A stretch of DNA of 64,000 bases, taken from assembly GCA_965213625.1 (NCBI GenBank), contig CBDBZU010000004.1, forward strand, positions 1,472,001 to 1,536,000, read 5' to 3'. Origin of the DNA: a bacterium. GTDB lineage: Bacteria; UBA8248. Positions 1 to 64,000 of this stretch are shown here, piece by piece. Within the stretch, counting starts at the first letter, position 1. The number at the start of each line of letters is the position of its first letter. Below the pieces are notes generated by a model that was not told where the DNA came from, made no database searches, and saw only the letters and a list, made by a program, of their open reading frames with translations. The position numbers and the translations under genes are program-made.

Positions 1-1
1 G

Positions 2-1027
2 GAGAAGATGCAGGAACTCGGCTTTTTCGGTTTTACGATACCCGAGGAATACGGCGGGAGCGGCATGGACGAGGTTTGCTACGCCATCGCCATGGAGGAG
101 CTGTCCGTCGGCTGGATGAGCGTGGCCGGCATCCTCGGCACGCACATGATGACCGCCTGGATGATTCTGAACTACGGGACGGATGAGCAGAAAAAAACCT
201 ACCTGCCCAAGATGGCCACCGGCGAGTGGCACTCGGGCATGGCGCTCACAGAACCGGGCTCGGGTTCCGACGCCGCCGCTCTCAAGACGCGCGCGGTGCG
301 TGAAGACGACCAGTGGGTGTTGAACGGCTCCAAGATGTTCATCTCGAACGCCGAGCACGGCACGATGTTCAGCGTGTTCGCGCGCACCGACCCGGAAAAA
401 TCGAAAGCAAAGGGCATCTCCTGCATCCTCGTCCACAAGGGAACGCCCGGCTTTCAGGTGAGCAGGCATCTTAAAAAAATGGGCTACCGGGGCATCCGCA
501 CGAGCGAACTCGTGTTCGAGGACGCGCGCGTGCCGCTCGAAAACCTGCTTGGTGAGGAGAACGAGGGTTTTCCGATGATCATGAGCGGGCTCGAGGGCGG
601 CCGCGTCAACGTGGCGGCGCGCAGCGTGGGTCTCGCCCGCGCGGCATTCGAGGATTCGATGCGTTATTCCCAGCAGCGCGAGACTTTCGGCAAGCCGCTG
701 GCGGGGCATCAGCTGATACAGGCGAAGCTCGCCGAGATGGGAACGCGCATCCACGCGGCGAAGCTCATGACGTATCACGCGGCGAACCTGAAGGCCCAGG
801 GCAAGCGGTGCGACCTCGAAGCCGGCATGGCCAAGTTTTTCGCTTCGGAGACGGCGGAGTTCTGCGCGAGCGAGGCCATTCAGGTGCACGGCGGCATGGG
901 CTACATCCAGGAATTGCCCGTGGAGCGCTATTTCAGGGACTCGAAACTCCTGGTGGTGGGCGAGGGCTCGAACGAGATTCAGCGCCTCATCATCGCCAAG
1001 AGGCTTCTGGAGCAATACCCCGCCTAG
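2..1027 (+). CDS. Acyl-CoA dehydrogenase (5' end lies outside the window)
   Basis: Motifs ALTEPGSGSD, LNGSKMFISN, QRETFGKPL, QVHGGMGY, GEGSNEIQR. The frame is open to the window edge. Confidence 0.95.
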   Translation, partial: EKMQELGFFGFTIPEEYGGSGMDEVCYAIAMEELSVGWMSVAGILGTHMMTAWMILNYGTDEQKKTYLPKMATGEWHSGMALTEPGSGSDAAALKTRAVREDDQWVLNGSKMFISNAEHGTMFSVFARTDPEKSKAKGISCILVHKGTPGFQVSRHLKKMGYRGIRTSELVFEDARVPLENLLGEENEGFPMIMSGLEGGRVNVAARSVGLARAAFEDSMRYSQQRETFGKPLAGHQLIQAKLAEMGTRIHAAKLMTYHAANLKAQGKRCDLEAGMAKFFASETAEFCASEAIQVHGGMGYIQELPVERYFRDSKLLVVGEGSNEIQRLIIAKRLLEQYPA

Positions 1028-1061
1028 AGGGGTGGACGGGCGCCAGACAAGGAGAACAAAA

Positions 1062-1565
1062 ATGCCTGATTTTCAGATGGGACGCTGGTTCGAGGATTTT
1101 GTGGTGGGCGAGGTCATCAAGCACAGGCCGGGCCGCACCATACTCGAATCGGACAACACCTGGTTTACCCTGCTCACGAACAACACCCACCCGATCCATT
1201 TCGACGCCCACTATGCGTCCAAGACCCAGTTCGGAAAGCCGCTGGTGAACTCCGCCTTAACACTGGCCGTCGTGGCCGGCATGACAGTCACAGACACCTC
1301 CTACCGCTCGGTGGCGAACCTGGAGTGGACCTACATCAAGATGCCCGCCCCGGTATTCGCAGGCGATACGCTCTACTCGGAATCGGAAATTCTCGACAAG
1401 CGCGAATCGAAGAGCAGGCCCGACCGCGGCATCGTCACCATCAAGACGCGCGCCCACAACCAGCGCGGGGAACTCGTGATGGAATACGAGCGCAAATCCA
1501 TGGCCGCCAAGAAGGGCATGGGTGCCATACCCGATTACGACAACATCGAGTTTGACGGGGAGTAA
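1062..1565 (+). CDS. MaoC-family (hotdog) enoyl-CoA hydratase/dehydratase
   Basis: GRWFEDFVVG, HRPGRTI, NTHPIHFD, PVFAGDTL. AAGGAG RBS before the ATG at 1062. Confidence 0.92.
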   Translation: MPDFQMGRWFEDFVVGEVIKHRPGRTILESDNTWFTLLTNNTHPIHFDAHYASKTQFGKPLVNSALTLAVVAGMTVTDTSYRSVANLEWTYIKMPAPVFAGDTLYSESEILDKRESKSRPDRGIVTIKTRAHNQRGELVMEYERKSMAAKKGMGAIPDYDNIEFDGE

Positions 1566-1609
1566 GGGGGCGGCCTACCGGAATTCCTGTTTGAAAGATG
1601 ATGCCGGTT

Positions 1610-1993
1610 CTACTTGCTCGTTCGCTCGATGAGGGTTCGCAGGGCGAGGCTGTCATCCTCCGCTCGCTTCATGAGCATATCCAGCGCCTTGCCACTGCCT
1701 TCTGTTCGCTTGATGAGCGCATCCAACGCCTTGCCGTCTTTTTCCGCACGTTTCATGAGTATGTCCAGCGTCTTGTCTCGAGCGATCGCAGCGCGACGCA
1801 TGAACAAAAGTCCCACGCCGATGAGCGCGCATTGCGCAAAACCCACCGCGCCGGCCACCCATACACCGGCGTATTGGATTGCGAGCGCCGATTCCTGCAA
1901 TATCAGCGCCGATTGTTGCACGTCGAGCGTCGATTTTTGGACTGCCAACATGGAGTTTTGTATCGCCAAGGTCGCTATTTCGAATTCGGTCAT
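1610..1993 (-). CDS. Small single-TM hypothetical protein with 7-aa and 14-aa tandem repeats
   Basis: MTEFEIATLAIQ start with GGGGAAAG RBS, heptad repeats, one hydrophobic helix, then K(A/T)LDxLxKRxE repeats. Confidence 0.7.
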   Translation of the reverse strand: MTEFEIATLAIQNSMLAVQKSTLDVQQSALILQESALAIQYAGVWVAGAVGFAQCALIGVGLLFMRRAAIARDKTLDILMKRAEKDGKALDALIKRTEGSGKALDMLMKRAEDDSLALRTLIERTSK

Positions 1994-2269
1994 CGTTCTT
2001 TCCCCATAAAGTTCTCTTTTCTTCCAAGTTGTATGCCAGTTCCCCACATTAGGTTCTCACAAGAATGCTTGTCAACTCTTCTCCGAATCGCACCCGCCAA
2101 GCCTCATGATTTGCACGAAACAGCGCCGCCCATTTGACCCCCATCCCCTCTTTGCGGGCGTTGGGGCGTGTGGTAGTATCTCGCGGTCGTATTTCGGAAC
2201 GAGAAGCGCGTGCGAGGGCCATCGGCTTCTCATCCATTCCAAACACCTGATACGAGCGAGGGAAAAGTC

Positions 2270-3451
2270 TTGTCTGAAGAGCTGAATCCGCATCTGCGTT
2301 TACTGCTGGGGCCGGGGCCGAGCCCGGTTCACCCGAGAATACTGAAAGCCATGAGCACCCATGTGGTGGGGCATCTGGACCCCGATTTTCTGGCGGTGAT
2401 GGACGACTGCCAGGGAATGCTGCGTGAGCTATTCAACACCGAGAACCAGGTGACGTTCCCCGTATCTGGCACGGGAAGCGCTGCGATGGAGGCTTCCGTC
2501 TGCAACATCATCGAGCCGGGCGATAAGGCCATCGTCTGTGTGAACGGCGTGTTCGGCGGACGCATGAGCGACGTCGCTTCCCGCTACGGGGCGGAGGTCG
2601 TCACCGTGGAAGCCCCTTGGGGCCAGCCGATCGACCCCCAGGACGTGAAGGCCGCGCTCGACGCCAATCCCGACGCCGTGATGGTCGGGGTCGTCCATGC
2701 GGAAACCAGCACGGGCGTGCTCCAGCCGATGGAGGAGATTGGCGCGATGTGCCGCGAGCACGGCGCGCTCTTGCTGCTCGATTGCGTCACTTCCTTGGGC
2801 GGCGTGCCCGTGGAACTCGATAAGTGGGGGGTGGAGGTCGCCTACAGCGGCACGCAGAAATGCCTGGCGTGCCCGCCGGGCGTCGCGCCTATCACCTTCA
2901 GCGAGCGAGCGCTCGGCAAAGTGCGCGAGCGTAAATCGAAAGTCACGAGCTGGTATTTCGACGTGAGTATGGTGGAGAAATACTGGGGCAACGAGCGCGT
3001 CTATCACCACACAGGTCCCATCTCCATGAACTACGCGATCAGGGAAGCGCTCAGAATCATCTTTGATGAGGGTCTCGATGCGCGCTTTGCGAGACACGCC
3101 CTGGCGAGCAAGGCGTTACAGGCGGGCGTCGAGGCGCTCGGGATGTCCATGTTCGCCCAGGAGGGCGCGCGCACGCCCACCCTCAACACCGTAGCCCTCC
3201 GCGAGGGGACGGATGACGGCGCAGTCCGCAAGAGCCTGCTCAACGATTTCAACATCGAGATCGGCGGCGGACTGGGCGCGGTGGCCGGCAAGATCTGGCG
3301 TATCGGGATGATGGGCCACGGGGCTACCCAGGCCAACGTCGTCTACCTTCTCTCGGCGCTGGAGGTGATTTTCTCCAAATTGGGGTATATTACAAAGGCT
3401 GGAGATGGTGTCGGAGCCGCTTCACAGGTCTATGCGGACGCGGCTTCCTGA
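2270..3451 (+). CDS. Alanine-glyoxylate/serine-pyruvate aminotransferase (class V PLP)
   Basis: [27 protein letters not shown]-lysine motif [15 protein letters not shown]. Confidence 0.95.
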
Positions 3452-3476
3452 TCATTCATCCAAAGGAGTTTAGCCG

Positions 3477-3677
3477 ATGTTCCCGATGAATATGGGCATT
3501 CCCGAGCTTCTGGTCATTCTCGCGATCTGCGTGCTGGTTTTCGGCGCGAAGCGGTTGCCCGAAATCGGCTCGGGGCTCGCTCGAGGCATCAAGAGCTTCA
3601 AGAAGGGGATGACCGACGACCCGGAACTGCCCGACAAGAAAGAGGCGTCAGCCGCAGGAGAGGGCGATAAGGGCTGA
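3477..3677 (+). CDS. tatA: Twin-arginine translocase TatA/E subunit
   Basis: [46 protein letters not shown]. Confidence 0.95.
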
Positions 3678-3931
3678 AGAGCCGGTTCGTATTCTTCCTC
3701 GCGCGTGAATCCTGAAGTGTTCACCGCGGCGGGTCGTTTCTTTGAATGGCGATGATGCACTGCGCCTGCCGAGAGTTGCGGTAGATGGGCAGGGGATAGC
3801 CTTTCAGGGCGCTGCGTGGCCTTATCCTTTCAAGAGGGCGCCGGAAGAAGTCCCGTGAACGCCGGCTAAATTTTGTGACCAGCCCTGCGCGCGCAGCGGT
3901 TGGTTTTTCATTTTGAAGTCGGAGATACCGG

Positions 3932-5173
3932 GTGGAATTCTTCAAGGTCGTATCACCAAAAGAAGCGAAAAGCGCGCTTCAAGGCTTCCGTGCTTTGGGG
4001 GAGGAGCGCGTCTCTTCTTTTGACGCAGTAGGCCGCGTTCTGGCCTGTGACGTACGCTCTCCCGTCGACCTTCCCGATTTCGCGCGCGCCACGATGGACG
4101 GCTACGCGCTGAGAGCCTCGGATTCTTTCGGCGCGGGCGAAGCCATCCCCGCCTATCTCGATATCATTGGCCAGGTGCCTATGGGGGCGGCGCCGGAGTT
4201 CCCGGTGGGCCGGGGAGAGGCGGCGCGCATTTTGACGGGTGGCATGGTGCCGGAGGGCGCGGACGCCGTGGTGATGGAGGAGTTCACCTCGGCTCCCGAC
4301 GCGGAGACTCTGGAGGTACGGCGTCCCGCCGCCGTGGGCGAGAACGTCCTTGGCGTTGGCGATGATCTCAAAAAAGACGAGTTGATCCTCGGGGCGGGTG
4401 CCCGCCTGAGGAGCCAGGACGTGGGCGCGTTGGCCGGCGTGGGCGTCACTTCGGTGGAAGTCCACCGCCGTCCACGGGTGGCGATACTCCCCACGGGCGA
4501 TGAATTGGTCGACCCGCGCGAGACGCCGCGCGCAGGCCAGGTGCGCGATATCAACCGTTTCTCCCTCGCGGCGGGGGTGGTCGAGGCGGGAGGCGAGCCC
4601 GAGACCGAGGAGATTCTCCCCGACGATCTCGCCGTCATCAAAGAACGTCTTCATCAAGCGGTGGGTCGTGCGGACGTCGTGCTCATCTCGGGCGGAAGCT
4701 CCATGGGTCTACGTGACTATACGGTCGAGGCCATCGACTCGCTGGGCGAGCCGGGTGTTCTGGTGCACGGCATATCCATCAAGCCCGGCAAGCCGACCAT
4801 CATCGGGCGGATTGAGAGAGACGGCGAGGACAAGGCCGTCATCGGTATTCCGGGTCATCCGGTCTCGGCCCTCATGATCTTTCACGCCTTCGTCCGTCCC
4901 GTCATCCGGCAGTTGAGCGGCGAGGTCGCCCGCACCGAAGCGGAAAAGGAAGGTCTCGCGGCCACCCTTTCGAGGAACGTAGCCTCGGCTCCCGGACGCG
5001 AGGACCTGATTCGCGTTACGCTGGCAGAGGACGAGAACGGGCGCGTCGCCCATCCCCTCATGGGTAATTCCGCGATGATATCGACCATGACGAAGGCGGA
5101 CGGCTACATCACGATTCCCCTCGAAGCCGAGGGTCTGCGCGAGGGAGCGCAAGTGCGCGTGCATCTGTATTGA
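3932..5173 (+). CDS. moeA: Molybdopterin molybdotransferase MoeA
   Basis: PDFARATMDGYA, ILTGGMVPEGADAVVM, TGDEL, SGGSS, IKPGKP, GIPGHP. Confidence 0.95.
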   Translation: MEFFKVVSPKEAKSALQGFRALGEERVSSFDAVGRVLACDVRSPVDLPDFARATMDGYALRASDSFGAGEAIPAYLDIIGQVPMGAAPEFPVGRGEAARILTGGMVPEGADAVVMEEFTSAPDAETLEVRRPAAVGENVLGVGDDLKKDELILGAGARLRSQDVGALAGVGVTSVEVHRRPRVAILPTGDELVDPRETPRAGQVRDINRFSLAAGVVEAGGEPETEEILPDDLAVIKERLHQAVGRADVVLISGGSSMGLRDYTVEAIDSLGEPGVLVHGISIKPGKPTIIGRIERDGEDKAVIGIPGHPVSALMIFHAFVRPVIRQLSGEVARTEAEKEGLAATLSRNVASAPGREDLIRVTLAEDENGRVAHPLMGNSAMISTMTKADGYITIPLEAEGLREGAQVRVHLY

Positions 5174-5214
5174 ACTCTGGCGCACGGTTTTCTCATTGAA
5201 TCAGGTATAAGCGA

Positions 5215-7164
5215 ATGAACAATTTACCCCTGGCCCAGGGGGGCCGGAAAATTTATTTGGAAAACATCCCGCGCGAAGAGGCGCTCTCGCGTCTTCTGGA
5301 GAAAGTGGGTGACTTCCGCTTGGGTGAGGAAGAAATTCCGACGCCGGGGGCCTTGGGGCGCGTGACCTCGCGCGCGGCCTACGCGCAGGTTTCCAGCCCA
5401 CACTTTCACGCCGCCGCGATGGACGGCTACGCTCTCGTCTCGGCGGAAACTTCGGGCGCCACGCCCGTTGCGCCCAAAGAATTTCTCTTGGACGAAGAAG
5501 CCCACCCCCTCGACACAGGCGATCCCATGCCCGAGGGAACGGATTGCGTCGTCATGATCGAACACGTTCACGAGCCGACCCCCGGCGCGATTCGCATCGA
5601 GGCGGCGCTCTCGCCCTGGCAGAACGTGCGCGTGGCGGGAGAGGACGTCGTAGAGGGCCAGCTCATACTCACGGCGGGGCATACTTTAAGGCCCTACGAT
5701 CTGGGCGCCCTTCTCGCGGCGGGGATCACCCGCGTGTGGGTTCGGCGGCGTCCGCGCGTCGCCATCATCCCCACCGGGGATGAACTCGTGGAAGCGGGCG
5801 CCGATCTCAAGCCCGGCGATCTGGTGGAGTTCAACTCGAGCGTCATGTCCGCCTTCATCACCGAGTGGGGGGGAGAAGCGCTCCCCGCCCCGATTCTCGA
5901 AGACAGGTTCGAGGCAATCGAGGGTGCGGTGCGAGACGCGCTCGAAAATGCGGATGTCGTTCTGGTGAACGCGGGTTCATCCGCAGGACGCGAGGATCAC
6001 ACTGCCGCCGTCGTCGAAAAACTGGGCGAACTCCTCGTTCACGGTGTGGCCATATTCCCGGGCAAGCCCACCATACTGGGCGTTTGCGCATCGGAATCAA
6101 GCGCGCGCAAGCCGGTGCTCGGGATTCCGGGCTATCCGGTCTCGGCGGTGCTGGCGCTTCAGGAATTCGTACGTCCGCTCATGGCGCACATGGCGGGCGC
6201 GGCCCCCGGCGAGGAGGAGCGTATCAGCGCCTTCATGAGCCGGAAGAGCGCCTCGCGGCTGGGGATGGAGGAGTTCTTGCGCGTGAAGTTGGGACAAGTG
6301 GGTGAGCGGATGGTTTGCCTACCCGCAAAGCGCGGGGCCAGCGTCATCAGTTCGCTTGTGGAGGCGGATGGCGTGGTGCGCGTACCCCCCCACTCGGAGG
6401 GAATCGAGACGGGTGAGGAGGTAACGGTCGAGTTGTTGAGGCCCTTCGCCGATATCCGGGGCAACCTGCTCATGGCGGGCAGCCACGACAACGCGCTCGA
6501 CCTGCTGGCGGACGAGTTGAGAGCGCGCCACCACGACACGCGTCTTTCCGCCTCGGCGGTGGGTTCGCTGGCGGGCCTTATCGCCGTGCGCGACGGCGAG
6601 GCGCACATCGCGGGCAGCCACCTGCTCGACCCCGAGACCGGGGAGTACAACTGGTACTACATCGAACGCTATTTGAAAGGCCGTGAGGTCGTAGTGGTGA
6701 ATTTCGTGCAAAGAGAACAGGGCATCCTCACGCCCAGCGGGAACCCCAAGGGTATCACCGGCGTAGCGGATCTGAGCCGTGAAGATGTCTCCATCATCAA
6801 CCGCCAGAGCGGAGCGGGCACGCGGGTGCTGCTCGATCACCTCATGTCGCGCGAGGGTCTCTCGCCAGGCGATGTACATGGCTATGAACGGGTGGAGACC
6901 ACGCACATGGCGTTGGCCATGGCGGTTGCGGCCGGGCGCGCTGATTGCGGCCTGGGGATTTTCGCTGCAGCGCACATGCTGGGTCTTAATTTCATCCCGC
7001 TTGAGCGCGAACGGTTCGATTTCATCGTACCGAAGGAACAATGGGAGACGCCCGCAATCCAGAAAGTGGTGGATATTTTGAACGATGAGGCTTTTCGGGA
7101 TGCCGTGGAGGCGCTGGGCGGGTATAATACGGAGTTGACCGGCCAGGTAATGGCCGCACCCTAG
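5215..7164 (+). CDS. moeA: MoeA fused to a C-terminal periplasmic-binding-protein (PBP/LysR substrate-binding-like) domain
   Basis: MoeA motifs (AAMDGYA, TGDEL, PGKP, PGYP) followed by GSHD...GSLAGL...INRQSGAGTR...ADCGLGI. Confidence 0.92.
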   Translation: MNNLPLAQGGRKIYLENIPREEALSRLLEKVGDFRLGEEEIPTPGALGRVTSRAAYAQVSSPHFHAAAMDGYALVSAETSGATPVAPKEFLLDEEAHPLDTGDPMPEGTDCVVMIEHVHEPTPGAIRIEAALSPWQNVRVAGEDVVEGQLILTAGHTLRPYDLGALLAAGITRVWVRRRPRVAIIPTGDELVEAGADLKPGDLVEFNSSVMSAFITEWGGEALPAPILEDRFEAIEGAVRDALENADVVLVNAGSSAGREDHTAAVVEKLGELLVHGVAIFPGKPTILGVCASESSARKPVLGIPGYPVSAVLALQEFVRPLMAHMAGAAPGEEERISAFMSRKSASRLGMEEFLRVKLGQVGERMVCLPAKRGASVISSLVEADGVVRVPPHSEGIETGEEVTVELLRPFADIRGNLLMAGSHDNALDLLADELRARHHDTRLSASAVGSLAGLIAVRDGEAHIAGSHLLDPETGEYNWYYIERYLKGREVVVVNFVQREQGILTPSGNPKGITGVADLSREDVSIINRQSGAGTRVLLDHLMSREGLSPGDVHGYERVETTHMALAMAVAAGRADCGLGIFAAAHMLGLNFIPLERERFDFIVPKEQWETPAIQKVVDILNDEAFRDAVEALGGYNTELTGQVMAAP

Positions 7165-7180
7165 AGAAAAGGTTGGAGAA

Positions 7181-8164
7181 ATGGCGTTATTCGATCGCTA
7201 CGGACGCGCGCACGATGATTTGAGAATCTCGGTGACGGACAGGTGCAACTTCCGGTGTTTTTACTGTATGCCCGAAGAAGGCATGACGTGGCTGCCCCAC
7301 GATGAGGTTCTGAATTACGAGGAGATCACCCGCGTGGTGCGCATCACCACCGAGCTGGGCTTCACGAGCTATCACTTGACCGGCGGCGAGCCGCTCCTGC
7401 GAAAGGATCTCCATAATCTCGTCGAGCAGATGGTGGAAGTACAGCCCGATATGGATCTGGCGCTTACGACCAATGGCGTCTTTCTCCCTAAAATGGCGAA
7501 AGATCTCTATGCGGCGGGCTTAAGACGCGTGAACATCAGCCTGGATTCCATGGACGCGGGCAAATTCCTGTTCATGACGCGCCGCGACGTGTTCGGCCAG
7601 GTGATGGAGGGCATCGAGGCGGCGGCAGAGGCCGGATTCTCACCCATCAAGATCAACGCGGTGGCGGTCAAGGGACTGAGCGAGGATGAATTGCCGCGCT
7701 TCGCGAAATGGTCGCGTGAGACGGGCCACGTCGTGCGTTTCATCGAATATATGCCGCTCGATGCGGACCGCACTTGGGCGCATGAGAAGGTCTTGTCGGC
7801 GGAGGAGATACTGGAAGGTTTATCCGTCGAAGGAGAACTCGAGCTCGTGAGCGGCCATCCCTCGGACCCCGCGACGCGCTACCGCTACAAGGACGGCAAG
7901 GGCGAGGTGGGCGTCATCGCCTCGGTCACGCGGCCTTTCTGTCAGGACTGCAACCGCATCCGCCTGACGGCGGACGGCATGGTGCGAACCTGCCTGTTCT
8001 CCACCGTCGAGCACGACGTCAAGAAAATGCTCAGGGGCGGTGCTACGGACGATGCGATAAAGGCCTGGCTCGCCGAGGTAGTGCTCACCAAGACGCCGGG
8101 CCACCTCATCGGTCAGGAAGAGTTCGTCCAGCCCGAACGCACGATGAGCTCCATCGGCGGCTAG
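7181..8164 (+). CDS. moaA: GTP 3',8-cyclase MoaA (radical SAM)
   Basis: [29 protein letters not shown]-terminal MSSIGG. Confidence 0.97.
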
Positions 8165-8279
8165 ATTTTTTTCCTGTCAATCGACATTCAAATACTTAGG
8201 TGAAGGAATAGAATCCGCTCCCGTAGCGTATGCTTGCGCGTTGTTCGAGAACCTGAACGACGATAGAAGGAGGTTAGTT

Positions 8280-9149
8280 GTGCCTTGGACTGAAAAGAAA
8301 CGCTGCGAGGTGCTGGGCCGCACCATGGCTTATGTAGAGATCGGCGAGGGCGACCCAATCGTCTTTCTACACGGGAACCCGACTTCCTCTTATCTTTGGC
8401 GCGGCGTCATTCCCCACCTCGCTTCACTTGGCCGCTGCATCGCGCCGGACCTGATCGGTATGGGCGATTCCGACAAGCTGGAGTGCAGCGGCCCGGGCCG
8501 CTACCGCTTTGTAGAGCACCGCCGCTTTCTCGACGCGCTTCTGGAGGCTTTGGGCGTCGTCGAGCGCGTCACGCTCATCATGCATGACTGGGGCTCGGCG
8601 CTTGGCTTCGACTGGGCCAACCGACACCGCGACGCCGTGGAGGGCCTCGCCTATATGGAGGCCATCGTGCAACCGCTCTCTTGGGCGCAATGGCCAGATG
8701 CGGCGGAGCGGGTCTTTCAGGGGTTCCGCTCGGAAAACGGCGAGTCCATGGTTTTGGAGAACAACGTGTTCGTCGAGCGCGTACTGCCCGGTTCGATCAA
8801 GCGAAAACTTTCCGAGGAGGAGATGGCCGAATATCGCCGCCCCTTCGCAAAACCCGGAGAAGGCCGCCGCCCGACCCTCACCTGGCCGCGCGAGATTCCC
8901 ATCGATGGCGAGCCTGCGGACGTGACCGAAATCGTCGGTAGTTACGCCGCCTGGCTTCGCGAATCTCCCGTTCCCAAGCTGTTCATTAACGCCGAGCCGG
9001 GCGCCATCCTCATAAGCGAGCAGCGCGAGTTCTGCCGCACCTGGCCGAATCAGACCGAAGTCACCGTGCCGGGGATCCACTTCATCCAGGAGGATTCTCC
9101 GGACGAAATCGGCCGTGCAATCGCCGAGTGGCTCGGTAAGCTTGACTGA
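8280..9149 (+). CDS. Haloalkane dehalogenase (LinB/DhaA-type alpha/beta hydrolase)
   Basis: [11 protein letters not shown], nucleophile HDWG, YMEAI acid, WPREIP, HFIQED base. AGGAGG precedes the GTG at 8280. Confidence 0.93.
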
Positions 9150-9481
9150 GGTCTCTCCAGTCCTGAAATGTTATCGACTGTTGTATGTATCCTGGGCAAG
9201 TCATTCTAAATGAAGAGATTTTCACGATTATAGCGAAATTAGCTATCTTATAAGAAAACCATAAACTCTCTAACTTAGATATAAACTTCTTTTCCAGGTC
9301 CGATGCGCAATCGCCCTTTGGGTACCGGTTGCCCGCCTATTCCCCGTGCCACTACCCGAGGAACCCGTCTGCGTCCAAAAGAGAACACACGAGGTTTGTG
9401 ATAAGATCGATTGCGTCGCTTTTTATCATCCGTCGTGTGAAAGGTTCGTCGCCGGGTTTCTCTTTCGGGAGCCGCGAGAAG

Positions 9482-10957
9482 ATGTCTGCAAGAGCAGTCG
9501 CTGTGCTCATCATGTTGTTCATCGTTGCGGGTGAGTTCACCTACGCCTACGCGGGCCGCCCCAGGGGGCGGAGAAACCGCATCGTCACGGTTCAGGTGCA
9601 AGAAGTCGCAGTGGGCCGCCTGGGCAGGCGCGTGGCGGCCACGGGAACCTTGCTGGCCCAAAGCGAAGTGAAGCTCATGTCCCGCGCCGAGGGTCAGGTG
9701 CGTGAAGTTCTGGTGCGTGAGGGCGCTCCGGTAAAGAAGGGGCAAATCCTCTCGCGTCTTGATTCCACCATCAAACGGATAGACTTGAAGCTGGCGCAGA
9801 GCGAACTCGCCGCCGCGCGTTCGAACCTCCAAAGACTCAAGGCCGGTAGCAGGCCGGAGGAAATCGCCGCTGCCGCAGCCGCCGTCGCGCAGGCGGAGGC
9901 GACGCGCAAGCGCAGCGAGGCGGAACTCACCTCCGCTCTCGCCAGACAGGAGGAGGCGGAGGCCAACGCGCGTTCTCTGGGCTCCTTGCACCAAAAGGGC
10001 GTCATCAGCGAGCGGGAGTGGCGCAAGGCGACGACGGAAGCGAATCGCGCCCGAGCGGACGTTGCCGAGCGCCGGGCGCGTCTCGCGGAGGATGCCGCCC
10101 GCGTGCAGGTTGCAAAGGAAAAGCTCAAGCTGGTGAAAATCGGCGCGCGCGTGGAAGAAGTCGACATGGCGCAGGCGCAGGTAAGCCAGCGTATGCAGTG
10201 GGTAAGGCGGTTAAAGGTCGAGGTGGAATACTACACTGTCCGCGCGCCCATATCGGGCGTCGTCACCGATAGGAGAATCGAACCCGGAGACCTGGCGGTG
10301 AACCGGGCGCACCTGTTCACCATCGCCCAGACGGACACGCTGCGCGCCCGGGTGCGGGTGAGTGAACTGGATCTGCCGCTCATCAAGATAGGCCAGGGCG
10401 CGCGGGTCGAACTCGACGCCTATCGGAACCGTTCGTTCTCGGGGAAGCTGACGCGGATTTTCCCGAGTGTGGACCCGAGTTCGCGCCAGCTCATCGTGGA
10501 GGTGGACGTTCAAAACCCGGATTCCTCTTTAAGGCCCGGTCTTCTCGCCCGCGTGAAGTTCGATCCCCTGTTGGGCAGGCGCTCGATCAATCTGCCGGTT
10601 CACGCCGTGATCTGGGACGGGGACTTGCGCACGAAGTCGGGAGCGGTCTTCGTCGTGAGAAGGATCCAGCGGGGAGCGGGGAGCGGTGGCCGCGCAAGAA
10701 GAGGTGATGCGCGCGGGGGCGGGCAGGGCGGCCCCGGCATGAGAGGCGGTGCGCGCAGGGGAATGGCCGAAGCGAGCGGACGCGGCGCGGGGAGGAGCGG
10801 TCCACGCTTCATGGCGGTGCGCCGCGAGGTGCGCCTGGGCGAGATGATCGACGGGCGTATCGAGATACTCGAGGGTCTGCGAGTGGGTGAGCGGGTGGTG
10901 GTGAGCGCCATCAACCAGCTAAGGGACAGACGGCCCATTCGGGTCGTTGGGCCTTAA
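9482..10957 (+). CDS. RND efflux periplasmic adaptor (MFP) with long coiled coil and Gly/Arg-rich insert
   Basis: VREGAPVKKGQIL, VRAPISGVV, LRPGLLARV, EILEGLRVGERVV. Start codon uncertain. Confidence 0.88.
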   Translation: MSARAVAVLIMLFIVAGEFTYAYAGRPRGRRNRIVTVQVQEVAVGRLGRRVAATGTLLAQSEVKLMSRAEGQVREVLVREGAPVKKGQILSRLDSTIKRIDLKLAQSELAAARSNLQRLKAGSRPEEIAAAAAAVAQAEATRKRSEAELTSALARQEEAEANARSLGSLHQKGVISEREWRKATTEANRARADVAERRARLAEDAARVQVAKEKLKLVKIGARVEEVDMAQAQVSQRMQWVRRLKVEVEYYTVRAPISGVVTDRRIEPGDLAVNRAHLFTIAQTDTLRARVRVSELDLPLIKIGQGARVELDAYRNRSFSGKLTRIFPSVDPSSRQLIVEVDVQNPDSSLRPGLLARVKFDPLLGRRSINLPVHAVIWDGDLRTKSGAVFVVRRIQRGAGSGGRARRGDARGGGQGGPGMRGGARRGMAEASGRGAGRSGPRFMAVRREVRLGEMIDGRIEILEGLRVGERVVVSAINQLRDRRPIRVVGP

Positions 10958-10975
10958 GATTACAGGAGTGGCCCC

Positions 10976-13900
10976 GTGCTGAGTCGAAGCTGCATCCGAA
11001 GGCCCGTGGGAACCATCATGGGCGTGGTGTGTGCGCTGGTGCTCGGCTTTTTTGCGCTCACGCGACTGCCTGTCGATTTCCTGCCCAGAATCGTCTATCC
11101 GCGAATATTCATAGGGATAGACTTCGAGGGGGCCGACCCCAAAGTGGTCGAGGAGCAGGTGACCAAGGTGGTGGAGCGCGAACTCGCGACCACGCAGGGG
11201 GTGGTGCGCATTTTCTCGATCAGCCGCGAGGGCGCCGCGCGCTTGTGGATGTTCTTCGATTTCGACCGAGACATCGATCTCGCGCTCCAGGACGCCATCA
11301 CCAAATTCAACGTCGCCAGAAGAAACCTGCCGCAGGAGATACAGGATCAGCTACAGAACACGCGCATCTTCAAGTCCGACCCGGCGCAGGTGCCCATCAT
11401 CGAATACGCGCTGTCTTCCAAAACCCTCAAAGGTCCGCAGCTTCAGACCTGGGCGCGAAAGGTGCTCATCCCCCAGCTCATGACCGTCCCCGGTATCGCT
11501 TCGGTGGAGGCGTTCGGGGGCCAGGACGAGGAGGTGCAGGTGCTCGTCGATCTGCCGAGGATGCAGGGTCTGGGTCTCGACCTGCCCGCGGTCTTGAGGC
11601 GGATGCGCTCCGAGAATATGGACCTGGCCGCCGGACGGGTGAAAACCGCCCACCGGGAGTATTCGAGCCGGACGGCGGGCAAGCTCAAGAGCGCGGGGGA
11701 GCTTTCGCGCCTCATCTTCCCCACCAGGGACGGCCGCAGAGTCTATCTGCGTGATTTCGCAAAAGTTCACGACGCCGGCAAGGAGCGGCGCATATTCGTG
11801 TGGCTGAACGGCGATGAGAGCGTCAAGGTGGTGGCTCTGAAGCAGCCCGACGCGAACACGGTCTCCGTCGTGGACGGTCTCAGCGATAGACTCGCCTTCC
11901 TGACGCGCTACGGCATCGTTCCGCCCGACATCACCCTCGTTCCGATTTCGGATCAGAGTTTCTTCATCCGCGCCTCGATCAAGAATGTCCTCTCCTCCGC
12001 CTTGGTGGGCGGCACTTTGGCGATACTGGTGGTGCTCTGCTTCCTGGGGAGTCTCAGGCGCACACTGATCATCGGCCTGGCGATCCCGATCGCTTCGGTC
12101 TTCACGTTTTTTCTCATGTGGGTGCTCGGCTTCACCTTCAACATATTCAGTCTGGGCGGGGTGGCGCTCGGCGTCGGGATGCTCGTGGATAACGCCATCG
12201 TCATGCTCGAGAACATTTCGCGCCATCAGGCGGGAGGCGGTGACCCCGTGGAGTCGGCGGAGAGTGGCTCCGCCGAGGTGGAGAGCGCCATGTTGGCTTC
12301 CACGTTCACGAACGTGGCCGCCGTGATGCCGTTTTTGCTGGTATCAGGCTACGTGGCGTTGCTGTTCCGCGAGTTGATACTCACCATCACGCTGGCGTTC
12401 ATTTGCAGCCTCATGGTCGGTCTCACGGTCGTGGCCATGCTCTCCGCCCGGCTCCTGCAGGTCCCGATGAGCAGCGGCTTCAGCCGCTTTCCACTTTTCC
12501 GCCTATTCATCTGGTTCATCGATCTGCTCAACCGGATCTATCGTTATCTCTTAAGGCCGGTTCTCACTCTCCGCTGGGTGGTCATCATCCTCGCCCTGGC
12601 CGTCTGCGCGAGCAGCTACATGCTCATCGGCAAGCTGGGCAATGAACTCCTGCCCCAGGTGGACGATGGGCGTATCTCGGTGGATATCCGCTTCTCTCCC
12701 GGCGGCACCTTGGAATACACCAAACAGGTGACGCGCGAGATTCACGACATGCTCGTGCGCGACCCCGCCGTCGACAAAGTGTTCGCCACGGCGGGAGGGC
12801 GTCTTTTCGGGCGCAATTTCTCGCCCTCCGCCACGAGGGGCAGAATCGATGTGACACTCAAAGACGGCGTGAGCGTTTTCGAATACCTCAGAAAGCTGAG
12901 ACCCCGGCTCACGCGGATGACGTATCCAGACGCGCGTATTTATGCCTTCAAGAGCCGGGTGCGCGGCCTTCGCACCTCCAATACACGCCACAACAAGAGT
13001 TTTTCCCTGGGCGTCCGGGGAGAGGATCTGCCTACGATCAACCGCATTGCCGAAGAAGTCGTAGAGAAGCTCCAGGGGGTGGATGGGCTTCACAACGTGC
13101 AGATGACCGAGGACAGGCCCCGGCCCGAGTTCCGCATCCAGGTGAACAGGGAGCGCGCGGCGGAACTCGGCCTCTCGGTCGAGGACGTGGGCGACACCGT
13201 GGCCACGGCGGTCGATGGCTCCATCGCCACCTTCATCAACCGGGTGGATACGCGCGTGCCTGTGCGGGTCAAGTTCTCGGACACCGAGATAAAAAGCGAG
13301 CAGGATCTGGCGCAACTGCCCCTGTTTCCCCAGAACCAGAACGGGCGCGCCACGCGCTTGAACCACGTGGCGCACATTCGCTACGGACAGGGCAGTTCGG
13401 TCATTACCCGCACGGATCAGAACCGCCACCTCCAGATAACGGGTGACATCCAGGGCCGTTCGCTGGGCGACGTGAGCGCGGACGTGCGCGCACGCTTGAA
13501 AGGCATCAACGTACCGAGGGGCTACTTCATCCTGCCCGGCGAGGATGAGGAGAACCTGAAGAAATCGAACCGCGAGCTTCTTATCCTGGCGCTTCTCGCG
13601 ATATTTTTGGTCTACACGGTGCTGGCCGTCCAGTACGACTCGCTCGTGAATCCCTTGGTCATCATCTTCGCCGTTCCGCCGGCGCTCACCGGCGCGCTGC
13701 TTGGCCTCTATCTCACGAAGACGCCCTTCGGCTCAACGGTGCTCATCGGCGTCATACTCCTGGTGGGCATCGTGGTGAACAACTCCATCGTCATGATCGA
13801 CTACGTCGAACGCCTGAGAGAACGCGGAATGGATATCAGAGAAGCCATCATCGAGGGAGCATCGACGAGGCTGCGCCCGATTCTCATGACCACACTGACA

Positions 13901-14116
13901 ACCATCATCGCGCTCACGCCTCTGGCGAGCGGCTGGGGGAAGGGCTCGGAAATGCTCAAGCCCTTAGGCCTCGTCGTGTTGAGCGGGCTCTCCCTATCCA
14001 CCCTGTTCACGCTCTTTCTCGTGCCCTGCATCTATCTTGCGGCCCAGAATTTCGTGCGCTCTCTCCGGCGCGCCGTGGGTCTGCGCGAGACGAAATACAC
14101 CGCACCCGCCGCATAG
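10976..14116 (+). CDS. RND (AcrB/AcrD/AcrF family) efflux permease
   Basis: 1046 aa. IRRPV, GMLVDNAIVMLENI, GIVVNNSIV, RLRPILMT. Confidence 0.96.
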   Translation: MLSRSCIRRPVGTIMGVVCALVLGFFALTRLPVDFLPRIVYPRIFIGIDFEGADPKVVEEQVTKVVERELATTQGVVRIFSISREGAARLWMFFDFDRDIDLALQDAITKFNVARRNLPQEIQDQLQNTRIFKSDPAQVPIIEYALSSKTLKGPQLQTWARKVLIPQLMTVPGIASVEAFGGQDEEVQVLVDLPRMQGLGLDLPAVLRRMRSENMDLAAGRVKTAHREYSSRTAGKLKSAGELSRLIFPTRDGRRVYLRDFAKVHDAGKERRIFVWLNGDESVKVVALKQPDANTVSVVDGLSDRLAFLTRYGIVPPDITLVPISDQSFFIRASIKNVLSSALVGGTLAILVVLCFLGSLRRTLIIGLAIPIASVFTFFLMWVLGFTFNIFSLGGVALGVGMLVDNAIVMLENISRHQAGGGDPVESAESGSAEVESAMLASTFTNVAAVMPFLLVSGYVALLFRELILTITLAFICSLMVGLTVVAMLSARLLQVPMSSGFSRFPLFRLFIWFIDLLNRIYRYLLRPVLTLRWVVIILALAVCASSYMLIGKLGNELLPQVDDGRISVDIRFSPGGTLEYTKQVTREIHDMLVRDPAVDKVFATAGGRLFGRNFSPSATRGRIDVTLKDGVSVFEYLRKLRPRLTRMTYPDARIYAFKSRVRGLRTSNTRHNKSFSLGVRGEDLPTINRIAEEVVEKLQGVDGLHNVQMTEDRPRPEFRIQVNRERAAELGLSVEDVGDTVATAVDGSIATFINRVDTRVPVRVKFSDTEIKSEQDLAQLPLFPQNQNGRATRLNHVAHIRYGQGSSVITRTDQNRHLQITGDIQGRSLGDVSADVRARLKGINVPRGYFILPGEDEENLKKSNRELLILALLAIFLVYTVLAVQYDSLVNPLVIIFAVPPALTGALLGLYLTKTPFGSTVLIGVILLVGIVVNNSIVMIDYVERLRERGMDIREAIIEGASTRLRPILMTTLTTIIALTPLASGWGKGSEMLKPLGLVVLSGLSLSTLFTLFLVPCIYLAAQNFVRSLRRAVGLRETKYTAPAA

Positions 14117-14220
14117 GTCCAGGCTCAAAACGGTCTGGGCCACCTCTCTGGATTTGCGCGGGAAATCCCCGTAGTATCCCCTCCGTCTGAAAGCTGGTTA
14201 TTTTGCAATAGGGAGAGAAC

Positions 14221-14958
14221 ATGGCAAGGAAAGGAATGGGCGAAATGGTGCGCGCGGACGGCAGGCTTCCAGATGAGAACCGGAAAATCCGCGTCGAGCC
14301 CGATTACGTAAATACCTGCGCGGGAAGCTGCCTCATCTCGGTGGGAGATACGAGGGTCCTGTGCGCGGCTTCGGTGGAAGGGCGCGTGCCGCCCCACAAG
14401 CGCGATTCGGGCGAGGGTTGGGTGACGGCGGAATACGCTATGCTGCCGGGCAGTTCCCCCTGGCGGGTGGATAGAAAACGCGCACGAGCGGGCCGCAGCC
14501 AGGAGATACAGCGCTTGATCGGGCGTTCGATGCGCTCGATAGTCGACCTCTCGAAAATCGAGGGGCTGACGATTTACATCGACTGCGATGTCATACAAGC
14601 CGACGGCGGCACGCGGTGCGCCGCCATCACGGGGGGCTACGTGGCGCTTGCGCACGCGGTGAACACCCTGCTCGCGGAGGAGCGTATCGACGAATCGCCT
14701 ATCCGCGAAGCGGTGGCCGCGGTGAGCGTCGGCGTGGTCGGGGGCGTCCCCATGCTGGATCTGGATTACTCGGAGGATTCGACCGCCGAGGTGGACATGA
14801 ACGTCGTGATGACCGGCGGCGGCCGCTTCGTGGAGCTTCAGGGAACGGCCGAGCAGACCCCGTTCCGCAAGAGCGATCTGAGCCGCTTAATCGCCCTGGC
14901 GGAAAAAGGCATCGGCGAACTCCTGGAGATTCAGGTGAATCACGTCGGCGCGAAATGA
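14221..14958 (+). CDS. rph: Ribonuclease PH
   Basis: GWVTAEYAMLP, EIQRLIGRS, DVIQADGGTRCAAITG, DMNVVM, ELQGTAE. Confidence 0.97.
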   Translation: MARKGMGEMVRADGRLPDENRKIRVEPDYVNTCAGSCLISVGDTRVLCAASVEGRVPPHKRDSGEGWVTAEYAMLPGSSPWRVDRKRARAGRSQEIQRLIGRSMRSIVDLSKIEGLTIYIDCDVIQADGGTRCAAITGGYVALAHAVNTLLAEERIDESPIREAVAAVSVGVVGGVPMLDLDYSEDSTAEVDMNVVMTGGGRFVELQGTAEQTPFRKSDLSRLIALAEKGIGELLEIQVNHVGAK

Positions 14959-15557
14959 AGATCGTTCTCGCGAGTGGAAATCCCGGAAAAGCGCGCGAGG
15001 TGCGCGCCGCCCTTGAGGGTTTGGACGTCGAGTTGTTAAGCCCTGATGAGGCGGGTATCGAATTCGACGTTGAAGAGACCGGCTCCACCTACGCGGAAAA
15101 CGCGCTCATCAAGGCGCGGGCCGCGTGCGAGGCGAGCGGCTTGTCCGCCCTGGCCGATGATTCGGGCGTCGAAGTGGATGCGCTGCCCGGTGAGTTGGGA
15201 GTACGTTCCGCGCGCTTCGGCGGCGAGGGGCTGGATGATTCTGGGCGTAACGCGCTCTTGCTCGAAAGGATGCGCGAGGTTGCGGATGCAGAGCGAGGTG
15301 CTCGCTACGCCTGCGTGCTGGCTTTCGTTAAGCCGGATGGCTGGTTCGGTTTTTTCGAGGGCGCGATGCACGGGCGAATACTGCGTGCGCCTAAGGGGGA
15401 GGGTGGATTCGGCTACGATCCGCTCATGTATCTGCCCGAGCACGGCTGCGCCGTCTCGGAGCTTCCGCTCGATGTGAAAAACCGCATCAGCCACCGGGGA
15501 ATCGCGCTTGCGGAATTCCGCGGGTGGCTGGCCCGCGAGGCGGCGGATGAGTCATAA
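14955..15557 (+). CDS. rdgB: Non-canonical purine NTP pyrophosphatase (RdgB/Ham1)
   Basis: LASGNPGK, ENALIKA, LADDSG, GFGYDP, KNRISHRG. ATGA overlap with rph. Confidence 0.96.
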   Translation: MKIVLASGNPGKAREVRAALEGLDVELLSPDEAGIEFDVEETGSTYAENALIKARAACEASGLSALADDSGVEVDALPGELGVRSARFGGEGLDDSGRNALLLERMREVADAERGARYACVLAFVKPDGWFGFFEGAMHGRILRAPKGEGGFGYDPLMYLPEHGCAVSELPLDVKNRISHRGIALAEFRGWLAREAADES

Positions 15558-15665
15558 TAGAGGGACGAGAAGAAAATGCGGCTGCTCTTCACCGGTGGTG
15601 AAGATGGCCGATGATAAACAAGGTGCCCATGATTTCATGGAGCGCGCGGAAAGGAGAAAACAGGT

Positions 15666-16343
15666 ATGTCCAGGATCGAGATGATTCAGCCCGAAGAAGC
15701 GGATGCCGACGTGGCCCGCTTCTACGAGGCTACCACCGCCATGCTGGGCCGTGTCCCGCATTCGATGCGGGTGCTGGCGAAGACTCCCCACATCGCCAAG
15801 GCCATGCTGCCCTTCGTGGCGACGCTTCAGCGCGAGGGTGGGGGCAGCGTGCTCACGTCCAAGGTAAAGGAGATGGTGGTCATCAAGACGAGCCATCTTA
15901 ACGGGTGCGCATACTGATACGCGCACAACACGTCGCTTGGTCAAGCGGCTGGTATCACCCCCGAGCAAGTGGAAGTTATCGGCACCGATGGCTACATGGA
16001 ATCGGATTTGTTCACCTCGCGCGAAAAAGCGGCCATCCTGTGGGCGGAGCACGTAACGCTCAACACCGCGCGTTCGAGAGACGACGTGTTCGAGGAAGTG
16101 CGAAAACACTTCTCCGAAGCCGAGATCGTCGAACTCACGATGGTGAGCGGACTGTTCAACCTCTTTAACCGCTACATGGATTCGCTCGGCATCCCGCTCG
16201 AAGAGCAGCGTGAGGTCGACAAGATCAAGAAATCTCTCCATTTGGACGGCGGGAAGGTCAAAACCTACTACAAGACGATGGTCGATCACTGGCCGAACGA
16301 GTATCCCGAACCAGACGCCCAGGACCCGAACAAAAACGGCTGA
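15666..16343 (+). CDS. AhpD/carboxymuconolactone-decarboxylase-like selenoprotein (C-A-Y-U motif, Sec at TGA 15915-15917)
   Basis: ORFs 15666..15917 and 15969..16343 share one frame and are separated by a single TGA: KEMVVIKTSHLNGCAY-U-YAHNTSLG, matching the AhpD CxxC-xxH motif. A hairpin follows the TGA. Confidence 0.88.
15915..15957 (+). promoter_or_regulatory. Candidate bacterial SECIS element
   Basis: Apical stem GTCGCTT-GGTC-AAGCGGC (15932-15949), loop 21 nt after the TGA. TGATAC and GTATCA can also pair as an outer stem. Confidence 0.75.
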
Positions 16344-16358
16344 TACATATAGCAAATC

Positions 16359-16395
16359 AAGACCGCCTCGGGGCGTCGGCTCCGGGGCGGTTTTT
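16359..16395 (+). terminator. Rho-independent terminator
   Basis: GACCGCCTCGGGG...CTCCGGGGCGGTT stem followed by a T-run, just after the selenoprotein stop. Confidence 0.75.
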
Positions 16396-16536
16396 GGTTG
16401 GGGGCTTCCGCATCGCGTGACGCGGGTTTCGGCCACATTCCTATTTTTGCCCCTGCTGGATATCATCCGCTCGAATCGACATAATATGTCCGTTCGCTGC
16501 TGCAGGATGTGACCCCTCCATTACCGAGGATTCCGC

Positions 16537-17001
16537 ATGAAGTGCATCGTCTGTGCCATTGCAGTGCTTGCCACCGTTGTCTCCGCAAGCGCCGAGACGA
16601 ACGTGGAAAGCGTGTTCAACTGCCAGGTGAGCTACACCATCCTGAACGGCTACAAGGTGGAGCAGAAGGTGCGCATCACCTTGCCGGCCGACAAGCGCGA
16701 CTTGGCTGTCTGGCTGGTGGAGCGCAAAAAAGGCGAGTTCAAGAAGCTGGCTTATCCAATAGGAGGCGAGGGAGAACTCCTCATCACGCGGCCCTTTAAC
16801 AAGGAGAAATCCGTCACCTACCCATTCATCCTCACCTGGCAGCCCTTCGGCCGCTTCCGCCTTACGGGGTTTTTCCTGTCGAGGAGGCATTCCCACACCG
16901 TCGTGGTGCGTGATGAGAAGGAGAAGCGGATCATCGAGATATTCCCCGCCTTTCCGGCCCACATCGCCACCAAGCTCGCGCGCGGGGAGTGTGAGAAGTA
17001 A
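16537..17001 (+). CDS. Hypothetical exported protein
   Basis: GAGG RBS, signal peptide MKCIVCAIAVLATVVSASA, coding-like codon usage. Confidence 0.7.
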   Translation: MKCIVCAIAVLATVVSASAETNVESVFNCQVSYTILNGYKVEQKVRITLPADKRDLAVWLVERKKGEFKKLAYPIGGEGELLITRPFNKEKSVTYPFILTWQPFGRFRLTGFFLSRRHSHTVVVRDEKEKRIIEIFPAFPAHIATKLARGECEK

Positions 17002-17014
17002 AGGAGAAACACAG

Positions 17015-17332
17015 GTGTTCAAAAGAGTCGTCCATCCTGGCGAGATTTTGAAGGATGAATTGACGGAACTCGGCGTCACGCCCACCGAATTCGCGCGCCA
17101 GATCGACGTACTACCCAACCGGGTGAGCCAGATTATCAATGGCAAGCGTTCGATCACCGGCGATCCGGCCCTGCGCTTCGGTCACTGGTTCGGCGTCGAG
17201 CCCGAATTCTGGCTGAACCTGCAGGCCCATTTCGAACTTGCCTGCGCCGAGGAAGAATCAGGCGATGATGTCCGCCGTCTGCCTACGAGGGAGAACCCAC
17301 CGCCTAGGGCCGCATTGCCAAAAGCGATTTAA
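17015..17332 (+). CDS. higA: HigA/VapI-family antitoxin (Xre HTH)
   Basis: VHPGEILKDEL...RVSQIINGKRSIT...ALRFGHWFG...FWLNLQ. AAGGAG RBS before the GTG at 17015. Confidence 0.9.
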   Translation: MFKRVVHPGEILKDELTELGVTPTEFARQIDVLPNRVSQIINGKRSITGDPALRFGHWFGVEPEFWLNLQAHFELACAEEESGDDVRRLPTRENPPPRAALPKAI

Positions 17333-17432
17333 TAAAGACGATTGTCGTCGGGATCGAACCAGCATTTTACCTCGGCGGGGTTCCATGACTTCTCACCCAT
17401 ACCCGATTTCTATCCGCGCTAATCCTCTGTTT

Positions 17433-18290
17433 CTACAAATAACACTTGAGCAACCTGATGCTCCTCTCCGCCGCAACCCGGAAGGCGGGTTTCTGGTCAA
17501 TCTGCACCGATAGCACGCCCTCGTAGTCGATTTCCCTGAGCGCGCGGATGAAGTCACCGAAGTGGATGTGGGCCGAACCCGGATAGCCGCGCGTGGAATC
17601 GGCCACGTGCACGTATTCTATCCAATCGCGAGCGGCGAAGATGGCCCCGGGGATGGAGGCGTCCTCGGAATTCATCCAGCAACTGTCGATCATGAGGGCG
17701 AGGCCGGCGTGATTCTCCTCCTTCACGTATTCCATTCCCTGGCGCACGGTGTTGATGAAGTTCGTCTCGTAGCGGTTGTAGGGTTCGATGTAGATCTTCA
17801 TGCCGCGCTCTGCGGCATAGTCCGCTCCTGCGGTCATCGCGTCGCGCATCCAGCCGTTCGAGATTTCCCACATCTCGCCGGGGATGCACGTGCCGCGGAA
17901 CCGGCCGATGTTCACGCCCAAGGCGCCGAGTTTCTCGCCCGCATCGATCAGCGAGCGCAGCCGGGCGGCGCCCGCTTCCCGGACTTCGGCGTCCGGGTGG
18001 CACATCATCACCCCGTCCTGAAGCTCGCTGGGGGCCGAACCTATCATCGTCACCGAAAAGCCCGAGCGTGCGATTTCCGCCTCCACCCCCTGTGCGTCGG
18101 GGTCCTCGGGGTCGCGCATGGCGACCTCCAAAGTGTCGTAGCCCAATTCCTTGAGGACGCCCAGGTTTTCTCCGAAATCCCCGCGCACGCCCGGCATCAG
18201 GGGCGAGCGCACCTCGGGCGTGGTGATGACGTAGCCCACGCTCATGCGGCTGGGTTCAGAGTATTCGGCAGGGTAAAGGGATATCGGCAT
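17433..18290 (-). CDS. Sugar phosphate isomerase/epimerase (xylose-isomerase-like TIM barrel, IolO-like)
   Basis: IEPYNRYETNFIN, YVHVADSTRGYPG. GGAG RBS before 18290. Confidence 0.85.
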   Translation of the reverse strand: MPISLYPAEYSEPSRMSVGYVITTPEVRSPLMPGVRGDFGENLGVLKELGYDTLEVAMRDPEDPDAQGVEAEIARSGFSVTMIGSAPSELQDGVMMCHPDAEVREAGAARLRSLIDAGEKLGALGVNIGRFRGTCIPGEMWEISNGWMRDAMTAGADYAAERGMKIYIEPYNRYETNFINTVRQGMEYVKEENHAGLALMIDSCWMNSEDASIPGAIFAARDWIEYVHVADSTRGYPGSAHIHFGDFIRALREIDYEGVLSVQIDQKPAFRVAAERSIRLLKCYL

Positions 18291-18429
18291 TTTCGTATGT
18301 CTCCAAGGTAGAAATATCTCGTAAATATTCTGGGAGATTACGGCCACGAGCGCATCTTGTCGAGCGGAGCAGGGGGGATTGTTGATAGAGAAAATGCGAA
18401 GGCCCCCCGAGGACGGGGGGCCTGAAGCC

Positions 18430-19527
18430 TCAAGACCGGATGAGAAGCTGAAATGCGTATCCCGCGACCAGCGAGCCCAGTATGCCGACCGCCAGGTAGA
18501 TGGCGAAAACTTTTCGTTTCACCAGCGCCCACACGCCGGCCATGGCGGGTACGCACGTGACGGGACCCGCGATGAGAAATGCCATGGCAGCGCCCCCGCC
18601 CATGCCGGCGGCAAGGAGTCCCTTGGTGATGGGAATGGCGGCGACGCCCGAAGTGTAGAGCGGTATTCCCACCGCACTCGCCAGGGGGATCGACCAGGGG
18701 TTGTCTTTACCGAGTATCGCGCCTATCCACGCGGGGTCGACGTAGTGAACGATGAGCGCTTCCAGGAAAAACGCCACCGTCAGCCACTTGGCGAGATAAA
18801 GGCCCACGCTGCTCGCCTGGGCGGCGAAGCCGCTCAAAGACGGCCTGTGCATCCGGGTTTCACCTTGGGTTTCTTGCGCACCCGGCGCAACGATGCTCCT
18901 GAGTTCCCCGTCGAGCCTTCCGCCTCGCCCGATGAGGTAGGTGGCGTAGCCTGCGGCGGCGCCCAAAACAACCGCGCTGATGAGCCGCGCTACGGCGTAG
19001 TCCGTGCCCAGAACGCCTGCGGTCAGCACGAATTTTTCAGGACTCATCAGGGGCGAGCTGATCCAGAAGGCCATCACGGGTCCAAGTGGTACGCCGCTTG
19101 CCAGCATGGCGGCGATCAGGGGAATGACGCCGCAGGAGCAAAACGGAACTACGGCGCCCACCGCGGACGCGCCGGCGATAGCCATGCCCTGGCGCTTGTC
19201 GAAAACCGCCTTTATCTTGTCCGCGTACCCGGCGACGGTGACCCACGCCGATACCCCCACGCTCAGGAGGAAAAAGGGCGCGATGCCCCAGAAGCTGTTC
19301 AGCATGAACAAGATATTTCGCTTGATCTCGTCGGTGATGAGGCCGGCGGAAATCTCTCGTTCCGCTCCCGCCCACAGGATGAGCGCAAATAGCGCGCCTA
19401 TCGATATGAAGCTCCACAGGTAGGGGGAAGTCCACCTGGCTTTCGGCTCCGGCGCGCAGCAGGAAACTTCCTCGGCGGACGATGCAAGGTTATCAGCGGC
19501 AGGCGTTGATTTCACTTCGGTGATCAT
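18430..19527 (-). CDS. DUF318/ArsP-family permease
   Basis: PFCSCGVIP, MAFWISSPL, GIPLY, AMAFLIAGP. N-terminal SCC. Confidence 0.88.
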   Translation of the reverse strand: MITEVKSTPAADNLASSAEEVSCCAPEPKARWTSPYLWSFISIGALFALILWAGAEREISAGLITDEIKRNILFMLNSFWGIAPFFLLSVGVSAWVTVAGYADKIKAVFDKRQGMAIAGASAVGAVVPFCSCGVIPLIAAMLASGVPLGPVMAFWISSPLMSPEKFVLTAGVLGTDYAVARLISAVVLGAAAGYATYLIGRGGRLDGELRSIVAPGAQETQGETRMHRPSLSGFAAQASSVGLYLAKWLTVAFFLEALIVHYVDPAWIGAILGKDNPWSIPLASAVGIPLYTSGVAAIPITKGLLAAGMGGGAAMAFLIAGPVTCVPAMAGVWALVKRKVFAIYLAVGILGSLVAGYAFQLLIRS

Positions 19528-20018
19528 GAAGATAACTCCTCGGCGGCGCGCGCGAGTTTTTCTATCGCGCGGACGATCTCTTCTTTCTCCGCAGGGGAGA
19601 ATTTATCCAGAAGCGCCCCGTCCTCGAGCGCGCAGCTTTCCGAGATAGTCCCATGAAGCGCCGCTCCCGCCTCGCTCAGACTCAGGCAGCACACGCGGCG
19701 GTCTCCTGCCTTCATGCAGCGCTCTATCAGGCCGCGCTCGACGAGCGGGTCAGCGCAGCGCGTAACGCCGCTTGGGGTGAGACGCATCCGTTTGGCGATG
19801 ACCCCCATGGGGAGGGGTTCCGCATCCGCGCCCGCGAGCATGTGGAGGAGCGTCCATTGGTTGTTCGTGATGTCGTGGCGGCACACAGCTTCTCTGTCGG
19901 CGGGTTTTTTCTGGTGGAAGAGATTATCGAGCGCCACGTGGAGCCGTGCGCCGAGGTCGTGTGTTTCAAGCGCTGTGGTTTCGCAAGAGGCTTGCGGCGT
20001 GATGTCCATTTTGTTCAC
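19524..20018 (-). CDS. MarR-family transcriptional regulator, Cys-rich
   Basis: ITNNQWTLL, LTPSGVTR, LVERGLIER, DRRVCCLSLSEAG. Overlaps the permease start. Confidence 0.88.
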   Translation of the reverse strand: MNKMDITPQASCETTALETHDLGARLHVALDNLFHQKKPADREAVCRHDITNNQWTLLHMLAGADAEPLPMGVIAKRMRLTPSGVTRCADPLVERGLIERCMKAGDRRVCCLSLSEAGAALHGTISESCALEDGALLDKFSPAEKEEIVRAIEKLARAAEELSS

Positions 20019-20090
20019 AACTCCTCTATTTCTTCATTCCGGATTCTTCCTGGTGAAACCCTTTCACCTGGATATATTTTTTAGTAACCG

Positions 20091-20154
20091 TCAAATATGT
20101 TATTTCTCAATATTTGACTAAATCAAATATATTAATGTTCAACTTTCCTGTCAA
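20091..20154 (-). promoter_or_regulatory. Sigma70 promoter overlapped by a palindromic operator
   Basis: Minus-strand TTGACA (20149-20154), 17-nt spacer, TATATT (20126-20131). Inverted repeat ATATTTGA-N5-TCAAATAT at 20110-20130 and a third TCAAATAT at 20091-20098. Confidence 0.72.
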
Positions 20155-20299
20155 GTGGAATACTTTTCTTATTAAAAACAGGTAGACCTCGGGGCGGAAC
20201 CGGCTTGTTCCATACCATCACCACCCCTATACTCTGGACGATTCGCACGGCGCCTCACCAAGCCGTTGTTACGCTTTCGTCTTGTGGGTCTTGAAGAGG

Positions 20300-21196
20300 A
20301 TGATTATGGAACCCATCGCTATCGATGAAATCAGCGAAGATCGCGCCACGGGAAGAGTTGCGGCAATTTATCAAGACATGCGCCAGGTGCTCCGCAGTAC
20401 GCAGGTGAACCTCATCTATCGCACTCTCGCGGTGCACGAGGATTACTTTTGCGCGGCTTGGGACGCGCTCAGGCCCAACGCCTCAATCGCATATTTCGAG
20501 CGCTGCGCGGACAACCTCAGGATGCGCATGGCCCCGCCCATGCCGCCCGACGTGCCAGAAATAGGGGAAGATCTGGAAGACGACTTCGACTACTCATCAG
20601 AGGACATCGACGCGGTCGACGGCGTATTGGACATATACAACGACGCGAATCCCAAGAACCTCATTCTCGTCGCGGCGCTCAAAGGCGCGCTCAACGGCAT
20701 GAAGATAGGCGGCATCCGCCCCGGTTCGGAGTCGGACACCAACGTCCTGCCCACTGGTCCGCCCGCTTCCATGCGCGCCGAGAATCTGGTGGACCCGGCA
20801 GCCGTGGATGATTCGGTGGGAGCGCTCTTCGAGGAAATTCGCGAGGCGACTGGCGGGCTGGGCAGCGTCTGGCGCGCTCTCGGGCATCATCCCGCCTTCC
20901 TGGAGCGCGTCTGGCCGTTTTTGAAAGAAGAGATGGCGAAGGCGGGGTACCGGATCACCGTCGCGCAGGCGCAAGGCGCTGCGGCGACCGCAGCCCAGGA
21001 ATTTCCCTTCGCCGTCGATTTGAGCAGTGAGCGCGTGGCGGCTCTGGGTCTTTCGGAAGGCGAAATTGATGTGATCGATAAGAAGCTCGATCGCTTTATC
21101 CACCTCATCCCCAGAACCAACACCTTGATCCTCCTCATGAAGGCGGCCCTGGTAGGCGAGGGCAGGGTGCGTAGAAAGCCCTTCGAGGGGGAATAG
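20300..21196 (+). CDS. Halocarboxylic acid dehalogenase DehI-family protein
   Basis: Two-fold internal repeat (ATGRVAAIYQDMRQVL...NLIYRTLA...AWDALRP / LFEEIREA...VWRALGHHPAFLERVW) and YNDANPKNL, typical of the DehI fold. Confidence 0.72.
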   Translation: MIMEPIAIDEISEDRATGRVAAIYQDMRQVLRSTQVNLIYRTLAVHEDYFCAAWDALRPNASIAYFERCADNLRMRMAPPMPPDVPEIGEDLEDDFDYSSEDIDAVDGVLDIYNDANPKNLILVAALKGALNGMKIGGIRPGSESDTNVLPTGPPASMRAENLVDPAAVDDSVGALFEEIREATGGLGSVWRALGHHPAFLERVWPFLKEEMAKAGYRITVAQAQGAAATAAQEFPFAVDLSSERVAALGLSEGEIDVIDKKLDRFIHLIPRTNTLILLMKAALVGEGRVRRKPFEGE

Positions 21197-21579
21197 ATTA
21201 TTCGTTTCGCCTGCGCCGCTCTGGATGCGCGCGCCTGGGATAATGTCCAAGCGCCGACGCCGCTGGACATTTTCGCCGGTTTTCTTATACTGATCCGCAC
21301 AACATGAAAATTTGGGGAGATGGGGGGCGCTCGAGGGGCGGGGCCGAAAGGCCCCATGCGTGCACTTCGCAGATTTATCTGTCCAGATGATCCACTTCCT
21401 CACATCCCTATGCCCTTACTTGATGCTAAGCTGTTCTTAATCCATCGTGACTTCTCGCGCATGATGAACCTTCCTTACCGAGGCGTTGTTGACGATCTCG
21501 ATTTGTGATATTTTCTCTTGCCTTTCGGACGGAAAGCGGCGCCTGCGAATGGGTCGCCACGGAAAAGTCGCCGAGTCGG

Positions 21580-21656
<77 letters not shown>

Positions 21657-21725
21657 TCATTTTGGAATTCGCGTCGCCCTTTTCTCCAAATGCTTGGCCA
21701 CTGCGGGAGAGGGGGATGAAGGCAT

Positions 21726-21802
21726 GGTGGGTGTAGCTCAGTGGTTAGAGCGCCGGGTTGTGGCCCCGGAGGTCGGGGGTTCAAATCCCCTCACTCACCC
21801 CA
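21726..21802 (+). tRNA. tRNA-His(GTG)
   Basis: G-1, GTGGGTG/CACTCAC acceptor stem, C73, CCGGG-TTGTGGC-CCCGG anticodon arm, CCA end. Confidence 0.97.
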
Positions 21803-21858
21803 AAGTTTTACACATTCTTGAGCGGACCTGGCTTCCGAACAAGACCAACGGATATCAC

Positions 21859-21935
21859 GCGCCCGTAGCTCAATTGGATAGAGCGTCGGACTTCGGATCC
21901 GAAGGTTGTAGGTTCGAGTCCTACCGGGCGTGCCA
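21859..21935 (+). tRNA. tRNA-Arg(TCG)
   Basis: GCGCCCG/CGGGCGT acceptor stem, TCGGA-CTTCGGA-TCCGA anticodon arm, GGTTCGAGTCC, CCA end. Confidence 0.97.
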
Positions 21936-22342
21936 TTGAAAATCAAGTGTATACACAATATAATCAACTAGATAAAAAAATCTGGAGATATTGATTTTAT
22001 TCCCGCTGTTTCTCTGTTTATCCTGAAATATCCATGTGACAGGCATAACAACGTCCCCTAAAATAGACACTCGAAATTCTTCTCGCGAATTGTTAATTCG
22101 GTGAGTAGTTGAAGAGTTTCTTGTAAGAATTCGATATAACCTTTGTTCCTGGATATAGGATGAATAGTAAATACATAGCTTTCTTTATTGATGTTCGTAG
22201 CTGAACCAATTTTTCTGTAACAGGATTGATACACCTGGAATATGAGAAAAAGGGCATAAACTTCTGGCCCCAATAGGCTGAAAGCTCGAGAGATTTTCCT
22301 GGCCATCTGCAATTATTTTTTCTGATCAAAGAGGAGGCTCCG

Positions 22343-23371
22343 ATGCGCGCCATGGTTCTGCATGAATGGGGAGGTTCCCTGACGCTCGAAACGGTGCCCG
22401 ACCCGGTGCCGGGCCACGGGGAGGTCGTGCTGCGCGTGCACGCCTGCGCACCGGATCAGTTCGACGTGACCATCCGCGCGGGCCGGATCGGCGGTAAACT
22501 GCCCCTCATCATGGGGCACGAGATCGCGGGTGAGGTGGCCGCACGGGGGCCCGGCGTCGAGGGATGGAAAGAAGGCGCTCGCGCGGTCGTCCACGCCTAT
22601 CTCACCTGCGGTCGGTGCCGGTTTTGCCGGCTCGGCCGGGTGACGCTTTGCGAGAATTTCAAGGGCTACTTCGGGGTGCATCAAGACGGCGGCTACGCCG
22701 AGTACGTGCGGGTTCCGGCGGAGAACCTCTGCGCCATTCCCGATGGCGTGGGGTACGCCGAGGCGACGACCATCGTGAGTCCGGTGGCGACCCCGCTCAA
22801 GGCCATCAAAACGCGCGCGGGCGTGCGGCCGGGGGATGACGTGGTCGTCGTCGGCGCCTGCGGCGGTGTGGGAATTCACGCCGTCCAGATCGCCAAGGCT
22901 TTCGGCGCGCGTGTCGTCGCGGTGGATATCGACGACGCCAAGCTCGCCCGTGCCAGGGAATTGGGCGCAGACCACGCTGTGAACGGCCTGGAGGAGGATT
23001 TCGCCGAGATCGTGAGAGAGGTCACCGACGGCAAGGGAGCCGAGGCCGTGCTGGAGTTCGTCGGCACGGAGCAGACGCTGCCGAAGAGCTTCGCTTCGCT
23101 GACGAGAACGGGCGTCCTCGTCGTCGTGGGCTTTCAGCCGGGCACGGTTTTCGCGAGCGACCCTACCCGCTTCGTGGACGATGAGATCACGGTAACCGGC
23201 TCGCGCTACGTGAATCGCGCTGAGTTGGCCGAAGCCGCCGCATGGGTCGGGTCGGGCCGGGTGAAGCCCGTCGTTTCGGGGACGTACCCCCTGGCCGAGG
23301 TGGAGAAGGCGCTGGCCGACCTCTCGGAAAACCGGGTGGTCGGTCGTGCGCCGGTCCTGATCGATTCTTGA
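22343..23371 (+). CDS. Zinc-dependent alcohol dehydrogenase (MDR family)
   Basis: GHEIAGEV, CGRCRFCRLGRVTLC structural Zn site, GACGGVG. Confidence 0.93.
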   Translation: MRAMVLHEWGGSLTLETVPDPVPGHGEVVLRVHACAPDQFDVTIRAGRIGGKLPLIMGHEIAGEVAARGPGVEGWKEGARAVVHAYLTCGRCRFCRLGRVTLCENFKGYFGVHQDGGYAEYVRVPAENLCAIPDGVGYAEATTIVSPVATPLKAIKTRAGVRPGDDVVVVGACGGVGIHAVQIAKAFGARVVAVDIDDAKLARARELGADHAVNGLEEDFAEIVREVTDGKGAEAVLEFVGTEQTLPKSFASLTRTGVLVVVGFQPGTVFASDPTRFVDDEITVTGSRYVNRAELAEAAAWVGSGRVKPVVSGTYPLAEVEKALADLSENRVVGRAPVLIDS

Positions 23372-23673
23372 CGACTAATTCCACGCAGCTCTATTGGGAC
23401 GATCTGCGCCAGCAGGTCGTAGCCGAACAAATAATTACGAATGGCCTGGATCTTCGCCTTCGAGTTGTCTCTGCAACGCCCTTGGATTCCTGTCGGCTGC
23501 TCAAAGAAAGGGTGTCGGGGTTTGCATGGCGCAACGTCCTATAAAATCGCTCGTATTCAGACAAAAATTTTTAGATCATCCATGCGGGTTTGTGTATAAT
23601 TCAACTTCATCTGCAATGAGGATCCAATTCGCACGATTACGTTGTACAACAATGACACATGGGAGACGAGGCG

Positions 23674-24858
23674 ATGAAAAAACTGCTGGTTGCAATGGCT
23701 TTGGTTTTACTTGCAAGCGCGACGGCCAGTGCGGAAACCATTAAATTGGGCGTCCTTTTCGGGTATACAGGCCCCATCGAATCCCTGACGCCGCCAATGG
23801 CGAAGGGCGCCGAGTTGGCGATGAAGGAAGTCAGCGACAGCGGCGCACTGCTGGGCGGCGCCAAAGTGGTTTCGGTGCGCGGCGACACCACATGCACGGA
23901 TTCTGCTGCCGCCAGGGCGTCTGCCGAGCGTCTGATCACTTCCGATAAGGTAAACGCCATAGTCGGCGGGGATTGCTCGGGCGTCACCATCGCCATGCTC
24001 CAAAACGTAGCCATGCCCAACGGGATCGTGATGATCTCCCCATCGGCGACTTCCCCCGCTCTTTCTACCCTCAAGGACAACGGGCTGTTCTTCCGCACCG
24101 CTCCATCAGACGCCCGGCAGGGGCAGGTTATCACCGCCGTTTTGAAGGAAAGAGGCGTCAAGTCGGCGGCGTTGACTTACACCAACAACGACTACGGCAA
24201 GGGACTGGCCAACAGCATCAAGACCAACTTCGAGAAGGCCGGCGGCAAGATTACGATTACTGCGGCGCACGAAGACGGCAAGGCGGATTACACGGCGGAA
24301 GTCGGCGCCCTCTCTGCCGCGGGAGGCGATGTTCTTATCGTCGCAGGATACTTGGACCAAGGCGGCAAGGGCATCATCCGGGCGGCGGTCGATACCGGCG
24401 CGTTCGAAACCTTCGTGCTGCCGGACGGCATGATCGGTGACAGCCTGCCAAAGGCGATCGGCAAGGCGCTCGATGGTTCTTACGGCACCGTTCCCGGTAC
24501 GGACAGCCCGGGCGCGGCGAAGCTCGGCGAAATGGCCAAGAAGGCCGGTTTCAAGGGGGGTAACCCGTTTGTGGCCGAGGCCTATGACGCTGCGGCCCTG
24601 CTCATGCTGGCCATGCAGGCGGCCGGCTCCAGCAAGAGCAAGGCGCTCAAGGACAAGGTCATGATGGTCGCCAATGCGCCGGGCGAGAAGATCTATCCCG
24701 GTGAGTTGGCCAAGGCGCTCAAGATTATCGCCAAAGGCGGCGACGTCGATTACGTAGGCGCCTCGGCGGTCGAACTGATTGGTCCCGGCGAGAGCGCGGG
24801 CAACTACCGCGAGATACTCGTGAAGGGCGGAAAGATCACCACCGTGCGGTACCGTTAG
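23674..24858 (+). CDS. Liv/branched-chain-amino-acid-type ABC substrate-binding protein
   Basis: Signal peptide, ISPSATSPALS, FFRTAPSD, NNDYGKG, YDAAAL. Confidence 0.92.
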   Translation: MKKLLVAMALVLLASATASAETIKLGVLFGYTGPIESLTPPMAKGAELAMKEVSDSGALLGGAKVVSVRGDTTCTDSAAARASAERLITSDKVNAIVGGDCSGVTIAMLQNVAMPNGIVMISPSATSPALSTLKDNGLFFRTAPSDARQGQVITAVLKERGVKSAALTYTNNDYGKGLANSIKTNFEKAGGKITITAAHEDGKADYTAEVGALSAAGGDVLIVAGYLDQGGKGIIRAAVDTGAFETFVLPDGMIGDSLPKAIGKALDGSYGTVPGTDSPGAAKLGEMAKKAGFKGGNPFVAEAYDAAALLMLAMQAAGSSKSKALKDKVMMVANAPGEKIYPGELAKALKIIAKGGDVDYVGASAVELIGPGESAGNYREILVKGGKITTVRYR

Positions 24859-24923
24859 ACCGGGTTGTCTCTTGGTAATTCGCCCCAGGAGAGACGACTG
24901 GGCGATGCGGCCGCGCGTATTTT

Positions 24924-25724
24924 GTGGATATCATGATATCTGTCGTTGATCTGCATATGCACTTTGGCGGCATACGCGCCGTCGATGGTGTTTCCCTATC
25001 CATCGACGGCGGTCGCATCACCGGTCTCATCGGTCCCAACGGCGCGGGTAAGACCACGCTGTTCAACGTTATTGCCGGTGTGCATCGCCCCACGTCGGGT
25101 AGCGTCTATCTGGACGGGGAGAACGTTACCGGCCTCCAGTCGCATGAATTGTGCGCCAGGGGCATGCTCCGCACCTTTCAGATCGCGCAGGAATTCCCCA
25201 CGCTTACGGTGCGCGAAAACCTCATGATGGTGCCCACGGGCCAGTCGGGAGAAAATCTTCTCGGCGCCTGGTTGCGGCCCGCGCTGGTGAGCACCGAAGA
25301 AGAGCGCGTTCGCGCCAAGGCAGAGGAAGTCATCGAGTTTCTTCAAATCACGCAGGTGGCCGATGAACTGGCCGGGAACCTCTCCGGTGGCCAGAAGAAG
25401 CTTCTGGAACTCGGTCGCACCATGATGGCCGACGCCAAGGTCGTTCTTCTGGATGAAGTGGGCGCCGGCGTGAACCGCACCCTGCTCAAAACGCTGGGCG
25501 ATGCGATTCTCCGTTTGCAGCGCGAGCGCGGATATACATTCTGCATGATAGAGCACGATATGGATTTCATTTCGCGTCTTTGCGATCCCGTAATCGTCAT
25601 GGCCGAAGGTGCGATTCTCGCACAGGGCGGCGTCCAGGAGGTGAAGGCCGACGAGCAAGTCATCACGGCCTATCTCGGCGGACGCCGCAAAGACAAGCCG
25701 AACCGGACCGATGACGATGATTGA
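24924..25724 (+). CDS. ABC transporter ATP-binding protein (LivG-like)
   Basis: GPNGAGKTT, LSGGQKKLLE, IEHDM. Confidence 0.93.
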   Translation: MDIMISVVDLHMHFGGIRAVDGVSLSIDGGRITGLIGPNGAGKTTLFNVIAGVHRPTSGSVYLDGENVTGLQSHELCARGMLRTFQIAQEFPTLTVRENLMMVPTGQSGENLLGAWLRPALVSTEEERVRAKAEEVIEFLQITQVADELAGNLSGGQKKLLELGRTMMADAKVVLLDEVGAGVNRTLLKTLGDAILRLQRERGYTFCMIEHDMDFISRLCDPVIVMAEGAILAQGGVQEVKADEQVITAYLGGRRKDKPNRTDDDD

Positions 25725-26433
25725 CTCGGAAGATTATCTCCTCGGCGAGAACTTGACCGGCGGCTACGGCGGGCCGGACATTCTGAACGGGTGCACCATC
25801 GGCGCCCGAAGCGGAGAAATCACGGTCGTCGTCGGCCCCAACGGCTCAGGTAAATCCACGGCCATGAAGGCGCTCTTCGGCATGCTGGAGATGCGCGAGG
25901 GTACTGTTCGCCTGGGCGGTGAGGACATCTCCGGTCTGACGCCGCAGGATCGCGTCGTCCACGGAATGAGTCTGGTGCCGCAAACCGGCAACGTCTTCAC
26001 CTCGATGACGGTAGAGGAAAACCTGGAGATGGGGGCCTTCATCCGCGAGGATGACATTGCGGACACGATGGGGCAGGTGTTCGACCTCTTCCCGGTCCTC
26101 AAGGAAAAACGCCGCCAGCTTGCAGGTGAACTATCCGGCGGCCAGCGCCAGCAGGTGGCAGTGGGCCGCGCGCTAATGACCCGTCCGAAGGTATTGATGC
26201 TCGATGAGCCCACGGCGGGGGTCTCGCCCATCGTAATGACCGAATTGTTCGAGCGGATCCTCTACATCGCGGGTGACGGCATCGCCGTTCTTATGGTGGA
26301 GCAGAACGCCCGCCAGGCGCTGAGCATCGCCGACAGGGGCTACGTGCTGGTGCAGGGGCGAAACCGTTACACCGACACCGGTCCGGCCCTGATGATGAAC
26401 ACGGAAATCCGCCGGGCGTTCCTGGGCGGTTGA
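25711..26433 (+). CDS. ABC transporter ATP-binding protein (LivF-like)
   Basis: GPNGSGKST, LSGGQRQ, LDEP, VEQNA. Confidence 0.93.
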   Translation: MTMIDSEDYLLGENLTGGYGGPDILNGCTIGARSGEITVVVGPNGSGKSTAMKALFGMLEMREGTVRLGGEDISGLTPQDRVVHGMSLVPQTGNVFTSMTVEENLEMGAFIREDDIADTMGQVFDLFPVLKEKRRQLAGELSGGQRQQVAVGRALMTRPKVLMLDEPTAGVSPIVMTELFERILYIAGDGIAVLMVEQNARQALSIADRGYVLVQGRNRYTDTGPALMMNTEIRRAFLGG

Positions 26434-26437
26434 GGCG

Positions 26438-27451
26438 ATGGACGGCATCCTGAATGCGCTGATCCTGTTGTCGAATTTTGTCATCGTTCCCGGCATGGCG
26501 TATGGCAGCCAGTTGGCGCTCGGCGCCCTGGCCGTCACCTTGATATACGCCATATTGCGCTTTTCGGATTTCGCCCAGGGCGACACCATGGCCTTCGGCG
26601 CCATGGCGACCATTCTGATCACCTGGATGTTCCAATATTGGGGCGTTTCCATCTTCCCTCTGCCGACCGCGCTGTTGGCTCTGCCTTTTGGCGTCCTCTG
26701 CACGATAGCTCTTTGCCTGTTAATCGATCGTTGGGTGTACCGCTTCTATCGCCGGGTGAAAGCGAAGCCAGAGATATTGATGATCGTCTCGGTCGGGGTG
26801 ATGTTCGTGTATAACAGTGTGGTGCGCATCATCATCGGGCCCGGCGATAGGTGGTTCGTCGACGGGGAGCGCTTCATCATCACGGCCCCGGCCTTCAAGC
26901 GCCTGAGTGGTTTGAGCGAGGGTGTCGCCTTCAAAACCACTCAAGGGCTGACCATCCTGACGGCAATCATCGTGGTGGCGGCGCTTTTCTGGTTTTTGAA
27001 CCGCACGCGTGTCGGCAAATCCATGCGCGCATATTCGGACAACGAAGATCTGGCTCTGCTCTCGGGGATCGATCCGGAGCGCGTCGTGCGGACCACTTGG
27101 ATTATCGCCGCGACGCTCGCCACCATCGCCGGCGCCCTGTATGGCCTGGACAAGAGTTTCAAGCCGTTCACCTATTTTAATCTTCTTCTGCCTATCTTCG
27201 CAGCCGCCATCGTCGGTGGACTGGGCAACCCGCTGGGCGCAATCGCCGGTGGCTTTACCATCGCCTTCTCCGAGGTCGCGCTCACTTACGCCTACAGGAA
27301 ATTCGTCGCTTATCTTGCGCCTGGAGACTGGGCGCCGCAAGGATTGGTGCAGCTGTTGTCCACGGATTACAAGTTCGCGGTTTCCTTCGTCATCCTGGTG
27401 CTGGTGCTGCTGCTCCGGCCCACAGGTATTTTTGGGCGCAAAGCCTCATGA
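26438..27451 (+). CDS. ABC transporter permease (LivH-like)
   Basis: Hydrophobic, FAQGD, TRVGKSMRA, IVGGLG, RPTGIFG. Confidence 0.92.
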   Translation: MDGILNALILLSNFVIVPGMAYGSQLALGALAVTLIYAILRFSDFAQGDTMAFGAMATILITWMFQYWGVSIFPLPTALLALPFGVLCTIALCLLIDRWVYRFYRRVKAKPEILMIVSVGVMFVYNSVVRIIIGPGDRWFVDGERFIITAPAFKRLSGLSEGVAFKTTQGLTILTAIIVVAALFWFLNRTRVGKSMRAYSDNEDLALLSGIDPERVVRTTWIIAATLATIAGALYGLDKSFKPFTYFNLLLPIFAAAIVGGLGNPLGAIAGGFTIAFSEVALTYAYRKFVAYLAPGDWAPQGLVQLLSTDYKFAVSFVILVLVLLLRPTGIFGRKAS

Positions 27452-28770
27452 AGCCTTCGATCCGCAAGCGAGAGAAGATGCGCGCCGTCTACATGTTTGC
27501 AGCCATGTTCACGGCTCTGGCCGTGGTCGGCGTATTCCAGAGCTGGTCCCTGGCGCTCGCGATACTGAACCTTTGCCTCATATCGGCCGTGATGGCGCTC
27601 GGCGTCAACATACAGTGGGGCTACGCCGGAATCATAAATTTCGGCATCCTGGGGTTCGCGGCGCTGGGGGGGGTGACGGCGGTTCTCGTATCCGTCGCGC
27701 CTGTACCTGCGGCCTGGGGAGCGGGCGGCGTCGGTGTCATTGTAGCCATTGCGATTTCTCTGGCGACGATTCTGGCTGCCGTTTTCGCCACCAGGCGGGC
27801 TCCTGCCGGGATGCCTCGTAAGCTTCTCCTCGCCTGCATTATCATCGGCGGCTTTTTTCTCGCACGGGCGTTCTTTTTCCCTGCTGTGGAGGCCATCGAG
27901 GCCGTGGATCCGACCAAAGCCGGGTTTCTGGGAGGTTTGGGATTGCCCATCCTGGTCTCCTGGATTGCAGGCGGCTTGCTCGCCGCCGCCGTTGCCTGGG
28001 TGATCGGAAAGATCGCCTTGGGATTGAGGGCCGATTATCTGGCAATTGCCACGCTGGGCATTTCAGAGATCATTATTGCGGTTCTCAAGAACGAGGACTG
28101 GCTGGCCCGAGGCGTGAAGAACGTGAGTGGCCTGCCTCGACCCGTGCCGTATGAGGTGGATCTACAACAGTCTCTCTGGTTCCAGGATTGGGCCGCCCGT
28201 CTGGGCGCAGCGCCCGTCGAGTTTTCCTCCATCTTTGTCAAGTTATCCTATGCGGGACTGTTCGTGATCGTTCTTATCGTGGTTTTGTGGCTTTCCGAAC
28301 GAGCGCTCCATTCACCATGGGGCCGAATGATGCGCGCCATCAGGGACAACGAACTCGCCGCCTCCGCCATGGGGAAGGATGTCACGGGGCGTCATCTGCA
28401 GGTTTTCGTCCTGGGTTCGGCGGTGGTCGGCGTCGCCGGAGCCATGCTCACCACCCTGGACGGGCAGTTCACGCCTGCTTCCTATCAGCCGCTTCGCTTT
28501 ACTTTCATCATCTGGGTGATGGTCATCGTTGGGGGGTCGGGGAACAACTGGGGTGCGGTTCTGGGTGGTTTCGTCATCTGGTTCTTCTGGATTGAGGCTG
28601 AACCCATCGGTCTGTGGCTGATGGACCTGCTCACTTCGGGACTCGCGCAAGACAGCCCATTGCGTCGTCATCTGATGGAAAGCGCGGCCCATATGCGTCT
28701 GATGATCATGGGGGTGATACTGTTGCTGGTTCTGCGCTTCAGTCCACGCGGTTTGATTCCGGAAAGATAG
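27448..28770 (+). CDS. ABC transporter permease (LivM-like)
   Basis: LRADYLAIATLG, SPWGRMMRAIRDNE, IVGGSGN, PRGLIPE. Confidence 0.92.
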   Translation: MKPSIRKREKMRAVYMFAAMFTALAVVGVFQSWSLALAILNLCLISAVMALGVNIQWGYAGIINFGILGFAALGGVTAVLVSVAPVPAAWGAGGVGVIVAIAISLATILAAVFATRRAPAGMPRKLLLACIIIGGFFLARAFFFPAVEAIEAVDPTKAGFLGGLGLPILVSWIAGGLLAAAVAWVIGKIALGLRADYLAIATLGISEIIIAVLKNEDWLARGVKNVSGLPRPVPYEVDLQQSLWFQDWAARLGAAPVEFSSIFVKLSYAGLFVIVLIVVLWLSERALHSPWGRMMRAIRDNELAASAMGKDVTGRHLQVFVLGSAVVGVAGAMLTTLDGQFTPASYQPLRFTFIIWVMVIVGGSGNNWGAVLGGFVIWFFWIEAEPIGLWLMDLLTSGLAQDSPLRRHLMESAAHMRLMIMGVILLLVLRFSPRGLIPER

Positions 28771-28865
28771 GCTGACACCCCGAAATCCCGAGAGCCGCCG
28801 GCTGGTCGGGTGAATGTCTGAAACCTGTGGTTTCATGATCTGCTTCCGGAATTTTCGGTAGTGTC

Positions 28866-29738
28866 TCAGTTTGAAATTCGCTTCTTGTAAGGGCCACGCC
28901 TTCCGGGCTTCGGCTCCCGCGCTTCAATCAACTTCACAATCCATTCAGTATCACGAAGTTCAGAATCAATTCCAGCAGCCATCGCAGGCGTTACCCGAAG
29001 GCTCTTGTGAATCCGGCAAAAATTGTAATGAACGAAGTAAAGCGAGAGCATGTGAATATGATTCTCAAGACGCTTCGAGAATGCGTTTGTAAGCCGCGTG
29101 AAACGACGCATACACATTCTCATGGTGAGGTTCTGGCGTTCTGCGTAGCTGGTGGAAATGTAATCGGGATTCGGCATTCCCGTTATCATGGCCATGCGAG
29201 TGCCGGTGCATTCGGACGGGCTGTACTTTCCCTCGCCTGAGTCGCCGTACAGCTTCACGAGCATCGCGTAATCGACATCATCCCCAAAAGCATCCTCCAC
29301 CGCTTCGAGATACGCTCTGTGTCCGTCTGTGGTCAACTGTACGCGGTTTGAAAGCCTCTCTGCTACGTCTCCCATGAACTCCGCCGCATACCCGCTATCA
29401 CGCCCGCCTACGAGATACGAGATAATCAACTTGGAATCCGCATCAATGGCCGTCCACGTCCAGGCATCGCCTGCGTTCTCGGGAGCCGCTTCCGCGTTCG
29501 CCACGTTCTTTTTCTTGGCGTAGACAAACGACCATATCTCATCGCACTGAACGCGCTTCGACTGGATGTCCCGCACGTGCGCGTTGTGATACTCCGCGCA
29601 GGCTTCACCGGCTTTGATGAGTAGCTTGGTAACGGTATTGATGGAAACGCCTGAGACGCGGGAGGTCGCCCGCATCGACATTCCTTCCACCAACATATTG
29701 AGGACTTGAACTCTCTTTGATGTAGTTAGTTTGTTCAT
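28866..29738 (-). CDS. IS1-family DDE transposase (single ORF)
   Basis: N-terminal HTH (GMSMRATSRVSGVSINTV), QCDEIW, TTDG, ERQNLTMR, RFTRLTNAFSK, HYNF. Confidence 0.93.
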   Translation of the reverse strand: MNKLTTSKRVQVLNMLVEGMSMRATSRVSGVSINTVTKLLIKAGEACAEYHNAHVRDIQSKRVQCDEIWSFVYAKKKNVANAEAAPENAGDAWTWTAIDADSKLIISYLVGGRDSGYAAEFMGDVAERLSNRVQLTTDGHRAYLEAVEDAFGDDVDYAMLVKLYGDSGEGKYSPSECTGTRMAMITGMPNPDYISTSYAERQNLTMRMCMRRFTRLTNAFSKRLENHIHMLSLYFVHYNFCRIHKSLRVTPAMAAGIDSELRDTEWIVKLIEAREPKPGRRGPYKKRISN

Positions 29739-29744
29739 ACATAC

Positions 29745-29773
29745 AATATATGAACTTTTATGCTTAGTGTCAA
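29745..29773 (-). promoter_or_regulatory. Sigma70 promoter of the IS1 transposase (likely leaderless mRNA)
   Basis: TTGACA (29768-29773), 17-nt spacer, TATATT (29745-29750). The ATG begins 7 nt downstream and has no SD. Confidence 0.7.
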
Positions 29774-29840
29774 GTGTTATCTTGAGGAAATCGGGGTGAT
29801 CATTGCCCCATGGATACCATCGAGCAGGTGGAATCGGGGG

Positions 29841-30197
29841 CTATTTGTCGGAAACCGACTTGCCTATAGCAACTCCGGCCACAAACGTGAAAGCCGTTCC
29901 TAGAATCTGTATGGCATCACCAATCCAAGTGCGATCCCATAAGCCGCCTATAATAAAAAGGCATGCCAGAAGAACCAACAAGAGTACAGACAGAATAATT
30001 GATGCCGCATGTCCCTTGTCGTCAGTTCCGTATTTGACGCCCCATCTATCAAACAAGAAAATCTGGTTGGGGGCGCCACCATCAAAGAATGGAAATTGGG
30101 AAGTTTGAGTATCAGGTTCTTTTGAAACTAAAGAATCGTCTTCTTTGACCTGGAAATTGTCATTCGATGAGAGCATTGATTTTTTTGGCAAACGCAT
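29841..30197 (-). CDS. Hypothetical two-TM protein, candidate toxin partner of the Panacea protein
   Basis: Two C-terminal hydrophobic helices. Overlaps the 3' end of the DUF4065 gene. Confidence 0.6.
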   Translation of the reverse strand: MRLPKKSMLSSNDNFQVKEDDSLVSKEPDTQTSQFPFFDGGAPNQIFLFDRWGVKYGTDDKGHAASIILSVLLLVLLACLFIIGGLWDRTWIGDAIQILGTAFTFVAGVAIGKSVSDK

Positions 30198-30684
30198 CCC
30201 TTATGATTTCGCTTGGGATTGTGGGTTTATCGACCAGATTATAGCGGTACTGTTTGGCAACAATAGTCCATGGCTCGCCCTCTCTATGAGTCATGTTGGA
30301 CAATTGGATGCCGGTTTTGTCTCCATAGACATCCCAAATTTTCTCAAAGAACGAAACAAGTTTTCCGTCATGTTTGGGATAGTCAAACGATGACACACCA
30401 TCGACGTCTATCATTAGCCGCTTACCATGCCTGTCAATGGAATTTCGGCCAAATTCCTTAAACTCTAGGTATAGATCACGTACAACAGGGCCATGAGGCC
30501 AAGCCTCAACATCCTCTGGAAACAGTTCTCCCCTTGTATTTCCCAAATACCATCCGTGGGAATAAAACGTCAGCTTGTAAAGCTTTAATTGATCGCAAGG
30601 GGGTTTTGAAGAGTCACTCCAGCTTCGCTCAAGAAACCAATTTGCAACTTCCATAGCCCTGGATGGGTGTTGCGTCTGTGTCAT
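30160..30684 (-). CDS. Panacea (DUF4065/SocA/GepA) antitoxin-domain protein
   Basis: VANWFL, LKLYKLTFYSHGW, EAWPHGPVV, LSNMTH...EPW. Confidence 0.9.
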   Translation of the reverse strand: MTQTQHPSRAMEVANWFLERSWSDSSKPPCDQLKLYKLTFYSHGWYLGNTRGELFPEDVEAWPHGPVVRDLYLEFKEFGRNSIDRHGKRLMIDVDGVSSFDYPKHDGKLVSFFEKIWDVYGDKTGIQLSNMTHREGEPWTIVAKQYRYNLVDKPTIPSEIIRDAFAKKINALIE

Positions 30685-30794
30685 ACGCTTCGCTCCTTCG
30701 CTTCACTCCTTATTGGTAGAAGTTGATGTCTTCTTGTCGGCAACAAGAGATAACATTTTACACACATAGTGTCGCCTTTGACATAGTATCAAAA

Positions 30795-31166
30795 TCATTG
30801 TCCGCGTTTCAGCCTATCTTGAGCATTTAATAAGGCTTGTCTCAACGAAAGTGGACGTCGAACCCAGAAAGATATTCGTATTACACCTACTCCAGTTCCA
30901 CGAATATTCACACTTCCTGCTGACAATATCCTTGCAATTACACCCTGCTTCAAATTAACTTCTTCAATCCTATTTACGTTCAACTCTTCGGTGCGCCTGC
31001 TTATAAACCCTCTTTTGATAACAAAACGTTGATTAGTAACAACAATTTCAGTTGTTAATTGTCGGAGCCACAGAAATGGAATGAGCCAATATATCCAATG
31101 AAGCTTAGCATCAAACACAACATTCTCATCACTTCCAAGAGTTTTGGATATATACCTTGTTCCCAC
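30795..31166 (-). CDS. Bacterial PH-domain (YdbS/bPH_2-like) membrane-associated protein
   Basis: TEIVVTNQRFVIKRGFISRRTEEL...IEEVNLKQG. Confidence 0.8.
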   Translation of the reverse strand: MGTRYISKTLGSDENVVFDAKLHWIYWLIPFLWLRQLTTEIVVTNQRFVIKRGFISRRTEELNVNRIEEVNLKQGVIARILSAGSVNIRGTGVGVIRISFWVRRPLSLRQALLNAQDRLKRGQ

Positions 31167-31190
31167 AGAAACCCCTTGCCGTCTCTTATA

Positions 31191-31418
31191 TTATACCGCT
31201 TTCTTATGAGTTCCCCAGCGCGCAGCTGCGCCGTTCTGCGCAATCTCTTTCCTGCGCTCGGGCGATAGTTTGCTAGCCCTTACGTGGCCGCCCTTGCGCC
31301 CGTCTTCCTGTCCCTTAGTCTGGGTATCTTCGGTTTCACCGGTAGCGACCCTAGCGACGGATACAGCGCATCCGATAGCGTCTCCGGGCCTTTTCTGTCC
31401 TTGCGGGCCAGTAGGCAT
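31191..31418 (-). CDS. Small basic KGG-motif protein typical of transporter IS elements
   Basis: GQKRPGDAIG...ARVATGE...GRKGGHVRASKLSPERRKEIA...AAARW. GGGAG RBS. Confidence 0.8.
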   Translation of the reverse strand: MPTGPQGQKRPGDAIGCAVSVARVATGETEDTQTKGQEDGRKGGHVRASKLSPERRKEIAQNGAAARWGTHKKAV

Positions 31419-31709
31419 GATATTGTCTCCCTGTGCAGACTCATCGAACTCTCCGGTTTAAGTATTTTTGTTGTGTGAATACTCTTTGTGATATTAAACC
31501 CCCGATCTAATATGTCAACCCCCTGCGGGGGTATATGTCCAATATGAGTATTTCAAAATGAGACACTACCGAATTTTCACGAGAGGGGCTGCAAGGCAGG
31601 GTTCACTGGGGATCGTACAAAAGCCGATCGGCATCGCAGGTTTTGTTATATGGGGTCGCTATGCTAACTTCTGGTTTGACGATTGCCGGTCGGCGGTCAT
31701 TCAGATGTC

Positions 31710-31786
31710 GGGTCGCTAGCTCAACTAGGCAGAGCAACGGACTCTTAATCCGTAGGTTCGGGGTTCGATTCCCCGGCGACCCACCA
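31710..31786 (+). tRNA. tRNA-Lys(CTT)
   Basis: GGGTCGC/GCGACCC acceptor stem, ACGGA-CTCTTAA-TCCGT anticodon arm, GGTTCGATTCC, CCA end. Confidence 0.97.
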
Positions 31787-31818
31787 GCTTTATGCATTCA
31801 TAGGAGAATCGGTTCTAT

Positions 31819-31917
31819 ATGGAAACCCTATCGATCATCGTATTGGCCGTAGTCGTACTCGTTTTCGTCTGGAAGGTGCTGCTCAAGGATCCCTTTGGGA
31901 TTTACCCCAAGAAATAA
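31819..31917 (+). CDS. Small (32 aa) single-TM protein
   Basis: AGGAG RBS. METLSIIVLAVVVLVFVWKVLLKDPFGIYPKK. Below the ORF-track size cutoff. Confidence 0.6.
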   Translation: METLSIIVLAVVVLVFVWKVLLKDPFGIYPKK

Positions 31918-32012
31918 TTCTCTTTTTCGCGCTTCATATCCAGAGCATCCAACCTGTCGTCTCTGTAAGCAAAACTGTTTCGACCGCATCTACTCGGGCA
32001 GTCGGACGAACC

Positions 32013-33596
32013 TCACGCCTGTTTGACTCTCAAAATCAGAATAAATGGTACGACGAAGATGAAGCCCCACCCCATGAACCAGTAGATGTCGTTGTAGGCG
32101 AGCATGGTGGCTTGCTTGTCGATGGTCTGCTCGATGAGGCCCATCGCTTTGGTTTGCGCAGTGTGTGGGTCGATCTGCTTGCGGACGAGCATTTCCGTAA
32201 GCGTTTCCTTATACGAGAGAAACGTAGCGTTCGAATCGGTAATGTTTCCCACCATGTTCACGCGGTGAAGGGCGGTGCGGCGCTCGAGTAGTATCGCCAT
32301 GATGGCGAAGCCCAGGTTGCCGCCCAGACGGCGCGCCAGGTTGTAGAGACTCGTGGCGGAGTTGATGTCGGCCACGGGCGTGGTGCTGAAGGCGACGGTT
32401 GTCAGAGTGACGAAGACGAAGGGCATGCCGAATCCAAGGATGACAAGGCGAGACACCATGCCCCAGTAGTCCGTCTGCAGCGAGAGCCCCGACATGAGGA
32501 ACATGGAGATAACGGCCAGCGTAACGCCGCCGCACATTAGTATCCTGTAATCCACCAGGTTATACAGGTGGCCTACAATGGGCATCATGCAAAACAACGC
32601 GATGCCCCTTGGCAGCATGACGAGGCCGGTTTCATACGGGCCATGGTCGAGGACGTTTTGCAGAAATTGCGGGAGGATGAAGGTGGTTCCGAACATCACG
32701 ATCCCGAAGATCAGCACCACGAAGCACGAAGCGCTCAGGTTCAAGTTCATGAGGACCCTGAAATCGACAATGGGTTCTTCCGTCCGCAATTCCCACAAGA
32801 CCAGCGCCGTGAGCGTGATGACGGTGAAGATCGTCATCACGATGATGAGGTTCGAATCGAACCAGTCCTCGTCCTGCCCGCGCTCCAAAACGACCTGAAG
32901 CGCAGTGAGGCCGATCCCGATCAGGGAGATGCCCATCCAGTCGACCTTGTTGATTCCGCGCTTCATGTGGGGCGGGTCGTGAACGTAGATGGCGACGAGG
33001 GCGATTCCGACGGCGGCGACGGGCACGTTGATGTAGAATACCCAGGGCCAGCTCAGAGACTCAGTGAGCCATCCGCCCACCACCGGACCCATGGCGGGCG
33101 CAATCACCACGCCCGCCGCGAACATGGCCATGGCCCAGCCCTGTCTGTTCGGCGGATAGGTTTCTCGCAATATCGCCTGTGCCACAGGTATGAGGCCGCC
33201 ACCGCCGAGTCCTTGCAAAATGCGATAGACGAGCATCTGGATAAAGGTTTGCGAGGTGCCGACGAGAATCGAAGCCAGCGTGAACAAGATGAAGGAGATG
33301 AGAAAATAACGCTTTCGTCCCAGCAGTGTGCTCCACCAGGCCGACATGGTGATCGTTATGATCTGGGCGATGGTATAGATGGTCGCCACCCAGGTGATGG
33401 TGGACAGATCGACGTTGAACGAACCGCGCATGTGCGGCATCACCACGTTGACGATACTGGCGTCCATCACGGAGATGAACGCGGCCGACACGACAGCAAG
33501 CGTAATCATCGCGCGATTGAAGGGGGAGGGATAACTTATCTGCGAAGGGGCTTCCCCTCCGCTTCCGGAAGCGGATGACGTTGTATTTTCTCTCAA
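32013..33596 (-). CDS. emrB: DHA2-family MFS efflux permease (EmrB-like)
   Basis: MDASIVNV, LGRKR, RILQGLGGG, APAMGPVVGGWL, WPWVFYINVP. Confidence 0.93.
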   Translation of the reverse strand: MRENTTSSASGSGGEAPSQISYPSPFNRAMITLAVVSAAFISVMDASIVNVVMPHMRGSFNVDLSTITWVATIYTIAQIITITMSAWWSTLLGRKRYFLISFILFTLASILVGTSQTFIQMLVYRILQGLGGGGLIPVAQAILRETYPPNRQGWAMAMFAAGVVIAPAMGPVVGGWLTESLSWPWVFYINVPVAAVGIALVAIYVHDPPHMKRGINKVDWMGISLIGIGLTALQVVLERGQDEDWFDSNLIIVMTIFTVITLTALVLWELRTEEPIVDFRVLMNLNLSASCFVVLIFGIVMFGTTFILPQFLQNVLDHGPYETGLVMLPRGIALFCMMPIVGHLYNLVDYRILMCGGVTLAVISMFLMSGLSLQTDYWGMVSRLVILGFGMPFVFVTLTTVAFSTTPVADINSATSLYNLARRLGGNLGFAIMAILLERRTALHRVNMVGNITDSNATFLSYKETLTEMLVRKQIDPHTAQTKAMGLIEQTIDKQATMLAYNDIYWFMGWGFIFVVPFILILRVKQA

Positions 33597-34939
33597 GGTT
33601 TCTGGTTTTGCGGAGTTTTATTTACGGGATACGCCAGCAGGCGGGGGCCGCGCCGTATCTTGGTGTCCACGGTCACGTAGGCGGACATGCCGATAAGCAG
33701 GGGGAAGTTTTTGGGAGGCTTTTCGTCCAGCAGTATCTTAACCGGGATGCGGCGGGTGACTTTCACCCAGTTGCCGGTCGCGTTCTCAGGCGGCAGGAGG
33801 GAGAAGGTCTCACCCGTGCCCGAGTACAGGCTCGCGATATGGCCCTTGAACGTTCGGTTCGGGTAGGCGTCGAGAACGATTTCCGCTGGCTGGCCCACGT
33901 GGATTCCTTCGAGTTTGATTTCCTTGAAATTCGCCCGAATGTATGCTTTATCGAGTTGAACGATGAGCAGCAAGGGACGCCCGGGCTGCACGAATGCGCC
34001 GGGATCGACAGATTTCTCCACGTAGCCGGATACGGGCGCGCGAATCTCGTTATAGGAAAGGAGAAGTTCCTTCTCCTTGTAGGCGGCCAGGGCCTCTTCG
34101 AGTTCGGCCTTCAGGGAATCGGCGTCATGGCTTTTCATGCGCCGGGAGCGGTCCTCGTTTTTCGCCAGCGCCACGGAGGCCTGGGCCTCTTCGATCTGGT
34201 TGACGATTGCCGAAACCTTGTTTTCTTCCACATTTAGTGCGGCCTGGGAGGCGTCGTAGTTCGCCCTGGCGACGTCATGAGATGCGCGCGCGAGTTCGAG
34301 ATTTTCCTCCGAGATGATTTTCTGACCATGAAGGCGTAGTTTTCTGTTCAAATCCTCGCGTGACTGTTTCATCGTGGCCGCATGGGCGCGCGCTTCGTTT
34401 TTTCTTTGAATCAGCAGAGCTCGGGCCGAACGGAGAGTGCGCCTCAGAGTCTCGAGGCGTGCGTGGGCTTCCTGCTGAAGACCCGCGGCTCGGCCCATGG
34501 AGTGGGTGACGGACACCTTGCTCGCCTCATACTTCGCGCGGACAACGGCTACGGCGGCCTTGGCTTTTTGGAGTGCGACCTCATGACGCCGCTTGTCGAG
34601 GACGACGAGGAGGTCGCCTTTCCGGACCGCCTGGTTGTCCTTGACCAGGAGTTTTGTCACCACGCCTGCGATTTCGGTGCTGACAGGAGTTAGCGTGCTC
34701 TTGACGTAGGCGTTGTCCGTCGAGACGAATCGCTCCCAATTCTGCCACCAGAAATATCCCGCCTCGGCGGCGAAGAACAGGCCCACGCCGAGGGTCAGAA
34801 AAAGGAGGAACTTCCTGACGAAAGAGAACGTGAAGCGTTTTTTCCGGGGTCGCCGGTTTTCACCGGACGGTGGTCCTTTTTCCCCTTGGGAGGGTCCGGA
34901 GTCGGAGGGATTTTCTCCATCTGGCGGTTTGTCCGTCAT
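33593..34939 (-). CDS. emrA: HlyD/EmrA-family efflux adaptor
   Basis: STDNAYV, ANFKE, FSLLPPENATGNWVKVTRRIPV. Confidence 0.93.
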   Translation of the reverse strand: MTDKPPDGENPSDSGPSQGEKGPPSGENRRPRKKRFTFSFVRKFLLFLTLGVGLFFAAEAGYFWWQNWERFVSTDNAYVKSTLTPVSTEIAGVVTKLLVKDNQAVRKGDLLVVLDKRRHEVALQKAKAAVAVVRAKYEASKVSVTHSMGRAAGLQQEAHARLETLRRTLRSARALLIQRKNEARAHAATMKQSREDLNRKLRLHGQKIISEENLELARASHDVARANYDASQAALNVEENKVSAIVNQIEEAQASVALAKNEDRSRRMKSHDADSLKAELEEALAAYKEKELLLSYNEIRAPVSGYVEKSVDPGAFVQPGRPLLLIVQLDKAYIRANFKEIKLEGIHVGQPAEIVLDAYPNRTFKGHIASLYSGTGETFSLLPPENATGNWVKVTRRIPVKILLDEKPPKNFPLLIGMSAYVTVDTKIRRGPRLLAYPVNKTPQNQKP

Positions 34940-35156
34940 CGCAAAGTCCGTGGTTCAATGAGAGCGCCGATTCGTCGGGAAGCGCGATATTTGAAGATAA
35001 CCCGGTTAAACTACAGTAAATAATGTAGTTTTGTCATCGCTGACAGCTGAAAATGACATGATGCGGTGCACGACGTGTCCATGGATGCGCTCGGGAGCCC
35101 CGGTGTGCTTATAATCCTTGAAAAGAGATGATCTAAGAAAAACGGGAGAAAGCCGT

Positions 35157-36713
35157 ATGTTCGCTGTAGCAGCGGCCCATAAAAAAGCGGTGGAAGCGGG
35201 GTTGCGCGTCATGGAAGAGGGAGGAGACGCCTGCGATGCGGCGGTGGCCGTCTCTCTGGCCCTTGGCGTTGTGGAGCCTTTCTATTCCGGGCTGGGCGGC
35301 GGCGGTGTTGCGCTCATCTGGCGTGAGGATGAGAAAAGAGCCAGGTTTATTGATTTCAGCAACGAGTGCCCCCAGGGAATGGAGCCCGGCATATTCGAGT
35401 GCGATGAAAACGGACAACACACAGACGATTCGCACAGCCGGGGCCATCGGTCCGTCCTGGTTCCGGGTCTGTTGCGTGGGCTTGAGGCGATTCACCGCGA
35501 ATACGGGCGTAAGCCCTGGGGCGATTTGTTCGAGAGCGCTATCCGTCTGGCGAATGCAGGCTTTGAGATCGGCTGGTTCTACCGCACTCAGCAGGAGGAG
35601 TCGCGCTTCGGGACGCTTTGTTCGAATTATTCCGAGTTCGGGAAAATCCACACGTCATCCGGCGAACCGCTACCAGAAGGCGCGCTCTTGCGCCAGCCGG
35701 ATTTGGGGAGAACGCTTCGCGGGCTGGCGGAAAAAGGAGCGCACGCCTTTTACGAGGGCGCGCTCGCGAAAGCCATGGTAGATGAGGTGAGAAGCGGCGG
35801 CGGTTATCTGGGAGCTTCCGACCTCAAAGACTACCGTGTACGGTGGATGGCCCCGCTCATCTCGCGTTACCGGGGCTTGCGTTTCCTCACTGCGCCGCCT
35901 CCTTCTTCCGGCCTTATCCTGATTCAGATTCTGAATTTCCTCGAAGTCCTGCTGCCTGAGTGGGATACGGCGGGTGAACCGGCGCGCGGGCTAGCCCTCG
36001 CAAACGCCATGCGCGCCGCGTTCCGCGACAGGTTCTCGGTCTATGGCGACCCGTACCATTACGACATGCCGATAGAACGCCTCCTGAGTAAGGAATATGC
36101 CGTTCGAGCGATTGCGCAAGAGCATTCCCCCGACGTTCATGTACACGACGCAGAACCGGGCTCCACCACTCACTTCACGGTTGTGGACCCTTGCGGCAAC
36201 GTAGTGTGTATTACACAGACCTTGGGGATGGGCTGGGGCTCAGGAGTCGCGCCGGCAGGTACGGGCGTTCTTCTAAACAACCATACGAACTGGATGGACC
36301 CCCGACCGGGACGCGGGAATTCACTAGGCGCAGGCAAGCGTCCCATGGCGGGATATGCCCCCACCCTCGTCTTCGAGGGAGAGAAATTGCGCTTAGGTGT
36401 TGGTAGTCCTGGTTCCTACCGCATCCCCACGGCAGTGGCCCAGGTAATCCTGAATTTGCTTTACCGGGAGATGACCCTACAAGAAGCGGTAGAGGCTCCC
36501 CGCATGCACCTGGATATAGGTCCCCTGCATGCCGAGGATGCGGTGGATGAAGCGATACTGGAATACGTAAGCAAGAACGGTTTCGAGGTTTTGCCCTATT
36601 CGTATCCCCATCACTTTTTCGGCGGCGTGCACGCCGTTGAAGTGGGTGATAGCGGCCGCCTCACTGCCTTCGGCGACCCGCGTCGCGCGGGAAGCGCGGG
36701 AACGAGAGAGTAG
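35157..36713 (+). CDS. ggt: Gamma-glutamyltransferase
   Basis: VVEPFYSGLGGGG, VPGLLRG, QPDLGRTL, catalytic STTHFTVVD, GVLLNN, GSPG, DPRR. Confidence 0.93.
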   Translation: MFAVAAAHKKAVEAGLRVMEEGGDACDAAVAVSLALGVVEPFYSGLGGGGVALIWREDEKRARFIDFSNECPQGMEPGIFECDENGQHTDDSHSRGHRSVLVPGLLRGLEAIHREYGRKPWGDLFESAIRLANAGFEIGWFYRTQQEESRFGTLCSNYSEFGKIHTSSGEPLPEGALLRQPDLGRTLRGLAEKGAHAFYEGALAKAMVDEVRSGGGYLGASDLKDYRVRWMAPLISRYRGLRFLTAPPPSSGLILIQILNFLEVLLPEWDTAGEPARGLALANAMRAAFRDRFSVYGDPYHYDMPIERLLSKEYAVRAIAQEHSPDVHVHDAEPGSTTHFTVVDPCGNVVCITQTLGMGWGSGVAPAGTGVLLNNHTNWMDPRPGRGNSLGAGKRPMAGYAPTLVFEGEKLRLGVGSPGSYRIPTAVAQVILNLLYREMTLQEAVEAPRMHLDIGPLHAEDAVDEAILEYVSKNGFEVLPYSYPHHFFGGVHAVEVGDSGRLTAFGDPRRAGSAGTRE

Positions 36714-36768
36714 AAGCGATTATCGCATTTCGATGTGTTAAGAATGAGGGGCCGGTTGACTCCCTCGT

Positions 36769-37947
36769 CTATTGAAAGTCGAGCGTTTTCGCTTCGTGGC
36801 CCAAAGCGATTTGTCCGATGGTTTCGAGGCAGCGGTCGTTGGCGGGCGGCATGACGATGCCGGCCACCGCATCTCTCAAGTGACGCTCGAGCGGTAAGGA
36901 GCGGTGAAGCCCGCGTCCGCCGCAAAGGCGGATTCCCTGCTCGGCGAGTTCTTTGGCGGCTTCGGTCGCCAGGTACTTCGCCTGGTTGAGTATGAAGGTC
37001 AGCTCCATTTTCCCGAGGTTCCCTCTGAGCGCGCCCAGCTTTTCTGCGGCGCGCCGCGCGTTTTCTAGCAGCATGGCCATCTCGCCAATCTGACGCTGCG
37101 TGCGGTCCAGTTCTCCGAGAGGAACCCCCATGCCAGATTTCGTTTTCTTCACGTAATCCACCGTGAACTGATAGGCCGCCTCGGCAATGCCGATGTAGAC
37201 GGCGGTGTATCCCAGAGACCACATGCTCATGTCCTTGCCCAGAATGCTGCCCGGCTCCCCGATGATCTCGTTTGGCTCCACGGCGACATCGTGAAACATC
37301 AGTGAGTTCGACGCGGTGCCCCGCATGCCGATGGTGTGCCAATCGTCGATGATTTCGATGTTCTCTCTCGATGAGGGAACCATCACGTTCAGAAGACCCT
37401 CCTGCAGGGTTTCCGCGCCGTCGAGGTAGCTCCAGGTGAAGTAATATGTCGCCCCTGTGGAGAGAGAGCAGAAATGTTTCTTTCCGTGAAGGTAATAATG
37501 TCCGTTGTCCTCACGAATGGAGGTGCGCACCGCCAGCTTGTCGCGGAAAGAACTGCCCGGTTCGCTCGTAATGGAGGCGAAGATGGCGCCTTTGTCCACT
37601 ACTTCCGAGAAGTAGCTCTCCATCTGTTCCTTAGAGGCGATTTGTCCCAGAAAATCCACGACGGCGCTGTGCATGTTGAACGTGAGCCCGGTAGAGGCGC
37701 AGCCTTTCGCGATTTTGGAGAGTACGGTGACGTAGGTGAGAGAATCCGCTCCGATGCCCCCGAATTCCTTGGGCACCATGAGAGAGAGAAGACCGGCGTC
37801 GGCCAGATCCTTGTAGTTCTCTGTCGGAAAGCGAGATTCCTCGTCGATCATCTTCGCGCGCGGGGCGAACTTCTCTTGCGCCAGTGATTCAGCAATGTCG
37901 ACCCATTTTTTCGAATCGGCGTTGAGCACGCCGGCGGAACTGTTCAT
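36769..37947 (-). CDS. Acyl-CoA dehydrogenase-fold flavoprotein (DszC/MsuC/SfnB-like)
   Basis: VPKEFGGIG, FNMH, GKKHFCS, DDWHTIGMRGTAS, LERHLRD. Lies downstream of LLM monooxygenases. Confidence 0.85.
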   Translation of the reverse strand: MNSSAGVLNADSKKWVDIAESLAQEKFAPRAKMIDEESRFPTENYKDLADAGLLSLMVPKEFGGIGADSLTYVTVLSKIAKGCASTGLTFNMHSAVVDFLGQIASKEQMESYFSEVVDKGAIFASITSEPGSSFRDKLAVRTSIREDNGHYYLHGKKHFCSLSTGATYYFTWSYLDGAETLQEGLLNVMVPSSRENIEIIDDWHTIGMRGTASNSLMFHDVAVEPNEIIGEPGSILGKDMSMWSLGYTAVYIGIAEAAYQFTVDYVKKTKSGMGVPLGELDRTQRQIGEMAMLLENARRAAEKLGALRGNLGKMELTFILNQAKYLATEAAKELAEQGIRLCGGRGLHRSLPLERHLRDAVAGIVMPPANDRCLETIGQIALGHEAKTLDFQ

Positions 37948-37990
37948 CAAAAGTTACCTCTTCGTGGTGCCTTGGCGGTGTTATCTCTCA

Positions 37991-39106
37991 TTAATCGTAT
38001 TCTGCGAGTGCCGGCAAGGGTTGCTCCAGGGTGATGGGGTCGGTATCCGCGAGAAGCGGCATGATCTCACGCCCGAAAATCTCTACTTCCTCGATGTGGG
38101 GCCACCCGGATAGGATGAACGTGTGGACGCCCACCTCCACATATTCCTTGAGAGCTTTGGCGATCATGTCGGGCGTGCCCACGAGAGAGGCGCCCGCGCC
38201 TGCGCGAACGGTGTTCACGCCCATCCACAAGGTATCGGTGATCCAGAGCGACTCGCCCTTCGCCAGTTCGTTCACGCGCGTCTGGCCGGTGCTCTCCGTA
38301 TTGGTCTTCATATCGGCCCAGGCCTGCACGTTCGAGATATCACTCCCTTCGATGAGCGCTGCCGCCGCTCGTTTTGCTTCTTCCTTGGTCTCTCTGCAGA
38401 GGATGTGCATCCGCACGCCGAATTGTATCTTATCCTCGCGCCCGAACTCAGCGGCACGCCGCCTCATGTCGAGCACGTCTTTTGCGATAGTCTCCACGTC
38501 GACGGCGTACATCATGTGCACGTCTGAAAATTTCGCCCCCACCCGGCGGCCGGGTTCCGAGCTTCCGCCGAGATAAATGGGCGGCCAGGGCTTGGAGACG
38601 TGGATCGGGAAAAAAGCGGCTTCTCGTATGTCGAAATACTTTCCCTTGTAGGTCATGGGAGCATCAGCGCTCCAGATGCGGGTCACAATCTCCAGAAACT
38701 CATTCGTCCTGTCGTAGCGCTCATCGTGCACGAGGTGGTCGCCGTAGCGCATCTGCTCCACGTGGCTCGAGCCGGTGACGACGTTTAGCGTCAAGCGACC
38801 GCCGGTGAGCGCGTCGAGCGTGCTCGCCGTCTGGGCGGCGAATACGGGGCTGGTGAGGCCCGGTCGGAACGCCACGCAAAACTTGATTCTTTCGGTATGC
38901 TGGGCCACGCCTGCGGCCACAAGCCAGGCATCCATGCAGTGGGTGCCGGTGGGCACCAGAAGGTTTACGAAACCGGCTCGCTCGGCGGCGCTCGCCACTT
39001 GTGAGAGATACTCGATGGTGGGTTTTCGCTCAGGCACCCTGGTGTTGATTTTGTGGCCGTCACCCGCTCTGGCCGACGGGAGAAACCAAGCGTATTCAGT
39101 CCCCAT
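37991..39106 (-). CDS. LLM-class flavin monooxygenase (SsuD/MsuD-like), copy 1
   Basis: WFLP..GDG, LVPTG, AFRPG, GGRLTLNVVTG, HDERYDR, YLGGSS, LVGTP, FILSG. Confidence 0.92.
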   Translation of the reverse strand: MGTEYAWFLPSARAGDGHKINTRVPERKPTIEYLSQVASAAERAGFVNLLVPTGTHCMDAWLVAAGVAQHTERIKFCVAFRPGLTSPVFAAQTASTLDALTGGRLTLNVVTGSSHVEQMRYGDHLVHDERYDRTNEFLEIVTRIWSADAPMTYKGKYFDIREAAFFPIHVSKPWPPIYLGGSSEPGRRVGAKFSDVHMMYAVDVETIAKDVLDMRRRAAEFGREDKIQFGVRMHILCRETKEEAKRAAAALIEGSDISNVQAWADMKTNTESTGQTRVNELAKGESLWITDTLWMGVNTVRAGAGASLVGTPDMIAKALKEYVEVGVHTFILSGWPHIEEVEIFGREIMPLLADTDPITLEQPLPALAEYD

Positions 39107-39279
39107 ATCCGAAAACCTCTGATGTGAAAGATGTACTCAGTATAGCCCAAAATATACGCGTACGTACTGGCTGTGTCTGTTTCGAAAATACAAACTAGTC
39201 GGATGCGCGTCAATCTCAAGATGGAGGCCGGGAGGGTCAGATGGGCATCTGTCTATCCAGTTGGCGGTATTCTTTATCT

Positions 39280-40395
39280 TCAATCGTATTCCGCGAGTGC
39301 GGGTAAGGGTTGCTCTAGGGTGATGGGCTCCGTATCCTTGAGCAGTGGCATTATCTCGCGTCCGAATATCTCGACTTCCTCGATGTGCGGCCAGCCGGAG
39401 AGAATGAACGTGTGAACGCCCGCGTCAACGTATTCCTTGAGCGCCTTGGCGATCATGTCCGGCGTTCCCACCAGGCAGGCGCCCGGGCCCGCGCGAACCG
39501 TGTTCACGCCCATCCACAATGTGTCGGTGATCCAGAGCGAATCTCCTTTCGCCAGTTCGTTCACGCGCGTCTGTCCTGTGCTCTCCGATTTGGTCTTCAA
39601 GTCGGCCCAGACCTGCACGTTAGAGATGTCGCTCCCCTCGATGAGCGCTTGTGCGGCTTTTTTTGCCTCCTCCTTTGTCTCCCGGCAAAGGATGTGCATC
39701 CGGGCGCCGAATTTTATCTGATCTTCGCGGCCGACCTCAGCGGCGCGCCGCTTCATGTCGAGCGCATCCTTGGCGATGGTCTCCACATCGACGGCGTACA
39801 TCAGGTGCACGTCCGAGAATTTCGCCCCCACCCGGCGGCCGGGCTCCGAGCTTCCGCCGAGATAGATGGGTGGCCAGGGTTTGGAGACGTGGATCGGGAA
39901 AAAGGCGGCTTCTCGTATGTCGAAATACTTTCCCTTGTAGGTGGTGGGAGCGTCGGCGCTCCAGATTTGTGTGACGATCTCCAGAAACTCCTCCGTCCTG
40001 TCGTAGCGTTCATCGTGTTGGAGGTGGTCGCCGTAGCGCATCTGCTCAGTATGGCTCGAGCCGGTGACGACGTTGAGCGTCAAGCGACCGCCGGTGAGCG
40101 TATCGAGCGTGCTTGCCGTCTGGGCGGCGAATACGGGGCTGGTGAGGCCGGGGCGAAACGCCACGCAGAATTTGATTCTCTCGGTATGCTGCGCCACGCC
40201 TGAGGCTACGAGCCAGGCGTCCAGGCAGTGGGTGCCGGTAGGCACCAGTAGGTTTACGAAACCGGCCCGCTCGGCGGCGCTCGCTACTTGGGAGAGATAC
40301 TCGATGGTGGGTTTTCGTTCAGGCACCCTGGTGTTGATTTTGTGGCCGTCACCCGCTCTGGCAGACGGGAGAAACCAAGCGTATTCCGTCCCCAT
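39280..40395 (-). CDS. LLM-class flavin monooxygenase (SsuD/MsuD-like), copy 2
   Basis: Same length (371 aa) and motifs as copy 1. About 28 substitutions by manual comparison. Confidence 0.92.
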   Translation of the reverse strand: MGTEYAWFLPSARAGDGHKINTRVPERKPTIEYLSQVASAAERAGFVNLLVPTGTHCLDAWLVASGVAQHTERIKFCVAFRPGLTSPVFAAQTASTLDTLTGGRLTLNVVTGSSHTEQMRYGDHLQHDERYDRTEEFLEIVTQIWSADAPTTYKGKYFDIREAAFFPIHVSKPWPPIYLGGSSEPGRRVGAKFSDVHLMYAVDVETIAKDALDMKRRAAEVGREDQIKFGARMHILCRETKEEAKKAAQALIEGSDISNVQVWADLKTKSESTGQTRVNELAKGDSLWITDTLWMGVNTVRAGPGACLVGTPDMIAKALKEYVDAGVHTFILSGWPHIEEVEIFGREIMPLLKDTEPITLEQPLPALAEYD

Positions 40396-40526
40396 ATCCG
40401 AAAACCTCTATGGTGAGAGATGCGCTCAGTATAGCCCAAAATGGAAGCGCATGTATTGGCTGCGCCTGTATTTGAAAATTCAAACAAGGCGAATGCGCGT
40501 CAATCTCAAGATTGCGACCTCGAGGA

Positions 40527-42059
40527 TCAGACAGGCATCTGTCTGTCCAGTTGGCGGTATTGAACCGCCTCCGCCACGTGCTGGGGGGCGACTTCTCTCT
40601 CACTGGCCAGATCGCTGATTGTACGCGCCACTTTCAACACGCGATGGTAAGCGCGCGCCGAGAGTCCCAGTTTCTCCACCGCCAGTTTGAGCAGGCGCCT
40701 GCCCTCGGCGTCGAGTTTGCAGTGTTCGTTGATGAGGGCAGGACCCATATGGGCGTTGGCGTAAACGCCCGGGTGGTCCTTGAAGCGCTCTTTCTGGATT
40801 TCCTGCGCCGCGAGAACGCGGTTTTTTATCTTCTCCGAACTCTCACCTTCAGGGTCTTCGGCGAGCTCTTTCCACGGCACCCTCGGTACGTTGATATGGA
40901 TGTCGATGCGATCGAGAATCGGTCCCGAGATGCGGGAGCGGTACCGGTTCACCTGCTTGGGCGTACAGGTGCATGCGCCGTCCGTCCGCAGTCCGCATAC
41001 GCAAGGGTTCATCGCGGCGGTGAGCATGAACCGGGCCGGAAACGAGAGGCTCGCCTGGGCTCTGCTGATGGTGATCTTCCCGTCTTCGAGCGGACCACGC
41101 AGGGATTCGAGCACGTTTTTCCGAAACTCGGGCAATTCATCGAGGAACAACACGCCGTTGTGCGCGAGAGAAGCCTCGCCGGGCAGGGGCAGCGCACCAC
41201 CGCCCACCAGACCCGCGTCGCTGATGGTGTGATGCGGAGCGCGAAAGGGTCTTTCCTCAATCAGGGAATCATGTTTGGTGAGTTTGCCGAGCACGCTCCA
41301 CACCTGGCTGGTCTCGATGGCCTCGTCCAGGGAGAGCGGGGGCAATATGGTCGGGAATCTTTTCGCCAGCATGCTTTTCCCGCTACCGGGCGGGCCTATC
41401 ATCAACAGGTTGTGCGAGCCTGCAGCCGCAACCTCAACAGCGCGTTTGGCCTGGTGCTGTCCCCGGATTTCCGAGAAATCAATTCTTCCGACCTCTTTCT
41501 TCATGATACCGTTCTTCTGGCAGCACGCCGGTGAGATGTCGATCTCCTCCCGAATGAATCCCACCACTTGTGGGAGTGTGTGTACGGGATAGACTTCGAG
41601 CTTATCGACCACGGCGGCTTCGGGCGCGTTCTCCGCCGGGAGTACGAGGCCGCGTTTGCCCATCTTCTTGGCGAGAACGGCGATGTTAAGCGCTCCCCGT
41701 ATGGGACGTAGGGAACCGTCCAGCGCCAATTCGCCCAGAAACAACAACGAGTCCTCCATTTGAGAGCGTGAATGAAATGCGCCGTTTGCGCGCAGTATCG
41801 AGAGCGCAATGGGCAAATCGAAAGCGCTTCCCTCCTTGCGGACGTCCGCTGGTGATAGGCTTACAGTGATGCGCCCCATCGGGTAGATGAAGCCCGTGTT
41901 GAGGATGGCGGCTCGAATCCTGTCTTTGCTCTCCTTGACGGCGGCGTCGGGCAGGCCGACGGTGGAGTAATACGGGAGACCTGGGGCGAGGTCGACTTCC
42001 ACTTCGACGGGATAGGCGTCTACGCCCAATACGGCTGCTGCTTGGGTTTTTGCAAGCAT
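40527..42059 (-). CDS. comM: ComM/YifB Mg-chelatase-like AAA+ ATPase
   Basis: VGLPDAAVKES, DLPIA, GPPGSGKSM, FRAPHH, LAHNGVLFLDE, SGPILDRID, ARTISDL. Confidence 0.96.
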   Translation of the reverse strand: MLAKTQAAAVLGVDAYPVEVEVDLAPGLPYYSTVGLPDAAVKESKDRIRAAILNTGFIYPMGRITVSLSPADVRKEGSAFDLPIALSILRANGAFHSRSQMEDSLLFLGELALDGSLRPIRGALNIAVLAKKMGKRGLVLPAENAPEAAVVDKLEVYPVHTLPQVVGFIREEIDISPACCQKNGIMKKEVGRIDFSEIRGQHQAKRAVEVAAAGSHNLLMIGPPGSGKSMLAKRFPTILPPLSLDEAIETSQVWSVLGKLTKHDSLIEERPFRAPHHTISDAGLVGGGALPLPGEASLAHNGVLFLDELPEFRKNVLESLRGPLEDGKITISRAQASLSFPARFMLTAAMNPCVCGLRTDGACTCTPKQVNRYRSRISGPILDRIDIHINVPRVPWKELAEDPEGESSEKIKNRVLAAQEIQKERFKDHPGVYANAHMGPALINEHCKLDAEGRRLLKLAVEKLGLSARAYHRVLKVARTISDLASEREVAPQHVAEAVQYRQLDRQMPV

Positions 42060-42245
42060 GGTACATCTCCGGGTTATGTCGTGGAGTAGCAAAGATAAAG
42101 CGAATCTTATAACGAAAATATAACGAAATCAATCCAAAGGCGAAAAATTTTTCTTTTTCTAGATTACCGACGGGGGTGTTTTAGATGAGTATGAGTAAAA
42201 GCGGTTTTCAGTTAGAAGATTGCTACGTACATGATGGGCTGCGGC

Positions 42246-43457
42246 TTATTTTCGGGAAACCTCGGAGCCTGAGGCAATGACGACCTTGGATTCGATGAGT
42301 TTGTGGATTTGCTCATCCGAATAAAGAAGTAGCTCGCGTAGTAAGCCCTCGGTATCTCCCCCGTGAAGGGGTGCAGGTTCTGGATCGGGGTTTCCGTTTT
42401 CTGTGCGGTTTAGGATGGGGTTCCCCACGATTTTTACCGTTCCAATTTCGGGATATTCATATTCGCGAATCAGACGCCTCGCCTCGACCTGCTCGTTGTC
42501 GAGTGCACGGTTGAGTGGATTCACAGGTGCCGAGGGGACGCCTGCCGACTCGAAGAGTTCAATCCATTCCTCGCCCGAGCGAGTCATCAGAATTTCTTCC
42601 ATGATGGGGAGGAGGACGTCCCTGTTCTCGGAGCGCAGGTCGTTCGTTCGAAAGCGCGGATCGTCCGCTAGTTCGTCCATGCCCATGACCTCGCACATTT
42701 TTTTCCAGAATCGTTCCTCGCGCGGGGAGAGCACGATGTAAATCGTGGCCGTCGGAAACGCCTGGTAGGGCACCATGTACTCATGGGCGCTGCCGGGCGG
42801 CTCTGGTATGTCGCCGTTGTTGAGATACATGGTCGATATATAGCCTAGCATGGCGAGTTGAACGTCGAACATGGGCACTTCCAGATGAGCTCCGCTTCTT
42901 CCTTTTGCTTTGGCCAATAGGCCCGCCATGCAGGCGATGGCGGTGTAGAGTGCGGTGGAGATATCCGCCGTGGGTGAGCCGTTTCTGGCGGGCGGGCGGT
43001 TCGGCTCGCCCGTGATGGACATGTGGCCGCTCACTGCCTGTTCGACAAGATCGAAGGCGGGTTTGTCGCGCCAGGGGCCTTTGTCTCCGTATCCGCTCGA
43101 ATCGACGAACACGATGTCGGGGTTTCTCGCTTTCATCACGTCGAACCCAAGACCCAGTCGCTCCATCGTGCCGGGCCGGAAATTCACCATCACGGCGTCT
43201 GATTTTTCCACCAGATCCAAAAACACTTCCTTGCCTGCGGGTTTTTTCAGGTCGATGACGATGCCTTTCTTGCCCCGGTTGAAGGTGAGAAAAATGCTCG
43301 AAACGGGGCCGATGCCCGCAATGGCGGGGTTGCGCCCGATGTCGCCCTGGGGAGATTCGACCTTGATGACCTCGGCGCCCATGTCGGCGAGAATCATGCT
43401 GCCGATGGTACCTGCGATAACCTGTCCTAGATCGAGAATTCTGTAGCCTTCAAGCAT
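42246..43457 (-). CDS. CaiB/BaiF (family III) CoA-transferase
   Basis: LEGYRILDL, LADMGAEVIKVE, NRGKK, NFRPG, SGYG, DDPRF. Confidence 0.93.
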   Translation of the reverse strand: MLEGYRILDLGQVIAGTIGSMILADMGAEVIKVESPQGDIGRNPAIAGIGPVSSIFLTFNRGKKGIVIDLKKPAGKEVFLDLVEKSDAVMVNFRPGTMERLGLGFDVMKARNPDIVFVDSSGYGDKGPWRDKPAFDLVEQAVSGHMSITGEPNRPPARNGSPTADISTALYTAIACMAGLLAKAKGRSGAHLEVPMFDVQLAMLGYISTMYLNNGDIPEPPGSAHEYMVPYQAFPTATIYIVLSPREERFWKKMCEVMGMDELADDPRFRTNDLRSENRDVLLPIMEEILMTRSGEEWIELFESAGVPSAPVNPLNRALDNEQVEARRLIREYEYPEIGTVKIVGNPILNRTENGNPDPEPAPLHGGDTEGLLRELLLYSDEQIHKLIESKVVIASGSEVSRK

Positions 43458-43473
43458 TTGGAATATCCTGAAA

Positions 43474-43917
43474 TCAGCTCTTGGGAGTGGCGGTTGCTGT
43501 CGCCTTGATGAGTACATCGCCGCGCTGATTCTCGGCGCTCGCCTCGATTTCCACGAACTGTTGCTCCGCCTCTTCATATTGACGAATAACCTTGGCCTTG
43601 CAAATCACCATGTCGCCCGGCCATGCCTGCGCGCTGAAGCGTATTTTCAAGTTCTTGAACGAATCCGGCCCCAGCCATTCACTCAACAAGCGGGCGAGAT
43701 ATCCGCCCTGGAGCATCCCGTGCGCGAAGGGTTTGTCGAATCCCGCCCGGATGGCGTAAATCTCATCGTGATGGTTGGGGTTGAAATCTCCGCTCGCACC
43801 CGCGTAGCGTACCAGGTCCGTCCGGGTGATGGGACCTACCGTCAGTTCACGCTCTGTACCCTCAGTGAGTTCTTCCCATTTCGCGTATTCAAAACTCGTT
43901 GTCATGTAATGCTCCAT
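43474..43917 (-). CDS. MaoC-like hotdog dehydratase (HadB-like catalytic subunit)
   Basis: VRYAGASGDFNPNHHD, AHGML. Confidence 0.9.
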   Translation of the reverse strand: MEHYMTTSFEYAKWEELTEGTERELTVGPITRTDLVRYAGASGDFNPNHHDEIYAIRAGFDKPFAHGMLQGGYLARLLSEWLGPDSFKNLKIRFSAQAWPGDMVICKAKVIRQYEEAEQQFVEIEASAENQRGDVLIKATATATPKS

Positions 43918-44384
43918 CAGGCCTCTTTGGGTGGGGCCGCGGTTTCGATGAGGGTGCGCCGCGTCACCTGAACCAACTCGCCCGCCTCGTCCACGAATCT
44001 GGTTTCGATGACGACGAAGGTCATCATCCCGCCCCGGCGACCTTCTTTTTCACGAGTTGAGACGATGGCGTTTCTTCCCTTCAAATTCATGCCGGCTACC
44101 AGGGGCTTGTGATATTCGAATTCCTGTTCTCCGTGAAGACGGCGCTTGGGGTCGTAGCCCAGATGCGGCATGGGGTCGTTCTCGGGATTTTCGTGCCAGA
44201 ACTGGCGCACGAACGTGAGCGGAGCGAGTAGATCAGCAAATCCCGCGGCCTGGGCTGCTTCTACATCCGTGTGCACTGGGTCGGTCAAACCCAGGACGAG
44301 AGCGTATTCCCTGATTTTTCCGCGTTCGACCCGGAATTCGAACTCGGGGAAGGTTCTCTCCAGTACGCTTTTATCCAACGGCAT
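43917..44384 (-). CDS. MaoC N-terminal/FAS1-like hotdog protein (HadA-like partner)
   Basis: VERGKIREYA, APLTF, LHGEQEFEYHKPL. Confidence 0.9.
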   Translation of the reverse strand: MPLDKSVLERTFPEFEFRVERGKIREYALVLGLTDPVHTDVEAAQAAGFADLLAPLTFVRQFWHENPENDPMPHLGYDPKRRLHGEQEFEYHKPLVAGMNLKGRNAIVSTREKEGRRGGMMTFVVIETRFVDEAGELVQVTRRTLIETAAPPKEA

Positions 44385-44471
44385 GTAATCGGTCCTTCAT
44401 CAATATCACTTCACCTAACGGGTAGCCTTCAGTTTCGGTTCTTTTGGGTAAATCATCAAGCGAGCGGAGGG

Positions 44472-45629
44472 TTAAAGCCCCAGCGCCTTGGCGATGATGT
44501 TTCTCTGCACCTCACTCGTGCCCGCGCCGATTGTGGCCAGACGCGCGTCGCGGTAGTGGCGCTCCATTGCGTATTCTCCGCTGTAGCCGTAGCCGCCCAT
44601 CACCTGAACGCCTAAGTCGGCCACCTGCTTATAGGCCTCTCCGGCATAGAGCTTGAGCGTCGCCGCCTCGATGCGCCCCGCTTTTCCCTGCGAGACCAGC
44701 CACGCGAATCGGTAAACTTGCAGCCTCGCCGTGTCGACGAGCATGTGCATCTCGGTGAGCATGTGGCTGACAGCTTGGAATTTACCGATGGGGCGGCCGA
44801 ATTGTTTTCTCTCCTTCGCGTGGTTCAAGGCTAAATCGAGGGCCGCCGCCGCCGCTCCCGTACGCGCTGCGGACAGGCACAAACGCTCGGTGGTGATGTA
44901 TGCCATCAGACCCTGCCAGCCGTCCCCCACTTCTCCCAGAACATCGGCCTCGCTCGCCTCGACGGCGTCATAATGCGCCACGCAGGTTCCCATCGCCCGG
45001 TGACCGAGCAAATCGAGCTTCGACCAGGTGACGCCCTCGGCGTCGGCTGGGATGATGAAATTCGTGATGCCCTCGTGTTTTGCTCCCGAGTTGTCCGTGC
45101 GCGCGGCGACAAGGATGTGCGTAGCCGTCGGCATGCCGGAGGTGAAGTTTTTGGTGCCCGTGAGACGAAAGCGGTCTTCTTCGCGATCCGCGCGGGCGAT
45201 GATGGCTGCTGCGTCTGAGCCGGCGTCCGGTTCGGTGAGGCTGAACGCGAAATACTTCTCCCCCTGAATAGTGGCGGGGATGAAATCTTTTTTCTGCGCA
45301 TCCGTTCCGCTGACGAGGAGGGCGTCCACACCGTAGCAGACGTTTCTGAAGATCATGGTGGCGAGGTCCAGGTAGTGCATGCCTGCCGTTTCCAGCACGA
45401 GTGCCAGATCGAGCGCATCGCCCCCCATGCCGCCGTATTCCTCAGGCGTGGATACGCCTATCCAACCATCATCGGCCAGAGCCTTGTAAGCCTCGACGGG
45501 AGCTTCGCCCTTCTTGTCGCATTCCATTGCGTAATCAGGCGGGCATACTCTCTCGAGAAGCTCATGCAGCGTGCGGCGCATGAGTTCCTGTCGCTCGTTG
45601 AAGGCGAAATCCAAAGCGGTAAACCTCAA
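44472..45629 (-). CDS. Acyl-CoA dehydrogenase
   Basis: SLTEPDAGSD, RKQFGRPIGKFQ, QVMGGYGY, GTSEVQR. Confidence 0.94.
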   Translation of the reverse strand: MRFTALDFAFNERQELMRRTLHELLERVCPPDYAMECDKKGEAPVEAYKALADDGWIGVSTPEEYGGMGGDALDLALVLETAGMHYLDLATMIFRNVCYGVDALLVSGTDAQKKDFIPATIQGEKYFAFSLTEPDAGSDAAAIIARADREEDRFRLTGTKNFTSGMPTATHILVAARTDNSGAKHEGITNFIIPADAEGVTWSKLDLLGHRAMGTCVAHYDAVEASEADVLGEVGDGWQGLMAYITTERLCLSAARTGAAAAALDLALNHAKERKQFGRPIGKFQAVSHMLTEMHMLVDTARLQVYRFAWLVSQGKAGRIEAATLKLYAGEAYKQVADLGVQVMGGYGYSGEYAMERHYRDARLATIGAGTSEVQRNIIAKALGL

Positions 45630-45720
45630 TCGTTAAGGGGTTGTCATGTTTCCGGGGGGCGATTGAACACCGCCGCGCGCAAAAAATCAAGCCGGATGTG
45701 CGATCTGCTCGGCATAGCCC

Positions 45721-46689
45721 TCAATCCAGGACTTCTGGGTTGTGGATGTTTATCGGCTCCCCGTCGGCGAAGGCGTTGATTTGATCGAAGGCGATACCGA
45801 AATATCTCTCGAACGTGCCTCGCGTGACGTAGCCCAGATGCGGCGTGCAAGTCGCGTTCTCCATGCTGATGAGCGGGTGTCCGGCTCCTTGAACCGGTTC
45901 TCGCTCATACACGTCCACGGCGGCGAAGCCGGGCCTTCCCGCCTTGAGCGCGGCCTCGAGAGCGCCTTCTTCTATCAGCCCGGCGCGGCTGGTGTTCACC
46001 AAGAGGGCGCTCGGTTTCATCAGGCTCAAATCCTTTGCAGTCACGATGCCCCTCGTCTGGGGAATCAGGCGAATATGGAGGCTCACCATATCGGACTCCG
46101 CGAAGAGCGCCTCTTTGCTGGACGCCATCGGGACGCCGTCCGCCCGGGCGCGCTCGGCGGAACCCTCTCTCCCGTAGGTGATAACGTCCATACCGAACGC
46201 TTTTCCCACGGCGGCCACCTGGCTGCCGATGTTGCCGTAGGAATACACGCCAAGCGTTTTGCCGAATAAGTCCTCGCCCAGCGTAGTCTGCCAGCCGCCA
46301 TTCTCCAGGTTTTTGATTTCCTGAGGGATGGAGCGCATGGCGCAGTGGATGAGGCCCCAGGTGAGTTCACACGTGGAGTGCGTGCCGGTCCCCCCTGCGG
46401 CCACGGCCACTTTGTGGCGAGTGCAGGCTTCCAGGTCGACGTGTCCGCCGAAGCCTGCTCCCGTCTGGCTCACGATTTTGAGATTGGGGAGTTTGGCGAG
46501 CAATTCATCCGTAATGTGGGTGCGCTCCCTGATCAGGACGATGGCTTCTGCATCCCGGAGCCGTTCAGCAAGGGCGTCGATGTTGTCCAGCGTATCGTTG
46601 TGGATAGTCACGTCGTGGCCACCCATTTTTGAGAAACACTCGAGGTGGCGGATGCAGTCTTGGTAATCATCTGAAATCACGACTTTCAT
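45721..46689 (-). CDS. D-2-hydroxyacid dehydrogenase family protein
   Basis: DDYQ, RERT, YGNIG, LVNTSRA, DVYEREP, TPHLGY. Confidence 0.93.
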   Translation of the reverse strand: MKVVISDDYQDCIRHLECFSKMGGHDVTIHNDTLDNIDALAERLRDAEAIVLIRERTHITDELLAKLPNLKIVSQTGAGFGGHVDLEACTRHKVAVAAGGTGTHSTCELTWGLIHCAMRSIPQEIKNLENGGWQTTLGEDLFGKTLGVYSYGNIGSQVAAVGKAFGMDVITYGREGSAERARADGVPMASSKEALFAESDMVSLHIRLIPQTRGIVTAKDLSLMKPSALLVNTSRAGLIEEGALEAALKAGRPGFAAVDVYEREPVQGAGHPLISMENATCTPHLGYVTRGTFERYFGIAFDQINAFADGEPINIHNPEVLD

Positions 46690-46821
46690 TCGGTTATCCT
46701 TTCGGAGTTGTTCATCAAGAGCAAGAGTAAAAGATGCGTTTTTTGTCTATCCTCAGTAGATGTATTATTATCCCCCCGGACGGGAATTTCCCCAAGCCGC
46801 TTCGGGATATCAGGAGAGAGA

Positions 46822-47919
46822 ATGGCGACTGCATCGGAGAGAAAAGTACAGCTTACCCGAATGGTAAAGGCGGGCGGGTGAGGCTCGAAACTGGGTCCGG
46901 AGGACCTGCGAGAGGCTTTGAGCCAGTTTGAACCGTTTTCGGATCCCAATCTGCTCTACGGAACGAACGCCGGGGACGACACGGGCGTGTATCGGCTCAG
47001 AGAAGATCTGGCCATCGTCCAGACGGTGGATTTCTTCACGCCCATCGTGGACGACCCATACGCCTATGGCCAGATAGCTGCGGCCAACGCGCTGAGCGAT
47101 TGCTTCACCATGGGTGCGCAACCGATTACCGGGCTGAATCTTGTGGGTTTTCCCTGCCACATCGGTCTGGACGTGCTAGGGAGAATCCTGGCAGGCGGCG
47201 CGGATAAGATGCGCGAGGCGGGTGGCGTCATCGTAGGTGGCCACAGCGTAGACGACGTGGAGCCCAAATATGGCATCGCCGTCACGGGAACGGTCGACCC
47301 CCGGATTATGGTGACGAACCAGGGGGCGAAACCCGGCGACAAGCTTATTTTGACGAAAAAAATCGGTACCGGCGTCGTCACCAACGTGACGAAGCAGGTG
47401 AACCCGGTGATCAAGGCAGCGCGCGGTATTTTCGGAAAGAACGGAAACCTTCGAGACGGTGTGTTCGAAGAGGCGGTAGAGTCGATGAAGACTCTGAACA
47501 AAATTTCGAGCGAGTGCATGATGCGCGTAGGCGTGAACGCCTGTACGGACGTGACCGGCTTCGGCCTACTGGGCCATCTGCACAATGTGATGGAGGCCAG
47601 CGGCGCGCGGGCGCGCGTCGTTTTTTCCGATGTGCCCCGGTTCGATGACTTGCTTCCCCACGCCATCGCGGGTACCGCAGGAGGGGGCGATCGCAATCGC
47701 CAATGGACAAAGCCGTTCGTCGAGCCGAAACCGGGCGTCGATGAGGAGATGCTCGCCTTGCTCAACGATGCGCAAACCTCCGGCGGACTCGTCATCTCGG
47801 TGGAAGCGGACAAGGCGGGAGCCTTGTTGGGCGAACTGCACGGAGGAGGTGTGGCTCCCGCCGCCGTTTTCGGCGAGGTGGTGGAAGGCCCGCCCGGGAG
47901 CGTGGAAGTAGAACTATAA
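46822..47919 (+). CDS. selD: Selenide,water dikinase SelD, selenocysteine form (Sec20 at TGA 46879-46881)
   Basis: AGGAG RBS, then MATASERKVQLTRMVKAGG-U-GSKLGP in frame with DDTGVY, QTVDFFTP, AANALSD, GGHS, TDVTGFGLLGH, DAQTSGGL. Confidence 0.93.
46884..46912 (+). promoter_or_regulatory. Candidate bacterial SECIS element in selD
   Basis: CTCG-AAAC-TGGGTCC-GGA-GGACCTG-CGAG hairpin with a G-containing loop 17 nt after the TGA. Confidence 0.8.
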
Positions 47920-47949
47920 TTCTTAACTTTAAGCGAGGGAGTGTTGTTT

Positions 47950-48414
47950 ATGGAAAAGGCAATGTTCGGCGCAGGTTGTTTCTGGGGAGTGGAGGCGGCG
48001 TTCCGCAAGGTGGAAGGCGTGGCTTACACCGCTGTGGGGTACTCAGGCGGCGAGAAGGACGAGCCGACCTACCGGGAAGTGTGTACGGGCCGCACAGGAC
48101 ATGCGGAGGTCGTCTATCTGGAGTTCGAACCCGAAAAAGTTTCTTACCAGGAGCTTTTGGATGTGCTGTGGCGCATTCATGACCCGTGTACGCTGAACCG
48201 CCAGGGACCAGACGTGGGCACCCAGTACCGCTCGGCGATCTATTTCTTCTCGCCTGAGCAGAAGGCGGCGGCGCAGGCCTCCAAGCAGGAACAAGAGGAA
48301 TCGGGTCGTCATTGGGGCCCGATTGTGACCGAGATAACTCAAGCGGCAAAATTTTGGATGGGCGAGGACTATCACCAGCAGTATGCCGAAAAGAACGGAA
48401 TTATCTGTCACTAG
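47950..48414 (+). CDS. msrA: Peptide methionine sulfoxide reductase MsrA
   Basis: GAGCFWGVE, GHAEVV, QGPDVGTQYRS, EDYHQQY. Confidence 0.96.
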   Translation: MEKAMFGAGCFWGVEAAFRKVEGVAYTAVGYSGGEKDEPTYREVCTGRTGHAEVVYLEFEPEKVSYQELLDVLWRIHDPCTLNRQGPDVGTQYRSAIYFFSPEQKAAAQASKQEQEESGRHWGPIVTEITQAAKFWMGEDYHQQYAEKNGIICH

Positions 48415-48429
48415 CCGCATCCGAATGGT

Positions 48430-48471
48430 AAAGGCCCCCGGCGGGTTGAAACCACCGGGGGCTTTTCTTTT
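48430..48471. terminator. Bidirectional intrinsic terminator
   Basis: AAAGGCCCCCGG...CCGGGGGCTTTTCTTTT between convergent genes. Confidence 0.8.
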
Positions 48472-48475
48472 GCTC

Positions 48476-49315
48476 TTAGCCGTATTGCGCCACGACTTCG
48501 GTCAACTCGTCGAGTATCGGCAAGACGACGTCGGCCTCCGCCGATGGCAGGATGAAAATGCTCCTCCCCACTCCATTGCTCTCAAGAGCGCGAAGCTTGT
48601 CTACGTCAGGAGGTGCGAAGAAAATACTGACGGGAATGGGCGCACGCCCCGCCTTGGCGGCCATATCCTGAAGTTCCCGGATTCGCGGTGAGAGGTCCAT
48701 ATCCCCTCGCGGCAGCGGCATCCACTCATCTCCGTAGCGAACCACGCGCTCGAGCGTTCTCGCGCCGTTTCCACCCACGATTATCGGCGGGTGAGGCTTC
48801 TGGACTGGCTTGGGCCAGGACCAGATGCGCTCGAAATCCACGAAATCACCATGGTAGCTTGCCTCATCCTCCGTCCAGATGGCTTTCATGGCCTCGATGC
48901 GCTCGCGCAGGATAATCCACCGCTTCTCGTAGTTCGTTCCGTGGTTTTCCATCTCCTCGCGATTCCACCCGCCGCCGATTCCGAACAGCACGCGACCGTT
49001 CGATATGTGATCGAGCGACGCCACTTCGTTGGCAAGGACGATAGGGTCACGCTCGATGACGAGGCATATTCCCGAGCCCAGCATGATTTTTTCCGTGGCT
49101 GCCGCCGCGGCTCCGAGGCCCACGAAAAGATCGATCGAATGCGAGTATTCAAGCGGGAGTTCCGCGCCGCCGGGCCAGGGAGTTTTTCTGCTCGCCGGAA
49201 TATGGGTGTGCTCCGGGAAGAAAATGGACTCGAAACCCCTGTCTTCCGCTTCTTTGGCGACCCGGTGCGGGGCGATGGAATAATCGGTCGGGAAAATCGC
49301 GACGCCGAATTTCAT
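48476..49315 (-). CDS. LLM-class putative F420-dependent oxidoreductase (Rv2161c-like)
   Basis: FPTDY, PEHTHIP, GIGGGWNREEMENHG, WPKPVQKPHPP. Confidence 0.88.
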   Translation of the reverse strand: MKFGVAIFPTDYSIAPHRVAKEAEDRGFESIFFPEHTHIPASRKTPWPGGAELPLEYSHSIDLFVGLGAAAAATEKIMLGSGICLVIERDPIVLANEVASLDHISNGRVLFGIGGGWNREEMENHGTNYEKRWIILRERIEAMKAIWTEDEASYHGDFVDFERIWSWPKPVQKPHPPIIVGGNGARTLERVVRYGDEWMPLPRGDMDLSPRIRELQDMAAKAGRAPIPVSIFFAPPDVDKLRALESNGVGRSIFILPSAEADVVLPILDELTEVVAQYG

Positions 49316-49361
49316 GTTGTGTTCTCCTGGTTCGTGGTGATGAATGATTCGCCGATAATTT

Positions 49362-50684
49362 CTACCTCATGCCCAGGGGGTTTGGTTTTTGGCCCTCGGG
49401 GATGAGGGGGTCGTAGGTAAAGCCTCTCGTTTTCTCTTCGAACTCCTCTCGCACCTGCTTCAACACGTTCTCATTGCTGATGAGTTCGAGGGCGGTGCAC
49501 GCCATGGTCTTGGCGGATGTCATCATGCCTTTCTCTCCGATTTCCATCCCGTATTGCTGGGTGGCAAGCCATGAATGCCCGGGTGTTCCGGGCGCGTGAC
49601 AGGTCGTCATGAGATTGCCCAGGGGCGTGAGCCAGCTCACGTTGCCGCGCTCGTTGCTCGGGCGGATGTCCGCCGGGTCGAGGGGAGAGACTTCCTCCGA
49701 GAGGGGTGTTTCGTAGCCCAGTTTCCGGGCGAATTCCTTGGCCTCGTCGGTATATGTATGCGCGCCTACGAATTCGAGGTTTCGCTGCACACAATTGGCG
49801 AGAGCGTTGTTGGGGAGATTCTCGTATACGGCGGTGAGGAGGGTTTCCTTCATCGTGGTGCCGGACGCCAACGCGCCTGCTTTCGCGCAATTTCGCACGC
49901 GCTCGCTCAGTTCGTTGACCATCGCCCGTTTGGGCGCCCGCACGTAGTACCACACGCGTGAATAGGAGGGCACGACGTTGGGAGCCACTCCGCCGTCGGT
50001 GATCACATAGTGAATCTTGACCGGCTCGATGACGTGCTCGCGCATCATGTTGACGCCGTAGTTCATGATTTCCACGCCGTCCAGCGCGCTTCTGCCGTTC
50101 CACGGGTCGCGGGCCGAGTGGGCGGTTTCGCCATAAAACTCAAAGACGATGGAATCCATGGCGTTCGTGCTGCCGCCCCGTGTGAAGCTCTGATCCCCGG
50201 GGTGCCAGGTGACGGCGGCGTCGAGGCCGTCGAACGCGCCGTCGCGCGCCATGTATACCTTGCCCTCCAGGGTCTCTTCCGCCGGGCAGCCATAGCAGAC
50301 GACCTGGCCCTTCGCTCCCGATTCGCGCAGCGCGCGCGCCGCCGCAATCGCCGCGTAAGCGCTGGCCGTGCCGAAGAGGTTGTGCCCGCAGCCATGGCCT
50401 TGTTTCTCGTGGGAATCGCCGCAGTGGGGGAGCGCGTCGTATTCCCCTAGAATTCCGATGGCGGGGCCGCCCTCGCCCCACTTGGCGATGAAGGCCGTGG
50501 GCAGGTCGCCTACGCCGCGCTGCACCTCGAATCCGTTCTGCTCCAGCACGTCTTCGAGCAGTTCGGCGGACTTGAATTCCTCCAAAGCGATTTCCGCGAA
50601 GTTCCAGATTTCGCGGGCGATTTCGCGCGCTTCGCCCGTTTGGGTGTCCAGATAATCGACGGCTTTTTGTCTGAGATCGTCCAT
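49362..50684 (-). CDS. M20 amidohydrolase (AbgB-like)
   Basis: GEYDALP, GHGCGHN, PAEE, WHP, GRSALD, GGVAPNVVP. Confidence 0.92.
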   Translation of the reverse strand: MDDLRQKAVDYLDTQTGEAREIAREIWNFAEIALEEFKSAELLEDVLEQNGFEVQRGVGDLPTAFIAKWGEGGPAIGILGEYDALPHCGDSHEKQGHGCGHNLFGTASAYAAIAAARALRESGAKGQVVCYGCPAEETLEGKVYMARDGAFDGLDAAVTWHPGDQSFTRGGSTNAMDSIVFEFYGETAHSARDPWNGRSALDGVEIMNYGVNMMREHVIEPVKIHYVITDGGVAPNVVPSYSRVWYYVRAPKRAMVNELSERVRNCAKAGALASGTTMKETLLTAVYENLPNNALANCVQRNLEFVGAHTYTDEAKEFARKLGYETPLSEEVSPLDPADIRPSNERGNVSWLTPLGNLMTTCHAPGTPGHSWLATQQYGMEIGEKGMMTSAKTMACTALELISNENVLKQVREEFEEKTRGFTYDPLIPEGQKPNPLGMR

Positions 50685-50936
50685 GTCTTCCTCCACATGG
50701 TGATGCGGATACTGTTGATTGGATGGGGCGATTATAGCCGAGGCGGGGCGTTTCGTATACGGGGGTATGGGGGTCGCGCGGCCATGTATGACGCGCGCGC
50801 AGATGCGGGCTGTTGCGGGGAAATGCGCGGGAGGCGATAAACTTTTTTTGCCGCCGGATTTGAGTGGGCATCACTCAGATTATATTGGTATCCTCTATGA
50901 TTACAATCAGTTGCGAGGCAGACGGCTTTCAGTAAT

Positions 50937-51464
50937 TTATCGAATAACCCCGTGAATTTATCTAATTTTACGGGAAATAGGATTATTTTCATTTCTCCGC
51001 CTCTCTTGCATCCATGAGCGCGGCGCCTCTCCCGGCGAGCGACGAACTCGCCCGTGGCGCCATGTGCGGGCGGTGAAGAAACAGCCGCCTTCGCTCCCGG
51101 TCCGTGGTTCGAATCCATGAAAACCCCCGCATCCTTTCGTTTCGGTTCCACCGGGTGTGCGTGAAACTGTTTCTCCGCGCAGCGCGCACGATAACGCGGC
51201 GCCGCTTTCCGGCTCTTGCGGCAAATGCGGGGAATTGCGGCCCGCATTCGGGAGGCGTGATTCCGGTCCGTGGGGGACAACCCCTCACGTGTCCGTCCCA
51301 GGGGCCGCGGCCTGTCCGGGACTATGAGGCGTATGCGAGGGGGCGCAGGGGCGGACCAAGTCCCTTGAAGAATCGGTGGATAAGTACGAATAAAACCACT
51401 CTTATCTCGACTGTTTGTTAAAAATCATATTGGCGAATACTCCCCAAACGGGGTTATTCGACAA
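50937..51464. mobile_element. Possible MITE or IS remnant bounded by a 17-bp inverted repeat
   Basis: TTATCGAATAACCCCGT (50937-50953) and ACGGGGTTATTCGACAA (51448-51464), 16/17 match. No credible ORF inside, several hairpins, no clear TSD. Confidence 0.45.
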
Positions 51465-51987
51465 CCCCTCATCAATTGCGACAAACACTCGTTCATCGGA
51501 GCTGTTGAAAAGCCTTTGGCAAGGGAATGAACGCTCCCTCCCTCCTCGGTCGGTAGCCACCTCCCCGGCCGCGTCGTACACTCATTCATCTATCACGCTC
51601 GACACCCCATACGTCAGCCTTCGCACAAAGCGCTCGGCTTTTTTGAGATTCCCTTTCTTCCCGGAAATGGCCCTCAGAGGGGAGTGTTCCCGTGACCCGC
51701 ACGAGAGAAAACGGCTGCGAACGGCGAAGACCGGTAACTGCCTGAGCGAGAAGCCGGCGCTGAGACTCGTGCACCAGCTCGCCATAAGCGCCGAGAAGTG
51801 ATGGCGCCGGCTGCTACGTGGTTTCCGTCATCTGGCCGACGTAATCTCGCTCACGTGAGGTTCATCAATGGTGTGGACGATACAGGAACGGGCAGGAGGG
51901 CAGTTGGATACACGAATGCCATACATCACATTTGACCGTAACTAAATTTATTGGATATTGTTCGACTACATCAGGGCCAGTCATTGC

Positions 51988-52710
51988 CTAGTTATCCCTT
52001 TTCGAAACAAACGCAGTAGCCCCTTCTAGGATAAAGTTCTTGATGTTTGCGATGACCATTATGTCTTCGCGCATCTTTCGACCAGCGGCGTGAATTCTGG
52101 CCGTGGTTTCCTCAACAACTTTTACCACGTCCGGATGCATTAGTTCGCCCGGATGGCCTAGTTCTTGGGCAAAATCTGCTGGCCCGAACATCATGTAATC
52201 AATACCTGGTACTGATAGGATATCATCAAGATTATTGATAGCATCCTGACTTTCAATCATGGCGCCAACCAGTATACTTTCATCGCATTTTTTCATAAAT
52301 GCAGGCATATCGTCGATTCCGCTCATATAGTTTGTTCCTCGACCGCCACCAAACGAACGCCGCCCCATGGGGCCAAACCTGCTTGCGTTGACCAATTGTT
52401 CGGCGTCTTTCTTGCTGGCAATGTGGGGGCCGATGATACCTCGAATTCCCCTGTCCAAGAATTGAGTGATGGTGCCATCAGAAATATCAGGAACCCGAGC
52501 AATCGGCGTCAGTCCAACTAGGTCGGCCGCTCGGCAGACGTTCTCAATCGACGGCATATCAAACACTCCGTGTTCACAGTCGAGGAAAACAAAATCCAGA
52601 CCCACCGGCTCCAACATATCAACAATTTCTGGGGACGGTACGGTTAGCCGGACTCCGTAGGCTTTTTTCCCAGCTTGAACAGCATCCTTAATCGCATTCT
52701 TAAAGATCAT
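51988..52710 (-). CDS. HpcH/HpaI aldolase family protein
   Basis: DFVFLDCEHG, ARVP, LDRG, MIES, FGPADF. GC content clearly lower than the flanks. Confidence 0.9.
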   Translation of the reverse strand: MIFKNAIKDAVQAGKKAYGVRLTVPSPEIVDMLEPVGLDFVFLDCEHGVFDMPSIENVCRAADLVGLTPIARVPDISDGTITQFLDRGIRGIIGPHIASKKDAEQLVNASRFGPMGRRSFGGGRGTNYMSGIDDMPAFMKKCDESILVGAMIESQDAINNLDDILSVPGIDYMMFGPADFAQELGHPGELMHPDVVKVVEETTARIHAAGRKMREDIMVIANIKNFILEGATAFVSKRDN

Positions 52711-52723
52711 CGGTCTTAAAACC

Positions 52724-52952
52724 TCATTCCTGCAAATGAGAGTACATGGGCTGTCCGGCAACGGGCATTTGAGCGACCAGCACTTTTCCATGTCCGTCCA
52801 GGATATACATGGTTTTGTTGTCGAGTCCTCCGTAGGCGATATTTGTGAGCTTATCGCTTGAGCAAGTTTCTATTCGATAGATCGGGAGTCCGATTTTGTT
52901 AAACACCCAAACCACGCCCATATTGGTTTGTACGCAAACGACATTGCCATCC
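52724..52952 (-). pseudogene. 3' fragment of an SMP-30/gluconolactonase-family gene
   Basis: DGNVVC...GVVWVFNKIGLP...TNIAYGGLDNKTMYI...MPVAGQPMYSH matches the family C-terminus. The 5' part is replaced by opposite-strand ABC transporter sequence. Confidence 0.75.
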
Positions 52953-54320
52953 GGCGACCTGGCCATGTCGGGAATGACATTCCAGAATCTTCGCGATGGC
53001 TTGCAGGGAGTCGTCGCCAACAGCTTTCTGTCGATTATATTTCTGATTCCGGTTTTTGGCGTCATTTTTTTGTACGACGCCATCCTCGGCGTCATCACCC
53101 TCGTCTTCAGCCTGGCTTCCCTGCTGGTCACCGTAGTCCTCGGGTGGCGCCAGATTTCACCTTATGGGCGGATGCTCAGCGCAGCGCGTCGCGTAGCCGG
53201 CCGACTGTTCCAGATCGTGGGGGGCATCTCCAAGCTGCGAATGGATAATGCGGAAGGGTCGGCTTACGCCATCTGGGCGAGGGGCTATCGTGAGCAGAAG
53301 CGCGCGGAGATAGAACTGGGCGCGCTCGAGGGACATTCGCGCGCATTCGGCGCCGCGCTCCCTTTTCTTGCCGGCGGGGTGCTGCTTTTTTCGGTGGTGG
53401 CGGTCGAAGACCGAAACATTCCGGTCGGCGATTTTCTCGTCGTTTACACGGTCTTTATCGTTTTCCAGTCCGCCATCGCCCGGCTCGGCGAGTCCTTCGG
53501 CGCAATTGCCGCCATGCGTCCGGCGTTCCAGCAGATGCGTCCGCTGCTCTCCGCAGTCCCTGAAACCGTGACGGAAGGAGAGCCGGTTGAATACCTGGGC
53601 GGTGAAATACTGTTCGACCGCATTTCATTCCGCTACGATCCCGACGGTCCGTTGATTCTCGACGACGTCTCGATTCACGCCCGTCCCGGCGAATTCGTCG
53701 CGATTGCCGGTGAGTCCGGCGCAGGGAAGAGCACCCTGTTCCGCCTCGCGCTCGGTATCGACTTGCCGGCCGCCGGCGCGGTGTATTACGACGGCCGCGA
53801 CCTGAAGCACCTGAATCTGAAACAGGTGCGCAAGAAAATTGGCGCTGTGCCGCAATCCGTCGGGCTCCATCCACAGGATCTCTGGGACAATCTGGTCAGT
53901 CACCATGATGCGGTGACGATCGATGAAGTATGGTCGGCGGTCCGTACCGCCGAAGTTGAAGCCCAAATCAAGGACATGCCCATGGGCATGATGACCATGG
54001 TGGGCACCAGCGGGTCTGTCCTGTCGGGCGGCGAGAGCCAGCGCATCACCATCGCCCGCTCGGTGATCGGCAGCCCGCGAATCATGTTGCTGGACGAGGC
54101 GACGAACTGGCTGGATAACGAAAGCCAGGCCAAGATAATGCAAAACCTTGCCGCCCTGACTTCCACCCGCCTCGTCATTGCCCACCGCCTGTCCACGCTG
54201 GAACAGGCCGACCGCATCTACGTGCTGCAAGCCGGGAAAGTCGTACAAAGCGGTTCCTTCAGCGAACTCAAGGAGGTGGACGGGGTATTCAAGGAATTGA
54301 TAAAAAGGCAAATCGCTTGA
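52947..54320 (+). pseudogene. 5'-truncated NHLP-bacteriocin-system ABC transporter (permease plus ATPase)
   Basis: Begins mid-permease (PSGDLAMSG). GESGAGKST, LSGGESQR, LLDEAT, IAHRLST. No RBS, N-terminal domain or C39 peptidase. Confidence 0.78.
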
Positions 54321-54395
54321 TCCGAATATGGAGACGATAACTCGGCGGAAAAAATGCATGTTCGGCCAAGGCCCGCGAATATGGAGTAGATATCG

Positions 54396-55697
54396 ATGAA
54401 GAAGCCTTTTGGCCTGGTTGATTCCCTCATATCGCGAGCTGGCGGCGACTACGAATTCCGGGAACGTCTTCTCGCCAAGCCCAAAGAGACCATCGAAGCG
54501 GAATTTGGCGTGTCGATGGCCGAAGACCATGAGATTCACGTACACGAAGAAACCTATACCACGACGCACCTCGTCCTTCCGCCGCGCAGCAAATTCACCG
54601 AGGCCGAACGGGAGGAGGCGAAAACCGGCGCGGAATCGCTCGAGTTTCTTCGCAAAACGATGCACGACCCCGCGCCGCCCCTTCGTCCGCCAAAACTTCA
54701 AGGGGAGAGAACCCCGAAGAACGCCGCGACCACCGGGGCGCTGGCGAAAGCGGGTGGAGAAAGCATCCGCCGCGGTCTTGGTTTCCTGGAATCCACGATA
54801 GACGAGAACGGAGCCTGGCATTGTATCCGGTTCAACTTGGGCGATCCGGATATACCGAGGCATTTCGAAAGACCTCCCTTTATTTCGGCTTTCTGCGCCC
54901 TGGCTCTCGAATGTTGCGAGGAAGCGCGCGCCAGGGCCATATGCGCTGCGACAAGGGCGTATCTCGTCGACACTATCGAATATCCCGGATTGTGGCGCTA
55001 TTATCGCCACCTGCCCCAGGATCTCGACAGCACCGCACTGTGTTCACTCGTGATTGGAGGCCACCTCTGGATTTTACTGGGGAGGAACGTTCCGCAGATA
55101 CTGGCGAATCGCGACGAGGAAGGCCGCTTCATGACCTGGGTTCTCGAAGACGACGAACCCGATGTGGTATCGCGCTTTCGTATCGAAGCCGACCCTGTAG
55201 TCAATGCGAACGTCATTGCCTATCTCGGCGACTGTCCAGAAACCAGGGATGCCCAAAGGTGGCTGGAAGCCTTGATAACCGAAGGCAATCTCGAGGGATC
55301 GTCGAAATGGTATCCCGACGAGGTCGCGATCTGCTATGCGACCGCCCGCGCCATGATTCGCGCACGGCCCGCTCTCGACCGGCTGCGCCCGATACTAGCG
55401 GAGCGCATCCTGGGCTTGCGGGACGAGGAAGGGGAATTCGGCAACATCCTCCAAACGGCTCAGGCCGTCTCGGCGCTCCATCATGTTGGACGCCTCGACG
55501 GCGTCGACGCGAAACGCGAGGTGGAGAGGTTCACGGGTTCGCAGCGTGAGGACGGTAGCTGGCCGGAGCTTCTCGCGTTTGGCGACCAAACGTTGAAGTG
55601 GGGTACGGTAGGGCGGATAGGACATGGCTCAGAATCCGTGACCACGGCGTTTTGTATCGAAGCTCTCGAACGTCTCCTCGCAATCTTGCGGACCTGA
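54396..55697 (+). CDS. NHLP-leader-like domain fused to a squalene-cyclase/prenyltransferase-like (alpha/alpha) domain
   Basis: N-terminal RAGGDYEFRERLLAKPK...VHEET...HLVLPP. QW-like repeats DENGAW, RDEEGRF, RDEEGEF, QREDGSW. PQDLDSTA resembles the cyclase PDxDDTA motif. Confidence 0.8.
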   Translation: MKKPFGLVDSLISRAGGDYEFRERLLAKPKETIEAEFGVSMAEDHEIHVHEETYTTTHLVLPPRSKFTEAEREEAKTGAESLEFLRKTMHDPAPPLRPPKLQGERTPKNAATTGALAKAGGESIRRGLGFLESTIDENGAWHCIRFNLGDPDIPRHFERPPFISAFCALALECCEEARARAICAATRAYLVDTIEYPGLWRYYRHLPQDLDSTALCSLVIGGHLWILLGRNVPQILANRDEEGRFMTWVLEDDEPDVVSRFRIEADPVVNANVIAYLGDCPETRDAQRWLEALITEGNLEGSSKWYPDEVAICYATARAMIRARPALDRLRPILAERILGLRDEEGEFGNILQTAQAVSALHHVGRLDGVDAKREVERFTGSQREDGSWPELLAFGDQTLKWGTVGRIGHGSESVTTAFCIEALERLLAILRT

Positions 55698-55779
55698 AAT
55701 TCCTTGCAGGTTCAGGTATTCGGGGATAAAATATCGTCCGGCCTGAGGGTTCAAATCTGTTTACTGTAAAGGAGCTGAC

Positions 55780-58176
55780 ATGCCACAAAGTCCCGTAGCA
55801 AGTGGTGGCTCCGGTCTAGGCGACGCCGAAGCCGTTCAGCGTATCGAGCCGTCCATTCTGACCGCTCTTCCGCATTATCTGCCATTGGTCGTTTTTCCGC
55901 TGATTCTTCTCGGCGCGTACAATGGAGGCTGGTGGTTGCTGCCGCCGCTCGTTTTTATGAGTGTTGCGGGGTCGCTTGATAAGGTGCTGGGTCGGGACGG
56001 ACAAAACATGGACCCGGCGAATACGTCGGAGCACCGCCTGTTCTGGCACAATCTGCCGGTCTGGTCGTGGTCGTTTCTGTGGCCGCCGACGCTCATTTTC
56101 GGTATGTGGCAAATCCTGGCGGCGGATCAATTCTCCATCTGGGAAGGCGTGCTCCTGGCGATCATCCTGACGATGGAAGCGCAAGCCGTATTCGTAGTCG
56201 GCCACGAAATGATTCACCGGCGCACGACCTGGGAACGCCGGGTGGGCGAATTCCTGCTCGCCACCGTCTCCTATCCGCAATACGCCACGGAGCACGTCTA
56301 TATTCACCATGCCCTGGTCGGCACGCCGTATGACGTCGGGTCCGCTCCGAAGGGGGAAAGTTTCTGGAGATATCTACCCAAGGAAGTTGTCAGCAACCTC
56401 GTCCATTCCTGGGAAGTCGCAAGAGAACGCTTGGCGCGGCGGCGTTTGCCCGTGTGGCATTACGACAATCCGTTCTGGCGCTACGTCGTCGGCGTCGCGT
56501 TCTGGTACGGACTGGTTTACTGGATGGGCGGGATCTGGGCCGTTCCCGTCTTCGTCTTCCTCGGTCTGTCCTGCGTCTTTTCGATGAAGATGAGCAACTA
56601 CTTTCAACACTACGGCCTGCGCCGGGTCCGTCTGGACAACGGTCGCTGGGAAAAGGCGATGCCGCGCCATTCCTGGAGCGCGGACTGGAAGTTCAGCAAC
56701 TGGATGTTTTTCAATATGCAGCGCCATGCGGATCATCATGCGGTGGCGTCGCGCCAGTATCCGCTGCTGCAGGTCAGCGGCCTCGATGAGTCGCCGGAGT
56801 TGCCGGGAACCTACGCCGACATGATGAACATCGTGCTGCGGCCCAAGCGCTGGTTCGAGAAGATGGACCCGCTGGTGGACCAATGGCGCGAACATTTCTA
56901 TCCGGAGGTTGACGACTGGGGCCCCTACGACAGCCCGATTGCCGCGGCGCGGCCCGACGCCTTTGACGCGATACTCGAAATCTTCGGCGCCGCCCCGAGG
57001 CTTGCCAAACGGGTTGAGCGGAACCCGGAACTTCTGGACAACCTGCAAGACCAGGAATTCCTCGACCTCGACCTGCCGAAGGGGTTCGGGCCGGATGATG
57101 AATACGAATCGATTGCGCGGCGCGGGCTTGCGAGAGTCTACTGGACTTACGAAATGGACGTTCAGGAATTGAAGGGTCTGGTCGCCGAACTGCCGGTGGC
57201 CGATGCGAGGGAGACCGCTGAAATCGTGCGAAACTGGTCGAACGACAAGGCGTTTCAGATCGGTATGCACGTGATGCGCGGAAACCTGTTGCCAGCGGAA
57301 GCGAGAACGGCGCTGTCGAATCTCGCCGAAGCATCGGTTGCGACCGTGCTCGCCTCCGTGGTCGCGGATTATGTCGACCGGTTCGGAATGCTGAGTGTGG
57401 GTGGAGTCGCTGCCGTTTTCCTGGGCGATCTGGCCAGCCGGGAAGCTTATCCCGGTGTTGGAATCGATATGCTGCTCGTCCATGACGGTCTGCGGTCCGG
57501 CAAAAACGAACAAGTGTGCCAAAGTTTCCGAGATGCCCTGACCGACCTGGCGCAGGACAGCCTGTTGTTCTCTCCGGTCCCGCCCGGCTCGAATTCCATT
57601 CTTGAGTTGCCGCTTTCCGAACTGGCCGAACATTATGGAGATTCGACTTCAGGCGAAGTGCCCGCCCTCACCAGGGCGCGTTGCGTGTTCGAGTATGGCG
57701 GTTCCGATATCGAAGGTCGCTTCGATGAGGCGCGGCGCCGGGTACTGGCCGAATGCAGGGCGAACGAGTCTTTGCTCGCCCGGTTGAGCGAGCGGACGGA
57801 AGACCCTGCCGAAACAGGCGTGTCCGCATACGCCCGGATGCGCGGCGGGCTGAACGATGTCGAGAAGGTCGCGCGTTACCTGCAGTTGGTGCGCGCCGGA
57901 AGCGACTTCGACGATCCGGCGCCGACCGCCGCGGCGGTGTTCGAAGCCGCAGGCGCCGAGCCGCTGGCGCAAGCCGCGGCCATGTGGCGGGATTTACAGG
58001 GCGTCATGCGCCTTGTCGGCGAGGAAGGGTTCGACGCGACGGCGGCAGGGCCGAAGGTCAAATCTCTTGTTGCGAACGCTTGCGGTCAGGAGGATTTCGA
58101 TGCGCTGGCGTCGGCGGTCGCCGAAACCGCATCCAGCGCCGCCGCCCGCATCGATACGCTCGTTTCGCGTGCATGA
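55780..58176 (+). CDS. AlkB/fatty-acid-desaturase-type membrane diiron enzyme fused to a degenerate GlnE-like nucleotidyltransferase region
   Basis: His boxes GHEMIH, EHVYIHH, NYFQHYGL, MQRHADHHA. C-terminal LSNLAE, LGDLASRE...IDMLLV, RGGLNDVE..ARYLQL. Confidence 0.82.
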   Translation: MPQSPVASGGSGLGDAEAVQRIEPSILTALPHYLPLVVFPLILLGAYNGGWWLLPPLVFMSVAGSLDKVLGRDGQNMDPANTSEHRLFWHNLPVWSWSFLWPPTLIFGMWQILAADQFSIWEGVLLAIILTMEAQAVFVVGHEMIHRRTTWERRVGEFLLATVSYPQYATEHVYIHHALVGTPYDVGSAPKGESFWRYLPKEVVSNLVHSWEVARERLARRRLPVWHYDNPFWRYVVGVAFWYGLVYWMGGIWAVPVFVFLGLSCVFSMKMSNYFQHYGLRRVRLDNGRWEKAMPRHSWSADWKFSNWMFFNMQRHADHHAVASRQYPLLQVSGLDESPELPGTYADMMNIVLRPKRWFEKMDPLVDQWREHFYPEVDDWGPYDSPIAAARPDAFDAILEIFGAAPRLAKRVERNPELLDNLQDQEFLDLDLPKGFGPDDEYESIARRGLARVYWTYEMDVQELKGLVAELPVADARETAEIVRNWSNDKAFQIGMHVMRGNLLPAEARTALSNLAEASVATVLASVVADYVDRFGMLSVGGVAAVFLGDLASREAYPGVGIDMLLVHDGLRSGKNEQVCQSFRDALTDLAQDSLLFSPVPPGSNSILELPLSELAEHYGDSTSGEVPALTRARCVFEYGGSDIEGRFDEARRRVLAECRANESLLARLSERTEDPAETGVSAYARMRGGLNDVEKVARYLQLVRAGSDFDDPAPTAAAVFEAAGAEPLAQAAAMWRDLQGVMRLVGEEGFDATAAGPKVKSLVANACGQEDFDALASAVAETASSAAARIDTLVSRA

Positions 58177-60527
58177 AGGCGCCGATTGAGCAGACGCGGA
58201 ATTCCCGCAAGACGTCGCAGACGAAAATGAATCCAAGACGCGGGATATTGACGAAAACGACCCCAGCGGACGAAGGCCTCGTCGAGTTCCCCGCGCTTAC
58301 CCCGCACCTGCAGTTCCACGAAATTGACGAGCAGCAGACGCTGCTGGTTTCCGAGTCGTTCGATACCCTGCTGCACGGCGGCCTGTATTGCGACCTGCTA
58401 CCGCTTCTGGGCGACCGGCGCCCGCTTGCCGGGATTGTCGCCGCCCTCGATGGCCGCCATGCCGCCGCTAACGTTCATGCGGCGGTTGTTTCACTCTCCG
58501 ACAGGGGCTACGTCGTCTCCGCCGATCATGGCATGGACCGACCTCGTGCGGCCTATTGGACCTCGCTCGGCGCATCGCCCCGCTGGGTCGAAGGGCGGCT
58601 GGCGGAATCGCGCATCGCGGTCGAAGGTGACGACGGCCGCCTCGTCCGGCATCTGGAAGAGAGCGGCGTCTGTGTGGCGGCCTGCGATCCACGGCTCACC
58701 GTTATCGTCTGCGACGATTATCTCGAAGCACGGTTTGAAGACGTGAATCGGCGCCGCCTCGAGGCGAGAGCGCCGTGGACGCTGGTGCGGCCGCACGGCA
58801 TGGAGGCGCTGTTCGGCCCCGTCTTCCGCGCGGATAGACAAGGACCCTGCTGGGAATGTCTGGTTCACCGCCTGCGCAGTCATAAGGAGGTCCACAATTT
58901 CCTGCGTAGCGTTGCCGGAGAGGAAGCCGCCTTCAAGCCGTTTGCGGCGGAGCCGACGGCGCTCGAAGCCTTGTACGGGCTGATAGCGGCCGAAATCGTC
59001 AAATGGCTGGTGCTGGAAGAGGCGGCCCCGATTCACGAGAGGGCAATAGCGATGAACCTCGGCTCGTTCACAAGTTCGCAGCACGCAGTGACGCGCCGCC
59101 CGCAGTGCCCGGCCTGTGGCGACGAGGCGTTGTACCGGCCGGACCGGCAGCCTGCGCCGCTGCGCCTGAAATCGAGTCCCAAAACCCATCGCAACAGCGG
59201 TGGTGCGCGGGCCGTGACGCCGGAAGCCACCCTGACGAAATACCGCCACTTGGTGAGCCCGATCAGCGGGGTCGTCACCTGGCTGACGCGCACTACCGAC
59301 GAGAGCGATTCCTGGCTGCACGTCTATTGGGCCGGAAGCAATCCCGCCACGAGAAGCCGGAGCCTGAGTTCGCTCAGGCGCAGCCTGCGCAGCAAGAGCG
59401 CCGGCAAGGGCAGCACGCGGGAACAATCCGAGGCCAGCGCCCTATGCGAGGCGCTAGAGCGTTATTCGGGCGCATATTGCGGAGACGAGATACGCATCCG
59501 CAAGCGATTCGTCGACTTCGCCGCAGAAGACGAGGCTATCCATCCCAACGATGCGCAGCTTTTCAGCGAGGGTCAGCTTGACGACGCGGAGAGGATCAAC
59601 GCGAAAGGCCACCCGTACAACATCGTCCCGCCGCGTCTCGAGCCCGATGCCGCAATCGACTGGACGCCCGTGTGGTCGTTCACGCAGCGGCGGCATCGCT
59701 ATCTGCCGACGTCGATGCTCTACAGCATGTCTGCCGAACAGCGCGGAGATGCCGAACTGATTGCCGACTCGAACGGCTGCGCCGCAGGGAACATCCTGGA
59801 GGAGGCCATCCTGCAAGGCTTCTATGAACTGGTCGAGCGCGATGCGTTCGCCATCTGGTGGTATAACGGGCTGAGAGCGCCCGGGGTCGATCTCTCCAGT
59901 TTTGATGATGAATTCCTGGCATCGGCCGCGGATTATTATGGTCGCTACGAGCGGGAAGTGTGGATGCTCGACGTTACTTCCGACATTGGTATCCCTTCGT
60001 TCGTTGCGCTCTCGCGCAGACCGGACGCGGAAACCGAGGACATCATATACGGCGCAGGCGCTCATGCCGACCCGCGACTGGCGGCCCTGCGCGCGATTTG
60101 CGAGTTGAACCAATGTCTTACCTGGCTGCCGCGTCCCGGAAGGGGCGACGGCCGGCCGATGATCGACGATCCCTTGGCGCTCACGTGGTGGAAGACAGCT
60201 CGAATCGCCGATTGTTCCTGGCTGGCGTCGGCGCCGGACGCGCCGCTCAAGCAAGGCTCACAGTATCCGGTGATCGAATCCGCGGACACGCTTGAGGATG
60301 TGGAACATTGCCGATCGTTGGTGGAAGCCAGGGGCATGGAGTTCCTCGTGCTGGACCAGACCCGGCCGGACATCGGTATGCCGGTTGCGCGGGTCATCGT
60401 ACCGGGCATGCGTCATTTTTGGCCAAGATTCGCGCCCGGGCGCCTGTACGACGTTCCTGTCGGCATGGGCCGCCTGAAGCGCTCCCTGGCCGAAGCCGAT
60501 TTGAATCCCGCACCCGTGATCGCGTAA
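58173..60527 (+). CDS. TOMM-type fused E1-like/YcaO cyclodehydratase
   Basis: FGPVF...PCWEC, RPQCPAC, SAGKG, EALERYS, SNGCAAG, ELVERDA, VIVPGM, Pro-rich C-terminus NPAPVIA. ATGA overlap with the upstream gene. Confidence 0.93.
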   Translation: MKAPIEQTRNSRKTSQTKMNPRRGILTKTTPADEGLVEFPALTPHLQFHEIDEQQTLLVSESFDTLLHGGLYCDLLPLLGDRRPLAGIVAALDGRHAAANVHAAVVSLSDRGYVVSADHGMDRPRAAYWTSLGASPRWVEGRLAESRIAVEGDDGRLVRHLEESGVCVAACDPRLTVIVCDDYLEARFEDVNRRRLEARAPWTLVRPHGMEALFGPVFRADRQGPCWECLVHRLRSHKEVHNFLRSVAGEEAAFKPFAAEPTALEALYGLIAAEIVKWLVLEEAAPIHERAIAMNLGSFTSSQHAVTRRPQCPACGDEALYRPDRQPAPLRLKSSPKTHRNSGGARAVTPEATLTKYRHLVSPISGVVTWLTRTTDESDSWLHVYWAGSNPATRSRSLSSLRRSLRSKSAGKGSTREQSEASALCEALERYSGAYCGDEIRIRKRFVDFAAEDEAIHPNDAQLFSEGQLDDAERINAKGHPYNIVPPRLEPDAAIDWTPVWSFTQRRHRYLPTSMLYSMSAEQRGDAELIADSNGCAAGNILEEAILQGFYELVERDAFAIWWYNGLRAPGVDLSSFDDEFLASAADYYGRYEREVWMLDVTSDIGIPSFVALSRRPDAETEDIIYGAGAHADPRLAALRAICELNQCLTWLPRPGRGDGRPMIDDPLALTWWKTARIADCSWLASAPDAPLKQGSQYPVIESADTLEDVEHCRSLVEARGMEFLVLDQTRPDIGMPVARVIVPGMRHFWPRFAPGRLYDVPVGMGRLKRSLAEADLNPAPVIA

Positions 60528-60536
60528 GGAGGCAAT

Positions 60537-61655
60537 ATGGATATCGACGAAGCAGTCGCGCTTACCCAGGACCGCCTCGTCCAAGAAGGCGGCACCATGG
60601 CTGAATTGCTCGGGCAATTTCGAAGCAGAATTTCTCCGACTCTTATCGGAGAGCGGGAGTGGGGGCGCATACTGGAACGTGCGAGCCGACTTCCCATTAC
60701 CATGGGCGCCCAGCCGTTCGGCTTCGAACTGCCTCTGCATGACAGTCGGCCGGCGGCGGATTTCGGCGTCTCGCTGGCGAGCGGAAACCGGTCAGGCGAT
60801 TTTTTCGAGGAGCGGGCGCGGACCGACGAGGCGGATAAAACTGCGAGAGCGGTCAGGCGGCTGTTCAGGGAAATGGAAGCCCAGGACTCGCCTCTGCGAG
60901 AGATTGTGGGACGTAAATTGATGCTGGAATATGACATAGATTCGGCGCCGGGAAGTAAAGATTCGCTGCCGGGAATGTTCCTGCGGCCCAACGAACGCAC
61001 GTTATCCGGTGGCGACGGCCTCCAGACCGATGTCGGAGTCGTGGTTGACGCCCTCGTTTCCTGCGTCGGCTGGGAAAAGATAGCCGCTGAACGGAAAAAC
61101 GCCGAACGGGTTTACCTGGCGCAGCCGGAAGACACGCGCCTGGATTCTTTCGGGATATTCCCCTCTCGCGAACGCACAATCCGCCTGGCGATCATGGGCT
61201 TCAAATCACAGGGGGATATTTGTTCCTATCTCGAGAACATTGGCTGGCCGGGTCGGCTCTCGGCCGTAGACGCTTTGATTTCACGCTTCAAGGAACGCGC
61301 GGATATTGTGAGAACCGGAGCGAATGTTGACGTGCAGGCGGACGGTGTCGGTCCGACGCTCGGCCTGACGCTCATCGTCAAGCAGAGATATACGAAAGAT
61401 TCACGTTACTGGCTCGACGGCCTGACCGATTGGGACCCCTTTCTCGACGCCCTGAGCCATGAGGACTTTGTCGTTCCGGAAAAGATTGAGGCGCTTGCCG
61501 ATTGGGTTTCGAAACCGACGACTCTGTTCGCCAGGACCGGGCAGTTTCTCATGTTGCGCGGCATTCACCACATAAAACTGGTCATTTCCGGAAATCGGCT
61601 CAGGCAAGCCAAGGCCTATGTTTACATGGTGCTTTCCGGGGCCCTCTCCATTTGA
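60537..61655 (+). CDS. Hypothetical RiPP-cluster protein
   Basis: AAGGAGG RBS directly after the YcaO stop. 372 aa. Motifs FGFELPL, LEYD, HIKL...KAY. Function not assignable. Confidence 0.75.
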   Translation: MDIDEAVALTQDRLVQEGGTMAELLGQFRSRISPTLIGEREWGRILERASRLPITMGAQPFGFELPLHDSRPAADFGVSLASGNRSGDFFEERARTDEADKTARAVRRLFREMEAQDSPLREIVGRKLMLEYDIDSAPGSKDSLPGMFLRPNERTLSGGDGLQTDVGVVVDALVSCVGWEKIAAERKNAERVYLAQPEDTRLDSFGIFPSRERTIRLAIMGFKSQGDICSYLENIGWPGRLSAVDALISRFKERADIVRTGANVDVQADGVGPTLGLTLIVKQRYTKDSRYWLDGLTDWDPFLDALSHEDFVVPEKIEALADWVSKPTTLFARTGQFLMLRGIHHIKLVISGNRLRQAKAYVYMVLSGALSI

Positions 61656-61674
61656 GAGCCGCTTTCGCAAGGCG

Positions 61675-61717
61675 AAGTAAAAATCCCCCCGCCGATGACG
61701 AGCGGGGGGTTTTACTT
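61675..61717. terminator. Bidirectional intrinsic terminator
   Basis: AAGTAAAAATCCCCCCGC-loop-GCGGGGGGTTTTACTT between the convergent operon and precursor gene. Confidence 0.82.
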
Positions 61718-61767
61718 GATAAGTCTTGCGGATGCGAGGCATCCGCGCGCCGGCAGGTGTTTCTGGT

Positions 61768-62019
61768 CTACCAGCAGCAGGAGAGGCCTGCCGAAACAGC
61801 TTCGAGTTGCTCCTCGGTGATGTGCGGGTCCGGGGGCAACGCAATATGCACTGTCTGCATGTCGCTCTCATGAATCTTGATATTCATTGATTCGGGCATC
61901 GTGATGCCCAATTCCTCACAGATGGTCGACTTCGGGTCTGCGAGTAGCTGTTGCCTGAAATCCGCGTCCAGGGCGGACTTATCGACAATCTGCTTCAACA
62001 TTTCATCGCCGCTTCTCAT
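61768..62019 (-). CDS. NHLP (nitrile-hydratase-like leader) RiPP precursor, predicted core LSCCW
   Basis: KSALDADFRQQLLADPK...IKIHES...HIALPP...ITEEQLEAVSAG|LSCCW. AGGGG RBS. Confidence 0.92.
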   Translation of the reverse strand: MRSGDEMLKQIVDKSALDADFRQQLLADPKSTICEELGITMPESMNIKIHESDMQTVHIALPPDPHITEEQLEAVSAGLSCCW

Positions 62020-62075
62020 GATACACCCCTTTGTATGGTTAGATGAACAATACAACCCATTCCTCAATAATATGG

Positions 62076-62105
62076 ATTTTATTCTTCGTTATTCTGCGAT
62101 GTCAA
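62076..62105 (-). promoter_or_regulatory. Sigma70 promoter of the precursor gene
   Basis: Minus-strand TTGACA (62100-62105), 18-nt spacer, TAAAAT (62076-62081). Confidence 0.65.
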
Positions 62106-62112
62106 TTTTTTT

Positions 62113-63524
62113 GGTCAAGTCCTGTAGATGCTGGATAATTTCTTTGGGCGCATATCGGCTGAGGGCTGCCTGATGTCGTTTTCCGCCTCGTAGTTCTGGT
62201 CCAGTTCCCTTCTGAGGGCGTCCATCTGGCGGCGCTCGAAGCCGGTGACCTTGAGCGCCCGCCATCGCTCGGAAGCCCGGATCATGGCGGCGAACATGAG
62301 CTTGAGCACCGGCTTCTCTCCGAAGGCGTTGGGGATGATTTTCATGCGCCGGCGCTCCTCGACGAACAAGCGTTCGAGCAGGTTCGTCGTGCGCACGGCC
62401 CGGCGGTGGTTGACGGGCGCTCGCAAGTGCGCGATGCAGGCTTCGAAGTCATCGCGGAAGCACGCCACGGCGCCGGGCAATTCGGACTCGTAGTCCCTGG
62501 CGAGCCCCTCGGCCAGTTCCCGGGCGATGGCGCGGGAGGGAGCCTGGTAGGCCGCCGTGGCCCGCGCCTTGAACTCCGGCCAGATGTCCTCGGGCGCCTT
62601 GGCCGCGAGGTTCCTCATCCGGTGCGCCAGGCAGCGTTGTCGCTCCGAGCGCGGGAAGCAGGTCTCGATCGCCTTGATGATGCCGGGCGCCCCGTCGCTG
62701 ACCACAACCAGCGGGTCGCCCAGGCCGCGGGCGCGCATGTCGTGGAAGAACGCGCTCACCGTCTCGGCGTCCTCCTTCGAACCCGCCATCAGATGCAGCA
62801 GGACCTTGGCGCCGTTCGCCGTGAATCCCCAGGCCGCCAATACCGGTTCGCGCTTGCTCCCCGGGCGGATACGTTCCGCAATCCCGTCGATGAACAGATA
62901 GACGACCTCGTATTCGCCCAGGTCCCGCGACGCGAACTCCTGGTAGTCCGCCCACAACCGCTCGCCGAGCTCCGAGACCGCCGTGCGCGAGAGCAGAAGA
63001 CGACCGCTCTCGTCGGTGAAGACGTCCTCGATGTCGCGCACCGACAGGCCGCGCGCCAATAGCTCCACCGCCAGCCCCTCGAGGGTCTCCGTGCGCCCCT
63101 TGAGGCCCTCCCGGATCTCCGAGCGGAACCCCTCCTCGCGCCCGGCAATCTGCGGCGCCGCGTACTCGACGAACCCTTCCGCCGTCTTCAGGCGACCCAG
63201 GCGGCGGCCGTTGCGATAGCCTTGGCCGGGCTTCGCGCCGTGTTCGTAGTACTCCCGGCCCAGAGCGTCTCGGCTCTCCGCCTCCAGCGCTTCTTCCACG
63301 ATGAGCCGCGTGGCGAGCTTCACCAGGTCGGCTCGCGCATCGGGACTCGACAGACGGCCTTCGATCAAGTCGGACAGGGATTGGCGAGTATGCATCGATG
63401 CCTGTATTCTCTTCTTCATGGGGTTGCCTCCTCGGTTGGATGCCGGCGCTTACCGGCACGGTTTTGTGATGCCTCCGCCGAGGATGCACCCCTCTAATTT
63501 TTCCAGCAAGTTTAGGACTTCACC
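62113..63524 (-). mobile_element. IS256-family insertion sequence (1412 bp)
   Basis: Imperfect IRs GGTCAAGTCCTGTAGATGCTGGA and TCCAGCAAGTTTAGGACTTCACC. 8-bp direct repeat ATTTTTTT at 62105-62112 and 63525-63532. Confidence 0.9.
62115..63419 (-). CDS. IS256-family (Mutator-like) transposase
   Basis: GYRNG, GLSVRDI, YLFIDG, VVSDGAPG, QRCLAHRMRN, RTTNLLER..E. Confidence 0.95.
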   Translation of the reverse strand: MKKRIQASMHTRQSLSDLIEGRLSSPDARADLVKLATRLIVEEALEAESRDALGREYYEHGAKPGQGYRNGRRLGRLKTAEGFVEYAAPQIAGREEGFRSEIREGLKGRTETLEGLAVELLARGLSVRDIEDVFTDESGRLLLSRTAVSELGERLWADYQEFASRDLGEYEVVYLFIDGIAERIRPGSKREPVLAAWGFTANGAKVLLHLMAGSKEDAETVSAFFHDMRARGLGDPLVVVSDGAPGIIKAIETCFPRSERQRCLAHRMRNLAAKAPEDIWPEFKARATAAYQAPSRAIARELAEGLARDYESELPGAVACFRDDFEACIAHLRAPVNHRRAVRTTNLLERLFVEERRRMKIIPNAFGEKPVLKLMFAAMIRASERWRALKVTGFERRQMDALRRELDQNYEAENDIRQPSADMRPKKLSSIYRT

Positions 63525-63925
63525 ATTTTTTTTTTAGTATTTCACTTAAATATTAATTTTTTAAAATACGATATCTCGTGAATAGGGAGTTGAGGAAACT
63601 ACCGTTAACTTTGTTGTATGGGTACCGGGAGTCAAGCGGTCCACCTGCCCGATTTTCAGAAAATTAGGCGATTACGGCCTGATTACGGGAGGGGGGTACG
63701 CCTGTTGCGGATAGGCCACTGTGCCTGACCTTGCCTACCGCGCCTGTCCACCCCCCCCCCGTGCCGAATACGCAAATTCGATTGCGTATCCCGCGGCAAG
63801 AAAGCTATGATGCCGCCGCCATCAAGCGCATCCGCACAATCACTGTTTCCCGGACGGTCTCCAGAGTCGATTGGAACCCGGCTCCGGGAATATAATATTG
63901 TCCTCGTTTTTTAGGGAGATGAATC

Positions 63926-64000
63926 ATGGAGAAAAGAACACTCGGACGCACGGGTTTGGAAGTCACGGTCATCGGGTTCGGCGCCATGACCATCGGGGGC
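63926..64000 (+). CDS. Aldo/keto reductase (5' end only, runs off the window)
   Basis: GGGAG RBS, then MEKRTLGRTGLEVTVIGFGAMTIGG, a typical AKR N-terminus. Confidence 0.85.
   Translation, partial: MEKRTLGRTGLEVTVIGFGAMTIGG

Follow-up and report, generated by a model that had tools for sequence, protein, structure and literature searches.

We have found that the open reading frame at positions 55780..58176 (+ strand) of the window, the whole stretch of 64,000 nucleotides of bacterial DNA analyzed here, is a conserved, uncharacterized part of the published srp proteusin cluster. Its product of 798 aa (P0001) joins an intact AlkB-type domain to a nucleotide-transferase look-alike that lacks the catalytic set. 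The explanation that we favor, if tentatively, is that this fusion is a tailoring oxygenase of the srp pathway that acts on a hydrophobic substituent, with the pseudo-GlnE part as a non-catalytic domain. The gene starts with ATG, a few bases downstream of AGGAG, and it is described by Pfam, by sequence matches to the PDB, and by an AF2 model (pLDDT 91.5, pTM 0.87). Pfam assigned residues 121-329 to FA_desaturase (E 7e-27) and residues 397-637 to GlnE (PF03710; E 5.5e-6, 26.4 bits against a cut-off of 24), and the PDB sequences matched were AlkB (8f6t, E 4e-47) and the GlnE AT domain (3k7d, E 0.003).

The operon around the fusion is the published srp cluster, with the precursor SrpE (core LCCCW), the YcaO protein SrpC, and the brominase SrpI. 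Nguyen et al. reportedly described this cluster in JACS in 2021 (doi 10.1021/jacs.1c03474), for sponge-derived RiPP proteusins with SrpE, SrpC, and SrpI. Among the small NHLP frames, 66/69 had the leader end ITEEQLEA(I/V)SAG together with the core LCCCW, and the srp cluster of the host genome (G000) also contains the YcaO, the halogenase, and two ABC exporters. This set of precursor, YcaO, halogenase, and exporter genes matches the srp description in the available excerpts of bioRxiv 10.1101/2023.06.09.544420 and PMC10858898. The cluster is variable in its halogenase according to the same bioRxiv excerpts, in which 66 recovered precursors had a co-located halogenase, and it counts among the most widespread and most highly transcribed clusters of sponge microbiomes (excerpts of PMC9426513 and bioRxiv 10.1101/2023.06.09.544420). 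The modifications reported in the excerpts of PMC10858898 and PMC10286304 are thiazolines and Trp bromination only. As far as the excerpts of the srp literature extend, the enzymes assayed are the YcaO and the brominase only, and the fusion gene is left among the "genes of unknown function" with no role given. Prenyl, terpene, desaturase, and monooxygenase are unmentioned in PMC12537861, as are desaturase and alkane in PMC11832590, and PMC9426513 mentions desaturase for another cluster only. Literature searches found nothing joining AlkB, GlnE, and alkane, nothing on an alkane monooxygenase with YcaO in RiPP, and, among the matches listed, nothing relevant on a proteusin with a prenyltransferase or terpene cyclase in sponge. 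The identity of the operon with srp had escaped an earlier note made on this DNA. At a guess, SrpA-D may correspond to P0002, the fusion, the YcaO, and P0004, in that order.

The window holds a partial copy of the cluster. Positions 52947..61650 are an 8704-bp inverted duplicate, with 3 mismatches, of part of the intact srp cluster of the same genome (G000:C4:3526211-3534914), and a Mutator-family transposase recognized by its domain profile (62115..63419, - strand) adjoins it. Missing from the window copy are the halogenase, the C39 exporter, and the beginning of the NHLP-type ABC exporter ABC2. Of the last, a 5'-truncated fragment (52896..54320, + strand; model positions 231-686 of 686) is cut by the duplication edge, and the full-length gene is located in the other copy. 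The SrpI-type flavin-dependent Trp halogenase also lies in that second copy, at about C4:3539683-3540987. The SrpE-type NHLP precursor of the window (83 aa; 61768..62019, - strand) has the core LSCCW rather than the LCCCW of the intact copy.

Within the duplicate, the stop of the fusion gene overlaps the start of the YcaO gene in ATGA at 58173-58176, as the earlier note had read it. This overlap coupling is with the downstream YcaO only, since the upstream neighbor already ends at 55697. The YcaO protein (P0003; 58173..60527, + strand), identified as SrpC, contains by domain profiles a wHTH, a leader-binding domain (cyclo_dehyd_2), and a YcaO cyclodehydratase, and it scores 276 bits against TOMM_cyclo_SagD. 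The upstream gene P0002 (54396..55697, + strand; 433 aa) encodes an NHLP-leader-like N-domain followed by a class II terpene-cyclase-like toroid. The profile of its family matched nitrile hydratase alpha/NHLP (E 4e-9) and drimenol synthase (9mhs_B, E 3e-6), and its residues D209, L210, D211, and S212 (DLDS) are invariant. On the other side of the YcaO, P0004 (60537..61655, + strand; 372 aa) had no Pfam or NCBIfam match; its AF2 model (pLDDT 90.4) has an ABBA prenyltransferase fold, and the Foldseek matches listed were all aromatic prenyltransferases (best E 1.8e-5, TM 0.4-0.53). The similarities of fold and profile behind the prenyltransferase and cyclase assignments are moderate in strength (TM about 0.5 and E 3e-6). 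A paralogue of P0004 pairs with an NHLP precursor on its own.

The fusion is not a chance event. At least 165 full-length relatives, 66-93% identical to it, occur in genomes labeled with nine or more phyla, and they lie nearly always between the leader-tagged terpene-cyclase-like gene and the YcaO, so that the neighborhood check that the earlier note had called for found the gene fixed at this place in most loci. The YcaO was directly downstream in 72/75 related loci with enough flank, P0002 was upstream in 73/76, and P0004 and SrpE were linked in 73/73 and 70/73, respectively. The halogenase lay within 10 kb in 50/80 loci; hence, the tie to the YcaO is more frequent for the fusion than for the brominase. 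The fusion gene and the YcaO are equally well conserved. More divergent fusions, 39-59% identical, also adjoin a YcaO and an NHLP precursor (3/3 loci examined), which agrees with the RiPP-operon membership proposed earlier. P0002 is absent from one of these divergent clusters (L116). The precursor cores there read RCCC and LCCCGL, and CCC alone is constant; because one of these cores is RCCC, Leu, one of the oxidation targets suggested in the earlier note, is an unlikely substrate. A pathway model that omits the fusion, P0004, and P0002 is probably incomplete. Short proteins with only the AlkB part or only the module exist, but most of them look like fragments, and at least 4 of 10 examined share a 90% cluster with members of 785-807 aa. 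Rampant recent transfer across phyla was considered and found unsupported, as the gene tree groups by phylum label, with 9 label changes where the minimum is 8.

The AlkB-fold membrane domain spans residues 22-386 (55843..56937, + strand) and superimposes on 8f6t with Z 40.5 and an rmsd of 2.5 A over 354 residues. Its His boxes HEMIH (residues 142-146; 56203-56217), EHVYIHH (171-177; 56290-56310), and QRHADHH (314-320; 56719-56739) are intact and its signature reads NYFQHYG (273-279; 56596-56616), all on the + strand and all as the earlier note had claimed. The nine AlkB His of the HExxH, EHxxxHH, NYxEHYG, and xRHxDHH motifs are invariant in 121/121 fusion-family proteins. In this part, 173/365 columns are invariant and the mean identity is 82%. 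Accordingly, we consider that this part, a six-helix membrane protein of the AlkB type, is very probably an active diiron oxygenase. On the other hand, the fusion differs systematically from stand-alone AlkBs at three positions, namely Q276, R147 (in place of Gln), and D363, and these changes are specific to fusions. Q276 replaces the Glu of NYxEHYG in 120/121 srp-type proteins; across a wider comparison, Gln was found there in 37/42 fusions, whereas Glu was found in 39/39 stand-alone AlkBs. Since Q276 and R147 adjoin iron ligands, the chemistry may differ from plain hydroxylation.

Rubredoxin is the usual electron donor of AlkB. Pfam found no rubredoxin domain within the fusion protein, and PF00301 had no match in the host genome (96.6% complete) or in four of five other srp genomes searched, some of which are incomplete; it was matched in the fifth. 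The scarcity of the usual donor is a point against the explanation that we favor. No second AlkB was found in the srp genomes searched.

The remainder of the protein (residues 376-797; 56905..58170, + strand) is one complete GlnE half-module with a degenerate NTase site. The PF03710 match and the fold (1v4a, Z 29.5; 3k7d, Z 27.1) bear out the GlnE architecture that the earlier note had proposed for the C-terminal region. True GlnE has two tandem halves in about 950 aa, and only one half is present here, with about 28-33% identity to true GlnE (E down to 7e-46). The NCBIfam GlnE equivalogs score 84, 35, and 16 bits on the protein against cut-offs of 724, 487, and 625. The catalytic loop reads GDLASREAYPGVGID, with GDLASRE at 57424-57444 and GVGID at 57454-57468 (+ strand), and Gly stands where the first metal-binding Asp is expected; the loss of this Asp, already noticed earlier, is thus real. 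Of 121 family proteins, 97 have Ala at this place, 8 have Glu, 7 have Gly, and 4 have Ser. We aligned the motifs of 14 AlkB fusions, 2 stand-alone modules, 2 RND-transporter fusions, and 8 true GlnE. In place of GKLGG and of DxD with its first Asp, the module reads GDLAS and (A/G)-x-(D/E). It also lacks WTWE and the DxRLRPSG block, which holds the third Asp; neither of these two occurs in any of the 18 fusion-family or stand-alone-module sequences, and all 8 true GlnE keep both. The degenerate site extends throughout the fusion family, even to members whose GlnE modules are only 26-51% identical. From its fold and these alignments, the module appears to have kept the fold and lost the chemistry of nucleotidyl transfer, in line with the inactivity suspected in the earlier note. 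The GlnE part has nevertheless been retained in the family, with 79/412 invariant columns and a mean identity of 73%.

The same degenerate module also occurs outside RiPP loci, joined to an RND transporter (1525 aa), and thus it is not specific to RiPP chemistry. A recent accidental fusion with the host glnE is ruled out, because the host keeps its own two-domain glnE elsewhere (233 and 198 bits, against 22.8 for the module of the fusion) and because the fusion family is old and diverse.

Considering the folds, the ligands, and the gene linkage together, we tentatively propose the following course. The YcaO would make the thiazoline-bearing SrpE peptide, and P0004 would attach to it a hydrophobic, probably isoprenoid, substituent, which the leader-tagged cyclase-like P0002 may remodel. 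The AlkB domain would then hydroxylate or further oxidize the terminal methyl of this substituent. The pseudo-GlnE would most likely lie in the cytoplasm, held against the AlkB face that carries rubredoxin in AlkB-rubredoxin fusions, and have a structural, docking, or ligand-sensing role. The scaffold or sensor proposed in the earlier note would agree with the data. An isoprenoid or lipid substituent is the likeliest substrate because of the prenyltransferase fold of P0004 and the cyclase-like neighbor P0002. The attached lipid proposed in the earlier note gains support from both genes, although the actual substrate is one that we infer. A complex prediction of the full-length fusion with the SrpE precursor gave a score of 0.00 (mark, 0.32), which counts neither way on binding. 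If the proposal is correct, the srp product would be an oxidized lipo- or terpeno-peptide, which would give chemists masses to seek.

On the one hand, the AlkB domain could act directly on the peptide core instead, by turning thiazoline into thiazole, an option also raised in the earlier note, or by hydroxylating a side chain, with the pseudo-GlnE holding the NHLP leader. We consider this unlikely, but of the alternatives it survives best. No SagB-type dehydrogenase was found among the cluster genes examined, so that AlkB would replace the FMN dehydrogenase; CCC alone stays constant in the cores of clusters with the fusion; and the ATGA coupling ties the gene to the YcaO. The scarcity of rubredoxin would be in keeping with an oxidase to which the substrate itself supplies the electrons, and the second-sphere changes beside the iron ligands point the same way. 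On the other hand, AlkB structures show a membrane-facing channel for hydrophobic chains, and we know of no AlkB-family enzyme that acts on a peptide backbone heterocycle. Action on the core would also leave the co-conserved P0004 and P0002 unexplained, and hydroxylation of Leu fits poorly with the divergent RCCC core. The more specific form of this idea, in which AlkB would turn the thiazolines of the CCC core into thiazoles without rubredoxin, with the electrons for O2 reduction taken from the substrate and the pseudo-GlnE docking the leader or the YcaO, is somewhat less likely again. In that case, no membrane enzyme of the AlkB family would have been seen in peptide maturation before the fusion, which would also be a new type of azoline oxidase.

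It is improbable that the fusion has no tailoring role and travels with the cluster for self-protection, membrane-lipid remodeling, or export regulation. The RND-transporter fusion of the module would suit such a role, and the protein, like both exporters of the cluster, is embedded in the membrane. However, the gene is an internal member of the biosynthetic operon, flanked by P0002 and the YcaO and translationally coupled to the latter, it is conserved as well as the YcaO, and all catalytic His are kept. We give still less credence to a GlnE-like module that remains active in nucleotidyl transfer through a non-canonical site, with the peptide or a partner protein as the target of AMPylation. 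In its favor, GDLAS is invariant in 121 proteins within the loop GDLAS(R)E, the second acidic residue (D563) is D or E in 117/121, and the AMPylase DrrA is a further match by fold (Z 18.3). Against it, 113/121 proteins have lost the first Asp of DxD, the two motifs missing from all 18 aligned sequences bear on the same point, and the NTase core belongs to the least conserved regions, with 20/130 invariant columns beside 13/158 in the C-terminal helical part and 173/365 in the AlkB fold. Finally, an ordinary alkane hydroxylase that serves hydrocarbon use and lies by chance beside a RiPP operon is very improbable, since its 36-43% identity to stand-alone AlkBs of Paracoccaceae and relatives is outweighed by an operon position fixed across nine or more phylum labels, by the rarity of rubredoxin and the lack of another AlkB in the srp genomes searched, and by the fusion-specific R147, Q276, and D363. 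On the three points that the earlier note had set against its own reading, the C-terminal region does resemble GlnE, most homologs do lie in RiPP loci, and a plain alkane hydroxylase is the least probable of the readings.

Returning to the favored tailoring oxygenase, its operon and domains can be set beside known systems. Compared with the published srp cluster, the window has a partial duplicate with the precursor core LSCCW. P0004 shares the PT-barrel fold with ABBA peptide prenyltransferases of the cyanobactin type (KgpF, 8ye0), at an identity of 7-15% and without a Pfam match. With the halves of E. coli GlnE (1v4a, 3k7d), the fusion shares the one-half fold of NTase and helical subdomains, but it has one half instead of two and has lost the catalytic motifs. 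With FtAlkB (Fontimonas thermophila) and the AlkB-AlkG fusion (8sbb, 8f6t), it shares the membrane fold (Z 40.5 and 38.3, the former with 8f6t; 26-29% identity), and the four His motifs with their nine His are common to AlkB and the fusion. Unlike AlkB, it has Gln for the Glu of NYxEHYG and Arg rather than Gln after His box 1, and its gene lies in a RiPP operon and not in an alk operon, in hosts where rubredoxin was mostly not found. The fusion thus represents an AlkB-family enzyme in a new setting, with second-sphere changes and a pseudo-enzyme partner. Like the AlkB-rubredoxin fusion, it carries a cytoplasmic domain at its C-terminus, which is rubredoxin in that protein and pseudo-GlnE in this one.

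The fusion gene P0001 occupies window positions 55780-58176 (+) and encodes 798 residues from an ATG start preceded by AGGAG. Domain, sequence and fold searches agree that an AlkB-type part is fused to a GlnE-like module, as had been proposed from the DNA alone. In Pfam, FA_desaturase was matched with E 7e-27, and GlnE scored 26.4 bits, barely over the cut-off of 24. The closest solved relatives by sequence were AlkB 8f6t (E 4e-47) and the GlnE adenylylation domain 3k7d (E 0.003). The AlphaFold2 model, built from 102 sequences, was confident (pLDDT 91.5, pTM 0.87). When this model was superposed, residues 22-386 fitted FtAlkB (Z 40.5, rmsd 2.5 Å, 354 residues), and residues 376-797 fitted the E. 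coli GlnE halves (Z 29.5 and 27.1) and the AMPylase DrrA (Z 18.3). The motifs HEMIH (142-146), EHVYIHH (171-177), NYFQHYG (273-279) and QRHADHH (314-320) read as in the earlier note, as does the loop GDLASREAYPGVGID at 549-563. The claimed ATGA coupling was also found, in that the P0001 stop codon overlaps the ATG of the YcaO gene at 58173-58176; the protein encoded directly 3' combines wHTH, leader-binding and YcaO parts (TOMM_cyclo_SagD 276 bits, cyclo_dehyd_2 141 bits). The earlier finding is real and its anatomy was well described; we hold the anatomy and linkage with high confidence. From its sequence and model, P0001 is predicted to act in a RiPP pathway as an oxygenase of the AlkB family that carries a pseudo-GlnE partner domain.

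The surrounding operon can be identified by sequence as the published srp proteusin cluster, and its precursor matches the SrpE core. According to the published accounts, the YcaO protein SrpC converts the three Cys of this core to thiazolines, and SrpI brominates the terminal Trp (PMC10858898, PMC10286304, bioRxiv 10.1101/2023.06.09.544420, PMC9426513). No mention of an AlkB-like or GlnE-like gene in srp clusters was found in the accessible literature, where the fusion gene is uncharacterised although the operon is already known. Among related loci with sufficient flank, YcaO lies directly downstream of the fusion gene in 72 of 75, the 433-aa P0002 directly upstream in 73 of 76, the 372-aa P0004 occurs in 73 of 73, and a small NHLP precursor in 70 of 73; a Trp halogenase lies within 10 kb of the fusion in 50 of 80 related loci. 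The precursor ends in ...ITEEQLEA(I/V)SAGLCCCW in 66 of the 69 small NHLP frames, with LCCSW in two and LSCCW in the window.

P0004 (60537-61655, +) had no family match in Pfam or NCBIfam. Its predicted model (pLDDT 90.4) has an ABBA prenyltransferase fold; among the matches listed, only ABBA aromatic prenyltransferases appeared (best E 1.8e-5, TM 0.4-0.53). P0002 (54396-55697, +) joins an N-terminal NHLP-like domain, which resembles nitrile hydratase alpha (E 4e-9), to a class II terpene-cyclase-like toroid, whose matches were squalene-hopene cyclase (E 0.004) and, more strongly, the class II cyclase domain of drimenol synthase (E 3e-6). D209, L210, D211 and S212 are invariant in the P0002 family, at what we take to be the position of the acid motif in those two enzymes. 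Such a leader-tagged protein, enzyme-sized and with its own NHLP-leader-like domain, is unusual. A P0004 paralogue (30% identical; L119 8022-9119, -) directly adjoins another NHLP precursor (about 9357-9587, -); neither a YcaO nor an AlkB gene lies close by. This pair (G000:C4:1399072-1400587, elsewhere in the window's genome) has the look of a proteusin unit reduced to two genes.

The GlnE part is, by its residues, an apparent pseudo-enzyme that has been retained. All eight true GlnE sequences aligned carry GKLGGxE, SDLDL, DxRLRPSG and WTWE. In all 18 non-GlnE sequences aligned (14 AlkB fusions, two stand-alone modules and two RND-transporter fusions), DxRLRPSG and WTWE are absent and the loop is altered, in line with the inactivity suggested earlier. 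The first metal-binding Asp, noted as missing, is replaced by A, G or S in 108 of 121 srp-type proteins and by E in 8; the second acidic position holds D or E in 117 of them, and GDLAS is invariant. Only 19% of module columns are invariant versus 47% in the AlkB part, and mean identity to the window protein is 73% versus 82%; the first 124 module residues, at 37% invariant, come close to AlkB-part conservation. The genome also encodes a separate, genuine two-domain glnE. We consider it quite probable that the GlnE part of P0001 is non-catalytic. An AcrB-type RND transporter (1525 aa; L118 13030-17607, -) in a non-RiPP neighbourhood carries the same degenerate module, which points to the module serving membrane proteins as a general accessory and not to a RiPP-specific chemistry. 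That gene adjoins a second RND gene, an MpaB/rubber-oxygenase-like gene and a LysR regulator, with no RiPP cluster.

The AlkB part looks active, yet is no standard AlkB. Each of its nine His is conserved in all 121 family proteins, and it is 36-43% identical to stand-alone Paracoccaceae AlkBs (about 380 aa). These occur in 272 of 301 sampled Paracoccaceae genomes, only 4 of which have a full or partial fusion. Rubredoxin is the usual electron donor of AlkB. Searches for rubredoxin (PF00301) found none in the window's genome (96.6% complete), and of five other srp genomes (G041-G045) just one gave a match; no second AlkB was found in these five at E ≤1e-8.

Considering that prenyltransferase-like, cyclase-like and alkane-hydroxylase-like proteins are co-conserved, we infer that the product may bear an isoprenoid substituent, which fits P0004, P0002 and P0001 together. 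It would be attached by a P0004-like step, perhaps cyclised by a P0002-like step, and oxidised by P0001. This full mechanism is tentative, and we place it slightly short of an even chance. It is also possible that P0001 oxidises the thiazolines directly, which would account for both the missing dehydrogenase and the missing rubredoxin. Leu, once suggested as a target, is disfavoured, as is Trp, because three divergent clusters (fusions 39-59% identical to P0001), all keeping YcaO and an NHLP precursor, have the cores LCCCW, LCCCGL and RCCC, in which only the three Cys are constant.

Protein searches returned 765 relatives of P0001, the best 120 being 73-90% identical over their full length (784-815 aa). 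Species-representative genomes gave 165; the top 80 show 66-93% identity, and their records carry the labels Nitrospinota (closest to the window), Acidobacteriota, Nitrospirota, Gemmatimonadota, Latescibacterota, Binatota, Myxococcota/'Deltaproteobacteria', Thermodesulfobacteriota, and Alpha- and Gammaproteobacteria. In a FastTree with 80 rows (the window and 79 loci, one locus having been removed by a filter for matches of at least 700 residues and no stops), rows fall together by phylum: the labels change 9 times, where 8 changes are the minimum; accordingly, inter-phylum transfers were few and old relative to within-phylum spread. The fusion is patchy in the window's genus (9 of 22 other genomes) and occurs in 0 of 18 genomes sampled from other genera. 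In one congeneric genome (G020:C1:1417902-1420261; L009/L012, the same as L018), it is matched in two parts, one covering residues 1-716 and the other 723-798, as a frameshift or an error of assembly would produce. The C-terminal 428 residues retrieved 553 proteins at E ≤0.001 from a 50%-identity representative library. About 15 further proteins of 780-830 aa among them have modules merely 26-51% identical, and all 8 scanned carry an N-terminal FA_desaturase; the fusion architecture is therefore old.

Within the window lies a partial duplicate of the cluster. The genome also has an intact one, at about C4:3525804-3540987, which comprises halogenase, 183-aa protein, C39 exporter, second exporter, P0002, P0001, YcaO, P0004 and SrpE (LCCCW). 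Half of the srp cluster has been copied: window 52947-61650 repeats C4:3526211-3534914 in inverted orientation, with mismatches at 3 of 8704 bases. The copy begins within the second exporter gene, without its 5' part, and stops past P0004; neither the halogenase nor the C39 exporter is included. Beyond its end lies an SrpE-type gene (61768-62019, -) that differs from the intact-cluster SrpE, and whose LSCCW core, with Ser for the first Cys, could yield an oxazoline. A Mutator-family transposase gene (62115-63419, -) adjoins the duplicate. At the left edge, GC falls to 0.49 (52000-52999) against about 0.59 around, where an HpcH/HpaI aldolase gene lies (51988-52791, -). In all, the genome contains four genes for SrpE-type precursors, the other three being at C4:3525819-3526079, 4117536-4117796 and 21453-21713; three have LCCCW cores, two of them orphans far from the cluster copies.

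Compared with known systems, each half of E. coli GlnE matches the module by fold, but the true-GlnE blocks DxRLRPSG and WTWE are missing from it. Stand-alone AlkBs have Gln, Glu (that of NYxEHYG) and Asn where the fusions have R147, Q276 and D363, and these positions, two of which adjoin iron ligands, divide the fusions from the stand-alone enzymes.
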